In this document: positions 1 to 3,000 of the stretch, piece after piece
How the letters are laid out: each line of letters starts with the position of its first letter
How positions within the stretch are numbered: position 1 is the stretch's first letter
Source of the DNA: Escherichia coli
GTDB taxonomy: Bacteria; Pseudomonadota; Gammaproteobacteria; Enterobacterales; Enterobacteriaceae
Direction: 5' to 3' (one strand)
DNA: 3,000 nt
NCBI RefSeq assembly: GCF_003334385.1
Contig: NZ_QOWN01000097.1
Made by a program: the position numbers and the translations under genes
The notes under the pieces: model-generated
Databases searched by the model: none
The model's input: only the letters and a program-made list of their open reading frames with translations
What the model was told of the DNA's origin: nothing

Positions 1-3000
1 ACGCTGGCGCGGCTGTGGGGGGCGCTGCCGCCGGATATCCGGTTAAGCCCGCATCTTTACCTGGCGACCAACAGCGCACAGGGGCCGTGGTGGATACTGG
101 GGTGGTCTGAGCGGGTGCCGGGTGCTGAGGACGTACTGCCAGCGCCGCTGCCGCCGTACCGGGTGCTTACCGGGATGGCGGACCGCTTCGGGCGGACGCT
201 GACGTACCGGCGTGAGGCCGCCGGTGACCTGGCCGGGGAAATCACCGGCGTGACGGACGGTGCCGGGCGGGAGTTCCGTCTGGTGCTGACCACGCAGGCG
301 CAGCGTGCGGAAGAGGCCCGCACCTCTTCGCTATCTTCTTCTGACAGTTCCCGCCCTCTCTCAGCCTCAGCGTTCCCCGACACACTGCCCGGTACCGAAT
401 ACGGCCCCGACAGGGGTATCCGCCTTTCGGCGGTGTGGCTGATGCACGACCCGGCATACCCGGAGAGCCTGCCCGCTGCGCCACTGGTGCGGTACACGTA
501 TACGGAAGCCGGTGAACTGCTGGCGGTATATGACCGCAGCAATACGCAGGTGCGCGCTTTCACGTATGACGCGCAGCACCCGGGCCGGATGGTGGCGCAC
601 CGTTACGCGGGAAGGCCGGAGATGCGCTACCGCTACGACGATACGGGGCGGGTGGTGGAGCAACTGAACCCGGCAGGGTTAAGCTACCGCTATCTTTATG
701 AGCAGGACCGCATCACCGTCACCGACAGCCTGAACCGGCGTGAGGTGCTGCATACAGAAGGCGGGGCCGGGCTGAAACGGGTGGTGAAAAAAGAACTGGC
801 GGACGGCAGCGTCACGCGCAGCGGGTATGACGCGGCAGGAAGGCTCACGGCGCAGACGGACGCGGCGGGACGGAGGACAGAGTACGGTCTGAATGTGGTG
901 TCCGGCGATATCACGGACATCACCACACCGGACGGGCGGGAGACGAAATTTTACTATAACGACGGGAACCAGCTGACGGCGGTGGTGTACCCGGACGGGC
1001 TGGAGAGCCGCCGGGAATATGATGAACCGGGCAGGCTGGTATCGGAGACATCGCGCAGCGGGGAGACAGTACGCTACCGCTACGATGACGCGCACAGTGA
1101 GTTACCGGCGACGACAACGGATGCGACGGGCAGCACCCGGCAGATGACGTGGAGCCGCTACGGGCAGTTGCTGGCGTTCACTGACTGCTCGGGCTACCAG
1201 ACCCGCTATGAATACGACCGCTTCGGCCAGATGACGGCGGTCCACCGCGAGGAAGGCATCAGCCTTTACCGCCGCTATGACAACCGTGGCCGGTTAACCT
1301 CGGTGAAAGACGCACAGGGCCGTGAAACGCGGTATGAATACAACGCCGCAGGCGACCTGACTGCCGTTATCACCCCGGACGGCAACCGGAGCGAGACACA
1401 GTACGATGCGTGGGGAAAGGCGGTCAGCACCACGCAGGGCGGGCTGACGCGCAGTATGGAGTACGATGCTGCCGGACGTGTCATCAGCCTGACCAACGAG
1501 AACGGCAGCCACAGCGTCTTCAGTTACGATGCGCTGGACCGGCTGGTACAGCAGGGCGGCTTTGACGGGCGGACGCAACGTTATCATTATGACCTGACCG
1601 GAAAACTCACACAGAGTGAGGATGAGGGACTTGTCATCCTCTGGTACTACGATGAATCGGACCGTATCACTCACCGCACGGTGAACGGCGAACCGGCAGA
1701 GCAGTGGCAGTATGATGGCCACGGCTGGCTGACAGACATCAGCCACCTGAGCGAAGGCCACCGTGTTGCCGTCCACTATGGCTATGACGATAAAGGCCGC
1801 CTGACCGGCGAATGCCAGACGGTGGAGAACCCGGAGACGGGGGAACTGCTGTGGCAGCATGAGACGAAACACGCATACAACGAGCAGGGGCTGGCAAACC
1901 GCGTCACGCCGGACAGCCTGCCGCCGGTGGAGTGGCTGACGTATGGCAGCGGTTACCTGGCGGGAATGAAGCTGGGCGGGACGCCGCTGGTCGAGTATAC
2001 GCGGGACAGGCTGCACCGTGAGACGGTGCGCAGCTTCGGCAGCATGGCAGGCAGTAATGCCGCATACGAACTGACCAGCACATACACCCCCGCAGGCCAG
2101 TTACAGAGCCAGCACCTGAACAGCCTGGTATATGACCGTGACTACGGGTGGAGTGACAACGGCGACCTGGTGCGCATCAGCGGCCCGCGACAGACGCGGG
2201 AATACGGCTACAGCGCCACGGGCAGGCTGGAGAGTGTGCGCACCCTCGCACCAGACCTGGACATCCGCATCCCGTATGCCACGGACCCGGCGGGCAACCG
2301 GCTGCCGGACCCGGAGCTGCACCCGGACAGTACACTCACAGTGTGGCCGGATAACCGCATCGCGGAGGATGCGCACTATGTCTACCGCCACGATGAATAC
2401 GGCAGGCTGACGGAGAAGACGGACCGCATCCCGGCGGGTGTGATACGGACGGACGACGAGCGGACCCACCACTACCACTACGACAGCCAGCACCGCCTGG
2501 TGTTCTACACGCGGATACAGCATGGCGAGCCACTGGTCGAGAGCCGCTACCTCTACGACCCGCTGGGACGGCGAATGGCAAAACGGGTCTGGCGGCGGGA
2601 GCGTGACCTGACGGGGTGGATGTCGCTGTCGCGTAAACCGGAGGTGACGTGGTATGGCTGGGACGGAGACAGGCTGACGACGGTGCAGACTGACACCACA
2701 CGTATCCAGACGGTATACGAGCCGGGAAGCTTCACGCCGCTCATCCGGGTCGAGACAGAGAACGGCGAGCGGGAAAAAGCGCAGCGGCGCAGCCTGGCAG
2801 AGACGCTCCAGCAGGAAGGGAGTGAGAACGGCCACGGCGTGGTGTTCCCGGCTGAACTGGTGCGGCTGCTGGACAGGCTGGAGGAAGAAATCCGGGCAGA
2901 CCGCGTGAGCAGTGAAAGCCGGGCGTGGCTTGCGCAGTGCGGGCTGACGGTGGAGCAACTGGCCAGACAGGTGGAGCCGGAATACACACCGGCGCGAAAA
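1..3000 (+). CDS. Rhs family protein (RHS/YD-repeat polymorphic toxin core), internal fragment; both the start and the stop lie outside the window
   Basis: Frame +1 is uninterrupted by stop codons for all 1000 codons (my manual translation, line by line). The translation carries many copies of the Rhs/YD motif (Y-x-Y-D-x-x-G-R-L/V), e.g. [13 protein letters not shown] (nt 625-663), [12 protein letters not shown] (1207-1242), [13 protein letters not shown] (1267-1305), [10 protein letters not shown] (1582-1611), [12 protein letters not shown] (1777-1812), [14 protein letters not shown] (2377-2418), [12 protein letters not shown] (2548-2583). The window starts [20 protein letters not shown] and ends ...[15 protein letters not shown], with [26 protein letters not shown] at 2737-2814. 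GC content is high with GC-rich third positions, as known for Rhs cores. Paralog (rhsA/B/C/D-like) cannot be determined from the core alone, so the gene symbol is left empty. Confidence 0.95.
490..2694 (+). repeat. YD-repeat (RHS repeat) array at the protein level within the Rhs CDS; about 25-28 degenerate units of roughly 20-25 residues, not a nucleotide tandem repeat
   Basis: Recurring Y-x-Y-D / YD-x-x-G-R-L motifs in frame +1, at approximately aa 164-178, 189, 209-221, 229-238, 276-286, 318-326, 340-346, 359-362, 403-414, 423-435, 445-453, 468-473, 488-496, 509-516, 528-537, 549-556, 571-577, 593-604, 709-726, 735-745, 793-806, 825-836, 850-861 and 885-898. Unit boundaries are approximate and read by eye. 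Confidence 0.75.

What the first reader, a model, noticed from the sequence alone, without database searches (positions are those of the whole stretch)
1..3000. One gene fills the whole window and is invisible in the supplied ORF track
Frame +1 has zero stop codons over 1000 codons and is full of YD-repeat motifs, so the true gene is longer than 3 kb and extends past both edges. Every ORF in the six-frame track (all minus-strand ORFs and the + strand 2132..2410 ORF) is out of frame or antisense to it. An ORF caller that requires a stop inside the window would misannotate this region as several small hypothetical genes.
Basis: seen in the sequence. Interest (0 to 1): 0.5.

Follow-up and report, generated by a model that had tools for sequence, protein, structure and literature searches.

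The report
Interior of E. coli rhsD gene
The window is an internal 3 kb piece of the long-known E. coli gene rhsD, which encodes the YD-repeat shell of an Rhs toxin; it is missing from the ORF list only because that list omits reading frames that run off the window, so this is an ordinary, already annotated gene.

Summary
Frame +1 is open for all 1000 codons, where about 28 stops would be expected, and it is rich in YD repeats. Every listed ORF is antisense or out of frame.

The window corresponds to codons 154-1153 of the 1426-codon E. coli rhsD gene, in phase. It differs by one synonymous base from strain SCU-104, and RefSeq annotates the gene as "rhs element protein RhsD" in the matching genomes listed.

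The translation passes NCBIfam's curated RHS_core equivalog cut-off on its own (2173 bits against 2000). It matches solved Rhs cocoon structures (Tse5, E = 1e-121).

The parts outside the window complete the classical Rhs architecture:
- a PAAR-like N-terminus and a DUF6531 plug;
- a DPMG-x18-DPMGL autoprotease motif;
- an AT-rich DUF4329 (Tox-JAB-2) toxin tip;
- ybbC and an orphan tip downstream.

The long antisense ORFs follow from sense codon usage. Frame -1 stops are the reverse complements of the rare TTA, CTA and TCA codons. These ORFs match no protein family, and the longest is broken in paralogues. Substitutions fall mainly on position 3 of frame +1.

The gene's "invisibility" is a rule of the ORF list, not biology. 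Verdict: already known, low interest. The one small curiosity is a lineage-specific, probably helical segment of about 80 residues (nt 2758-3000) that solved Rhs structures lack.

The parts
1..3000 (+). Internal part of the rhsD coding sequence, frame +1, codons 154-1153 of 1426. No start or stop codon lies inside the window.
   Evidence: Frame +1 is open throughout. The window is 2999/3000 identical to annotated rhsD of E. coli SCU-104 and in phase with it (offset 459 nt, which is 153 codons). NF041261 RHS_core scores 2173.5 bits against a cut-off of 2000. Substitutions against paralogues are concentrated at codon position 3.
1..408 (+). Remainder of the clade-specific N-terminal region (RhsD residues 154-289), lying between the DUF6531 plug (upstream of the window) and the region alignable to solved Rhs shells.
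   Evidence: DUF6531 maps to RhsD 46-123, outside the window. Alignments to solved structures start at RhsD 290-312. The four-domain description is from Jackson et al. 2009 (PMC2935791). The boundary is approximate.
322..369 (+). Ser-rich linker [16 protein letters not shown] (RhsD 261-276), which varies by insertion or deletion between Rhs paralogues.
   Evidence: In the protein alignment of RhsD, RhsA and the O157 paralogue, this stretch is replaced or shortened in RhsA-type cores while the flanks are conserved.
409..2757 (+). YD-repeat (RHS repeat) region that forms the wall of the beta-cocoon shell (RhsD 290-1072).
   Evidence: Pfam RHS_repeat hits lie between window residues 167 and 808. 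TIGR01643 gives 6 stretches. Matches to solved Rhs cocoons: Tse5 8cp6_B, E = 1e-121, over RhsD 290-924; RhsA 7q97, E = 1.4e-85, over RhsD 306-1072.
2758..3000 (+). Lineage-specific charged segment, probably alpha-helical (RhsD 1073-1153), inserted between the last shell strand ([13 protein letters not shown]) and the C-terminal RHS core plug.
   Evidence: Tse5 has 23 residues at this point and S. bongori Rhs has 8. The segment alone has no PDB match. Homologues were found only in E. coli, Shigella and Citrobacter Rhs fragments. It is about 70% conserved in RhsA. AF2 predicts five helices and gives its only pLDDT values of 70-83 here, but the model as a whole is poor.

Best explanation
The window is the middle 3 kb of rhsD, one of the multi-copy Rhs (rearrangement hot spot) genes of Escherichia coli. 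It encodes most of the conserved, GC-rich 'core'.

Shown here: the window covers the rest of the N-terminal clade region, the YD-repeat region, and an E. coli-type segment of about 80 residues just before the C-terminal plug.

Inferred by homology to solved and tested Rhs effectors (Tse5, P. protegens RhsA): the YD repeats fold into a closed beta-cocoon. The cocoon is plugged at one end by DUF6531 and at the other by the RHS-associated core, an aspartyl autoprotease. That protease cuts after DPMGL (residue 1258) and leaves the 168-residue DUF4329/Tox-JAB-2 toxin tip enclosed in the cocoon. The short PAAR-like N-terminus would mount the protein on a VgrG spike so that a type VI secretion system can fire it into neighbouring bacteria. 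The producer would be protected by the small downstream gene ybbC.

The gene is absent from the ORF track only because an ORF with no stop inside the window is not listed. The antisense ORFs are by-products of the gene's GC-rich codon usage.
For: Identity:
- The window is 2999/3000 identical to annotated rhsD, and the one difference is synonymous (ACC/ACG at nt 723). It is in phase as codons 154-1153.
- 1235 records match at 99% or more.
- The closest copy lies in the canonical ybbP-rhsD-ybbC-orphan-mnmH context.

Family:
- NF041261 RHS_core scores 2173.5 bits for the window and 2787.3 for the full protein, against a cut-off of 2000. TIGR01643 gives 6 stretches and TIGR03696 matches 1181-1258.
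- Pfam finds RHS_repeat, DUF6531 (46-123), RHS PF03527 and DUF4329.
- DPMG-x18-DPMGL lies at 1232-1258. Paralogue identity falls from 76-90% to 8-28% directly after it.
- GC is 64% in the core, 36.5% in the tip and 30.6% in ybbC. This matches the published description of Rhs elements (PMC2935791).

Fold and mechanism by homology:
- Tse5 8cp6 matches at E = 1e-121 and RhsA 7q97 at 1.4e-85. Tc toxin TcC and teneurins match more weakly.
- Cocoon, plug domains, the aspartyl dyad and the requirement for cleavage are documented in PMC8765631 and PMC10684867.

Coding frame:
- Differences from rhsA by codon position are 152/139/397, and from the O157 paralogue 25/30/108.

Delivery:
- A 94%-identical core gene in O157:H7 lies directly downstream of a T6SS vgrG.
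Against: - The window's own flanks are unknown. Start, stop, autoprotease motif, toxin tip and immunity gene are inferred from a genome that differs by one base within the window.
- The PAAR-like N-terminus matches Pfam PAAR only weakly (E = 0.12 and 1.2).
- rhsD itself is not next to vgrG.
- The EHEC in-silico paper states it is unclear which VgrG, if any, carries the orphan rhsA-D proteins (PMC7216683).
- From my own knowledge, E. coli K-12 carries rhsD but has no T6SS. Delivery, toxicity of the RhsD tip and immunity by YbbC are therefore untested for this gene.
- ybbC and the tip match no NCBIfam or PADLOC model.
Confidence: 0.95

Rival explanations
1. The long minus-strand ORFs (2101..2958, 285 aa; 1294..2016, 240 aa; 679..1095, 138 aa) or the + strand ORF 2132..2410 are real genes. 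They would either replace the frame +1 reading or overlap it.
For: Frame -1 has only 8 stops in 1000 codons and open runs of up to 299 codons. The 1294..2016 stretch stays open in rhsA and in the O157 paralogue.
Against: - Frame -1 stops are by construction the reverse complements of sense TTA, CTA and TCA codons. These are rare here (5, 1 and 2), and the ORF ends at 367, 679, 1102, 1294 and 2101 coincide exactly with them.
- None of the 7 ORFs tested matches an NCBIfam model even at E <= 1.
- The longest ORF is interrupted in paralogues, at window position 2629 in rhsA-type genes and at 2251 and 2317 in O157.
- Substitutions pile up on sense position 3, which is antisense position 1, so the antisense peptides are not conserved.
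- RefSeq annotates only rhsD at this place.
Confidence: 0.01
2. The window comes from another member of the rhsD/E core subfamily, such as a vgrG-linked Rhs gene or a recombinant, and not from the rhsD locus itself.
For: E. coli genomes hold a median of 6 matching places. Cores 94-97% identical and named only 'RHS element core protein' lie at other loci, one of them next to vgrG in O157:H7. The flanks of the window are not available.
Against: The 25 best-ranked hits, at 99.9% identity or above, are all annotated rhsD, as are the spread-sampled hits down to 99.2%. The best one differs by a single synonymous base and lies in the ybbP-rhsD-ybbC context. The non-rhsD-locus paralogue examined (O157:H7, L003) differs at about 6% of positions. 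The function would be the same in either case.
Confidence: 0.03
3. The gene is intact in sequence but is not a working secreted weapon in its host. It would be silent, or undeliverable for lack of a T6SS, and kept mainly as a recombination substrate or as an intracellular toxin-antitoxin-like module.
For: - rhsD has no adjacent vgrG, and the PAAR match is weak.
- The region upstream of rhsD is 28% GC. From my own knowledge, AT-rich DNA of this kind is typically silenced by H-NS in E. coli.
- Rhs loci were discovered as recombination hot spots (PMC3150448).
- A Salmonella rhs element was reported to act as a type II toxin-antitoxin module (PMC7043789 abstract).
- It is unclear which VgrG, if any, carries the orphan RhsA-D proteins.
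Against: - The reading frame is intact over the 1426 codons of the near-identical annotated copy and over the 1000 codons of the window itself.
- Substitutions against paralogues fall mainly at third codon positions, so the encoded protein is conserved.
- All motifs needed for autoprocessing are present.
- Close paralogues are vgrG-linked.
Confidence: 0.2

Closest known systems
E. coli RhsD (rhs element protein RhsD; NCBIfam NF041261 RHS element core protein; rhsDE subfamily of Hill and colleagues)
   Same: The DNA is essentially identical: 2999/3000 to strain SCU-104 and 2996/3000 to the K-12 derivative DH1. The reading frame and repeat content are the same, and the whole-core model is matched above its curated cut-off.
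   Different: There is one synonymous base difference (nt 723) from the closest complete genome. Only codons 154-1153 are present in the window.
Pseudomonas aeruginosa Tse5 (PDB 8cp6) and P. protegens RhsA (PDB 7q97), structurally solved T6SS Rhs effectors
   Same: They share the YD-repeat shell (E = 1e-121 and 1.4e-85), the DUF6531 N-terminal plug, the C-terminal aspartyl-protease plug with a DPxG-x18/19-DPxG motif, and a variable toxin after the cleavage site. Like Tse5, RhsD has only a short PAAR-like N-terminus.
   Different: The toxin tip differs: DUF4329/Tox-JAB-2 here, against a pore-forming toxin (Tse5) or a predicted nuclease (RhsA). RhsD has no prePAAR or transmembrane region. It carries an extra segment of about 60-80 residues (1073-1153) before the C-terminal plug that these structures lack. 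Secretion and cleavage have not been shown for RhsD.
E. coli RhsA/B/C (rhsABCF subfamily)
   Same: The architecture is the same, including the insertion at 1073-1153. The first 50 residues are 94% identical. The same DPxG-x18-DPxGL boundary is followed by an unrelated tip.
   Different: Across the window they are about 77% identical at both DNA and protein level. There is an indel in the Ser-rich linker. The tips, immunity genes and chromosomal loci differ (selA-yibF-rhsA-yibA).
Tc toxin TcC subunits (YenC2, TccC3) and metazoan teneurins
   Same: They have a YD-repeat cocoon and a conserved C-terminal Rhs core region. In TcC the cargo is cleaved by the same aspartyl protease.
   Different: The sequence matches are far weaker (E = 1e-6 to 1e-27) and mostly confined to the core plug or a few repeats. 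Tc cocoons need a TcB partner and a beta-propeller gate. Teneurins are eukaryotic, uncleaved scaffolds (PMC8765631).

Membership tests
Rhs / YD-repeat polymorphic toxin (enterobacterial RHS element core protein) | Multiple YD (RHS) repeats | tested here: met
   Pfam PF05593 gives 8 hits at E <= 0.001 and 7 weaker ones. TIGR01643 scores 162.7 bits over 6 stretches against a cut-off of 15.8. The YD dipeptide occurs 18 times against 4.5 expected.
Rhs / YD-repeat polymorphic toxin (enterobacterial RHS element core protein) | End-to-end match to the curated RHS_core equivalog model above its cut-off | tested here: met
   NF041261 scores 2173.5 bits for the window alone (model positions 154-1156 of 1261). 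The full protein of the near-identical copy scores 2787.3 bits. The cut-off is 2000.
Rhs / YD-repeat polymorphic toxin (enterobacterial RHS element core protein) | Hyperconserved core end with DPxG-(18)-DPxG / PxxxxDPxGL (aspartyl autoprotease and cleavage site) | tested here: met
   This lies outside the window. In the near-identical annotated gene, [27 protein letters not shown] occupies 1232-1258 and TIGR03696 matches 1181-1258 at 82 bits. The motif definitions come from PMC2935791, PMC3150448 and PMC10684867.
Rhs / YD-repeat polymorphic toxin (enterobacterial RHS element core protein) | Variable C-terminal tip, unrelated between paralogues, beginning right after DPxGL | tested here: met
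   Identity to RhsA and to the O157 paralogue drops from 76-90% to 8-28% after residue 1258. Tip lengths are 130-168 aa. The RhsD tip is DUF4329 (E = 2.5e-37), which corresponds to Tox-JAB-2, and has HTH at 1356-1358.
Rhs / YD-repeat polymorphic toxin (enterobacterial RHS element core protein) | GC-rich core and AT-rich tip | tested here: met
   The window is 64.3% GC, the tip 36.5%, ybbC 30.6%, and the flanking housekeeping genes 54-57%.
Rhs / YD-repeat polymorphic toxin (enterobacterial RHS element core protein) | Small cognate immunity gene directly downstream, and orphan tip cassettes | tested here: inconclusive
   ybbC (122 aa) starts 40 nt after rhsD. An orphan core-end plus a different tip, with its own DPxGL, follows it. 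Immunity function was not tested, and ybbC matches no NCBIfam or PADLOC family.
Rhs / YD-repeat polymorphic toxin (enterobacterial RHS element core protein) | Closed beta-cocoon fold that encloses the toxin | tested here: met
   This was tested only by sequence homology to solved cocoons: Tse5 at 1e-121, RhsA at 1.4e-85, Tse15 and S. bongori Rhs. No full model of RhsD was built. Encapsulation of the tip cannot be tested here.
Rhs / YD-repeat polymorphic toxin (enterobacterial RHS element core protein) | Autoproteolytic release of the tip | not testable with these tools
   The motif and both aspartates are present. Cleavage has been shown only for homologues.
T6SS-delivered PAAR-Rhs effector | N-terminal PAAR or PAAR-like domain that binds VgrG | tested here: inconclusive
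   Pfam PAAR_motif gives only fragmentary matches, at residues 2-20 (E = 0.12) and 9-29 (E = 1.2). Tse5 has a comparably short 'PAAR-like' N-terminus. This region lies outside the window.
T6SS-delivered PAAR-Rhs effector | Genetic linkage to vgrG or a T6SS, and T6SS-dependent export | tested here: inconclusive
   There is no vgrG at the rhsD locus. A 94%-identical paralogue in O157:H7 lies directly downstream of vgrG. The literature calls rhsA-D 'orphan' genes with an unknown carrier. Export cannot be tested here.
rhsD specifically (as opposed to other rhs paralogues) | Near-identity to rhsD and the ybbP-rhsD-ybbC chromosomal context | tested here: met
   Identity is met: 2999/3000, and the 25 best-ranked hits at 99.9% or above are all named rhsD. 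The context is seen only in the matching genomes, because the window carries no flanks.
Tc toxin TcC subunit / teneurin | TcB partner with a beta-propeller gate (Tc toxins), or a eukaryotic transmembrane scaffold with FN-plug and NHL domains (teneurins) | not tested
   Both were considered only as distant relatives. Their matches are weak (1e-6 to 1e-27) and partial. The window is not filed under either family.

The most novel reading that the evidence does not exclude
The conserved, probably helical segment of about 80 residues at the 3' end of the window (RhsD 1073-1153) is absent from every solved Rhs cocoon. It was found only in E. coli, Shigella and Citrobacter Rhs cores. It might be a functional module not yet described. 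It could be an internal element that contacts or retains the enclosed toxin, or an adaptor surface that lets the 'orphan' RhsA-D proteins use a VgrG encoded elsewhere. The alternative is that it is a neutral loop.
Probability: 0.12. Interest if true: 0.3.

Novelty: already known. Interest (0 to 1): 0.05.

Why it matters
For biology it matters little. rhsD has been known since the work of Hill and colleagues (reviewed in PMC2935791), it is annotated in thousands of genomes, and the Rhs cocoon mechanism has been solved in close homologues.

The practical lesson is methodological.
- A window-limited ORF list that requires a stop codon hides any gene longer than the window.
- In GC-rich genes, that list fills with long antisense ORFs that follow mechanically from codon usage.
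- A scan should therefore always check for stop-free frames that span the window before it interprets small ORFs.
- Very short contigs of this multi-copy gene do end up in databases as 'hypothetical protein, partial'.

Tried and rejected
- Antisense or out-of-frame genes. This reading was rejected. ORF ends coincide with rare sense TTA and TCA codons. There are no family hits at E <= 1. The longest ORF is broken in paralogues, and substitutions sit on sense position 3.
- Structured RNA. An Rfam scan at E <= 1 gave only a chance-level snoRNA hit (19.6 bits against a gathering score of 47).
- DNA-level tandem repeats. TRF found none at score >= 30. The short dispersed direct repeats are YD-repeat codons such as CGCTACCGCTACGAYGA.
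- Internal promoters and terminators. Counts were at shuffle level: 1 against 0.4 and 2 against 1.3.
- Chi sites, as a basis for 'hot spot' behaviour. There are none in the window.
- Anti-phage defence role for the tip, ybbC or the orphan fragment. PADLOC gave no hits.
- Exact string match of the window in the best-hit genome. It failed because of one synonymous mismatch. The '100.0%' is rounded.
- AF2 model of RhsD 1036-1258 from an 8-sequence alignment. The model is poor overall (mean pLDDT 46.6), so I used it only for the secondary structure of the insertion. It cannot show whether the segment lies inside or outside the cocoon.
- Pfam scan of the full 1426-aa protein.
Full report
OBSERVATION

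Frame +1 of the window translates into 1000 codons without a stop. The other five frames carry 8 to 43 stops. The base composition (64.3% GC) predicts about 28 stops per 1000 codons, so the chance of none is about 5e-13. In 2000 shuffles the lowest count in frame 1 was 11.

GC by codon position in frame +1 is 0.66 / 0.49 / 0.78, which is a coding-type periodicity.

The translation holds 18 YD dipeptides against 4.5 expected. Eleven sites fit a relaxed YxYDxxGxL pattern, and several lie about 21 residues apart.

The 24 ORFs of at least 40 aa in the mechanical list are all antisense or out of frame. The + strand ORFs starting at 305, 512, 1019 and 2132 are in frame +2, and the one at 1410 is in frame +3. 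The frame +1 ORF is not listed because the tool leaves out ORFs that run off either end of the source.

IDENTITY

A megablast search against 5,426 complete E. coli genomes finds the window in 3,872 of them, with a median of 6 places per genome. In 1,235 records the best place is at least 99% identical. The 25 best-ranked hits, all at 99.9% or above, are annotated 'rhsD: rhs element protein RhsD'.

The closest copy is in strain SCU-104. It differs at one base (nt 723, ACC against ACG, both Thr). The K-12 derivative DH1 differs at four bases, one of which changes an amino acid.

In SCU-104 the gene is a 4281-nt CDS of 1426 codons. The window starts 459 nt into it, so window frame +1 is the annotated frame and the window spans codons 154-1153. 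The context there is ybbA-ybbP-rhsD-ybbC, followed by an orphan Rhs core-end fragment, several small ORFs and mnmH. DH1 shows the same ybbP-rhsD-ybbC-orphan arrangement over the stretch fetched.

FAMILY TESTS

The window translation alone scores 2173.5 bits on NCBIfam NF041261 (RHS element core protein, equivalog, cut-off 2000). It aligns to model positions 154-1156 of 1261. It scores 162.7 bits on TIGR01643, the YD-repeat model. Pfam RHS_repeat gives 8 hits at E <= 0.001 and 7 weaker ones.

The full protein of the near-identical copy adds these features:
- weak PAAR-like matches at residues 2-29;
- DUF6531 at 46-123 (E = 1e-18);
- PF03527 'RHS protein' at 1155-1190;
- TIGR03696, the Rhs-associated core, at 1181-1258;
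- DUF4329 at about 1292-1411 (E = 2.5e-37).

The hyperconserved motif DPMG-x18-DPMGL lies at 1232-1258. Identity to RhsA-type and O157 paralogues is 66-100% per 50-residue block up to that point and 0-28% after it. Tips of 130-168 residues are unrelated to one another.

GC content is 64% in the core, 52% at the core end, 36.5% in the tip and 30.6% in ybbC. All of this is the textbook Rhs element as summarised by Jackson et al. 2009 (PMC2935791) and Poole et al. 2011 (PMC3150448).

WHICH STRAND AND FRAME IS REAL

Against rhsA (77% identical) the window differs at 152, 139 and 397 sites in codon positions 1, 2 and 3. Against the O157 paralogue (94%) the counts are 25, 30 and 108. Substitutions thus fall mainly on the third position of frame +1, so the protein read in that frame is conserved.

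Frame -1 looks unusually open, with 8 stops and runs of up to 299 codons. Its stops are necessarily the reverse complements of in-frame sense TTA, CTA and TCA codons. These are rare in this gene: 5, 1 and 2, compared with 67 CTG and 35 AGC. The low-coordinate ends of the listed ORFs at 367, 679, 1102, 1294 and 2101 fall exactly on those codons.

The seven largest alternative ORFs hit no NCBIfam model at E <= 1. The longest, 2101..2958, is interrupted in the paralogues. These ORFs are by-products of sense codon usage.

OTHER FEATURES LOOKED FOR

Nothing reaches significance in Rfam. There are no tandem DNA repeats. Promoter-like and terminator-like sites occur at shuffle frequency. There is no Chi site. 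The short dispersed direct repeats are the repeat codons themselves.

HOW IT WORKS

What is shown here is that the window encodes three things:
- the remainder of the clade-specific N-terminal region (nt 1-408), including a Ser-rich, indel-variable linker at nt 322-369;
- the YD-repeat region (nt 409-2757);
- a lineage-specific segment (nt 2758-3000).

The mechanism is inferred by homology. RhsD matches solved T6SS Rhs effectors strongly: Tse5 8cp6 at E = 1e-121, P. protegens RhsA 7q97 at 1.4e-85, and also Tse15, S. bongori Rhs and V. parahaemolyticus Rhs. It matches Tc toxin TcC and teneurins weakly.

In those proteins the YD repeats spiral into a closed cocoon. An N-terminal plug (DUF6531 in Tse5) and the C-terminal Rhs core close its two ends. 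The two aspartates of DPxG-x18/19-DPxG form an autoprotease that cuts off the toxin, which stays enclosed until delivery. A PAAR or PAAR-like N-terminus mounts the effector on VgrG. Cleavage is required for killing (PMC8765631; PMC10684867).

RhsD has every one of these sequence elements. Like Tse5, it has only a short PAAR-like N-terminus. Its tip is DUF4329, which Zhang et al. 2012 classify as Tox-JAB-2 with an H[ST]H motif and suggest may act as a nuclease (PMC3482391). RhsD has HTH at 1356-1358.

Several steps have not been shown for RhsD:
- autocleavage;
- toxicity of the tip;
- immunity by YbbC;
- export.

The rhsD locus has no adjacent vgrG. A 94%-identical core gene in O157:H7 does lie directly downstream of vgrG. 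An in-silico study of EHEC notes that it is unclear which VgrG, if any, carries the orphan RhsA-D proteins (PMC7216683). From my own knowledge, K-12 has rhsD but no T6SS, so in some hosts the gene may be undeliverable.

A SMALL CURIOSITY

RhsD residues 1073-1153 (nt 2758-3000) lie between the last shell strand ([13 protein letters not shown]) and the C-terminal plug. Tse5 has 23 residues at this point and S. bongori Rhs has 8.

The segment alone matches nothing in the PDB. In the 5.8-billion-protein collection it matches only Rhs fragments from E. coli, Shigella and Citrobacter. It is about 70% conserved between RhsD-type and RhsA-type cores.

An AF2 run on a shallow 8-sequence alignment gave a poor model (mean pLDDT 46.6). 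It predicts five helices in this segment, which is also the only part reaching pLDDT 70-83. Whether the segment faces the lumen or the outside of the cocoon cannot be told from this model. The curated RHS_core model already includes it, so it is not a new sequence. I found no description of it in the structural papers I read, but I did not search for it specifically.

VERDICT

The feature is the interior of a well-known, correctly annotated gene. Its absence from the ORF track is a property of that track. Novelty: already known. Interest: low.

Noticed in passing
window 2758-3000 (RhsD residues 1073-1153): A charged, probably alpha-helical segment of about 80 residues lies between the last YD-shell strand and the C-terminal Rhs core plug. 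Solved Rhs cocoons have no counterpart: Tse5 has 23 residues here and S. bongori Rhs has 8. It was found only in E. coli, Shigella and Citrobacter Rhs sequences and is about 70% conserved in RhsA.
   Followed up: partly
window 322-369 (RhsD residues 261-276): The Ser-rich linker [16 protein letters not shown] sits in a spot that varies by insertion or deletion between Rhs paralogues. RhsA-type cores have a shorter, different sequence, while both flanks are conserved.
   Followed up: partly
window, minus strand, frame -1 (ORFs 367..663, 679..1095, 1102..1245, 1294..2016, 2101..2958): The antisense frame has only 8 stops in 1000 codons. Each is the reverse complement of a rare sense TTA, CTA or TCA codon, so the long antisense ORFs follow mechanically from GC-rich codon usage.
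   Followed up: yes
window 723: The window differs from its best match among the 5,426 complete E. coli genomes searched by at least one base. That difference is synonymous (ACC here, ACG in strain SCU-104). It differs from the K-12 derivative DH1 at four bases, so the source is a close relative of these strains, not one of them.
   Followed up: partly
L003 1-6244 (E. coli O157:H7 Z1813): A 94%-identical Rhs core gene with a different tip lies directly downstream of a T6SS vgrG gene and is followed by two small ORFs and IS remnants. The rhsD locus itself has no vgrG.
   Followed up: no
L001 10254-10940: An orphan Rhs cassette lies downstream of ybbC. It has the last ~86 residues of a core with its own DPIGL...DPLGL motif, then a different tip. 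It is annotated as a pseudogene missing its N-terminus. This fits the C-terminal displacement model of Jackson et al. 2009.
   Followed up: partly
L001 5112-5541: The 430-nt intergenic region upstream of rhsD is only 28% GC. It sits next to a 64% GC core, and the tip and ybbC are 31-37% GC. These sharp compositional steps are typical of Rhs elements.
   Followed up: no
proteins P0001-P0048: Many database entries for this part of Rhs are tiny fragments on 200-430 bp contigs, named 'hypothetical protein, partial'. This suggests assemblies break at this multi-copy gene. One 99%-identical fragment (P0003) comes from a eukaryotic protein set, which probably reflects bacterial contamination.
   Followed up: no
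L001 5542-5700 (RhsD residues 1-50, upstream of the window): RhsD has N47-P48 at the start of its DUF6531 match (residues 46-123). Tse5 is cleaved N-terminally at K47|P48 at the start of its DUF6531 plug (PMC10684867). This hints at an equivalent N-terminal processing site. The two sequences were not aligned directly.
   Followed up: no

Follow-up and report, generated by a model that had tools for sequence, protein, structure and literature searches.

A segment of the Escherichia coli rhsD core and its downstream cassette of a putative JAB-type toxin tip and the immunity protein YbbC

Results

The 3,000-nucleotide stretch of E. coli DNA analysed here, which we call the window, comes from the middle of rhsD, which encodes a polymorphic Rhs toxin and sits in the chromosomal ybbP-rhsD-ybbC locus. 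It corresponds to codons 154-1153 of the 1426-codon gene in frame 1 of the + strand, a frame that is open across all 1000 window codons, with 8-43 stops in the other frames. Long antisense ORFs in the window (up to 285 aa) were judged to arise incidentally from the GC-rich repeats of the coding frame. Over 3000 of 3000 aligned nucleotides, the rhsD gene of SCU-104 has a single, synonymous mismatch to the window, at nt 723, and the K-12 gene has four, one of which gives a Y/S difference at window codon 330 (RhsD residue 483); identity to the two genes is 99.87-99.97%. No exact match to the window was found among complete E. coli genomes, SCU-104 being the closest, and because no genome matches it exactly, we deduce the downstream content of the source strain from its relatives. 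Features outside the window are given in the coordinates of locus L001, where the window position is the L001 position minus 10000.

The whole window (1-3000, + strand) is internal rhsD core, a YD-repeat shell, as judged from frame 1, the alignment to SCU-104 and K-12, and the NCBIfam model RHS_core (NF041261). The full protein scores 2787 bits against this model (cut-off 2000) over residues 1-1258, and because the window stops at residue 1153, it ends inside the conserved core, 105 codons short, just as had been proposed from the window alone. RhsD also matches YD_repeat_2x (E = 1.1e-46) and, at the core end, TIGR03696 (E = 3.3e-23), and its core is homologous to the solved Rhs shells of Tse5 (E = 1e-121) and RhsA (E = 1.4e-85). 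Codon 154, at the 5' window edge (1-3, +), serves as our marker for the upstream parts, and the last two codons, Arg1152-Lys1153 (CGA AAA; 2995-3000, +), as that for the downstream parts. The original prediction was placed on these last six nucleotides, which are sound as a pointer to sequence beyond the window and carry no feature of their own. The 21-residue segment that it used as a landmark (2752-2814, +; codons 918-938 of the window) opens a charged, non-YD core segment (2752-3000, +) that aligns without gaps to the paralogue RhsB at ~70% identity and, because it is conserved there, belongs to the normal E. coli Rhs core. Both this segment and a Ser-rich patch were considered as oddities of the window and ruled out, each being kept in RhsB.

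The motif DPxGL, which marks the end of Rhs cores, had been reported missing from the window, and indeed no DP.GL occurs in any of its six frames; the sole DPxG strings, DPAGN (nt 2284) and DPLGR (nt 2557), are not DPxGL. The motif is found in the last 105 core codons (L001 13001-13315, +), with DPMGL at aa 1232 (13235-13249) and PLQQIDPMGL at aa 1249-1258 (13286-13315), so that the PxxxxDPxGL boundary lies downstream, as foreseen, 286-315 nt beyond the window end in the genomes nearest to the window (1 and 4 mismatches). This core end, DPMGL-X17-DPMGL, has the form DPXG-X18-DPXG, the aspartyl autoprotease motif defined in PMC10684867, and autocleavage after L1258 is predicted by analogy with Tse5. 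The drop in GC content anticipated past the boundary is present as well, from 0.633 in the core to 0.365 in the tip, and the GC content of ybbC is 0.306.

A variable tip, an adjacent immunity gene and an orphan cassette had been forecast just past the window, and all are present in the closest genomes. The tip has 168 aa (L001 13316-13822, +) and is of the DUF4329/Tox-JAB-2 type. Beginning 40 nt past the rhsD stop codon, ybbC (13862-14230, +) encodes a 122-aa Imm-NTF2-2 protein (PF15631, E = 6.8e-26) with a lipoprotein-type signal (MKYSSIFSMLSFFILFA|C). Next come an orphan ylbH (14230-14940, +), consisting of 94 core codons and a 142-aa SAA-like tip, and remnants of ybbD (14921-15181 and 15214-15411, +), the degraded and broken immunity candidate of the orphan cassette. 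We infer that the orphan ylbH/ybbD pair is a displaced former tip of the rhsD locus. Further downstream are a ylbG remnant, mnmH/selU and allS.

The region downstream of the window is base-identical in SCU-104 and K-12 (rhsD-ybbC-ylbH-ybbD, b0497-b0501), and K-12 RhsD/YbbC/ylbH/ybbD is the same gene at the same locus, with allelic SNPs only. At an identity of at least 99%, the cassette is found in 1892 records (~1900 of 5426 complete E. coli genomes), and tip and ybbC occur together in 1855-1896 genomes. All sampled records with a core identity of at least ~98.7% span the DUF4329 tip and ybbC, and core-only matches, without the tip, reach at most 98.2% identity in one sample and 97% in another. 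The tip at the rhsD locus varies between lineages, the main tip in O157:H7 being the SAA-like one, and plasmid H115 carries a toxin-less copy of ybbC. The pairing of Tox-JAB-2 with Imm-NTF2-2 was catalogued in 2012 (Zhang et al., PMC3482391). Given the identity to K-12, the wide occurrence and the 2012 catalogue, the rhsD-ybbC locus is therefore already known, and it is ordinary apart from the putative activity of its toxin. Since the unseen sequence is that of K-12 rhsD-ybbC-ylbH-ybbD, no new toxin or immunity family lies past the window edge, and the expectation of novel biology downstream was not borne out. As to whether the tip might be identical to a characterised Rhs toxin with a known partner, it is identical to one of a catalogued pair, not of a biochemically characterised one.

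Upstream of the window, rhsD codons 1-153 (L001 9542-10000, +) encode a 47-residue N-terminal fragment with a literal KPAAR, followed by the plug domain DUF6531 (Pfam, E = 1.2e-18, aa 46-123). A 430-nt AT-rich spacer (9112-9541; 25-32% GC) precedes the gene, and the upstream neighbour is ybbP (6697-9111). The suggestion of a PAAR-like N-terminus finds weak resemblance, both in Pfam (PAAR_motif, E = 0.14) and between RhsD residues 2-29 and the terminal repeats of the PDB PAAR proteins 9rce_c and 4jiv_D (E = 0.1 and 0.51, respectively), and that of linked secretion genes fails: no vgrG, Eag chaperone or T6SS gene adjoins rhsD, and the upstream 9.5 kb consists of ybbP, ybbA, tesA, ybbO, cnoX and fetAB. 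K-12 itself is not known to have a T6SS. In the alignment to Tse5, RhsD P48-VNPLLGAK starts where the Tse5 shell chain starts, at the Tse5 K47|P48 cleavage site, and the RhsD N-terminus is short, like that of Tse5, without a transmembrane translocation module.

The tip matches PF14220 (DUF4329) with E = 5.6e-38 over model positions 2-114 of 116. It has the entire conserved Tox-JAB-2 motif (E, H[ST]H, S, D) as listed in PMC3482391, in the form of E1311, H1356-T-H1358, S1372 and D1375, and these residues are conserved in 114-116 of 116 homologues. The diversity of the homologues comes from an exhaustive representative search, a word-indexed search having given close relatives only. A fold test returned a JAB/MPN (deaminase-like) fold for the tip, with isopeptidases, not RadC, as its closest structural matches. 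Sequence searches with the tip and YbbC against the PDB gave no match, and a profile search with the tip gave chance zinc-finger matches only (E ~0.5). JAMM/MPN+ isopeptidases (BRCC36, AfJAMM, PfJAMM1, Rpn11, AMSH, CBASS Cap3 and BilC) share 9-20% sequence identity with the RhsD tip, which differs from them by additional helices at its N-terminus and by cysteine pairs. Co-occurrence of the tip cysteines C59 and C87 was strict (50/0/16/49, counts that ignore phylogeny). Among stand-alone DUF4329 proteins, 3 of 66 were signal-peptide-like, and most short matches are Rhs fragments from short contigs.

YbbC, the RhsB partner YhhH and three homologues all have signal or lipobox-type N-termini, the lipobox rule applying to YbbC. 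In distant loci, the gene directly downstream of a terminal DUF4329 tip encodes a signal or lipobox-type N-terminus in 8 of 10 cases, as called by hydropathy and pattern heuristics rather than by a trained predictor. The two negatives are L007, where the neighbour resembles a spurious ORF, and L006, where the first neighbour has no signal. The 2012 catalogue (PMC3482391) lists Imm-NTF2-2 in E. coli only; we found it adjoining DUF4329 tips in L005, L008, L009 and L012, two of which are clearly environmental metagenomes.

Discussion

The nearest relative of the cassette within K-12 is the paralogous RhsB/YhhH, at another chromosomal site (nikR-rhsB), whose core is 77% identical to that of RhsD, the tip 52% and the immunity protein 50%. 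Between the two tips, the JAB motif and every one of the six cysteines align. YhhH and YbbC both have hydrophobic N-termini, although the site in YhhH is of the signal-peptidase-I type (TWA|Q) and that in YbbC a lipobox. The best solved homologue of the RhsD core is that of Tse5 (PDB 8cp6), a T6SS Rhs effector of Pseudomonas aeruginosa. The two proteins share a layout of a 47-residue N-terminal piece (PAAR-like in Tse5, weakly so in RhsD), P48 opening the DUF6531 plug and a YD shell. Both have the DPXG-X18/19-DPXG motif of the protease, which frees the tip by a cut after Leu (predicted for RhsD), and both lack a transmembrane module at the N-terminus. They differ in that Tse5 is linked to vgrG whereas rhsD is unlinked, and in that the Tse5 tip is a pore-forming inner-membrane toxin whereas the RhsD tip is a predicted enzyme with a JAB fold. 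Tox-JAB-2/DUF4329 toxins with Imm-NTF2-2 (Zhang et al. 2012; Salmonella SPI-6 PAAR-RhsA-DUF4329) match RhsD in Pfam family, motif and partner family. However, the Salmonella SPI-6 proteins, at 1593 aa, are ~170 aa longer than RhsD, and their partners have a CdiI domain and no signal peptide (SignalP 6), which counts against the explanation that we favour.

We consider it highly probable, at roughly 85%, that rhsD is a known locus with a DUF4329 tip and YbbC as its immunity protein, working by a mechanism that can be sketched from solved homologues and the features of the tip. By analogy with the solved structures of Tse5, RhsA and Rhs1, the shell would enclose the tip, and D1232 and D1254 would form an aspartyl protease that cuts after L1258. 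The 47-residue N-terminal piece, weakly PAAR-like and presumably severed ahead of P48 as in Tse5, may mount RhsD on the VgrG spike of the T6SS in strains that bear one. The tip would then be a putative Zn-dependent hydrolase of the JAB/MPN type, most likely a peptidase or isopeptidase, working in the periplasm or envelope of the target cell, and YbbC, an exported NTF2-fold binder and probably a lipoprotein, would shield sibling cells.

Whether such a weapon is in use at all can be questioned. Instead of acting between bacteria, rhsD could be an undeployed relic, either silent or intracellular, in the manner of the toxin-antitoxin-like module proposed for Salmonella rhs; a toxin-antitoxin-like role of Rhs elements in Salmonella is reported in PMC7043789. 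The locus has no T6SS genes, its upstream spacer is AT-rich and the orphan immunity gene ybbD has decayed. Moreover, K-12 survives transposon insertion in ybbC, so that the RhsD toxin is silent or harmless to its K-12 producer. We nevertheless find this account doubtful, since ~1900 genomes, at an identity of at least 99%, keep the 1426-codon ORF, every catalytic residue and the immunity gene intact, and since a toxin-less ybbC, such as that on plasmid H115, is what natural use of the toxin would lead one to expect. In addition, rhsD, having no linked vgrG/Eag/T6SS cluster, fits the class of 'neighbourless' E. coli Rhs-CT genes, which a review describes as a family related to T6SS2-associated Rhs.

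A second difficulty for an interbacterial toxin that works in the envelope is that the literature files DUF4329 tips under nuclease/RNase. If that label is right, the tip would act in the cytoplasm, and YbbC would act there or at the inner membrane. We think this unlikely. The searchable literature yielded no experiment behind the label, nor any on the toxicity of RhsD-CT or its neutralisation by YbbC. One review gives only CT1, CT3 and CT5 of Ma et al. 2017b as experimentally tested, and a 2024 preprint states that the activity and substrate of the DUF4329 tip are unknown. The export-type N-termini of the partners, both those of E. coli and those from 8 of 10 distant loci, speak for periplasmic action of the tip and against an RNase, and so points the sequence evidence as a whole: the JAMM motif and fold, with isopeptidases rather than RadC as the closest structural matches, the co-varying cysteine pair and the lack of a module for entry into the cytoplasm together suggest that the RNase label is probably an error and that the tip has its target in the envelope.

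It is very improbable that the source strain's rhsD lacks the K-12-type tip altogether and ends in another one (for example, the SAA-like tip) or in an IS interruption: the tip does differ between lineages, no genome of the collection matches the window exactly, and RM10410, 99.9% identical to the window, has IS2 between core and tip, which counts against our preferred explanation, but all sampled records as close as ~98.7% have the DUF4329 tip and ybbC, and the window is far nearer to K-12 and SCU-104 than any core-only match.

Returning to the reading of RhsD as an envelope toxin, we suggest, tentatively and at somewhat less than even odds, that DUF4329/Tox-JAB-2 tips, including RhsD-CT and RhsB-CT, are not RNases and instead work in the target periplasm as Zn-dependent JAB-type peptidases or isopeptidases; there, immunity proteins of the NTF2 fold, exported and in some cases lipoproteins, would block them. 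We know of no ubiquitin-like substrate in the periplasm; candidate targets could be, for example, bonds of the peptidoglycan stem peptide or the isopeptide-like bonds between Lpp and peptidoglycan. If this proposal is true, these tips would be the first JAB-fold interbacterial toxins that target the envelope, and a label that is spreading through surveys of T6SS effectors would be corrected. The wider interest lies in the RhsB-CT/RhsD-CT toxin family itself, which has been in the K-12 genome for decades.

Results

By megablast against 5426 complete E. coli genomes, the window falls in rhsD. Frame 1 of the plus strand is open across all 1000 codons and rich in YD repeats, with 8-43 stops in each of the other five frames, and covers codons 154-1153 of the gene's 1426. 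The best record, SCU-104, is listed at 100.0% identity, yet position-by-position comparison revealed one synonymous mismatch at nt 723; the exact sequence was absent from SCU-104 in a substring test, and no exact source-strain match was found among the 5426 genomes. K-12 MG1655 has four mismatches, one of which is the sole amino-acid difference (Tyr in the window, Ser in K-12; window nt 989, codon 330; RhsD residue 483, context AVV[Y/S]PDG). A 16-residue Ser-rich low-complexity patch at window 322-372 lies at a local GC-skew reversal; because RhsB differs there, with a 5-residue deletion and other residues, we regard it as a variable surface loop of the core. Long minus-strand ORFs of 240-353 aa (window 2101-2958 and 1294-2016; 12101-13162 in L001, the SCU-104 rhsD locus, numbered as window position plus 10000) are most likely by-products of a GC-rich, repeat-rich coding frame and not genes; one minus-strand frame has 8 stops per 1000 codons.

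As the original prediction held, the window ends inside the conserved core, 105 codons short of the end of NCBIfam RHS_core (residues 1-1258 of full RhsD). A 21-residue landmark segment is encoded at nt 2752-2814 (plus strand), and a six-frame check of the window for DP.GL found none, DPAGN and DPLGR being the sole DPxG strings. Nucleotides 2995-3000, the coordinates attached to the prediction, encode the final Arg-Lys; they are a pointer to unseen sequence, not a feature. In SCU-104, the core boundary follows 235-315 nt beyond the window end (L001 13235-13315, plus strand), where DPMGL (residue 1232) and PLQQIDPMGL (residues 1249-1258) form a DPXG-X18-DPXG arrangement. Core GC content is 0.633; the remaining 168 codons drop to 0.365, and the gene after them to 0.306. 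Those 168 residues form a tip matching Pfam DUF4329 (E 5.6e-38), and ybbC, which encodes a 122-residue Imm-NTF2-2 protein ('NTF2 fold immunity protein', E 6.8e-26), starts on the same strand 40 nt past the rhsD stop, in K-12 as in SCU-104. The boundary, GC drop, tip and small adjacent immunity gene had all been anticipated.

So had an orphan cassette. The ylbH gene (L001 14230-14940, plus strand) overlaps the ybbC stop and carries 94 codons of the Rhs core 3' end, whose DNA is 88% identical to the end of the main core and which include a separate DPxGL pair. Joined to them is a different 142-residue tip, whose only Pfam match is a weak serum-amyloid-A (SAA)-like one (E 1.3e-3). Two short plus-strand ORFs at L001 14921-15411 jointly match the 163-residue 'YbbD' profile; this ybbD is a broken immunity candidate, a pseudogene by K-12 annotation. 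The SAA-like tip is present in 2863 genomes. In O157:H7 and O55:H7, a full-length Rhs gene at the rhsD locus has it as its main tip; in K-12 it is just an orphan, and it looks to have been displaced by the DUF4329/ybbC cassette in K-12-type strains.

The expectation of novel biology downstream fails, the extension being identical to a tip that has been described and whose partner is known: the locus has the K-12 reference rhsD-ybbC-ylbH-ybbD arrangement, and the DUF4329/Imm-NTF2-2 pairing has been catalogued since 2012 (PMC3482391). The paralogous pair RhsB/YhhH shares 52% (tip) and 50% (immunity protein) identity with RhsD/YbbC, and surveys of EHEC, STEC and Salmonella list DUF4329 Rhs effectors. 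The rhsD tip/immunity locus is already known, its tip catalogued and not biochemically characterised.

Outward from the window start lie 153 further rhsD codons, a 430-nt spacer and ybbP; there are no vgrG, Eag or T6SS genes within 9.5 kb upstream. The predicted architecture stands overall, the novelty and vgrG linkage do not, and PAAR similarity in the RhsD N-terminus is weak and below significance (Pfam E 0.14; PDB PAAR proteins E 0.1-0.5). The spacer (L001 9112-9541, 459-888 nt before the window start) has a GC content of 25-32%, far under both neighbours. Such low-GC regions are usually silenced by H-NS, which could explain the viability of ybbC mutants.

Among T6SS Rhs effectors with solved structures, RhsD has clear homologues in Tse5 (E 1e-121), P. 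protegens RhsA (E 1.4e-85), Tse15, S. bongori Rhs and Tre23. Tse5 has a 47-residue PAAR-like N-terminal fragment, required for secretion, lacking a membrane-translocation module and cleaved between K47 and P48, followed by a DUF6531 plug, a shell that holds the tip inside, and an aspartyl protease (D1141/D1164) whose cleavage site follows the Leu found four residues beyond the second Asp (PMC10684867). By sequence, RhsD resembles Tse5 on each layout point (N-terminal piece, plug, shell and protease): the start of the Tse5 shell chain (PDB 8cp6), PVNPMLGSK, aligns with P48-VNPLLGAK, DUF6531 matches at E 1.2e-18, and the protease counterparts are D1232 and D1254, with a predicted cut between L1258 and L1259. 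By analogy with the solved homologues, the RhsD shell would encapsulate the tip, and both cleavages and VgrG loading would take place. K-12 is not known to have a T6SS, so the toxin would be undeliverable in such strains.

Discussion

We suggest, at a probability of roughly 0.45-0.5, that the RhsD tip works in the periplasm as a Zn peptidase or isopeptidase and that YbbC, as an exported protein, neutralises it. Four sequence-based observations point to the periplasm. First, the YbbC N-terminus, MKYSSIFSMLSFFILFA followed by C, fits a PROSITE-type lipobox rule, giving a lipoprotein-type signal with its site between …FILFA and C and Asn at +2 (L001 13862-13915, 862-915 nt beyond the window end). 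In YhhH (4900-5000 in its locus, L003) and in three homologues further removed, the N-terminus is charged, then hydrophobic, with heuristically predicted signal-peptidase-I-type sites, between TWA and Q or GWA and N/D. Second, among ten distant loci whose Rhs/YD protein terminates in a DUF4329 tip, eight (L004, L005, L008-L013) have a signal-peptide or lipoprotein-type N-terminus, by heuristic call, on the first ORF downstream; in L006 the second downstream gene has one, and in L007 none does. Third, Cys59 and Cys87 of the tip show strict co-occurrence: both are present in 50 homologues, only C59 in 0, only C87 in 16 and neither in 49, a count that ignores phylogeny; six cysteines line up between RhsD and RhsB. 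Fourth, the RhsD N-terminus lacks a transmembrane module for cytoplasm entry.

Four distant-locus partners belong to Imm-NTF2-2 (L005 2840-3184; L008 1479-1811; L009 2851-3132; L012 2552-2884), and the family is therefore not limited to E. coli, as the 2012 catalogue gave it (PMC3482391). These loci include freshwater and other environmental metagenomes.

A cytoplasmic nuclease is a less likely alternative. It agrees with the nuclease or RNase label of DUF4329 in the literature (including PMC3482391). Against the periplasmic reading, the CdiI-type partners of Salmonella SPI-6 Rhs-DUF4329 proteins score without a signal peptide; those Rhs proteins, at 1593 aa, are ~170 aa longer than RhsD. As to the nuclease, an exported immunity protein conflicts with an RNase as its partner toxin, and the cysteine co-occurrence and missing entry module also argue against it. 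As a review describes Ma et al. 2017b, the experiments there concerned CT1, CT3 and CT5 only, and a 2024 preprint states that DUF4329 activity and substrate are unknown. The remaining probability falls to another activity or an inactive tip.

All statements on what flanks the window in the source strain are inferred from near-identical relatives. SCU-104 and K-12 do not differ in the region downstream of it, and the tip and ybbC occur in 1896 of 5426 E. coli genomes, 1892 records having them at ≥99% identity. In two spread-sampled searches spanning the core/tip junction, both were present in all sampled records whose core identity was ~98.7% or more, core-only records reaching at most 98.2% in one search and 97% in the other; the window is 99.87-99.97% identical to tip-bearing alleles. 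Given this, a source strain without an in-frame DUF4329 tip is very improbable, even though IS2 separates core and tip in RM10410 (NZ_CP042350.1, 577545-580580; 99.9% identical to the window) and the O157:H7/O55:H7 main gene bears the SAA-like tip instead. The RM10410 insertion leaves a separate 'DUF4329 domain-containing protein' ORF, and the locus is also broken in NZ_CP080085.1 and NZ_CP145663.1, the insertion sequences among these strains being IS2 and IS1A.

Transposon insertions in ybbC lower K-12 fitness in trimethoprim, in a screen that also returned the envelope genes ldcA, waaS and wbbK (PMC8767339), and the phenotype might be related to an envelope role. A ybbC-type gene for an 'NTF2 fold immunity protein' sits, without the toxin, on plasmid NZ_AP027905.1 (86 kb) at 76651-76980 (100% identity over 330 nt). 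This copy could be a free-riding immunity gene, and, if so, the RhsD tip would be in use in nature.

Follow-up and report, generated by a model that had tools for sequence, protein, structure and literature searches.

The GC-rich core of Escherichia coli rhsD and its AGG arginine codons as a probable legacy of a GC-richer substitution regime

Why should a gene residing in E. coli be so rich in GC, and why does it use so many CGG and AGG arginine codons? A sequence-only reading of the locus took these features as a mark of foreign origin. The stretch analyzed here, the window, comprises 3000 nucleotides (1..3000, plus strand) and is open throughout in frame +1, with no stops, as against 8–43 stops in each of the other five frames. 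It lies inside the rhsD core ORF and covers codons 154–1153 of a 1426-codon gene. The best database match, rhsD of E. coli strain SCU-104 (NZ_CP053284.1), is identical at 2999 of the 3000 bases, the sole difference being at position 723, which bears out the guess that the host is E. coli. The window is 99.87% identical to K-12 rhsD (four bases different) and 97.1% identical to the rhsE remnant; its nucleotide identity to rhsA, rhsB and rhsC is 76.6–76.7%, which corresponds to the divergence of about 22% that characterizes the RhsD/E subfamily. The NCBIfam equivalog profile NF041261 (RHS_core) matched the window over profile positions 154–1156 of 1261 with 2173.5 bits, above the curated cutoff of 2000. 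We are thus dealing with the middle of E. coli rhsD, which encodes the YD-repeat core.

The surroundings of the gene are familiar. The locus has the order ybbP-rhsD-ybbC, as in K-12. The small downstream gene, ybbC, is a cognate immunity gene by annotation only, and it is followed by a pseudogene annotated as 'RHS repeat-associated core domain, missing N-terminus', i.e., an orphan core fragment. In one strain rhsD is bordered by IS elements; in SCU-104 the gene lies without them. Of 5426 complete E. coli genomes, 3872 carry sequences similar to the window, at 1–11 places in each (median 6 per genome), and near-identical cores are fused to VgrG in other strains. Within the 3000 nucleotides, no Rfam family or tRNA and no DNA repeats longer than 37 nt were found.

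The encoded protein has the architecture of an Rhs core. The main run of YD/RHS repeats (Pfam PF05593, TIGR01643) occupies positions 499..1809 on the plus strand (aa 167–603), and a further weak repeat lies at 2149..2241, plus strand (aa 717–747; Pfam RHS_repeat E = 0.023). Altogether, PF05593 matched the window 8 times at E<=0.001 and 15 times at E<=10, and TIGR01643 (YD_repeat_2x) gave E = 5.9e-49 over 6 stretches. The rest of the source gene was scanned as well, the RhsD protein being submitted to Pfam in two pieces. The N-terminus carries DUF6531 and a non-significant 18-residue PAAR fragment (PF05488, residues 3–20, E = 0.097). The C-terminal part contains the RHS domain PF03527 (E = 3e-16), followed by DUF4329 (E = 3e-37). 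The core ends, as is typical of RHS cores, at the PxxxxDPxGL motif, here PLQQIDPMGL (aa 1249–1258, source locus 23286–23315, outside the window), with a variable toxin tip beyond it.

The composition of the window clearly sets it apart from its host. Its GC content is 64.3% (GC1/GC2/GC3 = 65.8/49.1/78.0%), in agreement with the initial estimate of 60–65% with G/C-biased third positions, and every 300-nt window within the stretch has 58–71% GC. Among its 103 arginine codons there are 37 CGG (35.9%) and exactly 10 in-frame AGG (9.7%), where the earlier reading had counted about ten. The 31 flanking genes have 52.8% GC and 57.3% GC3, with AGG and CGG making up 1.4% and 12.2% of arginine codons; their usage would give 1.4 AGG (binomial P = 1.9e-6) and 12.6 CGG (P = 5e-10). 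Both GC and GC3 of the window are higher than in all 31 of these genes and in all 279 sliding 3-kb windows of background E. coli DNA (153 kb, of which 136 kb came from the same genome and 17 kb from another strain), whose GC averages 50.7% (SD 3.8, maximum 58.2%; z = 3.6 for the rhsD window). The tetranucleotide deviation, 0.410 against a background of 0.199±0.039 (maximum 0.328), and Karlin δ*, 153 against 56±24 (maximum 124), also fall outside the sampled host range; the segment is strongly atypical of E. coli. The k-mer signature of the window is confounded by repeated peptide motifs.

Not every index is so extreme. The codon adaptation index, 0.374 vs. 0.432 for the pooled flanking genes, is unremarkable, 11 of the 31 genes being lower still, and no AGG-AGG tandem is present in the window, so the low translational efficiency suggested at first sight has little to recommend it. 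Lysine codons (12 AAA and 3 AAG) are host-like and unlike what a GC-rich donor would be expected to leave, with n = 15 only. The boundaries of the composite are sharp: upstream DNA has 26% GC, the core about 64%, and the tip 36% with a GC3 of 16.5%. A GC-rich core and an AT-rich extension are thus joined in one ORF, as in the E. coli Rhs composites defined by Hill.

How much of this excess calls for a historical explanation? Of the 11.5 points by which the window exceeds its flanking genes, about 4.2 come from amino-acid composition, the protein being rich in Arg, Thr, Asp, Gly and Tyr and poor in Lys, Ile and Phe; recoded with host codon usage, it still gives 57.0% GC vs. 52.8% in the flanking genes. 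About one third of the excess is therefore amino-acid composition and not codon choice. Among 54 Rhs loci compared from many hosts, 46 had a core richer in GC than its flanks (median difference over the loci 4.4 points), from which it follows that about half of the excess is typical of Rhs cores in most hosts. Core GC follows flank GC across loci (r = 0.83, slope 0.64), the regression being based on total flank GC, as longest-ORF flank GC3 is unreliable in GC-rich hosts owing to spurious ORFs. The trend predicts about 58–59% GC for a core in an E. coli-like host; the window lies 5–6 points above it (about 2 residual SD), and only these 5–6 points are lineage-specific.

These data, together with the S. 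marcescens core of 67.7% GC beside a tip of 46.4% (PMC2935791), speak for the possibility that GC richness is intrinsic to the Rhs family, arising from amino-acid make-up and constraint on repeat-coding DNA, with no foreign ancestry implied. We regard this as unlikely to be the whole explanation, since host codon usage would give a GC3 of 57% vs. the 78% observed and the family regression leaves the window well above its line. Moreover, in a single genome of C. youngae, cores that are equally related have GC3 values as different as 79.8% and 65.6%, and Trabulsiella has four identical core copies with a GC3 of 68% beside flanks of 59–66%. The GC→AT bias of changes among E. coli alleles, described below, points in the same direction. 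The claim of foreign origin is thus supported in part: the Rhs core is GC-rich and host-atypical, and part of the excess on which it relied is derived from amino acids or from the family.

If the core came from a GC-richer background, a donor might be sought among its relatives. We examined the best 80 loci out of 100,044 species genomes, and no GC-rich donor of matching composition was found among them. Within this set, all relatives with at least 57% identity belong to Enterobacteriaceae, with flank GC mostly of 51–59% and up to 62.5% in one MAG, and the GC-rich hosts Delftia, Pseudomonas and Halomonas contributed only cores of 27–39% identity. (The homologous proteins recovered in a separate search came almost entirely from E. 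coli and Shigella and were uninformative on donors.) The GC-rich, AGG/CGG-rich signature extends across the entire enterobacterial clade, reaching members with about 60% amino-acid identity, and fits poorly with one recent import. The divergence between the Rhs subfamilies is old: rhsA and the window, at 77% nucleotide identity, differ at 174 of 415 four-fold sites (42%), and GC4 is 0.82 and 0.81, so that the D/E and A/B/C subfamilies have diverged at constant GC, both having about 81% at four-fold sites. The three subfamilies, with their GC-rich core and AT-rich extension, are summarized in PMC2935791, where Jackson et al. (2009) argue that the Rhs family is ancient and long resident in Enterobacteriaceae.

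The direction of present-day change was read from 12 E. coli alleles of 93–99.9% identity. Singletons in this set are clustered in recombination blocks and hence are not independent point mutations. They comprise 107 S→W vs. 39 W→S changes (P = 1.6e-8 against 1:1), and those secured by an outgroup 56 vs. 18. Derived changes at synonymous third positions (67:22) give an equilibrium GC3* of 0.54 (95% CI 0.41–0.66) vs. the present 0.78. Polarizing with an outgroup that is 42% divergent is biased in favor of GC as the ancestral state. A singleton polarization in six strains (57:45) was set aside as unreliable, four of the six belonging to one clade. With an equilibrium so far below the present value, the composition of the core is out of equilibrium and is decaying toward that of the host rather than being locally maintained. 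The core has the same per-site rates of GC→AT vs. AT→GC change as the neighboring host genes, in which the changes number 51:25 (S→W:W→S) with a GC3* of 0.46, and its decay is slow. In this respect, the proposal that the Rhs core came from a GC-richer background gained support, although no donor emerged.

The same data bear on the idea that high GC3 is actively maintained in E. coli, either by GC-biased gene conversion among 4–7 recombining paralogous cores or by selection at the DNA level. The cores are indeed multi-copy and visibly mosaic, all 12 alleles keep to 63.9–64.7% GC despite up to 7% divergence, and the point estimate of GC3* is somewhat above that of host genes. Yet S→W changes prevail among the derived ones, the confidence interval excludes 0.78, and no difference from the host flanking genes can be discerned in the ratios of the per-site rates. 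In addition, the multi-copy cores of Trabulsiella stay near host GC3, and no link of Rhs to biased gene conversion was found in the literature searched. Active maintenance is thus very unlikely.

The AGG codons, all on the plus strand, deserve separate consideration. As noticed in the earlier reading, several recur in two contexts: GGC AGG CTG, encoding G-R-L, at 1033..1035, 2224..2226 and 2404..2406, and GAC AGG CTG, encoding D-R-L, at 2008..2010, 2671..2673 and 2875..2877. A further G-R-L (GGA AGG CTC) has its AGG at 841..843, and the remaining three lie in D-R-G (412..414), G-R-P (613..615) and, after CGG, R-R-T (874..876). Several of these codons recur in other cores: AGG is also found at 841..843 in rhsA, E. 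albertii and Citrobacter, it is kept at 2224..2226 in rhsA, E. albertii and C. youngae, and AGG or AGA occupies 613..615 in cores of Citrobacter, Trabulsiella, Lelliottia and Mixta. Elsewhere the column changes its amino acid. Relatives have Asn or Ser (AAC/AAT/AGT/AGC) at 412..414, most have Lys (AAA/AAG) at 874..876, and several have Asn (AAC/AAT) at 2875..2877. For instance, the column at 2404..2406 has AGG in Escherichia and Citrobacter, AGA in Trabulsiella, AGC (Ser) in Lelliottia and Mixta, and AAC/AAT (Asn) in Serratia, Erwinia and Citrobacter sp. R56. When homologues have Arg at the AGR columns of the window, they use AGR in 39 of 97 cases vs. 64 of 872 at CGN columns, and when they lack Arg, the residue is Lys, Asn or Ser 65% of the time vs. 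17% at CGN columns. By this comparison, AGG is mostly an inherited codon tied to particular positions, within the AAN/AGN codon block at the repeat-turn arginine, and does not simply reflect a GC-driven synonymous preference. As for avoidance of the restriction site CCGG as a cause of AGG after C-ending codons, we discarded it: the window has 53 CCGG vs. 51.6±3.7 in synonymous shuffles.

The regular placement of AGG could also mean that rare codons are selected at the G-R-L turns, slowing the ribosome once per repeat and aiding co-translational folding of the beta-shell. AGG does occupy 7 of the 16 motif arginine positions vs. 3 of 87 elsewhere (P = 5e-5), its occurrence before Leu is significant in a synonymous-codon shuffle (P = 2e-4), the enrichment is seen again in 9 other enterobacterial cores, and AGR persists in the same columns across genera. 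Nevertheless, we consider such pausing highly improbable. Between rhsA and rhsD there is no special conservation of AGG, which is kept at 3 of 8 sites with Arg in both genes, a share no higher than for the other Arg codons (34 of 77); the enrichment is missing from the distant cores of Serratia, Diaphorobacter and Delftia; and, given the Asn, Ser and Lys alternatives in these columns, ancestry alone would account for AGR.

Taken together, the results lead us to believe that the high GC, the extreme GC3 and the abundance of CGG and AGG are probably a historical legacy of a GC-richer regime. This clade of Rhs cores would have long been under a GC-richer substitution regime, presumably in a different, GC-richer host, and the core, now in Escherichia, would be ameliorating slowly toward host composition. 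At the repeat-turn positions (G/D-R-L), Arg interchanges with Asn, Ser and Lys by changing one base at a time inside the AAN/AGN block, and the preference for G in third position yields AGG instead of AGA at the inherited AGR sites, the AGG codons probably being tolerated through weak expression of the gene. We see only a slim chance that there was no single GC-rich donor at all and that the clade keeps its GC-rich, AGR/CGG-rich style by circulating among hosts or by partial shielding from host codon pressure, with the AGG of G-R-L functionally retained, e.g., as pause sites.

Textbook knowledge since the 1990s, the combination of a GC-rich core and an AT-rich tip in Rhs elements was the basis for proposing that they had come into E. 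coli from outside; the GC-rich cores were reportedly already known from the work of Hill and of Wang, Zhao and Hill in 1998. The pattern in rhsD is therefore already known, and our analysis mainly confirms it. The refinements are the three-way split of the GC excess, the allele evidence for decay and the explanation of AGG by codon-block ancestry. They leave the understanding of Rhs biology unchanged and may be of use wherever GC or codon indices are employed to call foreign DNA in genes for repeat proteins.

According to the amelioration model of Lawrence and Ochman, horizontally acquired genes drift toward the composition of their host. The rhsD core resembles such genes in its atypical GC, GC3, codons and oligonucleotides, in its sharp boundaries and in its host-ward substitutions. 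Being GC-rich, the rhsD core is unlike the bulk of alien DNA in E. coli, which is AT-rich. Further differences are that the excess in rhsD is partly family-typical and that the family is apparently old in Enterobacteriaceae (PMC2935791). With respect to the PAAR-Rhs effectors, known in the context of T6SS delivery (PMC6730261), RhsD differs in having only the 18-residue PAAR fragment together with DUF6531. Its YD-repeat core can nonetheless be aligned with the solved Rhs shells of Tse5 from P. aeruginosa (8cp6), RhsA from P. protegens (7q97), S. bongori Rhs (8qja) and Photorhabdus Tre23 (7pq5); the alignments with solved T6SS effectors extend over 600–770 residues (E from 1e-121 to 1e-40), and these effectors share with RhsD the conserved RHS domain and PxxxxDPxGL before the toxin tip. 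By this homology, the RhsD core may form a shell around its C-terminal toxin. From the E. coli RhsD/E elements (Hill; clade I of Jackson 2009) the locus differs in nothing substantive: here as there, the GC-rich core runs into an AT-rich tip, with a small gene and an orphan core fragment farther downstream.

The window lies within the rhsD gene, as codons 154-1153 of the 1426-codon reading frame in the ybbP-rhsD-ybbC locus. Frame +1 is open throughout, without stops, while the other five frames contain 8-43 stops; the translation passes the NCBIfam RHS_core model (2173.5 bits, cutoff 2000) and bears at least eight significant Pfam RHS repeats. A megablast search revealed similar sequence in 3,872 of the 5,426 complete E. 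coli genomes, with 6 such places in the median genome; the best match was to rhsD of strain SCU-104 (one mismatch, position 723). Identity is 99.87% to K-12 rhsD, 97.1% to the K-12 rhsE remnant and 76.6-76.7% to rhsA/B/C. RhsD carries DUF6531 at its N-terminus, where a PAAR match was a non-significant fragment, and its core ends with PLQQIDPMGL (aa 1249-1258), followed by the DUF4329 tip. Searches of the window for Rfam families, tRNAs and long DNA repeats found none. Its antisense ORFs of 285 aa (2101-2958, minus strand) and 240 aa (1294-2016, minus strand) gained no support as genes and are an expected artefact of the GC-rich sense frame; one antisense frame is interrupted by only 8 stops over the 3 kb.

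The GC content of the window is 64.3% (GC1/GC2/GC3, 65.8/49.1/78.0%), and every 300-nt segment falls between 58 and 71%. As a host baseline we used 31 flanking genes (10,577 codons; GC 52.8%, GC3 57.3%), and the window exceeded all 31 in both GC and GC3. Its 103 Arg codons comprise CGT 16, CGC 36, CGA 3, CGG 37, AGA 1 and AGG 10, whereas host usage (AGG 1.4% and CGG 12.2% of Arg) would give 1.4 AGG (P = 1.9e-6) and 12.6 CGG (P = 5e-10). The background of 153 kb of E. coli DNA (136 kb of the same genome and, from strain 300709, the 17-kb ribosomal-protein locus) had 50.7±3.8% GC in 3-kb windows, with a maximum of 58.2%. Tetranucleotide deviation (0.410 vs. 0.199±0.039, maximum 0.328) and dinucleotide δ* (153 vs. 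56±24, maximum 124) were also beyond the sampled range, both k-mer measures being partly confounded by repeated peptide motifs. The sequence-only reading, by which the window would be atypical for a host such as E. coli, is borne out, and its counts proved exact.

The codon bias is not "GC-rich" across the board. It is T-ending codons that are especially avoided (ATT in 0 of 23 Ile codons; GGT 10% of Gly vs. 34% in flanking genes). A-ending codons are unavoided, with ATA serving for 3 Ile, and Lys codons are host-like (AAA 12, AAG 3). AT skew is +0.2 to +0.35 over most of the window. A low-complexity Ser-rich stretch of TCT/TCC/TCA codons at 322-375 shows locally negative GC skew, and the 100 codons around it are among the least conserved relative to rhsA (68% nucleotide identity).

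The rhsD locus as a whole is a composite with sharp steps in GC, from 26% immediately upstream to ~64% across the N-terminal part and the core, then to 36% in the tip (GC3 16.5%), beyond which lie an orphan core fragment of ~50% GC and further AT-rich DNA. The last ~110 core codons before PLQQIDPMGL (L001, 23001-23330, immediately past the 3' end of the window) are host-like (GC 51.5%, GC3 56%), so that the GC-rich block stops ~300 nt before the core/tip junction. In strain CUPS TF 6/1_01, two ISVsa5 copies (L095, 4218-5426 and 10168-11376) bracket rhsD and a truncated immunity gene, an arrangement like that of a composite transposon.

The GC excess has several sources. When the window protein was recoded with host codon usage, GC was 57.0% and GC3 57.1%; hence, of the 11.5-point excess, amino-acid composition supplies ~4.2 points (Arg 10.3 vs. 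4.8%; Thr, Tyr and Asp higher; Lys, Ile and Phe lower), and codon choice accounts for the remaining 7.3. A profile search with the window and nine diverse relatives, covering 100,044 species with one genome apiece, yielded the best 80 loci, 54 of which had 4 kb or more of flank outside rhs. Among these 54, core GC follows flank GC (r = 0.83, slope 0.64) and exceeds it in 46 (median 4.4 points). For an E. coli-like host, the regression predicts a core of 57.9-59.2% GC, so the window is 5-6 points higher still, about 2 residual SD.

Among the best 80 loci, the relatives with at least 57% identity were all Enterobacteriaceae (E. albertii, Citrobacter, Trabulsiella, Lelliottia, Enterobacter), and no GC-rich donor emerged, because the cores found in GC-rich hosts have only 27-39% identity. 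GC3 in the close clade ranges from 66 to 80%, and C. youngae alone has one core of 79.8% and another of 65.6%, a spread that speaks for separate histories and against a property fixed for the family. Trabulsiella odontotermitis carries four apparently identical cores in one genome, at or near contig ends (L015, L016, L017, L043), with GC3 of 68%, near the 59-66% of their flanks and unlike E. coli cores. Rhs cores 73-77% identical to the window were also met on MAG contigs labelled Akkermansia muciniphila or Collinsella (L019, 1182-3572; L037, 1-1062); they look enterobacterial and probably reflect binning contamination, and L034 (Acidovorax) is already flagged UNVERIFIED_CONTAM.

The high GC might be a legacy of an earlier, GC-richer regime or be maintained locally by biased gene conversion or selection. 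Among 12 D/E-subfamily alleles from E. coli (93-99.9% identical, all 63.9-64.7% GC), singletons, which cluster in recombination blocks, comprised 107 GC→AT and 39 AT→GC changes (67:22 at synonymous third positions). With rhsA as an outgroup, whose divergence biases polarisation toward GC-ancestral calls, the ratio was 56:18 for singletons where rhsA matched the majority and 68:43 for non-singletons. The equilibrium GC3 that these changes imply for the core is 0.54 (95% CI 0.41-0.66) vs. 0.78 at present. Host flanking genes of six strains gave 51:25 (34:18 at synonymous third positions; equilibrium GC3 0.46), a six-strain subset of the core alleles giving 57:45, and the per-site rate ratios of the core were indistinguishable from those of the flanking genes. 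These allele comparisons indicate that the core is under the host regime and losing GC, which favours legacy and disfavours local maintenance. Of 415 four-fold sites compared between rhsA and the window, 174 differ, yet both sequences are ~81% GC there. The same logic lies behind "diverged prior to acquisition by E. coli", as Wang et al. 1998 is titled in the references of PMC2935791. Private differences of divergent alleles come in blocks (L095, L099 and L100 aligned with the window; columns ~2400-2700, 2700-3000 and 1500-2400), indicating that cores are mosaics of recombination between alleles or paralogues.

The AGG codons (plus strand, in-frame count: 412, 613, 841, 874, 1033, 2008, 2224, 2404, 2671, 2875) are unevenly placed: they make up 7 of the 16 Arg codons in [G/D]-R-[L/V/I] motifs vs. 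3 of 87 elsewhere (P = 5e-5), with GGC AGG CTG and GAC AGG CTG three times each. Nine further enterobacterial cores show the enrichment as well, whereas distant ones do not; CCGG avoidance does not account for it. The 7-nt CAGSCTG occurs 11 times on the plus strand (726, 1032, 1485, 1914, 2007, 2121, 2223, 2403, 2670, 2790, 2874), always in the register NNC AGS CTG (x-Arg/Ser-Leu), vs. 0.63 expected in dinucleotide shuffles and 2.9±1.5 in synonymous-codon shuffles; its variants CAGGCTG (6) and CAGCCTG (5) are mutual reverse complements. In a column-wise comparison of 16 cores, Arg homologues used AGA/AGG in 39 of 97 cases at columns where the window does so vs. 64 of 872 at CGN columns, and non-Arg homologues were Lys/Asn/Ser in 65 vs. 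17%. Across genera, window codon 802 runs through AAC/AAT, AGC and AGA/AGG, and window codon 292 through AAA/AAG and AGG. This pattern indicates that AGG is mostly inherited and position-specific rather than a free synonymous choice, being the state of a repeat-turn residue moving within the AAN/AGN codon block, and such codon ancestry explains the AGG codons. Between rhsA and rhsD, AGG showed no special conservation (3 of 8 sites vs. 34 of 77 other Arg codons).

The low translational efficiency proposed from these codons is plausible but weak. Minor Arg codons (CGG, AGG, CGA, AGA) form half of the window Arg vs. 21% in the flanks, and the codon adaptation index (reference, 25 ribosomal-protein genes) is 0.374 vs. 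0.432 for the pooled flanking genes; however, 11 of the 31 neighbours score lower, and the window has no AGG-AGG tandem.

As for foreign origin, the legacy composition appears real and decaying, but the excess is partly driven by amino acids and family, and no donor was found among the 80 loci. A GC-rich Rhs core with an AT-rich tip is already known: Jackson et al. 2009 (PMC2935791) summarised the GC-rich core plus AT-rich extension and the three E. coli subfamilies rhsABCF, rhsDE and rhsGH, and reported for S. marcescens 67.7% GC in the core vs. 46.4% in its tip. They argued for an ancient presence of rhs genes in Enterobacteriaceae, with E. coli clade I loci older than the species, and noted that base composition within one clade varies between genomes. 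Given this match, our finding correctly identifies known biology. In other E. coli strains, VgrG domains (PF04717, PF05954) stand N-terminal to 97-99%-identical cores (proteins P0012-P0015, P0060-P0071), so that one core serves with different delivery modules. E. coli Rhs proteins have been reviewed as T6SS-linked polymorphic toxins (PMC6730261), and the relatives with solved structures are T6SS Rhs effectors, namely Tse5, P. protegens RhsA, the S. bongori Rhs core and Tre23.

Follow-up and report, generated by a model that had tools for sequence, protein, structure and literature searches.

A predicted five-helix domain, most likely exterior, inserted in the last shell hairpin of Escherichia coli RhsD

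The window analysed here is a stretch of 3,000 nucleotides of Escherichia coli DNA that encodes part of a YD-repeat shell. An original prediction, made from the letters alone, held that from nucleotide 2713 onward this shell is interrupted by a charged, probably helical segment exposed at the surface. This raises the questions of whether the segment is a true insertion, what it folds into, on which side of the shell it would lie, and what it might do. Frame +1 is open without a stop codon through the whole 3,000-base window, and the translation given earlier was reproduced in this frame, but the codon at nucleotide 2713 encodes Val and lies one codon before the YEPGSF with which the segment had been said to start. 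The window sequence matches a part of E. coli SCU-104 rhsD with 100% identity, and related copies were found in 3,872 of 5,426 complete E. coli genomes (median, 6 places per genome). The end of the insert coincides with the window edge (nucleotide 3000), and the shell resumes only downstream, at residue 1154. Because the insert stops exactly at this edge, an insertion can be told from the end of the shell only with downstream sequence; the whole rhsD gene (L001:3542-7822; 1,426 amino acids) was used for the downstream view. Residue 1 of the window is residue 154 of RhsD, and nucleotides 2713 to 3000 correspond to RhsD residues 1058 to 1153.

RhsD is a textbook, already known Rhs protein. The NCBIfam model NF041261 ("RHS element core protein") matched residues 1 to 1258 with 2,787 bits (cut-off 2,000), in an alignment that is nearly end to end (protein 1-1258 versus model 1-1261). 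TIGR03696 matched residues 1181 to 1258, TIGR01643 (YD repeats) matched six stretches, and Pfam gave PF03527 ("RHS protein") at residues 1155 to 1190 and a DUF4329 toxin tip at residues 1292 to 1411. The DPxGL cleavage motif, present as DPMGL, precedes the variable tip and ends at residue 1258. An AF2 model of the shell was built from an 81-sequence alignment with RhsD 91-1290 as its first sequence and homologues taken from a search of 1.84 billion representatives, which gave 157,053 hits at E <= 0.001. The mean pLDDT of this model was 85.1 and its pTM 0.79. Foldseek placed it on Tse5, the closest solved shell overall (E = 5e-88, TM 0.85), with the remaining solved T6SS Rhs shells next. A closed beta-cocoon fold was thus obtained by prediction. 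Based on the full-length HMM match, the YD repeats, the core domain, the DPxGL motif and the cocoon fold, RhsD belongs to the RHS element core (Rhs toxin) proteins; its aspartyl autoproteolysis and encapsulation of the toxin are putative activities.

The phmmer and profile alignments of RhsD to all solved Rhs shells break at about residue 1071 and restart at about residue 1154. The loop between the two homologous strands that flank this gap measures about 1 residue in V. parahaemolyticus RhsP (8H8A), 4 in P. protegens RhsA (7Q97), 8 in S. bongori Rhs (8QJB-D), 12 in Advenella VgrG-Rhs (8QJA), 32 in Tse5 (8CP6) and 35-40 in Tse15 (8UXT), as against about 80 in RhsD. The long form of the insert is absent from every solved Rhs shell structure. 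These results indicate that the shell is interrupted by a non-repeat insert, as had been proposed, with flanking strands joined by about 80 residues in RhsD versus 1-40 in the solved shells. The shift in composition was likewise confirmed: the insert contains 17% E, 12% R, 11% L and 10% A, and the Tyr/Gly/Asp pattern is lost, the Y+G+D fraction falling from about 0.25 in the shell to 0.07-0.12 in the insert. The boundaries had to be moved, however. The non-repeat stretch covers residues ~1072 to 1153 (nucleotides 2755 to 3000), whereas the first 14 residues of the segment, 1058 to 1071, form a conserved shell beta-strand. Regular shell strands and degenerate YD repeats, the two outcomes that had been named as contrary to an insertion, were looked for and were absent except in these 14 residues. 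A Pfam search over residues 1072 to 1153 returned zero matches, even at E <= 10, and the insert matched neither a Pfam-A family nor a solved fold. The parts of the segment are given below, with the numbering of the AF2 model being that of RhsD minus 90.

2713..2754, + strand: last shell strand before the insert (RhsD 1058-1071; AF2 strand E976-983), ordinary conserved shell that lies outside the insert.
2755..2817, + strand: insert helices 1 and 2 (RhsD ~1074-1080 and ~1085-1092; AF2 H984-990 and H995-1002, pLDDT 79-83).
2818..2850, + strand: Gly-rich loop (RhsD 1093-1103), with the lowest pLDDT of the insert (~65).
2851..2895, + strand: insert helix 3 (RhsD 1104-1118; AF2 H1014-1028, pLDDT 80-83).
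2896..2964, + strand: turn and helices 4 and 5 (RhsD 1124-1132, SESRAWLAQ; CGL turn; RhsD 1137-1141, VEQLA; AF2 H1034-1042 and H1047-1051, pLDDT 88-89).
2965..3000, + strand: return linker (RhsD 1142-1153), an AF2 loop followed by strand E1062-1069 (RhsD 1152-1159).

The strand at residues 1058 to 1071 aligns to Tse5, RhsA, S. bongori Rhs, Tse15 and RhsP, and its residues Y1059, P1061, P1066, L1067 and R1069 are 96-100% conserved. On the other side of the insert, the shell strand AHLYHCDH starts just beyond the end of the window, and the PF03527 match follows from residue 1155. Between the two strands, the 1,200-residue model contains five helices with pLDDT of about 80-90, and the means over successive ten-residue stretches of the insert were 83, 79, 65 (the Gly-rich loop), 80, 83, 89, 88 and 82. 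When a 107-residue piece was modelled alone from a 25-sequence alignment, the pLDDT was 84.7, the same five helices were obtained and the flanking strands were paired. The AFDB model of K-12 RhsD (P16919) agreed with this piece (TM 0.87). The helical character assigned to the segment is therefore reproduced both in the whole shell and in the isolated piece. According to the models, residues ~1072 to 1153 fold compactly into an ~80-residue domain with five predicted helices, placed at the tip of the last shell beta-hairpin.

The alignments show where this predicted domain is kept. Conserved hydrophobic residues at i/i+3/i+4 spacing run through it: L1085 and L1089 in helix 2, which also bears the conserved Q1091; V1100 and F1102 in the Gly-rich loop; L1106, L1110, L1113 and I1117, which make up one face of helix 3; and V1122, W1129 (76%), L1130 (96%), C1133, L1135, L1140 and V1144. 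Helix 3 is the longest and most amphipathic of the five, with a hydrophobic moment that peaks at 0.7-0.88 at 100 degrees, and it carries the conserved acidic residues E1114 and E1116. A (V/L)S helix cap in the turn before helix 4 and a Gly turn (G1134) are also conserved. Helix 1 is variable and is partly missing from distant homologues. In the Gly-rich loop, SENGH/GEDGG is an extension of 5 residues confined to the E. coli lineage, and 17-18 of the 25 aligned sequences have gaps at 1095-1099. Surface positions of the insert are the variable ones, and most of the conserved residues are buried; the conservation table revealed no evident patch of conserved surface other than E1114 and E1116. As read from the alignment, this pattern is the signature of a small globular domain.

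The distribution of the insert was compared among relatives of RhsD. RhsA, RhsB and RhsC of K-12 carry an insert of identical length; this is 67% identical to that of RhsD, compared with 78% for the shell and 81% for the core. The Nei-Gojobori dN/dS values of rhsD versus rhsA, rhsB and rhsC were 0.29-0.32 in the insert, against 0.16-0.17 in the shell and 0.08-0.09 in the core, values that are approximate since dS, at about 0.8-1.3, is near saturation. None of the 82-codon sliding windows over residues 300 to 1258 exceeded a dN/dS of 0.276. Because no such window reaches the value of the insert, the insert is the least constrained stretch, yet it is clearly under purifying selection. The GC content of the insert DNA is 0.64, as in the core, unlike that of the toxin tip (0.33-0.38); it is therefore apparent that the insert is native to the core and not a recent graft.

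Among the best 150 representatives at 50% identity, the loop is 77-82 residues long in close relatives, 68-117 in full-length Rhs proteins at 35-47% identity, 38-56 in a Tse5-like group and 9-15 in two proteins. The long inserts can be aligned with one another and have the common pattern sLAxxLxQ ... P.eL...L..LE.eLr.g.LS.esr.WL.q.GL..eqL...L.P; their hosts include Salmonella enterica, Citrobacter farmeri, Serratia silvae, Comamonas and Paracidovorax/Acidovorax. The insert is found with three toxin tips that are unrelated to one another, DUF4329 in RhsD and two others that RhsA and RhsC bear on the same insert-bearing core. These tips are 130-168 residues long, while the length of the insert is invariant. 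The PAAR-like N-terminal module was found with long, medium and minimal loops, and showed no correlation with insert length.

The side of the shell on which the insert lies was judged from two solved homologues and from volumes. Three surface protrusions of Tse5 are absent from Rhs1 and RhsA, and one of them, Helical Region 2 (HR2, residues 1031-1062), is resolved, helical and solvent-exposed (PMC10684867). Since Tse5-Shell comprises residues 48 to 1168 and its chain index plus 47 gives the residue number, HR2 corresponds to chain positions 984-1015; it falls in the loop between the strands aligned to RhsD 1058-1071 and to RhsD 1154 onward. Residues 1256-1267 of Tse15, in the same loop, have been described as a "solvent exposed exterior loop" (PMC11461821). 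The insert (9.3 kDa) would occupy about 11,300 cubic angstroms and the C-terminal toxin RhsD-CT (18.5 kDa) about 22,400, and the sum of about 33,600 compares with reported Rhs cavities of about 25,000-35,000 cubic angstroms (PMC10684867; 10.1101/2024.02.26.582050). Because the loops of Tse5 and Tse15 are exterior and the summed volume equals or exceeds the cavity, the best reading is an exterior position near the C-terminal pole. By analogy, then, the insert would most likely stand out from the cocoon's outer face near that pole, and surface exposure, as first proposed, gains indirect support.

Taken together, these results make it probable that a compact five-helix accessory domain, most likely on the exterior, is inserted in a hairpin of the RhsD shell. 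Such a domain would sit immediately upstream of the RHS core (PF03527/TIGR03696), that is, of the putative C-terminal plug and aspartyl autoprotease. Its flanking strands would pair as in any shell hairpin, and its helices would pack on the conserved hydrophobic core, as prediction and conservation both suggest. By comparison, it belongs integrally to the GC-rich Rhs core of one proteobacterial clade, has been inherited vertically with it, and is independent of both the attached toxin tip and the N-terminal PAAR-like module. Because shells with a tight turn at this site perform both encapsulation and autoproteolysis, the insert may well be dispensable for these generic Rhs functions. It would most probably act as an external accessory peculiar to this clade, which might brace the last turn of the shell or offer a surface on which a partner or the target envelope could dock. 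That the conservation is mostly buried and the dN/dS elevated speaks for a decoration, structural or accessory, of a permissive hairpin; judged from the sequences, the mostly buried conservation fits such a decoration at least as well as it fits a binding site. The interaction or regulatory role that the original prediction raised for the segment is conjecture.

A dedicated protein-docking site, at which the insert would bind a T6SS component or adaptor (the VgrG C-terminus or a chaperone) or mediate dimerisation of Rhs, is on balance unlikely. External residues do mediate functional dimerisation in RhsP, and dimers of P. protegens RhsA have been seen; moreover, the domain is kept across Gamma- and Betaproteobacteria under purifying selection, and the acidic residues E1114 and E1116 are conserved. 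Nevertheless, insert length does not follow the PAAR-like N-terminal loading module, the surface positions are variable, and the insert has the highest dN/dS in the core protein. In addition, E. coli K-12 retains the insert, although this strain is not known to have a T6SS.

It is decidedly less probable that the insert makes contact with membranes in the manner of Tse5 HR2, as a component of an amphipathic shell face through which the target membrane is bound and delivery is aided. This idea draws on the shared hairpin position, where molecular dynamics suggested interfacial membrane binding of HR2 (PMC10684867), and on the strongly amphipathic helix 3. However, the insert is acidic (net charge -4, pI 5.0) with 34% charged residues, and its conserved hydrophobic residues would seem to form a buried core. 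The role of HR2 is itself based on simulation only, and the Tse5 authors tied HR1 and HR2 to the pore-forming toxin and noted their absence from homologues with enzymatic toxins, whereas the RhsD insert occurs with three unrelated tips and most of Tse5's HR1 is missing from RhsD.

A luminal location, in which the helices would line the cavity or belong to the C-terminal plug and touch the toxin, is very improbable. Although the insert directly precedes the plug and protease core, the equivalent loop is exterior in both experimental structures (Tse5 and Tse15), insert and toxin together would take up about 33,600 cubic angstroms and so fill or overfill the reported cavities of 25,000-35,000, and the insert keeps its length beside unrelated tips of 130-168 residues.

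A flexible charged linker (a disordered acidic spacer) or a coiled coil (a heptad oligomerisation helix) is hardly credible: the high content of E, R, A, L and Q and the heptad-like spacing first remarked on are outweighed by pLDDT values of about 80-93 over four of the five helices, by a conserved hydrophobic core with caps and turns, and by ends that return to adjacent paired strands. The hint of heptads is accounted for by short amphipathic helices, since none of the predicted helices is longer than 15 residues, or about two heptads; a coiled coil in the sense of a continuous heptad helix of >=3-4 heptads was rejected on this length and on the conserved turns between the helices.

No description of the RhsD insert was found in the searchable literature; it is visible in AFDB and implicit in NF041261, yet undescribed as a domain. 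The identity of RhsD is unchanged by this work, which provides a useful structural annotation unlikely to surprise a specialist. Rhs proteins rank with the commonest polymorphic toxins linked to the T6SS, and those of E. coli are the founding members of the group. All solved shells come from clades without this domain, and generalisations about a smooth surface were drawn from those clades, whereas the clade of E. coli, Salmonella, Citrobacter, Serratia and Comamonadaceae carries the likely exterior domain of about 80 residues. Expansion of the same hairpin in Tse5 and Tse15 suggests a permissive hot-spot for shell decoration. The preferred accessory domain would offer a clean deletion target for probing the outside of the container in loading and delivery, and its site may be useful for grafting in engineered Rhs cages. 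A bolder version holds that the insert represents an undescribed family of accessory domains that fold autonomously, are specific to a single large clade of proteobacterial Rhs proteins (E. coli clade I and relatives) and have a dedicated role at the C-terminal pole, for example partner or envelope docking or gating of the plug in toxin release. We regard this version as doubtful; if it were true, E. coli-type shells would differ mechanistically from the smooth shells solved so far.

Among known systems, Tc toxins and teneurins were found as distant structural relatives in the Foldseek search with the RhsD shell model. The TcB beta-propeller of Tc toxins and the NHL and FN-plug domains of teneurins are foreign folded domains grafted on a YD-repeat shell, and the concept is the same here. 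Unlike the RhsD insert, those decorations are beta-rich folds of other sizes at other insertion sites, with known roles in partner binding. Within the curated family, the match states of NF041261 span the insert region, so that the insert is already implicit in the model; the model treats the core as one unit, in which the insert is not delineated as a domain.

The T6SS shells RhsA (7Q97), RhsP (8H8A), S. bongori (8QJB-D), Advenella (8QJA) and Photorhabdus Rhs1 (7PQ5) share with RhsD the overall architecture, the flanking strands, the RHS core, the DPxGL motif and the PAAR-linked organisation, but have a tight turn of 1-12 residues where RhsD has about 80. In a preprint on the S. bongori and Advenella proteins, the surfaces of T6SS Rhs proteins were described as "very smooth", without protrusions or "decorations" (10.1101/2024.02.26.582050). 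Shells of the E. coli clade depart from this generalisation.

Tse15 of A. baumannii (8UXT/8UY4; PMC11461821) resembles RhsD more closely in that the same hairpin loop is expanded, to about 35-40 residues, and is exterior. Its residues 1256-1267 are disordered and missing from the map and no folded helical domain was reported, in contrast to the fold predicted for RhsD. In Tse5 (8CP6; PMC10684867), HR2 likewise occupies the hairpin before the C-terminal plug and forms a helical protrusion. HR2, however, is a single helical element of about 32 residues, as against five predicted helices in about 80 residues, and its interpretation was tied to a pore-forming toxin, whereas inserts of the RhsD type occur with unrelated tips. 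Pairwise scores of HR2 versus the RhsD insert were not significant (p of about 0.06 and 0.44 versus shuffles), the profile alignment enters the first helix, and MAFFT and HMMER aligned the short Tse5-like inserts to different RhsD helices. At the level of sequence, the analogy between HR2 and the insert is positional only. Nevertheless, HR2 is the closest described feature, and the RhsD-type insert, as modelled, expands the same site into a far larger folded structure.

Length at the hairpin that carries the insert, the predicted five-helix domain of RhsD (residues ~1072-1153) within the last hairpin of the YD-repeat shell, varied among Rhs proteins. The representative homologues P0113, P0146, and P0098, which come from some Comamonas and metagenomic Rhs, have 90-117 residues at this hairpin, exceeding the RhsD length, and these longer inserts contain extra low-complexity Ser/Gly/Gln stretches. 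It is therefore apparent that the hairpin site is still expanding in some lineages. Within the insert itself, one short extension was found:

Window 2824-2838 (RhsD 1095-1099), five-residue Gly-rich extension between insert helices 2 and 3.

Its sequence is SENGH in RhsD, in contrast to GEDGG in RhsA/B/C, and this loop is the lowest-confidence part of the insert. In the 25-sequence alignment of the insert region and its flanks, the extension was present in only 7-8 sequences, namely E. coli RhsD, RhsA, and close relatives, and was missing from the more distant homologues.

Outside the insert, the AlphaFold2 model of the shell (RhsD 91-1290) contained another element that is not beta-structured:

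Window 295-420 (RhsD 252-293), second non-beta shell element.

RhsD 252-265 is predicted to be a helix and is followed by a Ser-rich stretch of low confidence (pLDDT ~60-66). RhsD 252-293 could be a further decoration on the shell surface, or simply a loop that is flexible.

Open reading frames were also present on the opposite strand of the window:

Window 2101-2958, minus strand, antisense ORF of 285 aa.
Window 2553-2987 and 2741-2989, minus strand, further antisense ORFs.

These are probably a by-product of the GC-rich coding sequence. Frame +1, which encodes RhsD, showed conservation at the protein level with dN/dS < 1.

In the locus carrying the whole rhsD gene (L001), the GC content fell sharply from ~0.64 in the core to ~0.33 over the toxin tip and ybbC, which lies downstream of it (7300-8300); this is the classic Rhs core/tip composition break. 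Downstream of ybbC was a further Rhs fragment:

L001 8254-8940, orphan CDS annotated "RHS repeat-associated core domain" and truncated at its N-terminus.

Small hypothetical ORFs come after it, and this region appears to represent a toxin tip that has been displaced, together with the corresponding immunity gene.

The solved Rhs shell of P. aeruginosa Tse5 has a "Predicted Helical Region 1" (Tse5 873-914), whose RhsD counterpart was located as follows:

Window 2314-2448 (RhsD ~925-969), counterpart of Tse5 Predicted Helical Region 1.

The phmmer alignment of RhsD with Tse5 was interrupted at this site, where RhsD has ~45 residues compared with ~65 in Tse5, forming a long irregular loop in the AlphaFold2 model. 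RhsD is expanded at just one of the two Tse5 helical-region sites, that of Helical Region 2 (Tse5 1031-1062) at the insert hairpin.

Follow-up and report, generated by a model that had tools for sequence, protein, structure and literature searches.

A pyrimidine-rich, serine-rich tract of Escherichia coli rhsD as a predicted variable loop of the Rhs shell

Why would a G-rich toxin gene of Escherichia coli contain a short stretch of C/T-rich DNA coding largely for serine, and does this stretch serve the protein, the nucleic acid or neither? The window studied here, a stretch of 3,000 nucleotides (1-3000, plus strand, as are all the features described below), lies entirely inside the coding sequence of rhsD, is read in frame 1 and is 100% identical to the rhsD gene of E. 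coli SCU-104. It encodes RhsD residues 154-1153, and the CDS continues past both window ends. Frame 1 is the sole reading frame open throughout, and its translation is stop-free; the short ORFs over the tract in other frames, on both strands, are as expected for DNA of 65% G+C and were discarded as unsupported. rhsD is an Rhs/YD-repeat polymorphic toxin gene and its product a well-known E. coli toxin-carrier protein. Nine RHS_repeat matches (Pfam, E ≤ 0.001) indicate the YD (RHS) repeats of the beta-cocoon, and a DUF6531 plug (PF20148) was found at residues 46-123 (E 5.5e-18). As for PAAR or VgrG coupling to a type VI secretion system, the PAAR_motif match is weak (E 0.27). In the 11-kb locus the neighbours of rhsD are ybbA, ybbP and ybbC; vgrG is not adjacent to it in locus L001, in whose full-length translation an aspartyl autoprotease motif (DPxGx18DPxG) can be read C-terminally, before the variable toxin tip and outside the window. 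The AF2 model of RhsD (1,200 residues, built from only 48 sequences; model numbering plus 47 gives RhsD numbering) has a mean pLDDT of 89.4 and a pTM of 0.81. Eight separate entries for solved Rhs cocoons match it, with TMq 0.63-0.81. The top match by sequence (E 1e-121) as well as by structure (AF2 model against 8cp6_B, TM 0.81/0.89) is Tse5 of Pseudomonas aeruginosa (PA2684, PDB 8CP6; PMC10684867). Like RhsD, Tse5 has a YD-repeat cocoon and a DUF6531 plug that aligns with that of RhsD from P48 (PVNPxLG in both) and spans residues 48-124 (PMC10684867); its PAAR-like N-terminus has a putative counterpart in RhsD.

The tract itself (322-372, ACCTCTTCGCTATCTTCTTCTGACAGTTCCCGCCCTCTCTCAGCCTCAGCG) codes in frame 1 for 17 residues, RhsD 261-277, and was characterized by translation, composition, codon usage and shuffles. 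Pyrimidines make up 74.5% of it, whereas the window as a whole averages 43.4% (SD 7.5%, 51-nt windows), and the 15 most pyrimidine-rich of the 2,950 51-nt windows all begin at 316-331. G falls to 13.7%, compared with 35.1% across the window, a strand composition opposite to that of the remaining gene. Not one of 2,000 shuffles of the window codons attained 74.5% pyrimidine, the top value being 72.5%. At the protein level, serine accounts for 9 of the 17 residues, the window maximum, accompanied by one threonine; the binomial tail is 2.7e-7 (ca. 2.7e-4 corrected for 984 windows), and only 0.02% of protein shuffles reached this count. An earlier note on this DNA had described a serine-rich, low-complexity segment encoded by C/T-rich DNA, and both biases do go beyond chance. 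The pyrimidine excess also exceeds what the amino acids would impose, since the same peptide recoded with the gene's own codon usage is expected to have 46% pyrimidine. Serine codons of the TCN and AGY types stand at 8:1 inside the tract versus 10:45 outside (Fisher p = 7.5e-5), and NCN codons make up 71% of the tract versus 22% elsewhere.

The location of the tract turned out to be different from the one first proposed, a pre-repeat N-terminal region in which it would link an N-terminal domain to the YD-repeat shell. The plug ends at ca. residue 123, some 135 residues upstream, whereas the tract lies inside the shell, with predicted shell hairpins on both sides and flanks that are strands of one and the same shell, anchored by R243 and R294. 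We therefore discarded the interdomain linker. The hairpin that precedes the loop (190-294, RhsD 217-251, including D239 and R243) is YD-repeat-like, with EFRLVLTT (271-294) as its last strand; it was delimited from alignment A1, the AF2 strands and the alignment with barrel residues of Tse5 (chain B, 146-182), the Pfam RHS_repeat match over it being weak (209-243, E 1.5). AF2 strands are found before the tract at RhsD 206-213, 219-224, 234-238 and 244-251, and after it at 293-302 and 316-320. Thus, the tract sits within an expanded connection between EFRLVLTT and the strand at 293-302, where the predicted order is strand, helix, coil, strand. The helix (295-336; RhsD 252-265, 205-218 in model numbering) has pLDDT blocks of 87 and 76. 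Conservation of its first part (TTQAQRAE) extends to every type of E. coli Rhs and to the Salmonella homologue, and its last five residues (TSSLS) are the first five of the tract. The predicted coil (337-417; RhsD 266-292) is devoid of regular structure by DSSP (model 219-245) and is least confident at RhsD 268-277 (343-372), where the mean pLDDT of 55 is the minimum among the 120 ten-residue blocks of the model; it recovers to 74 at 278-287. The shell strand that follows (418-447; RhsD 293-302, model 246-255) has a pLDDT of 91 and corresponds to Tse5 chain B from residue 189. Four anchors are invariant in alignment A1 (48 sequences), namely D192, R196, R247 and L248, i.e., RhsD D239, R243 (in GAGR), R294 (in GIRL) and L295. 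The AF2 model thus predicts the tract to be a flexible, serine-rich, low-complexity loop at the tip of one RhsD shell hairpin. The flexibility proposed by the earlier note seems right for RhsD 268-277 but not for TSSLS, predicted as the end of the helix.

The same hairpin is recognizable in Tse5 (SAGRSYALVYQQA...DDGLRLFGVIL), although with only 19 residues between the anchor arginines versus 50 in RhsD, and with neither the helix nor the serine-rich tail. Across the N-terminal alignment of 37 homologues, in all of which these arginines are invariant, the spacing between them ranges from 13 to 55 residues (median, 26). The RhsA/RhsB/RhsC-type proteins of E. coli (rhsABCF subfamily; PMC2935791) share the flanks, the helix and the insertion site with RhsD (ca. 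78% identity over the N-terminal 450 residues), but their tail is five residues shorter overall, reads QQAISGGTEPSA and is encoded by G-rich DNA without detectable similarity to the RhsD tract; homology between the two at the DNA level was rejected, as the forward alignment was no better than shuffles. The RhsE-like, VgrG-linked genes of E. coli and Shigella (P0085, P0099 and P0001) do carry at this site a homologous tail, Ser/Pro-rich and pyrimidine-rich, with DNA that can be aligned across the tract. Their tails are 3 to 5 residues longer than that of RhsD (an extra RKQ and additional residues near the end), and some 50% of the residues in the tract are different. E. coli paralogues fall into discrete length classes between conserved flanks, RQQAISGGTEPSA (-5), the window form (0), RKQRTASLSSPDTPRPLSASA (+3) and RKQRATSLSSPAGPRSVSSSQV (+5), as had been anticipated for paralogues. 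Two sequences, P0010 and P0018, look like RhsD/RhsE-like mosaics that change type at the loop, and may be either true recombinants or assembly chimeras. Rhs copies number 22,008 in 5,426 complete E. coli genomes. In four pairwise comparisons over the first 640 residues, the tract came 1st to 14th of 624 windows of 17 residues for lack of conservation, with identities of 12-41% versus 65-78% overall, and substitutions between types are mainly exchanges among S, P, A and T. Biased composition, low pLDDT, poor conservation and indels are all found together here, as in disordered low-complexity loops; neither length nor sequence is conserved in the alignments, and the AF2 model does not render the tract as an ordered element, which leaves the idea of the earlier note unrefuted on the grounds that it had set. 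RhsD and RhsE-like types have both stayed rich in serine here although ca. 50% of the sequence has changed, and selection may thus act on composition.

Within E. coli, the region 290-405 (116 nt) is at least 99% identical in 2,435 of 3,441 records, and the tract is nearly invariant inside the rhsD allele class, as might be expected from either a recent shared ancestor or constraint. Another 456 records are only 80-90% identical over this region, and among the matches listed in that range two of three (H47 and H48) span 124-125 nt instead of 116. Alignment of the DNA of L001, L003 and L004 located a 9-bp in-frame indel between 318 and 319, where sister rhsD alleles and RhsE-like genes have CGTAAACAG (Arg-Lys-Gln). 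Length polymorphism of the tract between strains, suspected at the outset, was not seen. Tandem Repeats Finder detected no tandem repeat in the whole window, and its direct repeats are only 8-12 nt long. One of them, CCCCGACA (8 nt, 375-382 and 405-412; repeat D2), lies next to the tract, and the 30 bp at 375-404 (10 residues) are tandemly duplicated in rhsD of one strain, PF9285 (NZ_CP038791.1), whose CDS is annotated as intact. This duplication adjoins the tract on the downstream side and lies outside the tract itself. A contingency locus or simple-sequence repeat was rejected on these grounds: no tandem repeat, the high identity among records and a sole duplication, outside the tract and in a single strain.

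We consider it likely that one beta-hairpin in the first turn of the RhsD beta-cocoon bears a lineage-specific expansion at its tip, and that the tract encodes the most flexible portion of this expansion. The tract looks like an ordinary insertion that is tolerated and has no functional role. Where the connection is minimal, as in Tse5, a short turn joins the two shell strands. The Rhs proteins of Escherichia and Salmonella have some 25-30 additional residues at this place, predicted to form a short helix (QAQRAEEAR...) and then an unstructured tail, which in the RhsD and RhsE-like lineages consists largely of Ser, Pro, Ala and Thr. This tail, presumably neutral and exposed at the surface, would have no catalytic or sequence-specific role and would need only to bridge the gap leaving the shell undisturbed. 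Because of this freedom, it could drift among codons whose middle base is C (Ser TCN, Pro CCN, Ala GCN and Thr ACN) and put up with gains, losses and duplications of residues that keep the frame. The abundance of pyrimidines in the DNA would then arise from NCN-codon drift, against the background of a gene in which folding calls for G-rich codons (Gly, Arg, Asp and Glu), a pattern that may explain how an unconstrained loop in a G-rich repeat gene can resemble foreign DNA.

A different possibility is that the helix and its serine-rich tail are a functional, subfamily-specific element, i.e., a docking site for a cognate VgrG, an adaptor or a chaperone, or else a place where the shell is deliberately weak or can be cleaved, as an aid to toxin release. 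The length and sequence classes of the loop are indeed discrete rather than continuous, they track the Rhs subfamilies and the sequence is stable inside the rhsD allele. Moreover, the RhsE-like gene with the +5 form is located directly downstream of a VgrG gene, while rhsD is not, and the serine-rich composition is common to both forms. However, the tail is conserved in composition only, not in sequence, the insertion is absent from many homologues, including the functional Tse5, and a duplication of 10 residues beside the tract is tolerated. In addition, published studies locate the binding of VgrG in the PAAR-like N-terminal portion, and the release of the toxin at the plug and protease ends instead of the wall of the shell (PMC10684867, PMC8765631). 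We regard such an element as improbable, and no less so its reading as a subfamily-specific functional module of enterobacterial Rhs shells, be it a handle for the cognate VgrG or adaptor or the weak point at which the cocoon opens or is clipped. If this were true, the discrete allele classes of the loop would mark functional compatibility groups.

It is very improbable that the tract acts, or originated, at the level of the nucleic acid, whether by terminating or attenuating transcription within the gene, by folding into a structured RNA, by slippage as a contingency repeat, or as the remnant of a small inversion or a template switch. A consensus scan did give a single hit resembling a terminator, a hairpin at 310-329 (GAAGAGG/CCTCTTC) with a T-rich run behind it and a chance expectation of 0.1, but the fold of 300-350 is no better than that of shuffled sequences (z -0.83), the minimum-energy structure is another one and the stem is broken by the 9-bp insertion in sister alleles, so the terminator was rejected. 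A search of Rfam at gathering thresholds gave no match to a known RNA family. Slippage is at odds with the lack of a tandem repeat and with a tract length that does not change inside the allele class. The inversion or template switch was suggested by the reversed strand composition of the tract relative to the rest of the gene and by a 7-bp inverted repeat (GAAGAGG at 310-316 and CCTCTTC at 323-329); however, in local alignments with its flanks and with RhsA-type DNA the reverse-complemented tract did not score above dinucleotide shuffles (p 0.2 and 0.07, with 0.6 as a third value), which led us to discard it. The whole set of nucleic-acid explanations is thus largely refuted. Phosphorylation or O-glycosylation of the serines, a speculation raised in the earlier note, is suggested by the composition only (9 Ser and 1 Thr per 17 residues in a predicted flexible region) and is just as hard to believe, as no modification motif was seen, no gene for a modifying enzyme is annotated in the 11-kb locus (ybb neighbours), RhsA/B/C-type paralogues have a Gly/Thr/Glu sequence with only two serines in place of the tract and the serines swap freely with Pro and Ala between alleles.

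A variable shell loop tolerated by the protein, the reading we favour, makes this conspicuous compositional anomaly of a well-studied gene a matter of little importance. In our literature search, no description of the segment RhsD 261-277 was found; it falls within what Jackson et al. (2009) called the "clade-specific N-terminal domain." The loop is a handy typing marker for Rhs subfamilies and alleles, and it is a plausible permissive site for the insertion of tags in Rhs cocoons. A similar kind of feature exists in RhsA of Pseudomonas protegens (PDB 7Q97), where flexible shell loops were left unmodelled in the cryo-EM structure (PMC8765631). These cocoon segments, too mobile to be modelled (gaps at 871-891 and 1039-1051), are located elsewhere in the shell and resemble the RhsD loop in kind, not in position.

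Over its 3000 bases, the window matches an inner stretch of the E. coli SCU-104 rhsD gene at 100% identity; there, the gene encodes 1426 residues and is located between ybbP and ybbC (3542-7822 of the L001 locus, in which ybbC is annotated as YbbC/YhhH family). Some 3864 E. coli records contain a place that spans 80% or more of the window, and the median number of Rhs-like places in a genome is 6. On the + strand, frame 1 has no stop throughout the window and translates into RhsD residues 154-1153; therefore, the pyrimidine-rich tract at 322-372 encodes RhsD 261-277. The rhsD gene, the Rhs subfamilies (rhsABCF, rhsDE, and rhsGH), and the cocoon architecture are already well described (PMC2935791, PMC10684867, PMC8765631). 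We found no publication in the literature discussing the loop that holds the tract in particular; it is nonetheless an unremarkable part of a well-known protein.

Pfam places DUF6531 at RhsD 46-123, a weak RHS repeat at 209-243, and confident RHS repeats from about residue 320 onward. The nearest solved structure is Tse5 of Pseudomonas aeruginosa (PA2684; E 1e-121), in which the DUF6531 plug comprises residues 48-124, with the barrel after it (PMC10684867). The alignment of both proteins begins at P48 (PVNPLLGAKVLPGE versus PVNPMLGSKLLPEE), so the tract lies ~135 residues past the plug. Among 37 homologues (35 to 78% identity), it is preceded by a conserved hairpin, DRFGR...(I/V)TDGAGRxYxLxY, and followed by a conserved strand, D.G.RL..V.L, and then by LVRYxYxxxGDL. 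Only D239, R243, R294, and L295, the anchors of the loop, are invariant columns in a 48-sequence alignment. The spacing from R243 to R294 varies between 13 and 55 residues (median, 26) and is 50 in RhsD, whereas the equivalent anchors of Tse5 are separated by 19 (SAGR-SYALVYQQA-6 residues-DDGLRL). Given this difference in spacing, the tract belongs to an expansion of ~25 to 30 residues located where a hairpin of the shell has its tip. The linker between an N-terminal domain and the YD shell proposed in an earlier note has to be abandoned, since a conserved shell hairpin and strand flank the tract so far past the plug. Its "pre-repeat N-terminal region" is correct in sequence terms (Jackson et al. 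count the segment in their "clade-specific N-terminal domain") and incorrect in structural terms. After the next strand, there is a second connection of variable length (window 448-486, RhsD 303-315), with 0 to >25 extra residues in homologues.

An AlphaFold2 model of RhsD 48-1247, built with the 48-sequence alignment (pTM 0.81; mean pLDDT, 89.4), superposes on Tse5 (TM 0.81/0.89) and on other solved Rhs cocoons. It predicts a strand at 244-251 (EFRLVLTT), a helix at 252-265, coil at 266-292, and another strand at 293-302. Along RhsD 248-297, the pLDDT values per ten-residue block are 87, 76, 55, 74, and 91, and the block at 268-277, with 55, is the lowest of the 120 in the model, in agreement with the flexible segment anticipated from the sequence. 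Elsewhere in the shell region, helices are predicted at RhsD 1076-1141 (window about 2764-2961; pLDDT blocks of 70 to 90). Only about 21 Tse5 residues are found opposite RhsD 1074-1139, and about 4 of P. protegens RhsA opposite 1073-1151; the helical segment at 1075-1140 resembles a lineage-specific insertion of larger size that immediately precedes the C-terminal plug.

In the 120 E. coli and Shigella relatives listed, both flanks of the loop are conserved and the intervening segment falls into discrete classes, so the expected length variation between paralogues does exist. Compared with the 18-residue segment of the window, the RhsA/B/C type (RQQAISGGTEPSA) is 5 residues shorter, as is a further type (QQQAVAAGAKRPD), while an rhsD variant (RKQRTASLSSPDTPRPLSASA) is 3 residues longer and the RhsE-like one (RKQRATSLSSPAGPRSVSSSQV) is 5 longer. 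At the DNA level, the window allele has a 9-bp in-frame deletion between bases 318 and 319 relative to a sister allele (CGTAAACAG). The RhsD and RhsE-like tails are alignable and pyrimidine rich in both, whereas the RhsA-type tail is G rich and unrelated. In pairwise comparisons, tract identity drops to 12 to 41% where whole proteins are 65 to 78% identical, and its conservation ranks 1st to 14th lowest among 624 windows. The nearest non-Escherichia relatives have retained or lost parts of the expansion; a Salmonella enterica protein retains the helix with KQAAASRAKFLS in place of the serine tail, and one of Serratia silvae has just 26 residues between the anchors, versus 50 in RhsD. In two singletons from short contigs (P0010 and P0018), RhsD-like residues give way to RhsE-like ones at RhsD 250-283, i.e., at the loop; either true recombination, with the crossover in the conserved flanks, or chimeric assembly of repeated rhs genes could explain them.

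Within E. coli, no tandem repeat was found in the tract. Window 290-405 had matches in 3441 records, 2435 at ≥99% identity, 546 at 95 to 99%, and 456 at 80 to 90%, the examples listed of the last group being mostly longer allele types (124 to 125 nt versus 116). Hence, the tract is no hot spot of slippage, strain-level length polymorphism is not borne out, and the length classes represent either old alleles or types of paralogue. New changes in length are nonetheless tolerated in the loop. In the rhsD of strain PF9285 (NZ_CP038791.1), annotated as intact, 30 bp (window 375-404) are tandemly duplicated, adding 10 residues, and an 8-nt direct repeat, CCCCGACA, with copies 30 bp apart in window 375-412, bounds the duplication. 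In the best-supported reading, which we consider probable, the tract is the unconstrained, flexible tail of a clade-specific expansion of a shell hairpin, drifting freely in sequence and length if the frame is kept. Its position, variability, predicted flexibility, and codon pattern are established, while its neutrality and surface exposure are inferred. It is improbable, though conceivable, that the loop is instead a subfamily-specific functional handle or weak point; the discreteness of its classes, the retention of Ser-rich composition, and the stability within the rhsD allele speak for such a role, but the insertion is missing from functional relatives such as Tse5.

The tract sequence and its peptide are exactly as first described. 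Pyrimidines reach 74.5% (43.4% in the window) and G falls to 13.7% (versus 35.1%); the 51-nt segments richest in pyrimidines all start within 316-331, and none of 2000 codon shuffles of the window attained the tract value. Serines, 9 of 17 residues, are at the window maximum (chance of about 3e-4 after correction), and their modification seems highly improbable. The gene's own codon usage would give 46% pyrimidine for the same peptide, so the bias of the DNA goes beyond that imposed by the peptide. TCN and AGY serine codons are 8:1 in the tract versus 10:45 elsewhere (Fisher P = 7.5e-5), and 71% of tract codons have C at the second position, versus 22% elsewhere. Most substitutions between Ser-rich tails exchange S, P, A, and T with one another by altering the first position of NCN codons, which accounts for both the TCN serines and the pyrimidine bias, making a foreign origin needless. 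A perfect 7-bp inverted repeat at the tract start (310-329; GAAGAGG/CCTCTTC, 6-nt spacer), followed by a T-rich run, was flagged as terminator-like by a consensus scan; we rejected it, as the region folds no more stably than shuffled sequences do (z = -0.83), its structure of minimum energy is not this hairpin, and the stem is lost in sister alleles. There was no Rfam match. A small inversion or template switch, suggested by the reversed strand composition, was discarded since the reverse-complemented tract matched its flanks or RhsA-type sequence no better than shuffles.

Upstream of the window (L001 3542-3685), the RhsD N terminus gave only a weak match to the PAAR motif (E 0.27). Its NPVNPLLG matches the region of the Tse5 autocleavage site between K47 and P48, with Asn replacing Lys at position 47. 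Two relatives of 701 to 790 residues (P0017 and P0019) have a VgrG/TssI annotation, with Phage_base_V and Gp5_trimer_C domains, and run on into a DUF6531 region with 94 to 97% identity to RhsD; fusion of VgrG to Rhs is one possible explanation, and truncation or misassembly of the genes is another.

Follow-up and report, generated by a model that had tools for sequence, protein, structure and literature searches.

The DNA analysed here, a stretch of 3,000 nt to which we refer as the window, lies within the rhsD coding sequence of Escherichia coli (nt 1-3000, + strand). Frame +1 is open throughout, and its product corresponds to aa 154-1153 of RhsD (1426 aa in full). This is the GC-rich Rhs 'core', whose GC content is uniform at 61-69%. 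The DNA matches rhsD of E. coli SCU-104 at 100% identity and that of many other strains at 99.9%; for K-12 RhsD, too, identity across the window is 99.9%. The NCBIfam model RHS_core (NF041261) scores 2173.5 bits, above its equivalog cut-off of 2000, with window aa 1-1000 matching profile positions 154-1156 of 1261. These matches establish the identity of the gene directly: the window covers the central portion of E. coli rhsD, a well-known gene, and its shell feature is ordinary and already known. An Rfam scan of both strands of the window gave no match and TRF found no DNA-level tandem repeats in it, so the array is a repeat at the protein level only. Long antisense ORFs were rejected as composition artefacts; they have no RefSeq annotation and fit the GC content of the core.

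The remaining parts of a T6SS-type Rhs protein lie outside the window. Upstream is the N-terminal plug DUF6531 (PF20148; RhsD aa 46-123, E=5.8e-18), preceded by a weak match to the PAAR motif (RhsD aa 3-20, E=0.28). Beyond the window, the full-protein domain search places PF03527 at RhsD aa 1155-1190, and the core ends in DPMGL-x17-DPMGL (RhsD aa 1231-1258), which fits the aspartyl-protease motif DPXGX18DPXG. One RhsD cluster member carries PF14220/DUF4329, and ybbC lies directly downstream of rhsD. RhsD thus has the T6SS-type combination of RHS-associated core, DPXGX18DPXG, variable toxin and downstream immunity gene. RhsD would encapsulate its toxin and undergo autoproteolysis, and its export may depend on T6SS/VgrG.

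The features within the window are given below. Amino acid numbers of repeats and motifs refer to frame +1 of the window (nt 490 corresponds to aa 164).

nt 157-294 (+), aa 53-98: first shell hairpins, four predicted strands (AF2 model residues 147-192)
nt 295-417 (+), aa 99-139: helix, then Ser-rich low-confidence loop interrupting the shell (AF2)
nt 490-1809 (+), aa 164-603: regular YD-repeat regime, 20 hairpins, 40 strands, period of ~21 aa
nt 625-663 (+, frame +1), aa 209-221: 13-aa peptide quoted in the original prediction
nt 1777-1812 (+, frame +1), aa 593-604: quoted 12-aa peptide
nt 1804-1941 (+), aa 602-647: first named 'gap', degenerate hairpins with elongated strands (AF2)
nt 1810-2694 (+), aa 604-898: irregular shell regime, 22 strands that vary in length and spacing, with conserved landmark motifs
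nt 1933-2031 (+), aa 645-677: conserved landmark WLTYGSGYL...RDRLHRE..R
nt 2038-2064 (+), aa 680-688: RhsD-lineage loop GSMAGSNAA (paralog alignment)
nt 2239-2370 (+, frame +1), aa 747-790: Pro/Asp-rich segment RTLAPDLD...NRIAED
nt 2275-2304 (+), aa 759-768: YxxDPAGNRL, opening the excursion; most conserved shell motif, occupancy 1.0
nt 2305-2343 (+), aa 769-781: variable 13-aa loop, short E. coli form of the main shell indel hot spot
nt 2344-2361 (+), aa 782-787: WPDNRI, closing the excursion; N785 and R786 at least 90% conserved
nt 2377-2418 (+, frame +1), aa 793-806: quoted 14-aa peptide
nt 2425-2460 (+), aa 809-820: enterobacterial-lineage 12-aa loop, occupancy 0-0.3 in distant homologues
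nt 2599-2640 (+), aa 867-880: enterobacterial-lineage 14-aa loop, occupancy 0-0.5
nt 2650-2676 (+), aa 884-892: WYGWDGDRL hairpin near the end of the array; G, W, D and G at least 90% conserved
nt 2761-2979 (+), aa 921-993: predicted insertion of five helices, after the last shell strands and before the RHS-associated core, outside the array

The original prediction, a YD-repeat array with uneven spacing at nt 490-2694, was confirmed, and all the peptides that it quoted are where it placed them. TIGR01643 (YD_repeat_2x) matches seven stretches with E=5.9e-49, far beyond chance, and PF05593 (RHS_repeat) gives eight matches at E<=1e-3, or fifteen with the limit relaxed to E<=10, as in YD-repeat proteins. 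The unevenness was quantified by Pfam RHS_repeat tiling and autocorrelation. RHS_repeat tiles aa 167-603 and beyond this there are only weak matches at aa 717-747 (E=0.023) and aa 794-808 (E=4.3). Uniform tiling without gaps, which would have spoken against irregular spacing, was therefore not seen, with aa 604-898 barely covered. Autocorrelation, scored on the positions of aromatic, Gly, Asp/Asn and Arg/Lys residues with 500 shuffles as the control, peaks at lag 21 in aa 164-603 (0.205, reached in 0/500 shuffles). In aa 604-898 no periodicity was detectable and the autocorrelation was like that of the shuffles (296/500). The irregularity is real, but tight units do not alternate with gaps as had been proposed: a regular N-terminal 60% is followed by an irregular C-terminal 40%. 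An HMM built from the YD units of RhsD itself found ~25 units but missed visibly degenerate ones and is used as supporting evidence only. Giant YD proteins (3-7 kaa) give repeated matches, mostly to the regular part only, which suggests that this part is generic in nature.

We built an AF2 model from an alignment of 37 homologues (33-87% identity, from a 50%-representative search); a homologue set limited to close Escherichia/Shigella relatives was too shallow for analysing conservation. The model, a prediction rather than an experimental structure, has a pLDDT of 86.3 and a pTM of 0.79, and 79 strands can be counted from model residue 147 onward, which compares with the 40 hairpins of the Tse5 shell. 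It matches the solved Rhs cocoons of Tse5 (8CP6; TMt 0.87), Advenella (8QJA; 0.88) and Pseudomonas protegens RhsA (7Q97; 0.84), which bears out the proposed β-hairpin shell and, by prediction, the closed cocoon of Rhs/YD-repeat proteins. Strands start every 10.6 +/- 1.5 residues in the regular part versus 13.1 +/- 6.6 in the irregular part, with a near-equal β fraction (0.545 versus 0.539). The strand array also exceeds nt 490-2694, reaching back to ~aa 53 (nt 157) and forward past aa 920.

The first of the two stretches that had been singled out as lacking the YD motif, nt 1804-1940, does contain a recognizable 19-aa unit (aa 618-636; E=4.5e-6 with the self-built HMM). Nor is it an inserted loop: the model shows three degenerate hairpins with long strands (9, 11, 5 and 6 residues) and turns 5-6 residues in length, at pLDDT 88-93. 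In distant homologues aa 602-647 have an occupancy of 0.93 and no indels, with 1.9 residues inserted on average. These occupancies come from MAFFT, which on repeat proteins may slip by one unit, affecting the regular part more than the landmark-rich irregular part. In the landmark that starts at its end, conservation across the 37 sequences is 90% or more at Y648, G649, G651, R668, D669, L671, H672, R673, E674 and R677, and YGSG and RDxLHRE are also present in Tse5, P. protegens RhsA, Advenella Rhs and Tse15.

The idea of an inserted loop fits in part for the second stretch, the Pro/Asp-rich segment, within which the model shows a 34-aa non-β, non-hairpin excursion (aa 759-792; nt 2275-2376). 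In a related Rhs protein the crystal structure reportedly has a strand where AF2 draws a 'big loop' (bioRxiv 10.1101/2024.02.26.582050), so part of this excursion may be β. Only five shell columns are invariant in the 37 sequences (L743, D762, A764, G765 and N766), and four of them fall within this 'gap'; D762, A764, G765 and N766 are also invariant in an alignment of aa 730-900. Solved Rhs homologues have D[PA]A[GAS]N at the DPAGN position and Tse5 has WAGNRV in place of WPDNRI; WxDNR, like YGSG and RDxLHRE, is more than 90% conserved. The 13 residues between the two motifs are coil (pLDDT 73-78), with an identity of 0.10 and an occupancy of 0.77 in distant homologues, the others averaging 23.5 residues more. 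The long form, found in 9/22 sequences, runs to at most ~55 aa and carries a DWxEEVRxxLxDPxFNxL module. A phmmer search of PDB with the 92-aa Pro/Asp region alone gave no match.

Only three short loops, 9-14 aa in length, are truly specific to a lineage. The 9-residue coil at aa 680-688 (pLDDT 67) includes a 7-aa SMAGSNA insertion that RhsA/B/C lack, and has an occupancy of 0.1-0.4 in distant homologues. The loop at aa 809-820 is a 12-residue coil (pLDDT 74) and that at aa 867-880 is coil with one short strand (pLDDT 74).

Close and distant relatives share this architecture. RhsA/B/C of K-12 are 75-77% identical to RhsD and colinear, with the same two regimes and a Pro/Asp segment that is 80-84% identical; RhsD differs from them in the SMAGSNA insertion, in its Ser-rich stretch near aa 107-124, which is longer, and in the C-terminal toxin. 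The closest solved structure is Pseudomonas aeruginosa Tse5 (phmmer with the full protein, E=1e-121; Foldseek match to the model at 30% identity), with a shell of 40 hairpins that is described as showing 'significant sequence variability' (PMC10684867) and that aligns colinearly with the irregular part of RhsD. By alignment, the excursion falls at roughly residues 815-870 of Tse5 and 1035-1065 of P. protegens RhsA. WLTYG.G.L, RD.LHRE, Y.YDAAGNRL, WAGNRV and GWDGDR are common to Tse5 and RhsD, but the loop between DAAGNRL and WAGNRV has ~38 residues in Tse5 versus 13 in RhsD, and the N-terminal and toxin domains differ. Six further systems form a three-layer β-cocoon, namely P. protegens RhsA (7Q97), Acinetobacter baumannii Tse15 (8UXT/8UY4), Advenella VgrG-Rhs (8QJA), S. 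bongori Rhs (8QJB-D), V. parahaemolyticus RhsP (8H8A/B) and P. laumondii Rhs (7PQ5). They match the model with TMt 0.63-0.88 at 18-25% identity and are colinear with it in the irregular part, but differ in loop lengths. At the site of the 13-aa loop S. bongori Rhs carries an 80-residue elaboration (1120-1199), and in place of the helical insertion of RhsD it has a loop of just 4 residues. The YD-repeat spiral shell extends to the TcB-TcC cocoons of Tc toxins and to metazoan teneurins, although their fold match is weaker (TMq 0.4-0.5, 10-15% identity). The Tc shell is made of two chains in four turns, and teneurins have other plugs and leave the toxin-like domain on the outside (PMC8765631, PMC5851990). 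When TcC proteins and teneurins were compared with a profile of aa 730-900, each group showed a single positional match, which lies at one defined site in YenC2/TccC and teneurins 2-4.

Taken together, the data make it very probable that the irregular stretches are conserved parts of the RhsD cocoon wall and not lineage-specific add-ons. RhsD is an Rhs polymorphic toxin, and the window would form the wall of its β-cocoon, in which ~40 antiparallel hairpins, folded from the YD repeats, enclose the C-terminal toxin in a spiral, closed shell. Residues 164-603 would be a generic, strictly 21-residue hairpin lattice. Residues 604-898 would be shell wall too, with the same β content, in hairpins that have probably diverged from the YD consensus and become uneven in strand and loop length. 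The position-specific motifs YGSG, RDxLHRE, YxxDPAGNRL, WxDNRI and WYGWDGD would be common to the Rhs/TcC/teneurin superfamily, and the Pro/Asp-rich segment would be one conserved non-hairpin excursion with variation confined to its 13 central residues. The irregular part may be constrained by its position, where the shell meets its C-terminal end.

The irregular parts had instead been put forward as candidates for lineage-specific function, that is, as insertions into a uniform hairpin shell with E. coli- or paralog-specific roles. Four stretches are indeed lineage-restricted (aa 680-688, in RhsD only, and aa 769-781, 809-820 and 867-880), and all are predicted coil with low occupancy or identity in distant homologues. 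However, they sum to ~48/295 residues, and three of the four are identical or nearly so in RhsA/B/C and so do not discriminate between the paralogs. The two named segments contain the most conserved motifs of the family, and their occupancy in distant homologues is 93% and 87%. Among the paralogs, identity is 72-84% in the named gaps versus 75% in canonical units. With DPAGN invariant and the match reaching TcC proteins and teneurins, conservation largely refutes this reading, which we regard as very improbable. The paralogs bear on a further reading, that the irregular part is a recombination mosaic, acquired or homogenized apart from the regular repeats. rhs genes are recombination hot spots, and identity to RhsA/B/C rises from 75% in the regular part to 86% in aa 748-898, as gene conversion could give. 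Synonymous codon differences at identical residues are nevertheless flat (0.32-0.40), with no dip in aa 748-898 (0.36-0.37 versus 0.32 in the regular part). Higher amino acid identity together with synonymous divergence that is not lower points to purifying selection and not to recent gene conversion, which we rejected as the source of the higher conservation. The uniform GC content of the core and the colinear architecture in Pseudomonas, Acinetobacter and Advenella proteins also argue against a mosaic, which is scarcely credible.

Another reading gives the excursion a dedicated function beyond structure. In YD shells from Rhs and TcC to teneurins, YxxDPAGNRL-loop-WxDNRI might serve as a hinge or gate, as a contact point in shell closing or toxin release, or as a docking site, with an evolvable central slot that may take lineage modules of a few to ~80 residues. 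Its opening motif is the only invariant one of the shell, it is predicted to be non-hairpin, and its position is conserved as far as TcC and teneurins. The centre varies from a few residues to ~55 here, with a recurrent conserved module in the long form, and reaches ~80 in S. bongori (bioRxiv 10.1101/2024.02.26.582050). A wall turn of special geometry, however, predicts equally strong conservation; the structure papers on Rhs shells consulted here describe neither the motif nor a function for the region, and a literature search for 'DPAGN' returned nothing relevant. We therefore consider such a device unlikely.

A conserved cocoon wall carries little weight beyond correct annotation, as textbooks already cover rhsD, the Rhs cocoon and its YD repeats, and published structures report variation in hairpin sequence and loop length. 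A by-product is a residue-level map of RhsD in three classes (21-aa lattice, superfamily landmark motifs and indel-tolerant loops), which would be of use when loops are engineered or residues mutated in Rhs containers. The results also warn that regions missed by repeat HMMs need not be non-repeat or lineage-specific.

Finally, the segments flanking the array show interruptions of their own. The first shell hairpins include a weak RHS_repeat match (aa 56-90, E=1.3). In the following segment (aa 99-139) the model has a helix at residues 193-206 and then coil with a pLDDT of 55-68; compared with RhsA/B/C there is a 5-aa indel and the sequence has diverged. Alignments with solved Rhs proteins end at PLIRVE, before the five-helix insertion, whose helices lie at model residues 1015-1082 (pLDDT 63-87). 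Its position corresponds to that of the S. bongori 1312-1315 loop, whose counterparts in the Pseudomonas and Photorhabdus proteins are reportedly larger (bioRxiv 10.1101/2024.02.26.582050).

The window lies within rhsD: frame +1 is open across all 1000 codons (aa numbers refer to these unless RhsD aa is specified), and its DNA matches rhsD of E. coli SCU-104 at 100% identity and the rhsD genes of many other strains at 99.9%. RhsD has 1426 aa in the annotated locus, of which the window spans aa 154-1153. NCBIfam assigns it to the RHS element core proteins, its 2173.5 bits exceeding the cut-off of 2000, and the full protein has a DUF6531 plug at RhsD aa 46-123, PF03527 at RhsD aa 1155-1190 and the protease motif DPMGL-x17-DPMGL at the end of the core. 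The YD repeats are real and beyond chance (TIGR01643, E=5.9e-49) and all the peptides quoted in the original prediction lie where it placed them. The observation is correct but ordinary, rhsD being a very well-known gene.

The uneven spacing of the YD units is borne out, but canonical and irregular stretches do not alternate throughout. Pfam RHS_repeat tiles aa 167-603, with just two weak matches beyond aa 603. Composition-class autocorrelation of aa 164-603 peaks at lag 21 (0.205, reached by 0 of 500 shuffles), whereas there is no such signal in aa 604-898, where 296 of 500 shuffles reach the value. This shows that a regular regime is followed by an irregular one. A search for DNA-level tandem repeats in the window found none.

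The structure prediction was based on an alignment of 37 sequences taken from diverse homologues (33-87% identity), in which MAFFT may slip one repeat within the regular part. The AF2 model of RhsD aa 60-1258 (mean pLDDT 86.3, pTM 0.79) superposes on the solved Rhs cocoons of Tse5 (8CP6, TMt 0.87), Advenella (8QJA, 0.88) and RhsA (7Q97, 0.84), as expected of the beta-hairpin shell originally proposed; teneurins and TcB-TcC match less well. There are 79 strands from model residue 147 onward; 40 hairpins are reported for the Tse5 shell (PMC10684867) and 78 strands for that of teneurin (PMC5851990). The two parts of the array compare as follows, bearing in mind that AF2 is reported to over-predict a loop in one related Rhs protein.

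Predicted strands in the two parts of the array (AF2 model)
aa 164-603 (nt 490-1809, plus strand), regular: 40 strands; strand length 5.8 +/- 1.1; loop length 4.9 +/- 1.4; start-to-start spacing 10.6 +/- 1.5; beta fraction 0.545
aa 604-898 (nt 1810-2694, plus strand), irregular: 22 strands; strand length 6.8 +/- 2.0; loop length 6.2 +/- 6.6 (maximum 34); start-to-start spacing 13.1 +/- 6.6; beta fraction 0.539

The irregular part is thus still shell wall in the model. Of the two stretches first taken for inserted loops, only one behaves as such. The gap at nt 1804-1940 (aa 602-647) is modelled as strands of 9, 11, 5 and 6 residues with turns of 5-6 residues (pLDDT 88-93), includes a recognizable YNxxGL unit, and its columns are 93% occupied among distant homologues, essentially without indels; it consists of degenerate, elongated hairpins and is not an insertion. 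The Pro/Asp-rich gap at nt 2239-2370 (aa 747-790) begins with two strands, followed by a predicted 34-residue non-beta excursion (aa 759-792, pLDDT 73-85).

Columns of low occupancy in distant homologues overlap predicted coil at four loops, all on the plus strand:
aa 680-688, GSMAGSNAA
aa 769-781, 13 residues, within the excursion
aa 809-820, 12 residues
aa 867-880, 14 residues

The only indel between paralogues inside nt 490-2694 is in the first of these, where RhsD has an insertion, SMAGSNA (7 aa, aa 681-687, nt 2041-2061), that RhsA, RhsB and RhsC lack. The aa 769-781 loop is the main indel hot spot of the family. Other sequences average 23.5 more residues here, and in 9 of the 22 aligned sequences the loop is of a long form that includes a recurring DWxEEVRxxLxDPxFNxL module. 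S. bongori Rhs matches a profile of aa 730-900 from WxDNRI onward only, which places its enlarged loop (residues 1120-1199, with four strands from 1141-1204) at this site; the Advenella protein has 'mostly a big loop' at the same place (bioRxiv 10.1101/2024.02.26.582050). The E. coli loop is thus a short variant of one already known to vary. The module, of about 40 aa, is conserved between DPAGNRL and WxDNRI in many distant Rhs cores and is missing from the E. coli Rhs proteins (window nt 2305-2343); no name for it was found in the literature examined.

The original prediction saw the irregular parts as candidates for lineage-specific function, and this is contradicted by their conservation. 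The only invariant shell columns among the 37 sequences are L743, D762, A764, G765 and N766, four of them in a 10-residue motif inside the Pro/Asp-rich gap. Columns conserved in at least 90% are Y648/G649/G651 (YGSG), R668/D669/L671/H672/R673/E674/R677 (RDxLHRE..R), N785/R786 (WxDNRI) and G886-G889 (GWDG). The same landmarks are visible in pairwise alignments of RhsD with Tse5, RhsA, Advenella Rhs and Tse15. YenC2/TccC and teneurins 2-4 give a single positional match to the aa 730-900 profile, whereas most giant YD proteins (3-7 kaa) match the regular part only, many times over. Identity of K-12 RhsA/B/C to RhsD is 75% in the regular part, 72-76% and 80-84% in the first and second gaps and 85-86% over aa 748-898. 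Synonymous codon differences between the paralogues are flat across segments (0.32-0.40), which points to purifying selection rather than gene conversion behind the extra conservation.

What is shown directly here is which gene this is, its domain content, the predicted fold and the pattern of conservation. By analogy with the family (PMC10684867, PMC8765631, PMC11461821), each hairpin would be defined by a DxxGR turn and an inward-facing Tyr, and the shell would enclose a C-terminal toxin cut off by the DPxG aspartyl protease. The irregular part may be constrained because it forms a position-specific section of wall near the C-terminal closure, where hairpins could not be interchangeable lattice units.

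At the locus, rhsD is flanked by ybbP and ybbC (annotated YbbC/YhhH family). GC content is 61-69% in the core but 32-35% in the C-terminal tip and downstream orphan fragments; the sharp drop, just downstream of the window (9000-9500 of the annotated locus, L001), is the classical Rhs core/tip break. ybbC is followed by a partial pseudogene annotated as 'RHS repeat-associated core', giving the classical core/tip/orphan arrangement. Among 5,426 complete genomes of E. coli, 3,859 contain a place covering at least 80% of the window query; the median number of matching places per genome with a match is six. Some E. coli proteins (1571-1717 aa) have an N-terminal VgrG (PF04717/PF05954) fused to a near-identical Rhs core (97-99% identity), so the same core occurs both stand-alone and VgrG-linked. 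Two long minus-strand ORFs, 2101-2958 (285 aa) and 1294-2016 (240 aa), neither annotated in RefSeq, are probably composition artefacts of the kind that a coding region with 65% GC is expected to contain. An Rfam scan of both window strands gave zero matches.

A Glu/Arg/Leu-rich stretch of about 73 aa (aa 921-993, nt 2761-2979), for which five helices are predicted (pLDDT 63-87), is inserted between the last shell strands and the RHS-associated core. Every alignment to a solved Rhs protein ends just before it; its position is occupied by a 4-residue loop (1312-1315) in S. bongori Rhs and by a disordered exterior loop in Tse15. It is the least conserved core block in the window (70% identity between RhsD and RhsA/B/C). 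Additionally, the N-terminal shell strands are broken up at aa 99-139 (nt 295-417) by a predicted helix followed by a low-confidence Ser-rich loop (pLDDT 55-68), the Ser-rich part having diverged from RhsA/B/C with a 5-aa indel.

Follow-up and report, generated by a model that had tools for sequence, protein, structure and literature searches.

Can short exact direct repeats that encode the peptide motif of a toxin shell serve as end points of deletions in natural Escherichia coli genomes and, if so, what kind of event removes the DNA between them? The question is raised by a 3,000-nt stretch of E. coli DNA (the whole of which is hereafter called the window), for which an earlier note had proposed that dispersed identical 9- to 14-mers could mediate in-frame deletions or duplications of repeat blocks.

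Identity of the window: the rhsD core

Sequence identity assigns the window to the rhsD core of E. coli; the encoded YD repeats form the beta-cocoon of a polymorphic toxin. Nucleotide identity to annotated rhsD is 100% for strain SCU-104 and 99.9% for K-12, and the NCBIfam RHS_core equivalog model matches the window with 2173.5 bits (cut-off 2000) over model positions 154-1156 of 1261. Multiple YD repeats (TIGR01643 / PF05593) are present, visible as a series of Y-x-Y-D and G/D-R-L motifs, and the YD_repeat_2x model is matched in six stretches (E = 6e-49). The motif series is common to the window and K-12 RhsD (Rhs element core protein, NCBIfam NF041261; rhsDE subfamily), from which we found no substantial difference; that is, the window is an ordinary rhsD allele. 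The coding region is as follows.

1..3000, + strand: internal rhsD core ORF, frame +1, stop-free, covering RhsD residues 154-1153 of the YD-repeat beta-cocoon shell

Solved structures of Rhs cocoon homologues include Tse5 (8cp6), Rhs (7q97) and Tse15. An Rhs core is expected to close with its RHS-associated core domain, after which come a toxin tip, which is variable, and an immunity gene. The genomic context in related strains is ybbP-rhsD-ybbC, as mapped at the K-12 locus, and in full-length relatives the region 3′ of the window equivalent carries PF03527 and DUF4329, with an Imm-NTF2-2 gene downstream. The antisense ORFs of the window are taken as the usual by-product of coding DNA with 64% G+C.

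Inventory of direct repeats

Repeat positions were obtained by exact string search of the window, and the features that matter for what follows are listed here.

625..638, + strand: 14-mer CGCTACCGCTACGA, copy 1, encoding R-Y-R-Y-D in frame +1; internally two tandem CGCTAC units
1072..1085, + strand: 14-mer CGCTACCGCTACGA, copy 2, encoding R-Y-R-Y-D in frame +1, 447 nt (149 codons) 3′ of copy 1
683..692, + strand: third copy of GCTACCGCTA, encoding S-Y-R-Y
928..937, + strand: 10-mer CCGGACGGGC, copy 1, encoding P-D-G; left edge of a recurrent 63-nt one-repeat deletion
991..1000, + strand: 10-mer CCGGACGGGC, copy 2, extended match 15/16 nt; right edge of the 63-nt deletion
1030..1038, + strand: GGCAGGCTG, encoding G-R-L with Arg as AGG
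2221..2229, + strand: GGCAGGCTG, G-R-L, AGG, which is retained in rhsA/B/C
2401..2409, + strand: GGCAGGCTG, G-R-L, AGG, likewise retained in rhsA/B/C
2005..2013, + strand: GACAGGCTG, encoding D-R-L with Arg as AGG
2668..2676, + strand: GACAGGCTG, D-R-L, AGG
2872..2880, + strand: GACAGGCTG, D-R-L, AGG
2562..2666, + strand: 10-mer pair GCTGGGACGG (2562-2571 and 2657-2666), flanking a deletion of 95 nt that shifts the frame in strain TW10690
375..412, + strand: 8-mer pair CCCCGACA (starting at 375 and 405), flanking a 30-nt in-frame deletion in a Ser-rich linker in strain DEC5B
2466..2477, + strand: tandem CACTAC CACTAC, encoding H-Y-H-Y; one 6-nt unit is missing in strain E700025

The 14-mer occurs at 625 and 1072 and nowhere else in the window, and both copies lie in frame +1 and encode R-Y-R-Y-D(D), the two positions and the peptide agreeing with the earlier note; the string search also returned the third copy of its ten-letter core at 683-692, the three starts of GCTACCGCTA being 626, 683 and 1073. 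The 9-mers had been described as GRL-encoding, which is true of the three copies of GGCAGGCTG, whereas the three copies of GACAGGCTG encode D-R-L. Their positions stand at 1030, 2221, 2401 and 2668, while the sites given as about 1999 and as 2869 are in fact 2005 and 2872. No tandem array was reported in the window by Tandem Repeats Finder (minimum score 30), and searches of the window for Chi sites and for Rfam families returned nothing.

The 14-mer pair is allele-specific. That is, other rhsD-like alleles, as well as rhsA/B/C, lack the pair: site 2 reads CGGTATGCTTATGA in other alleles, and in rhsA/B/C just 8 nt are common in register.

Chance and coding constraint

A longest repeat of at least 14 nt was reached in 4% of mononucleotide shuffles of the window and in 29% of synonymous-codon shuffles, in which protein and codon usage are held fixed. 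The 14-nt exact repeat is thus unusual against random sequence but not unusual given the protein and its codon usage. Furthermore, of the 38 maximal exact repeats of at least 10 nt, 31 have a spacing divisible by 3 (p = 1e-9), from which it follows that coding drives the repeats. The shorter words show an additional effect: the window holds 158 pairs of 9-mer repeats against 90 +/- 13 in synonymous shuffles, and the two G/D-R-L 9-mers occur three times each where about 0.2 would be expected by arithmetic from the peptide and gene-wide codon counts. The excess of the G/D-R-L words arises because the rare AGG codon occupies 7 of the 10 [G/D]RL motifs but just 3 of the 93 Arg codons elsewhere (p = 7e-7), so the peptide and gene-wide codon usage do not fully explain these 9-mers.

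Natural deletions bounded by the repeats

Public genomes were surveyed as a sample drawn from 22,008 copies: about 100 copies were aligned, 120 protein clusters were covered and predicted junctions were queried, seven for deletions and two for duplications. In-frame indels bounded by the repeats, which the earlier note had suggested looking for in population genomes, do exist at the 14-mer. The rhsD gene of E. coli R18 consists of window positions 1-638 (100% identity) fused to 1072-3000 (99.84%), and the two parts overlap by exactly the 14-mer CGCTACCGCTACGA. The missing segment is given below.

639..1085 (equivalently 625-1071), + strand: segment missing from R18 rhsD, 447 nt, with a single 14-mer copy left at the junction

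The deletion is in frame and corresponds to 149 aa, or about seven YD repeats. The allele comes from a complete genome with a finished circular chromosome, its 1277-aa ORF is intact and there is no N at the junction. It is the sole full-length match to this junction among about 5,660 copies (5,664 places) in 3,526 genomes, and a metagenome scan gave no match to the R18 junction, against 91 for the wild-type site. Homology around the 14-mer ends sharply, with 16/17 nt matching and noise beyond. As a separate observation, the R18 protein is automatically annotated as 'DUF4329 domain-containing protein', the RhsD name being lost in deletion alleles.

A second deletion is recurrent. The 63 nt between the two CCGGACGGGC 10-mers, amounting to one repeat, are missing from eight complete genomes and two metagenome contigs, with the ORFs intact, on two allelic backgrounds and at two loci. 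The carriers include MRE162 (three substrain assemblies), two O111:H8 strains, DAM, ANT and VTB97584v, all of them finished circular chromosomes with N-free junctions. Homology of the 928/991 pair is limited to 15/16 nt. In MRE162 and O111:H8 the rhs gene concerned is vgrG-linked. Up to nt 927 the O111:H8 deletion copy has the SNPs seen in undeleted alleles, and its identity to the MRE162 deletion allele is just 95.8%, which points to an independent origin and thereby, on these sequence comparisons, to the 63-nt deletion having arisen at least twice.

Further events were of mixed kind. A 186-nt deletion (three YD units) has its junction within the 8-nt word TACGATGC (Y-D-A), and the 95-nt deletion between 10-mers in TW10690 causes a frameshift, the gene being annotated as a pseudogene. 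Exact repeats in direct orientation flank the lost segments at 625/1072, 928/991, 2562/2657 and 375/405, and in the natural products (R18, MRE162, O111:H8, DAM and others, as well as TW10690 and DEC5B) one repeat copy is kept and the interval is exactly missing. Little or no microhomology was present at about half of the block deletions (276 nt in LR890603.1, 193 nt in L046 and two in L098), so the short repeats are not the sole route.

The proposal that the repeats mediate deletions therefore stands for the 14-mer and for other motif-encoded repeats (63 nt and 186 nt), but its duplications were not encountered: duplication junctions across the 14-mer and across 928/991 had no match in 5,426 complete genomes. 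Nor did the remaining named words yield a deletion junction in the same 5,426 genomes, the queries being two of the 15 possible G/D-R-L pairs (1028/2219 and 2403/2670) and 626/683, one pair with the third GCTACCGCTA copy; the 206/734 deletion junction was likewise without a match there. The pairs with deletions are spaced by 63, 95 and 447 nt, and the queried pairs without by 57, 267, 528 and 1191 nt. Deletion alleles were found in at most 0.3% of genomes (R18 type in 1 and 63-nt type in 8 of about 3,500), and the deletion-variant protein clusters are singletons, compared with some 10,000 members in normal-length clusters.

Several candidates were set aside. Apparent block changes in P0090 (L014) and P0111 (L018) have an N precisely at the junction, and P0023, P0028 and P0035 (L021-L023), Shigella sonnei proteins named 'core with extension', go with contigs that carry Ns and scaffold-like self-repeats; all were regarded as artefacts. 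The 567-nt duplication of P0002 (L017), with 0-nt microhomology on a 5.7-kb draft contig, was set apart, as were P0089 (L013), a 435-nt deletion on a draft contig that has 6 nt of overlap (TTAACC) and coincides with the K-12 rhsE truncation border, and P0005, a protein without a contig on record. More generally, several public 'Rhs core with extension' or duplicated-core proteins look like scaffolding artefacts.

How the deletions may arise

The repeats are most probably a passive by-product of coding for the YD motif, between whose copies DNA is deleted by rare misalignment, sporadically and with no evolved mechanism. The peptide words R-Y-x-Y-D, G/D-R-L and P-D-G recur about every 21 residues and are spelled with the same favoured codons, so that short exact in-frame direct repeats arise. 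These are then open to rare misalignment, as short direct repeats of E. coli DNA in general are, with RecA-independent replication slippage or template switching as the most likely route. Misalignment would remove the DNA between two copies and leave one copy and, since the two copies hold equivalent positions within the peptide repeat, the product would be in frame and lack a whole number of YD units. In natural alleles the units lost number seven at the 14-mer (once), one at the 10-mer pair and three at the 8-mer.

The closest parallel is found in short-homology deletions of E. coli. In lacI, Albertini et al. reportedly described in 1982 a deletion hot spot at a 14-of-17-bp repeat. Short direct repeats also recombine independently of RecA in E. 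coli, and such events form an established category (PMC5426353). As in that category, including lacI, the rhsD deletions involve exact direct repeats of 8-14 nt lying tens to hundreds of nt apart, one repeat copy is kept while the interval is lost, and the longest repeat in the window is among the sites used. What differs is the source of the rhsD repeats, a periodic peptide motif, which keeps most events in frame and makes them losses of entire structural units; moreover, independence from RecA is presumed in the case of rhsD. The gene, the motif and the mutational mechanism are all already known.

The most serious alternative, though one we consider improbable, is RecA-dependent homologous or homeologous recombination, in which out-of-register YD units pair within the gene or between paralogues and are resolved in an identical patch. 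E. coli genomes carry a median of six core copies, chimeric cores are present at the rhsE locus, and DAM and VTB97584v carry the same deletion allele at two loci, which suggests transfer between paralogues. Nevertheless, RecA needs homology of about 25-50 bp or more, and the 16/17 nt around the 14-mer and the 15/16 nt of the 10-mer pair fall far below that length.

Less credible still is the notion that the deletion alleles are artefacts of assembly or annotation and the repeats without any consequence. R18 is a singleton, and single Ns do lie at junctions in the draft assemblies L014, L018 and, for Shigella sonnei, L021-L023; however, the R18, MRE162, O111:H8, DAM, ANT and VTB97584v alleles come from finished chromosomes free of such Ns, and two metagenome assemblies independently contain the identical 63-nt junction. 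Moreover, assembler k-mers are longer than 10-14 nt, so that repeats of this size should not cause collapse.

Just as slight a chance is given to a more far-reaching proposal, by which either the Rhs cocoon tolerates the loss of one YD hairpin (possibly more) and microhomology provides recurrent, selectable variation in shell size, or AGG at the G/D-R-L turn is a programmed translational pause aiding folding of the beta-hairpin spiral, with the identical 9-mers a mere side effect.

Least plausible of all is that the microhomologies are maintained, in the manner of contingency loci, for the benefit of resizing or switching off the YD cocoon: the one-repeat deletion does recur on two backgrounds with the ORF intact, and owing to AGG-CTG at G/D-R-L there are more identical 9-mers than expected from codon usage, but the 14-mer pair is missing from other alleles and paralogues, deletion alleles are very rare and form singleton clusters, core length differs by just 33 nt between subfamilies at 77% identity, the queried duplication junctions and G/D-R-L pairs gave no match and there is no tandem DNA array.

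Known tandem-repeat surface proteins and contingency loci also lose whole repeat units in frame, but there near-identical DNA repeats lie head to tail and change at high frequency, whereas rhsD has no array and its variants are rare.

The name of the family calls for a separate comment, given that the repeats had been thought to fit 'rearrangement hot spot' on a small scale. They do not, as the term 'rhs' was introduced for an unequal crossover, dependent on recA, between the elements rhsA and rhsB, and the original phenotype is now considered artefactual (PMC2935791). Both phenomena involve recombination between repeated rhs sequence, but the classical hot spot relies on long whole-element homology and doubles the stretch of chromosome that lies between two loci, whereas in rhsD junction homology is 8-14 nt within one gene, not kilobase-scale, and ends abruptly, and 63-447 nt are removed; the scale and presumably the enzymes differ. 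The repeat deletions in rhsD are, in all likelihood, ordinary and rare accidents of slippage, unrelated to the kb-scale RecA-dependent crossovers behind the rhs name. Taken as a whole, the interpretation offered in the earlier note is partly supported.

Significance

The overall significance is small. Still, rhsD offers a natural illustration of how a periodic peptide motif leads to in-frame microhomologies and these to whole-unit deletions in a toxin-shell gene, and the deletion of a single repeat, which recurs and leaves the ORF intact, provides a ready test of how far the Rhs cocoon can be shortened.

Short repeats in the rhsD core

The window, which corresponds to RhsD residues 154-1153, is free of stops in frame +1 across all 3000 bases (35 and 43 stops in the other two forward frames) and is identical at the nucleotide level to rhsD of E. 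coli SCU-104 (100%) and nearly so to K-12 rhsD (99.9%). Its translation scored 2173.5 bits, where the NCBIfam RHS_core equivalog sets a cut-off of 2000, and matched the YD-repeat model in 6 stretches; solved relatives with Rhs beta-cocoons include Tse5 (8cp6), Rhs (7q97) and Tse15. Of 5,426 complete E. coli genomes, 3,872 carry related cores, at 22,008 places. The window contained no family in an Rfam search and no nucleotide tandem array in a tandem-repeat search. All strings listed as repeats in the earlier note were located by exact string search, although two G/D-R-L coordinates given there (1999 and 2869) were wrong, the true positions being 2005 and 2872, and GACAGGCTG, which had been read as encoding G-R-L, encodes D-R-L.

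Short repeats (exact string search) and AGG codons (codon count) in the window
625 and 1072, + strand: 14-mer CGCTACCGCTACGA, R-Y-R-Y-D-D at both
683, + strand: GCTACCGCTA, third copy
1030, 2221 and 2401, + strand: GGCAGGCTG
2005, 2668 and 2872, + strand: GACAGGCTG, encodes D-R-L
841, 1033, 2008, 2224, 2404, 2671 and 2875, + strand: AGG codons at [G/D]-R-L motifs

These repeats are beyond chance relative to random sequence, but largely not relative to the right null, in which protein and codon usage are fixed; an exact repeat of at least 14 nt arose in 29% of such synonymous shuffles. The spacing was a multiple of three in 31 of the 38 maximal repeats of at least 10 nt (p = 1e-9), a pattern characteristic of a recurring peptide written with favoured codons. 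Two features do exceed the synonymous null, namely the total of 9-mer pairs (158 observed versus 90 +/- 13 in the shuffles) and the recurrence of the G/D-R-L 9-mers (each 3 times, versus about 0.2 expected). The latter is due to a preference for the rare Arg codon AGG, used in 7 of 10 [G/D]RL motifs versus 3 of the 93 Arg codons elsewhere (p = 7e-7). This preference, weaker in K-12 rhsA/B/C (3 of 10), is the sole oddity left. The 14-mer pair is not conserved: other alleles of 94-95% identity carry CGGTATGCTTATGA at site 2, and rhsA/B/C have only 8 nt in register in common with the pair. Window 1066-1094 is a mosaic patch, in which alleles 94-95% identical overall differ strongly (CGGTATGCTTATGATAAT versus CGCTACCGCTACGATGAC); this suggests that paralogues have exchanged sequence in patches.

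Deletions bounded by short repeats

A protein search, from which Rhs cores with a register change in their alignment to the window were picked out, yielded a database protein (P0079) from which exactly 149 residues are missing. E. coli R18, a strain from sputum (Taiwan) with a finished chromosome, carries its gene at the ybbP-rhsD-ybbC locus. The gene aligns to window 1-638 (100%) and 1072-3000 (99.84%), pieces that overlap by exactly the 14-mer. The 447-nt deletion removed about seven YD units and left a 1277-aa ORF. Thus the prediction that in-frame indels bounded by the 14-mer would occur in population genomes came true once: a junction query designed so that ordinary copies match at most 90% of it hit 5,664 places in 3,526 genomes, of which R18 was the only one with the junction. 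In metagenomes, the R18 junction had 0 matches and the wild-type site 91, and a junction query of the 5,426 complete genomes found no reciprocal duplication across the 14-mer. The R18 allele (record L024, 3431-7264) is auto-annotated as 'DUF4329 domain-containing protein', not RhsD.

About 100 copies, from 91 metagenome loci and genome samples, were aligned for indels. One YD unit (63 nt) was deleted between the CCGGACGGGC 10-mers at 928 and 991 in two gut-metagenome contigs and 8 complete genomes, namely MRE162 (three substrains), DAM, ANT, VTB97584v and two O111:H8 strains (records for window 928-1000: L116-L119, L043, L082). It occurs at vgrG-linked and ybbP-linked loci alike, with every ORF intact. 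Up to nt 927, one base short of the repeat, the O111:H8 allele has the SNPs of undeleted alleles, and its identity to the MRE162 deletion allele is only 95.8%; together these features indicate that the deletion arose at least twice, and its two allelic backgrounds point to independent recurrence. No reciprocal duplication across 928/991 was found by junction query of the 5,426 complete genomes.

Further events comprised a 186-nt in-frame deletion of three units whose junction falls within TACGATGC (Y-D-A), seen in a contig of 4.78 Mb, a 95-nt frameshifting deletion between GCTGGGACGG 10-mers, whose host gene is a pseudogene, a 30-nt deletion between CCCCGACA 8-mers and a 6-nt loss in tandem CACTAC CACTAC. 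Little or no microhomology was seen at a 276-nt deletion (LR890603.1), a 193-nt deletion (L046) and two deletions in L098. Junction queries of the 5,426 complete genomes revealed no deletion junction for the G/D-R-L pairs 1028/2219 and 2403/2670, the 12-mer pair 206/734 or the third-copy pair 626/683. The proposal that the repeats mediate in-frame indels therefore holds once for the 14-mer and several times as a general idea, but not for duplications or the tested G/D-R-L pairs, and the events do not make the gene a 'hot spot'; the earlier interpretation thus has partial support.

Small indels are found mainly in a Ser-rich linker (window 320-408, with an 18-letter stretch), where 21 of 104 sequences carry the 9-nt insertion TAAACAGCR, a 30-nt deletion also occurs, and the rhsA/B/C subfamily has a different length. 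A frame-shifting 7-nt tandem duplication (ACGGTGA) at window 1678 was present in 6 metagenome contigs.

Artefacts and rearranged cores at other loci

Apparently duplicated or deleted cores in draft assemblies (L014, L018 and Shigella sonnei L021-L023) were discarded, as a single N lies exactly at the junction (L014 2566, L018 1278; also L021-L023). Scaffolding errors probably explain the database entries named 'rhs core protein with extension [Shigella sonnei]'. Another protein, P0095 (117 index blocks; many strains), is encoded by a 5'-truncated core at the rhsE locus, on the yncG-yncH side (L019/L020 2948-5898), in which window 1091-2447 (95.6% identity) is joined, in frame and out of register, to another core, a diverged one equivalent to window 1432-3000 (81%). 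In the K-12 rhsE pseudogene, the 5' border (L011 1391-1413) reads ..CGCTTAACC|ACCCTCAGCC. This border reappears in draft contig L013 (2310-2335), where rhsD-like sequence ending ..GGCCGGTTAACC (window 1299) is joined to the same ACCCTCAGCC; the overlap is 6 nt, and 435 nt are lost on balance.

Mechanism and significance

Lost segments were bounded by short exact direct repeats, one copy being kept at each such junction, and homology beyond the repeat ended abruptly at the deletion junctions. Comparison of alleles shows that at least one repeat-bounded event has recurred independently. Deletions between short direct repeats in E. coli were reportedly described by Albertini et al. in 1982. Misalignment during replication, independent of RecA, is the most probable route for the rhsD deletions. 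Because the repeats lie at the same phase of the roughly 21-residue peptide period, the products are in frame and short of whole units. A RecA-independent class of recombination between short direct repeats is established in E. coli (PMC5426353). The suggested fit to the rearrangement-hot-spot name of the family fails, since 'rhs' was coined for recA-dependent unequal crossover between rhsA and rhsB elements (PMC2935791), a process different from the small rhsD deletions; moreover, Jackson et al. regarded that crossover phenotype as artefactual (PMC2935791).

Neither the gene nor the motif nor the mutational mechanism is new. Subfamilies with 77% identity differ in core length by just 33 nt, and deletion-variant protein clusters are singletons where normal-length clusters have ~10,000 members. 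Both observations speak for rare accidents, subject to purifying selection, and against an evolved device.

Follow-up and report, generated by a model that had tools for sequence, protein, structure and literature searches.

An Escherichia coli rhsD core with rhsE as its near-identical partner and a mosaic pattern best explained by exchange between the two loci

The stretch of 3,000 nt of Escherichia coli DNA analysed here (the window) encodes part of an Rhs core, and the question it raises is how many near-identical copies of this core share a genome and how much of it can be placed with short reads. The initial annotation had taken the window for probably one of several near-identical cores, in which case short reads would be unplaceable across the whole 3 kb. 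A narrower answer appears very probable to us: the window is an rhsD core with one near-identical partner, rhsE, the two genes form a mosaic that arose by exchange, and the source genome holds both copies.

Identity of the window and organisation of RhsD

The window corresponded to nt 460-3459 of the 4281-nt rhsD coding sequence and was open in frame 1 throughout, with no stops (Table 1). It differed from K-12 rhsD by 4 mismatches over all 3000 nt (99.87% nucleotide identity) and from rhsD of the closed SCU-104 genome by a single mismatch at position 723 (99.97%). In the closest genome the likeness to K-12 rhsD (b0497) extends to the ybbP and ybbC flanks, to the 1426-aa architecture and to the way the gene relates to rhsE, rhsA, rhsB and rhsC; among the four SNPs that set the two apart, those at 1149, 1182 and 1206 are in the rhsE state in the window. 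The GC content was 0.60-0.69 in every 500-nt bin, and the core is GC-rich relative to a host chromosome that averages about 0.51. Minus-strand ORFs of up to 285 aa had no support and were rejected, since long ORFs of this kind are expected in a coding region of 64% GC. Two short imperfect direct repeats were the only DNA repetition inside the window, and a search for inverted repeats gave none; as DNA, the YD repeats are degenerate, and they bring no further mapping ambiguity.

Table 1. Features of the window (positions in nt, 1 being its first letter)
Feature	Position	Strand	Remarks
rhsD coding sequence, internal part	1..3000	+	codons 154-1153 of 1426; N-terminal plug region and YD-repeat shell
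rhsD-specific segment	34..145	+	within a 123-nt (41-codon) stretch without counterpart in canonical rhsE; unique read anchor
near-exact block common to full-length rhsE	226..1241	+	1 mismatch (723); missing from the K-12 rhsE fragment
three linked SNPs in the rhsE state	1149..1206	+	G1149, T1182, C1206; common rhsD allele C, C, T
divergent rhsD/rhsE patch	1242..2153	+	66 mismatches in 912 nt, 92.8% identity; locus-identifying for short reads
exact repeat with rhsE (K-12 and SCU-104)	2154..3000	+	848 nt, of which 847 fall in the window

SCU-104 RhsD, which carries the window with one base difference, scored 2787 bits against the NCBIfam model NF041261 RHS_core (cut-off 2000) over residues 1-1258. 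Together with the near-identity to rhsD, this score bore out the Rhs core assignment of the initial annotation, and by the profile match of this protein the window belongs to the NCBIfam RHS_core family, E. coli clade I rhs. The translated window gave eight significant Pfam RHS_repeat matches (E <= 0.001) at aa 212-525. TIGR01643 YD_repeat_2x matched in six stretches. DUF6531 was clear in RhsD (E = 3e-19) and the RHS motif (PF03527) was also present, while Pfam PAAR_motif matched residues 2-29, upstream of the window, only weakly and in part (E = 0.058 and 0.59). Rhs_assc_core (TIGR03696) matched residues 1181-1258 of SCU-104 RhsD, and the core-end motif DPxG...PxxxxDPxGL occurs in SCU-104 rhsD beyond the window ('...YDPLQGRYITQDPMGL...LNPLQQIDPMGL'), followed by a DUF4329 domain and then by ybbC. 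In the closest genome rhsD is flanked by ybbP upstream and ybbC downstream.

RhsD was compared by sequence with the solved T6SS Rhs effectors Tse5 (8cp6), RhsA of P. protegens (7q97), Tse15 (8uy4) and Rhs of Salmonella bongori (8qja-d); itself without a structure, it matched them significantly along the YD shell and also over the C-terminal plug of the RHS core (E = 1e-121 to 3e-57), and differs from them in its toxin domain, DUF4329. In a mechanism of shell and autoproteolysis taken from the Tse5 structure paper (PMC10684867), the YD-repeat shell of RhsD would enclose a C-terminal toxin, predicted in the closest genome to be the DUF4329 domain, with YbbC as the putative immunity gene product. 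RhsD is a probable substrate of a type VI secretion system: SCU-104 has a vgrG directly upstream of rhsE and a full tss (T6SS) cluster elsewhere in its genome. Against this route of delivery stand the weak PAAR match, the lack of a vgrG next to rhsD, where the upstream neighbour is ybbP, and K-12, which is not known to have a T6SS. The biology seen here is already known, and the window brings nothing new on their function.

Copies of the core in closed genomes

Six Rhs cores made up the full census of the closed SCU-104 genome, in agreement with the earlier statement that E. coli carries several of them. Their identity to the window was 99.97% for rhsD, 97.48% for rhsE, 76.7-77.5% for rhsA, rhsB and rhsC and about 76% for a T6SS-linked rhs gene, so that exactly two copies, rhsD and rhsE, stood at about 93.5% or above. 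K-12 contained one full copy and a 1.26-kb fragment, its truncated rhsE pseudogene, which covers window 1739-3000 with 97% identity overall and 100% over 2154-3000; local BLAST found no second copy of window 1-1738 above 80% identity in K-12. The K-12 rhsE is a 3' fragment without vgrG, whereas the closest genomes have a full-length rhsE with vgrG before it. Three or more copies at 95% or above in one genome, as had been expected from the annotation, were found in neither K-12 nor SCU-104. Nor did the closed genomes show the lone Rhs copy that would have spoken against the annotation, since they have two near-identical copies and three or four distant ones. The two loci lie on the same strand, about 1 Mb apart in K-12 and 1.2 Mb apart in SCU-104. 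About 2.4 Mb of SCU-104 is inverted with respect to K-12; no sign of an rhs-mediated origin of this inversion was seen, the flanks of rhsD, rhsA, rhsB, rhsC and rhsE matching those of K-12.

Rhs elements have been grouped by Hill and co-workers into the three subfamilies ABCF, DE and GH, according to the summary in PMC2935791. Identities of 99.87% to K-12 rhsD, 97.1-97.5% to rhsE and 76.6-77.5% to rhsA/B/C assign the window to the RhsD-E subfamily, and rhsE is, by these comparisons, the sole near-identical paralogue of its core. The original 'rearrangement hot spot' copies rhsA, rhsB and rhsC share family, length, domain order and GC-rich cores with rhsD and are 97.0-99.7% identical to one another, but reach only about 77% identity to the window, where their longest exact match is 32 nt. 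The initial annotation was thus mistaken in counting all five K-12 cores as near-identical. At 76-77% identity, and with exact matches to the window of 32-70 nt at the longest, rhsA/B/C and the T6SS-linked rhs do not confuse read placement, and rhsA/B/C are, as judged from these alignments, no source of mis-mapping for the rhsD window. They are probably also poor partners for efficient homologous recombination with it. The classical rhs-mediated duplication reportedly involved rhsA and rhsB, not rhsD.

The survey was extended to 5,426 complete E. coli genomes. With the window as query, default megablast returned a match in 3,872 of them, the median genome having 6 such places; these were rejected as a count of near-identical copies, as local BLAST shows that they include the 77% paralogues, and paralogues at 76-77% identity make up most of them. 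Short probes were used because E-values of the 77% copies underflow to zero with the full 3-kb query. The strict filters, which correspond roughly to an identity of at least 95%, were E <= 1e-175 for 400-nt probes and E <= 1e-300 for a 1400-nt two-piece probe, which was also run at E <= 1e-150. The probes at 601-1000, 1001-1400 and 2401-2800 were found at 4974 places in 3153 genomes, 5018 places in 3377 genomes and 3643 places in 2387 genomes respectively, and the probe at 1611-2010 at 2029 places in 1698 genomes (median 1 place per genome). The two-piece probe at E <= 1e-300 gave 6074 places in 3537 genomes, with a median of 2 and a maximum of 4. Copies at about 95% or above therefore numbered from 1 to 4 in a genome, the median being 1 or 2 according to the segment, so that of the claimed 'several near-identical copies' the multi-copy family stood and the near-identity of several members did not. 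SCU-104 had 2 places under the strict filter; a third place, seen at E <= 1e-150 and gone at 1e-300, was rejected as a third near-identical copy. The T6SS-linked rhs, about 76% identical overall and 81.5% identical over window 1155-2825, was the sole locus found that explains it.

Since the window is one base off its best record, the copy number of the source was derived from relatives, and on these grounds we infer two copies of the window core in the source genome. The source might instead be effectively single-copy, with rhsE absent or reduced to a fragment outside most of the window. About 42% of genomes with window 601-1000 at 95% or above have one place (25 of the 60 rows sampled), ECCWS199 has one place under the strict filter despite a 99.9% rhsD, and window 1-1738 is without a second copy in K-12. 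The window itself, however, argues for a partner: its rare 1001-1400 allele had 100% matches in only three records (SCU-104, RM10410 and 64EVA), all of them with two places, its SNPs at 1149-1206 are in the rhsE state, a hint of an rhsE donor in its ancestry, and 2154-3000 is exactly duplicated even in K-12. A single copy in the source is for these reasons unlikely.

Probable exchange between rhsD and rhsE

Full-length SCU-104 rhsE was 97.5% identical to window 146-3000, with the differences unevenly spread. Against the SCU-104 rhsE locus BLAST aligned window 1-33 and 146-3000 and left 34-145 unmatched, and the comparison of the full coding sequences placed a 123-nt offset between two aligned blocks. 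The window matched SCU-104 rhsE exactly at 226-722, 724-1241 and 2154-3000 (497, 518 and 847 nt), and inside SCU-104 rhsD and rhsE were identical over all 1016 nt of 226-1241. Mismatches were concentrated in the central patch (66 of 912 positions inside as against 6 of 1943 outside; Fisher p = 7e-27, the boundaries having been chosen after the data were seen), where identity was about 89.5% in the 200-nt bins spanning 1546-1945. In the K-12 reference the block at 2154-3000 is likewise exact, and the mismatches at 1746-2153 follow the same pattern. The stretch of rhsD/rhsE identity runs one base further than the window and stops ahead of the locus-specific core end and toxin.

For exact blocks of about 1 kb and about 0.85 kb on either side of a patch of 7-10% divergence, the best explanation is that the two loci have undergone recombination or gene conversion with each other, and the mosaic is a small but clear sign of exchange between Rhs cores at different loci. 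At its short end the exchange may be represented by the linked SNPs at 1149-1206, which look like a short conversion tract; the common C, C, T allele is carried by rhsD of K-12, ECCWS199 and Z1323CEC0016 and by the rhsE-locus copy of strain 3045. At its long end stands strain 3045, whose rhsE locus contains an rhsD-type core, including the 123-nt insert, joined at a single clean junction to rhsE sequence with the rhsE toxin end, and whose rhsD is truncated. Conversion tracts would thus range from about 60 nt to a whole core. Shell sequence would be swapped while each locus retained its own core end, toxin and immunity gene, the 3' limit of exchange falling at the codon after ...EPEYTPARK (window position 3001). 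That rhsD and rhsE are homogenised by recurrent gene conversion with a sharp, conserved 3' limit and toxin ends kept per locus is a proposal that we favour, though by no great measure.

The exact blocks and the strain 3045 gene could also be products of assembly or polishing in which paralogues were collapsed, the type of error of which the initial annotation had warned. The precedent is real, as 454 assemblies of a K-12 strain had breaks at both rhsD and rhsE, and an rhs misassembly proved to be the source of one false polymorphism (PMC3045373), and short-read polishing of long-read assemblies could partly create exact blocks. Yet the K-12 reference repeats both the exact block and the mismatch pattern beside it, the pattern is seen again in independent assemblies, and a gene with a 123-nt insert and one clean junction is unlikely to come from polishing. 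We consider such an artefact improbable, somewhat more so than a single copy in the source, and retain exchange between the loci as the explanation of the mosaic.

Both PMC2935791 and PMC3045373 cite Lin, Capage and Hill 1984 for the classical rhs-mediated duplication. The core is likewise the substrate, and the toxin end locus-specific, when an Rhs core recombines with orphan core fragments in Salmonella (PMC3967940) and in the model of C-terminal displacement (PMC2935791). The D/E junction lies inside the core, upstream of the DPxGL motif, and while the Salmonella case concerns a gene and its adjacent orphan, rhsD and rhsE are two full genes about 1.0-1.2 Mb apart.

Read placement and assembly

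Simulated 150-mers of the window were identical to SCU-104 rhsE in 1415 of 2851 cases (49.6%) and to K-12 rhsE in 698 of 2851 (24%); no 1000-mer of the window was identical to the rhsE paralogue. The exact repeats exceed short-read length (847, 518 and 497 nt against SCU-104 rhsE; 1016 and 848 nt within SCU-104). With two copies in the source, roughly half of the 150-nt reads of the window would be unplaceable; the locus would be anchored by the divergent patch in the middle and by window 1-225, and the link from core to toxin and immunity genes would lie beyond short reads. Placement failure across the full 3 kb was therefore an overstatement: 226-1241 and 2154-3000 are ambiguous, while 1-225 and 1242-2153 are unique in an SCU-104-like genome, and in K-12 the claim fails over window 1-1738, which is unique there.

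The reading of the window as one among some five near-identical Rhs cores, and as wholly unmappable, is hardly credible: the median of 6 places under default megablast and the five rhs elements classically described in K-12 (PMC2935791) point that way, but rhsA/B/C and the T6SS-linked rhs are too distant, with exact matches of 70 nt at most, the filtered probes gave maxima of 3-4 places and medians of 1-2, with exactly 2 in SCU-104, and the idea is already refuted for K-12 and SCU-104.

In variant calling and assembly of E. coli from short reads, window 226-1241 and 2154-3000 should be handled as a two-copy rhsD/rhsE repeat, while 1-225 and 1242-2153 are reliable markers of the locus. As the exact repeat runs just one base beyond the window and stops directly before the toxin end, short-read assemblies can join a toxin/immunity module to the wrong locus; the warning of mislinked downstream sequence was in this respect sound in kind, the 848-nt repeat with rhsE ending just before the toxin end. 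Automatic annotation can likewise call a gene at the rhsE locus 'rhsD', and the strain 3045 gene at that locus bears this name.

The rhsD gene and its Rhs core

All 1000 codons of the window were open in frame 1 on the + strand and the GC content ranged between 0.60 and 0.69 along its entire length. A megablast search of 5,426 complete E. coli genomes placed the window in a gene annotated rhsD, the top record being strain SCU-104 (NZ_CP053284.1, 1210596-1213595) with a displayed identity of 100.0%. Direct comparison returned a single mismatch with SCU-104 rhsD, at position 723, and four mismatches with K-12 rhsD, at positions 989, 1149, 1182 and 1206. Position 723 is a C in the window and in K-12 rhsD and a G in both rhsD and rhsE of SCU-104. 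The window therefore stems from a close relative of SCU-104 outside the genomes searched, or represents another version of the sequence. The window corresponds to nt 460-3459 (codons 154-1153 of 1426) of the 4281-nt SCU-104 rhsD coding sequence, which is flanked by ybbP and ybbC as in K-12.

The full SCU-104 RhsD protein scored 2787 bits on the NCBIfam RHS_core model (cut-off 2000), eight significant RHS repeats were detected by Pfam in the window translation and strong matches (E = 1e-121 to 3e-57) were obtained with the solved Rhs shells of Tse5, P. protegens RhsA, Tse15 and S. bongori Rhs, thus confirming the Rhs assignment made in the initial annotation. Upstream of the window, the RhsD N-terminus carries a DUF6531 plug and a weak PAAR match, and the C-terminus downstream contains the RHS core motif and a DUF4329 domain. 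Because of these family and shell matches, the window is predicted by homology to encode most of a YD-repeat cocoon surrounding an autoproteolytically released C-terminal toxin, a mechanism described for Tse5 (PMC10684867).

The translation of positions 301-420 is serine-rich and of low complexity; this stretch falls in bin 1-500, whose GC content (0.69) is the highest among the 500-nt bins, and rhsA, rhsB and rhsC are only 70-73% identical to the window in 200-nt bins over 201-600. Downstream of ybbC, SCU-104 carries an orphan fragment of an Rhs core end that bears a separate toxin tip (L001 24254-24940, ylbH in K-12); this fragment aligns with the final 280 nt of the rhsE core at 82.5% identity and lies outside the window.

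Number of near-identical copies

Every Rhs core of SCU-104 was located by walking the annotation, and the six cores found agree with the 6 places returned by megablast for this record. None of rhsA/B/C matched the window exactly over more than 32 nt, and the longest exact match of the type VI secretion (T6SS)-linked rhs was 70 nt.

Rhs cores of SCU-104 and their identity to the window
Gene	Coordinates	Strand	Identity to window	Remarks
rhsD	1210137-1214417	+	99.97%	
rhsE	2433760-2437860	+	97.48% over 146-3000, ungapped, 72 mismatches	full length, intact vgrG ahead
rhsC	1440645-1444844	+	76.7-77.5% (range for rhsA/B/C)	
rhsA	96252-100385	-	76.7-77.5% (range for rhsA/B/C)	
rhsB	237775-242010	-	76.7-77.5% (range for rhsA/B/C)	
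T6SS-linked rhs	4131001-4135245	-	~76% overall, 81.5% over 1155-2825	complete tss cluster adjoining, at aspV

At the aspV / dnaQ-fadE site (L020 16002-43760), this sixth gene adjoins the complete type VI secretion cluster, so that the genome has the machinery that PAAR/Rhs effectors like RhsD and RhsE would need; the vgrG adjoining it is annotated as a pseudogene with an internal stop.

The five K-12 rhs loci were also aligned with the window. K-12 rhsA, rhsB and rhsC are 97.0-99.7% identical among themselves and 77.2-77.3% to the window, while the rhsE pseudogene covers only positions 1739-3000 at 97.1%, its 36 mismatches all falling within 1746-2153 and 2154-3000 being identical. No partner above 80% was found for positions 1-1738 among these five loci. 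This pattern is consistent with the published subfamilies ABCF, DE and GH (PMC2935791). The five copies ascribed to K-12 are therefore correct for the Rhs family as a whole and not for near-identical copies of this core.

Since the E-values of a 3-kb query underflow, the 5,426 genomes were surveyed with 400-nt probes at E <= 1e-175, which requires approximately at least 95% identity over the probe.

Places matched by filtered probes in complete E. coli genomes
Probe	Genomes	Places	Median	Maximum
601-1000	3153	4974	2	3
1001-1400	3377	5018	1	3
1611-2010	1698	2029	1	4
2401-2800	2387	3643	2	3
1001-1700 + 2301-3000 (E <= 1e-300)	3537	6074	2	4

In an evenly spaced sample of 60 genomes, probe 601-1000 matched two places in 35 and one in 25, and SCU-104 showed two places under the strict filter. 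From the filtered counts and this sample, one or two near-identical copies are the typical state, and never five; the several near-identical copies initially proposed were not borne out. A few genomes have 3-4 such copies, and plasmids carry a few (1-5 places per probe; 17 at default threshold). Overall, the earlier observation was confirmed in part and its interpretation partly supported. The gene and the repeat family are already well known. The correction is a quantitative one: two near-identical D-E copies with mosaic identity instead of five.

Mosaic identity and proposed exchange between rhsD and rhsE

The mismatches between the window and SCU-104 rhsE are strongly clustered, 66 of the 72 falling in 1242-2153 and 6 in the remaining 1943 nt (Fisher p = 7e-27, with boundaries picked after inspection). 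Identity within this patch is 92.8%, decreasing to 89.5% in the 200-nt bins 1546-1745 and 1746-1945, and exact runs extend over 847 nt (2154-3000), 518 nt (724-1241) and 497 nt (226-722). When rhsD and rhsE of SCU-104 are compared with each other, they are identical over 1016 nt and 848 nt. A 123-nt segment around positions 34-145 is present in rhsD and absent from rhsE. Identity ends one base past the window, where ...EPEYTPARK is followed by AHLYH in RhsD and VHFYH in RhsE; over the following 315 nt the two genes share about 90% identity, and their toxin domains are unrelated. The 3000/3001 boundary does not coincide with the PxxxxDPxGL core end but precedes it by about 315 nt.

Positions 1149/1182/1206 read G/T/C, the rhsE state, in the window and SCU-104 rhsD, and C/C/T in rhsD of K-12, ECCWS199 and Z1323CEC0016; the window allele over 1001-1400 was found in just three records. 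Strain 3045 carries at its rhsE locus (yncH-vgrG-rhs-ydcD; NZ_CP103570.1, L018 4932-9155) a gene that shares 99.87% identity with the window across all 3000 nt, has the rhsD-specific 123-nt insert and changes to rhsE sequence exactly after ...TPARK, ending in the rhsE toxin. Its junction coincides with the 3000/3001 boundary, and PGAP labels it rhsD. IS26 truncates the rhsD gene proper of this strain (L022 9361-11868) after 2508 nt; the gene now adjoins nfsB, so the DNA normally downstream seems to be missing or rearranged.

These patterns are consistent with recombination or gene conversion between the two loci. Polishing may have produced exact blocks in individual assemblies, but the blocks are also found in the reference sequence of K-12, and polishing would be unlikely to create a 123-nt insertion. 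Uneven constraint by itself does not account for the blocks, as rhsD and rhsE differ at both synonymous (41) and non-synonymous (20) codons. The sequence comparisons thus offer clear evidence for a putative core exchange between rhsD and rhsE with a fixed 3' boundary, which is the sole mildly new point. Exchange of this kind has been rated infrequent, if occurring at all, and no natural rhs-mediated chromosomal rearrangement had been reported at that time (PMC2935791); in an evolution experiment, rhsB and rhsC showed putative gene conversions (PMC5809092).

The two genes are directly repeated, at a distance of about 1.0 Mb in K-12 and 1.2 Mb in SCU-104. Unequal crossing-over between them is conceivable; no sign of it was found, and the rhs flanks of SCU-104 agree with those of K-12. 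Compared with K-12, SCU-104 is inverted, or was assembled so, over some 2.4 Mb surrounding the replication origin (stretches L011, L012, L013, L014, L015, L019 and L020), K-12 regions ~2.94-3.03, 3.6-3.84, 4.34 and 0.24 Mb all occurring in reversed order, which places rhsA and rhsB on the strand opposite to rhsC, rhsD and rhsE. As the Rhs flanks are intact, this inversion is apparently not rhs-mediated.

Read placement and assembly

Simulated error-free reads drawn from the window were identical to SCU-104 rhsE in 54.5% (100 nt), 49.6% (150 nt), 40.5% (250 nt), 14.7% (500 nt) and 0% (1000 nt) of cases, and to K-12 rhsE in 24.5% at 150 nt. The expected failure of unique short-read placement therefore applies to about half of the window in a two-copy genome and not to 1-225 or 1242-2153. 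The warning of mislinked downstream sequence was well founded, since the 848-nt exact block lies between a locus-specific core middle and a locus-specific toxin end, which short inserts cannot phase. In published 454 assemblies of a K-12 strain, both rhsD (522485-526765) and rhsE (1525929-1527962) were break points, and an rhs misassembly accounted for one false polymorphism (PMC3045373).
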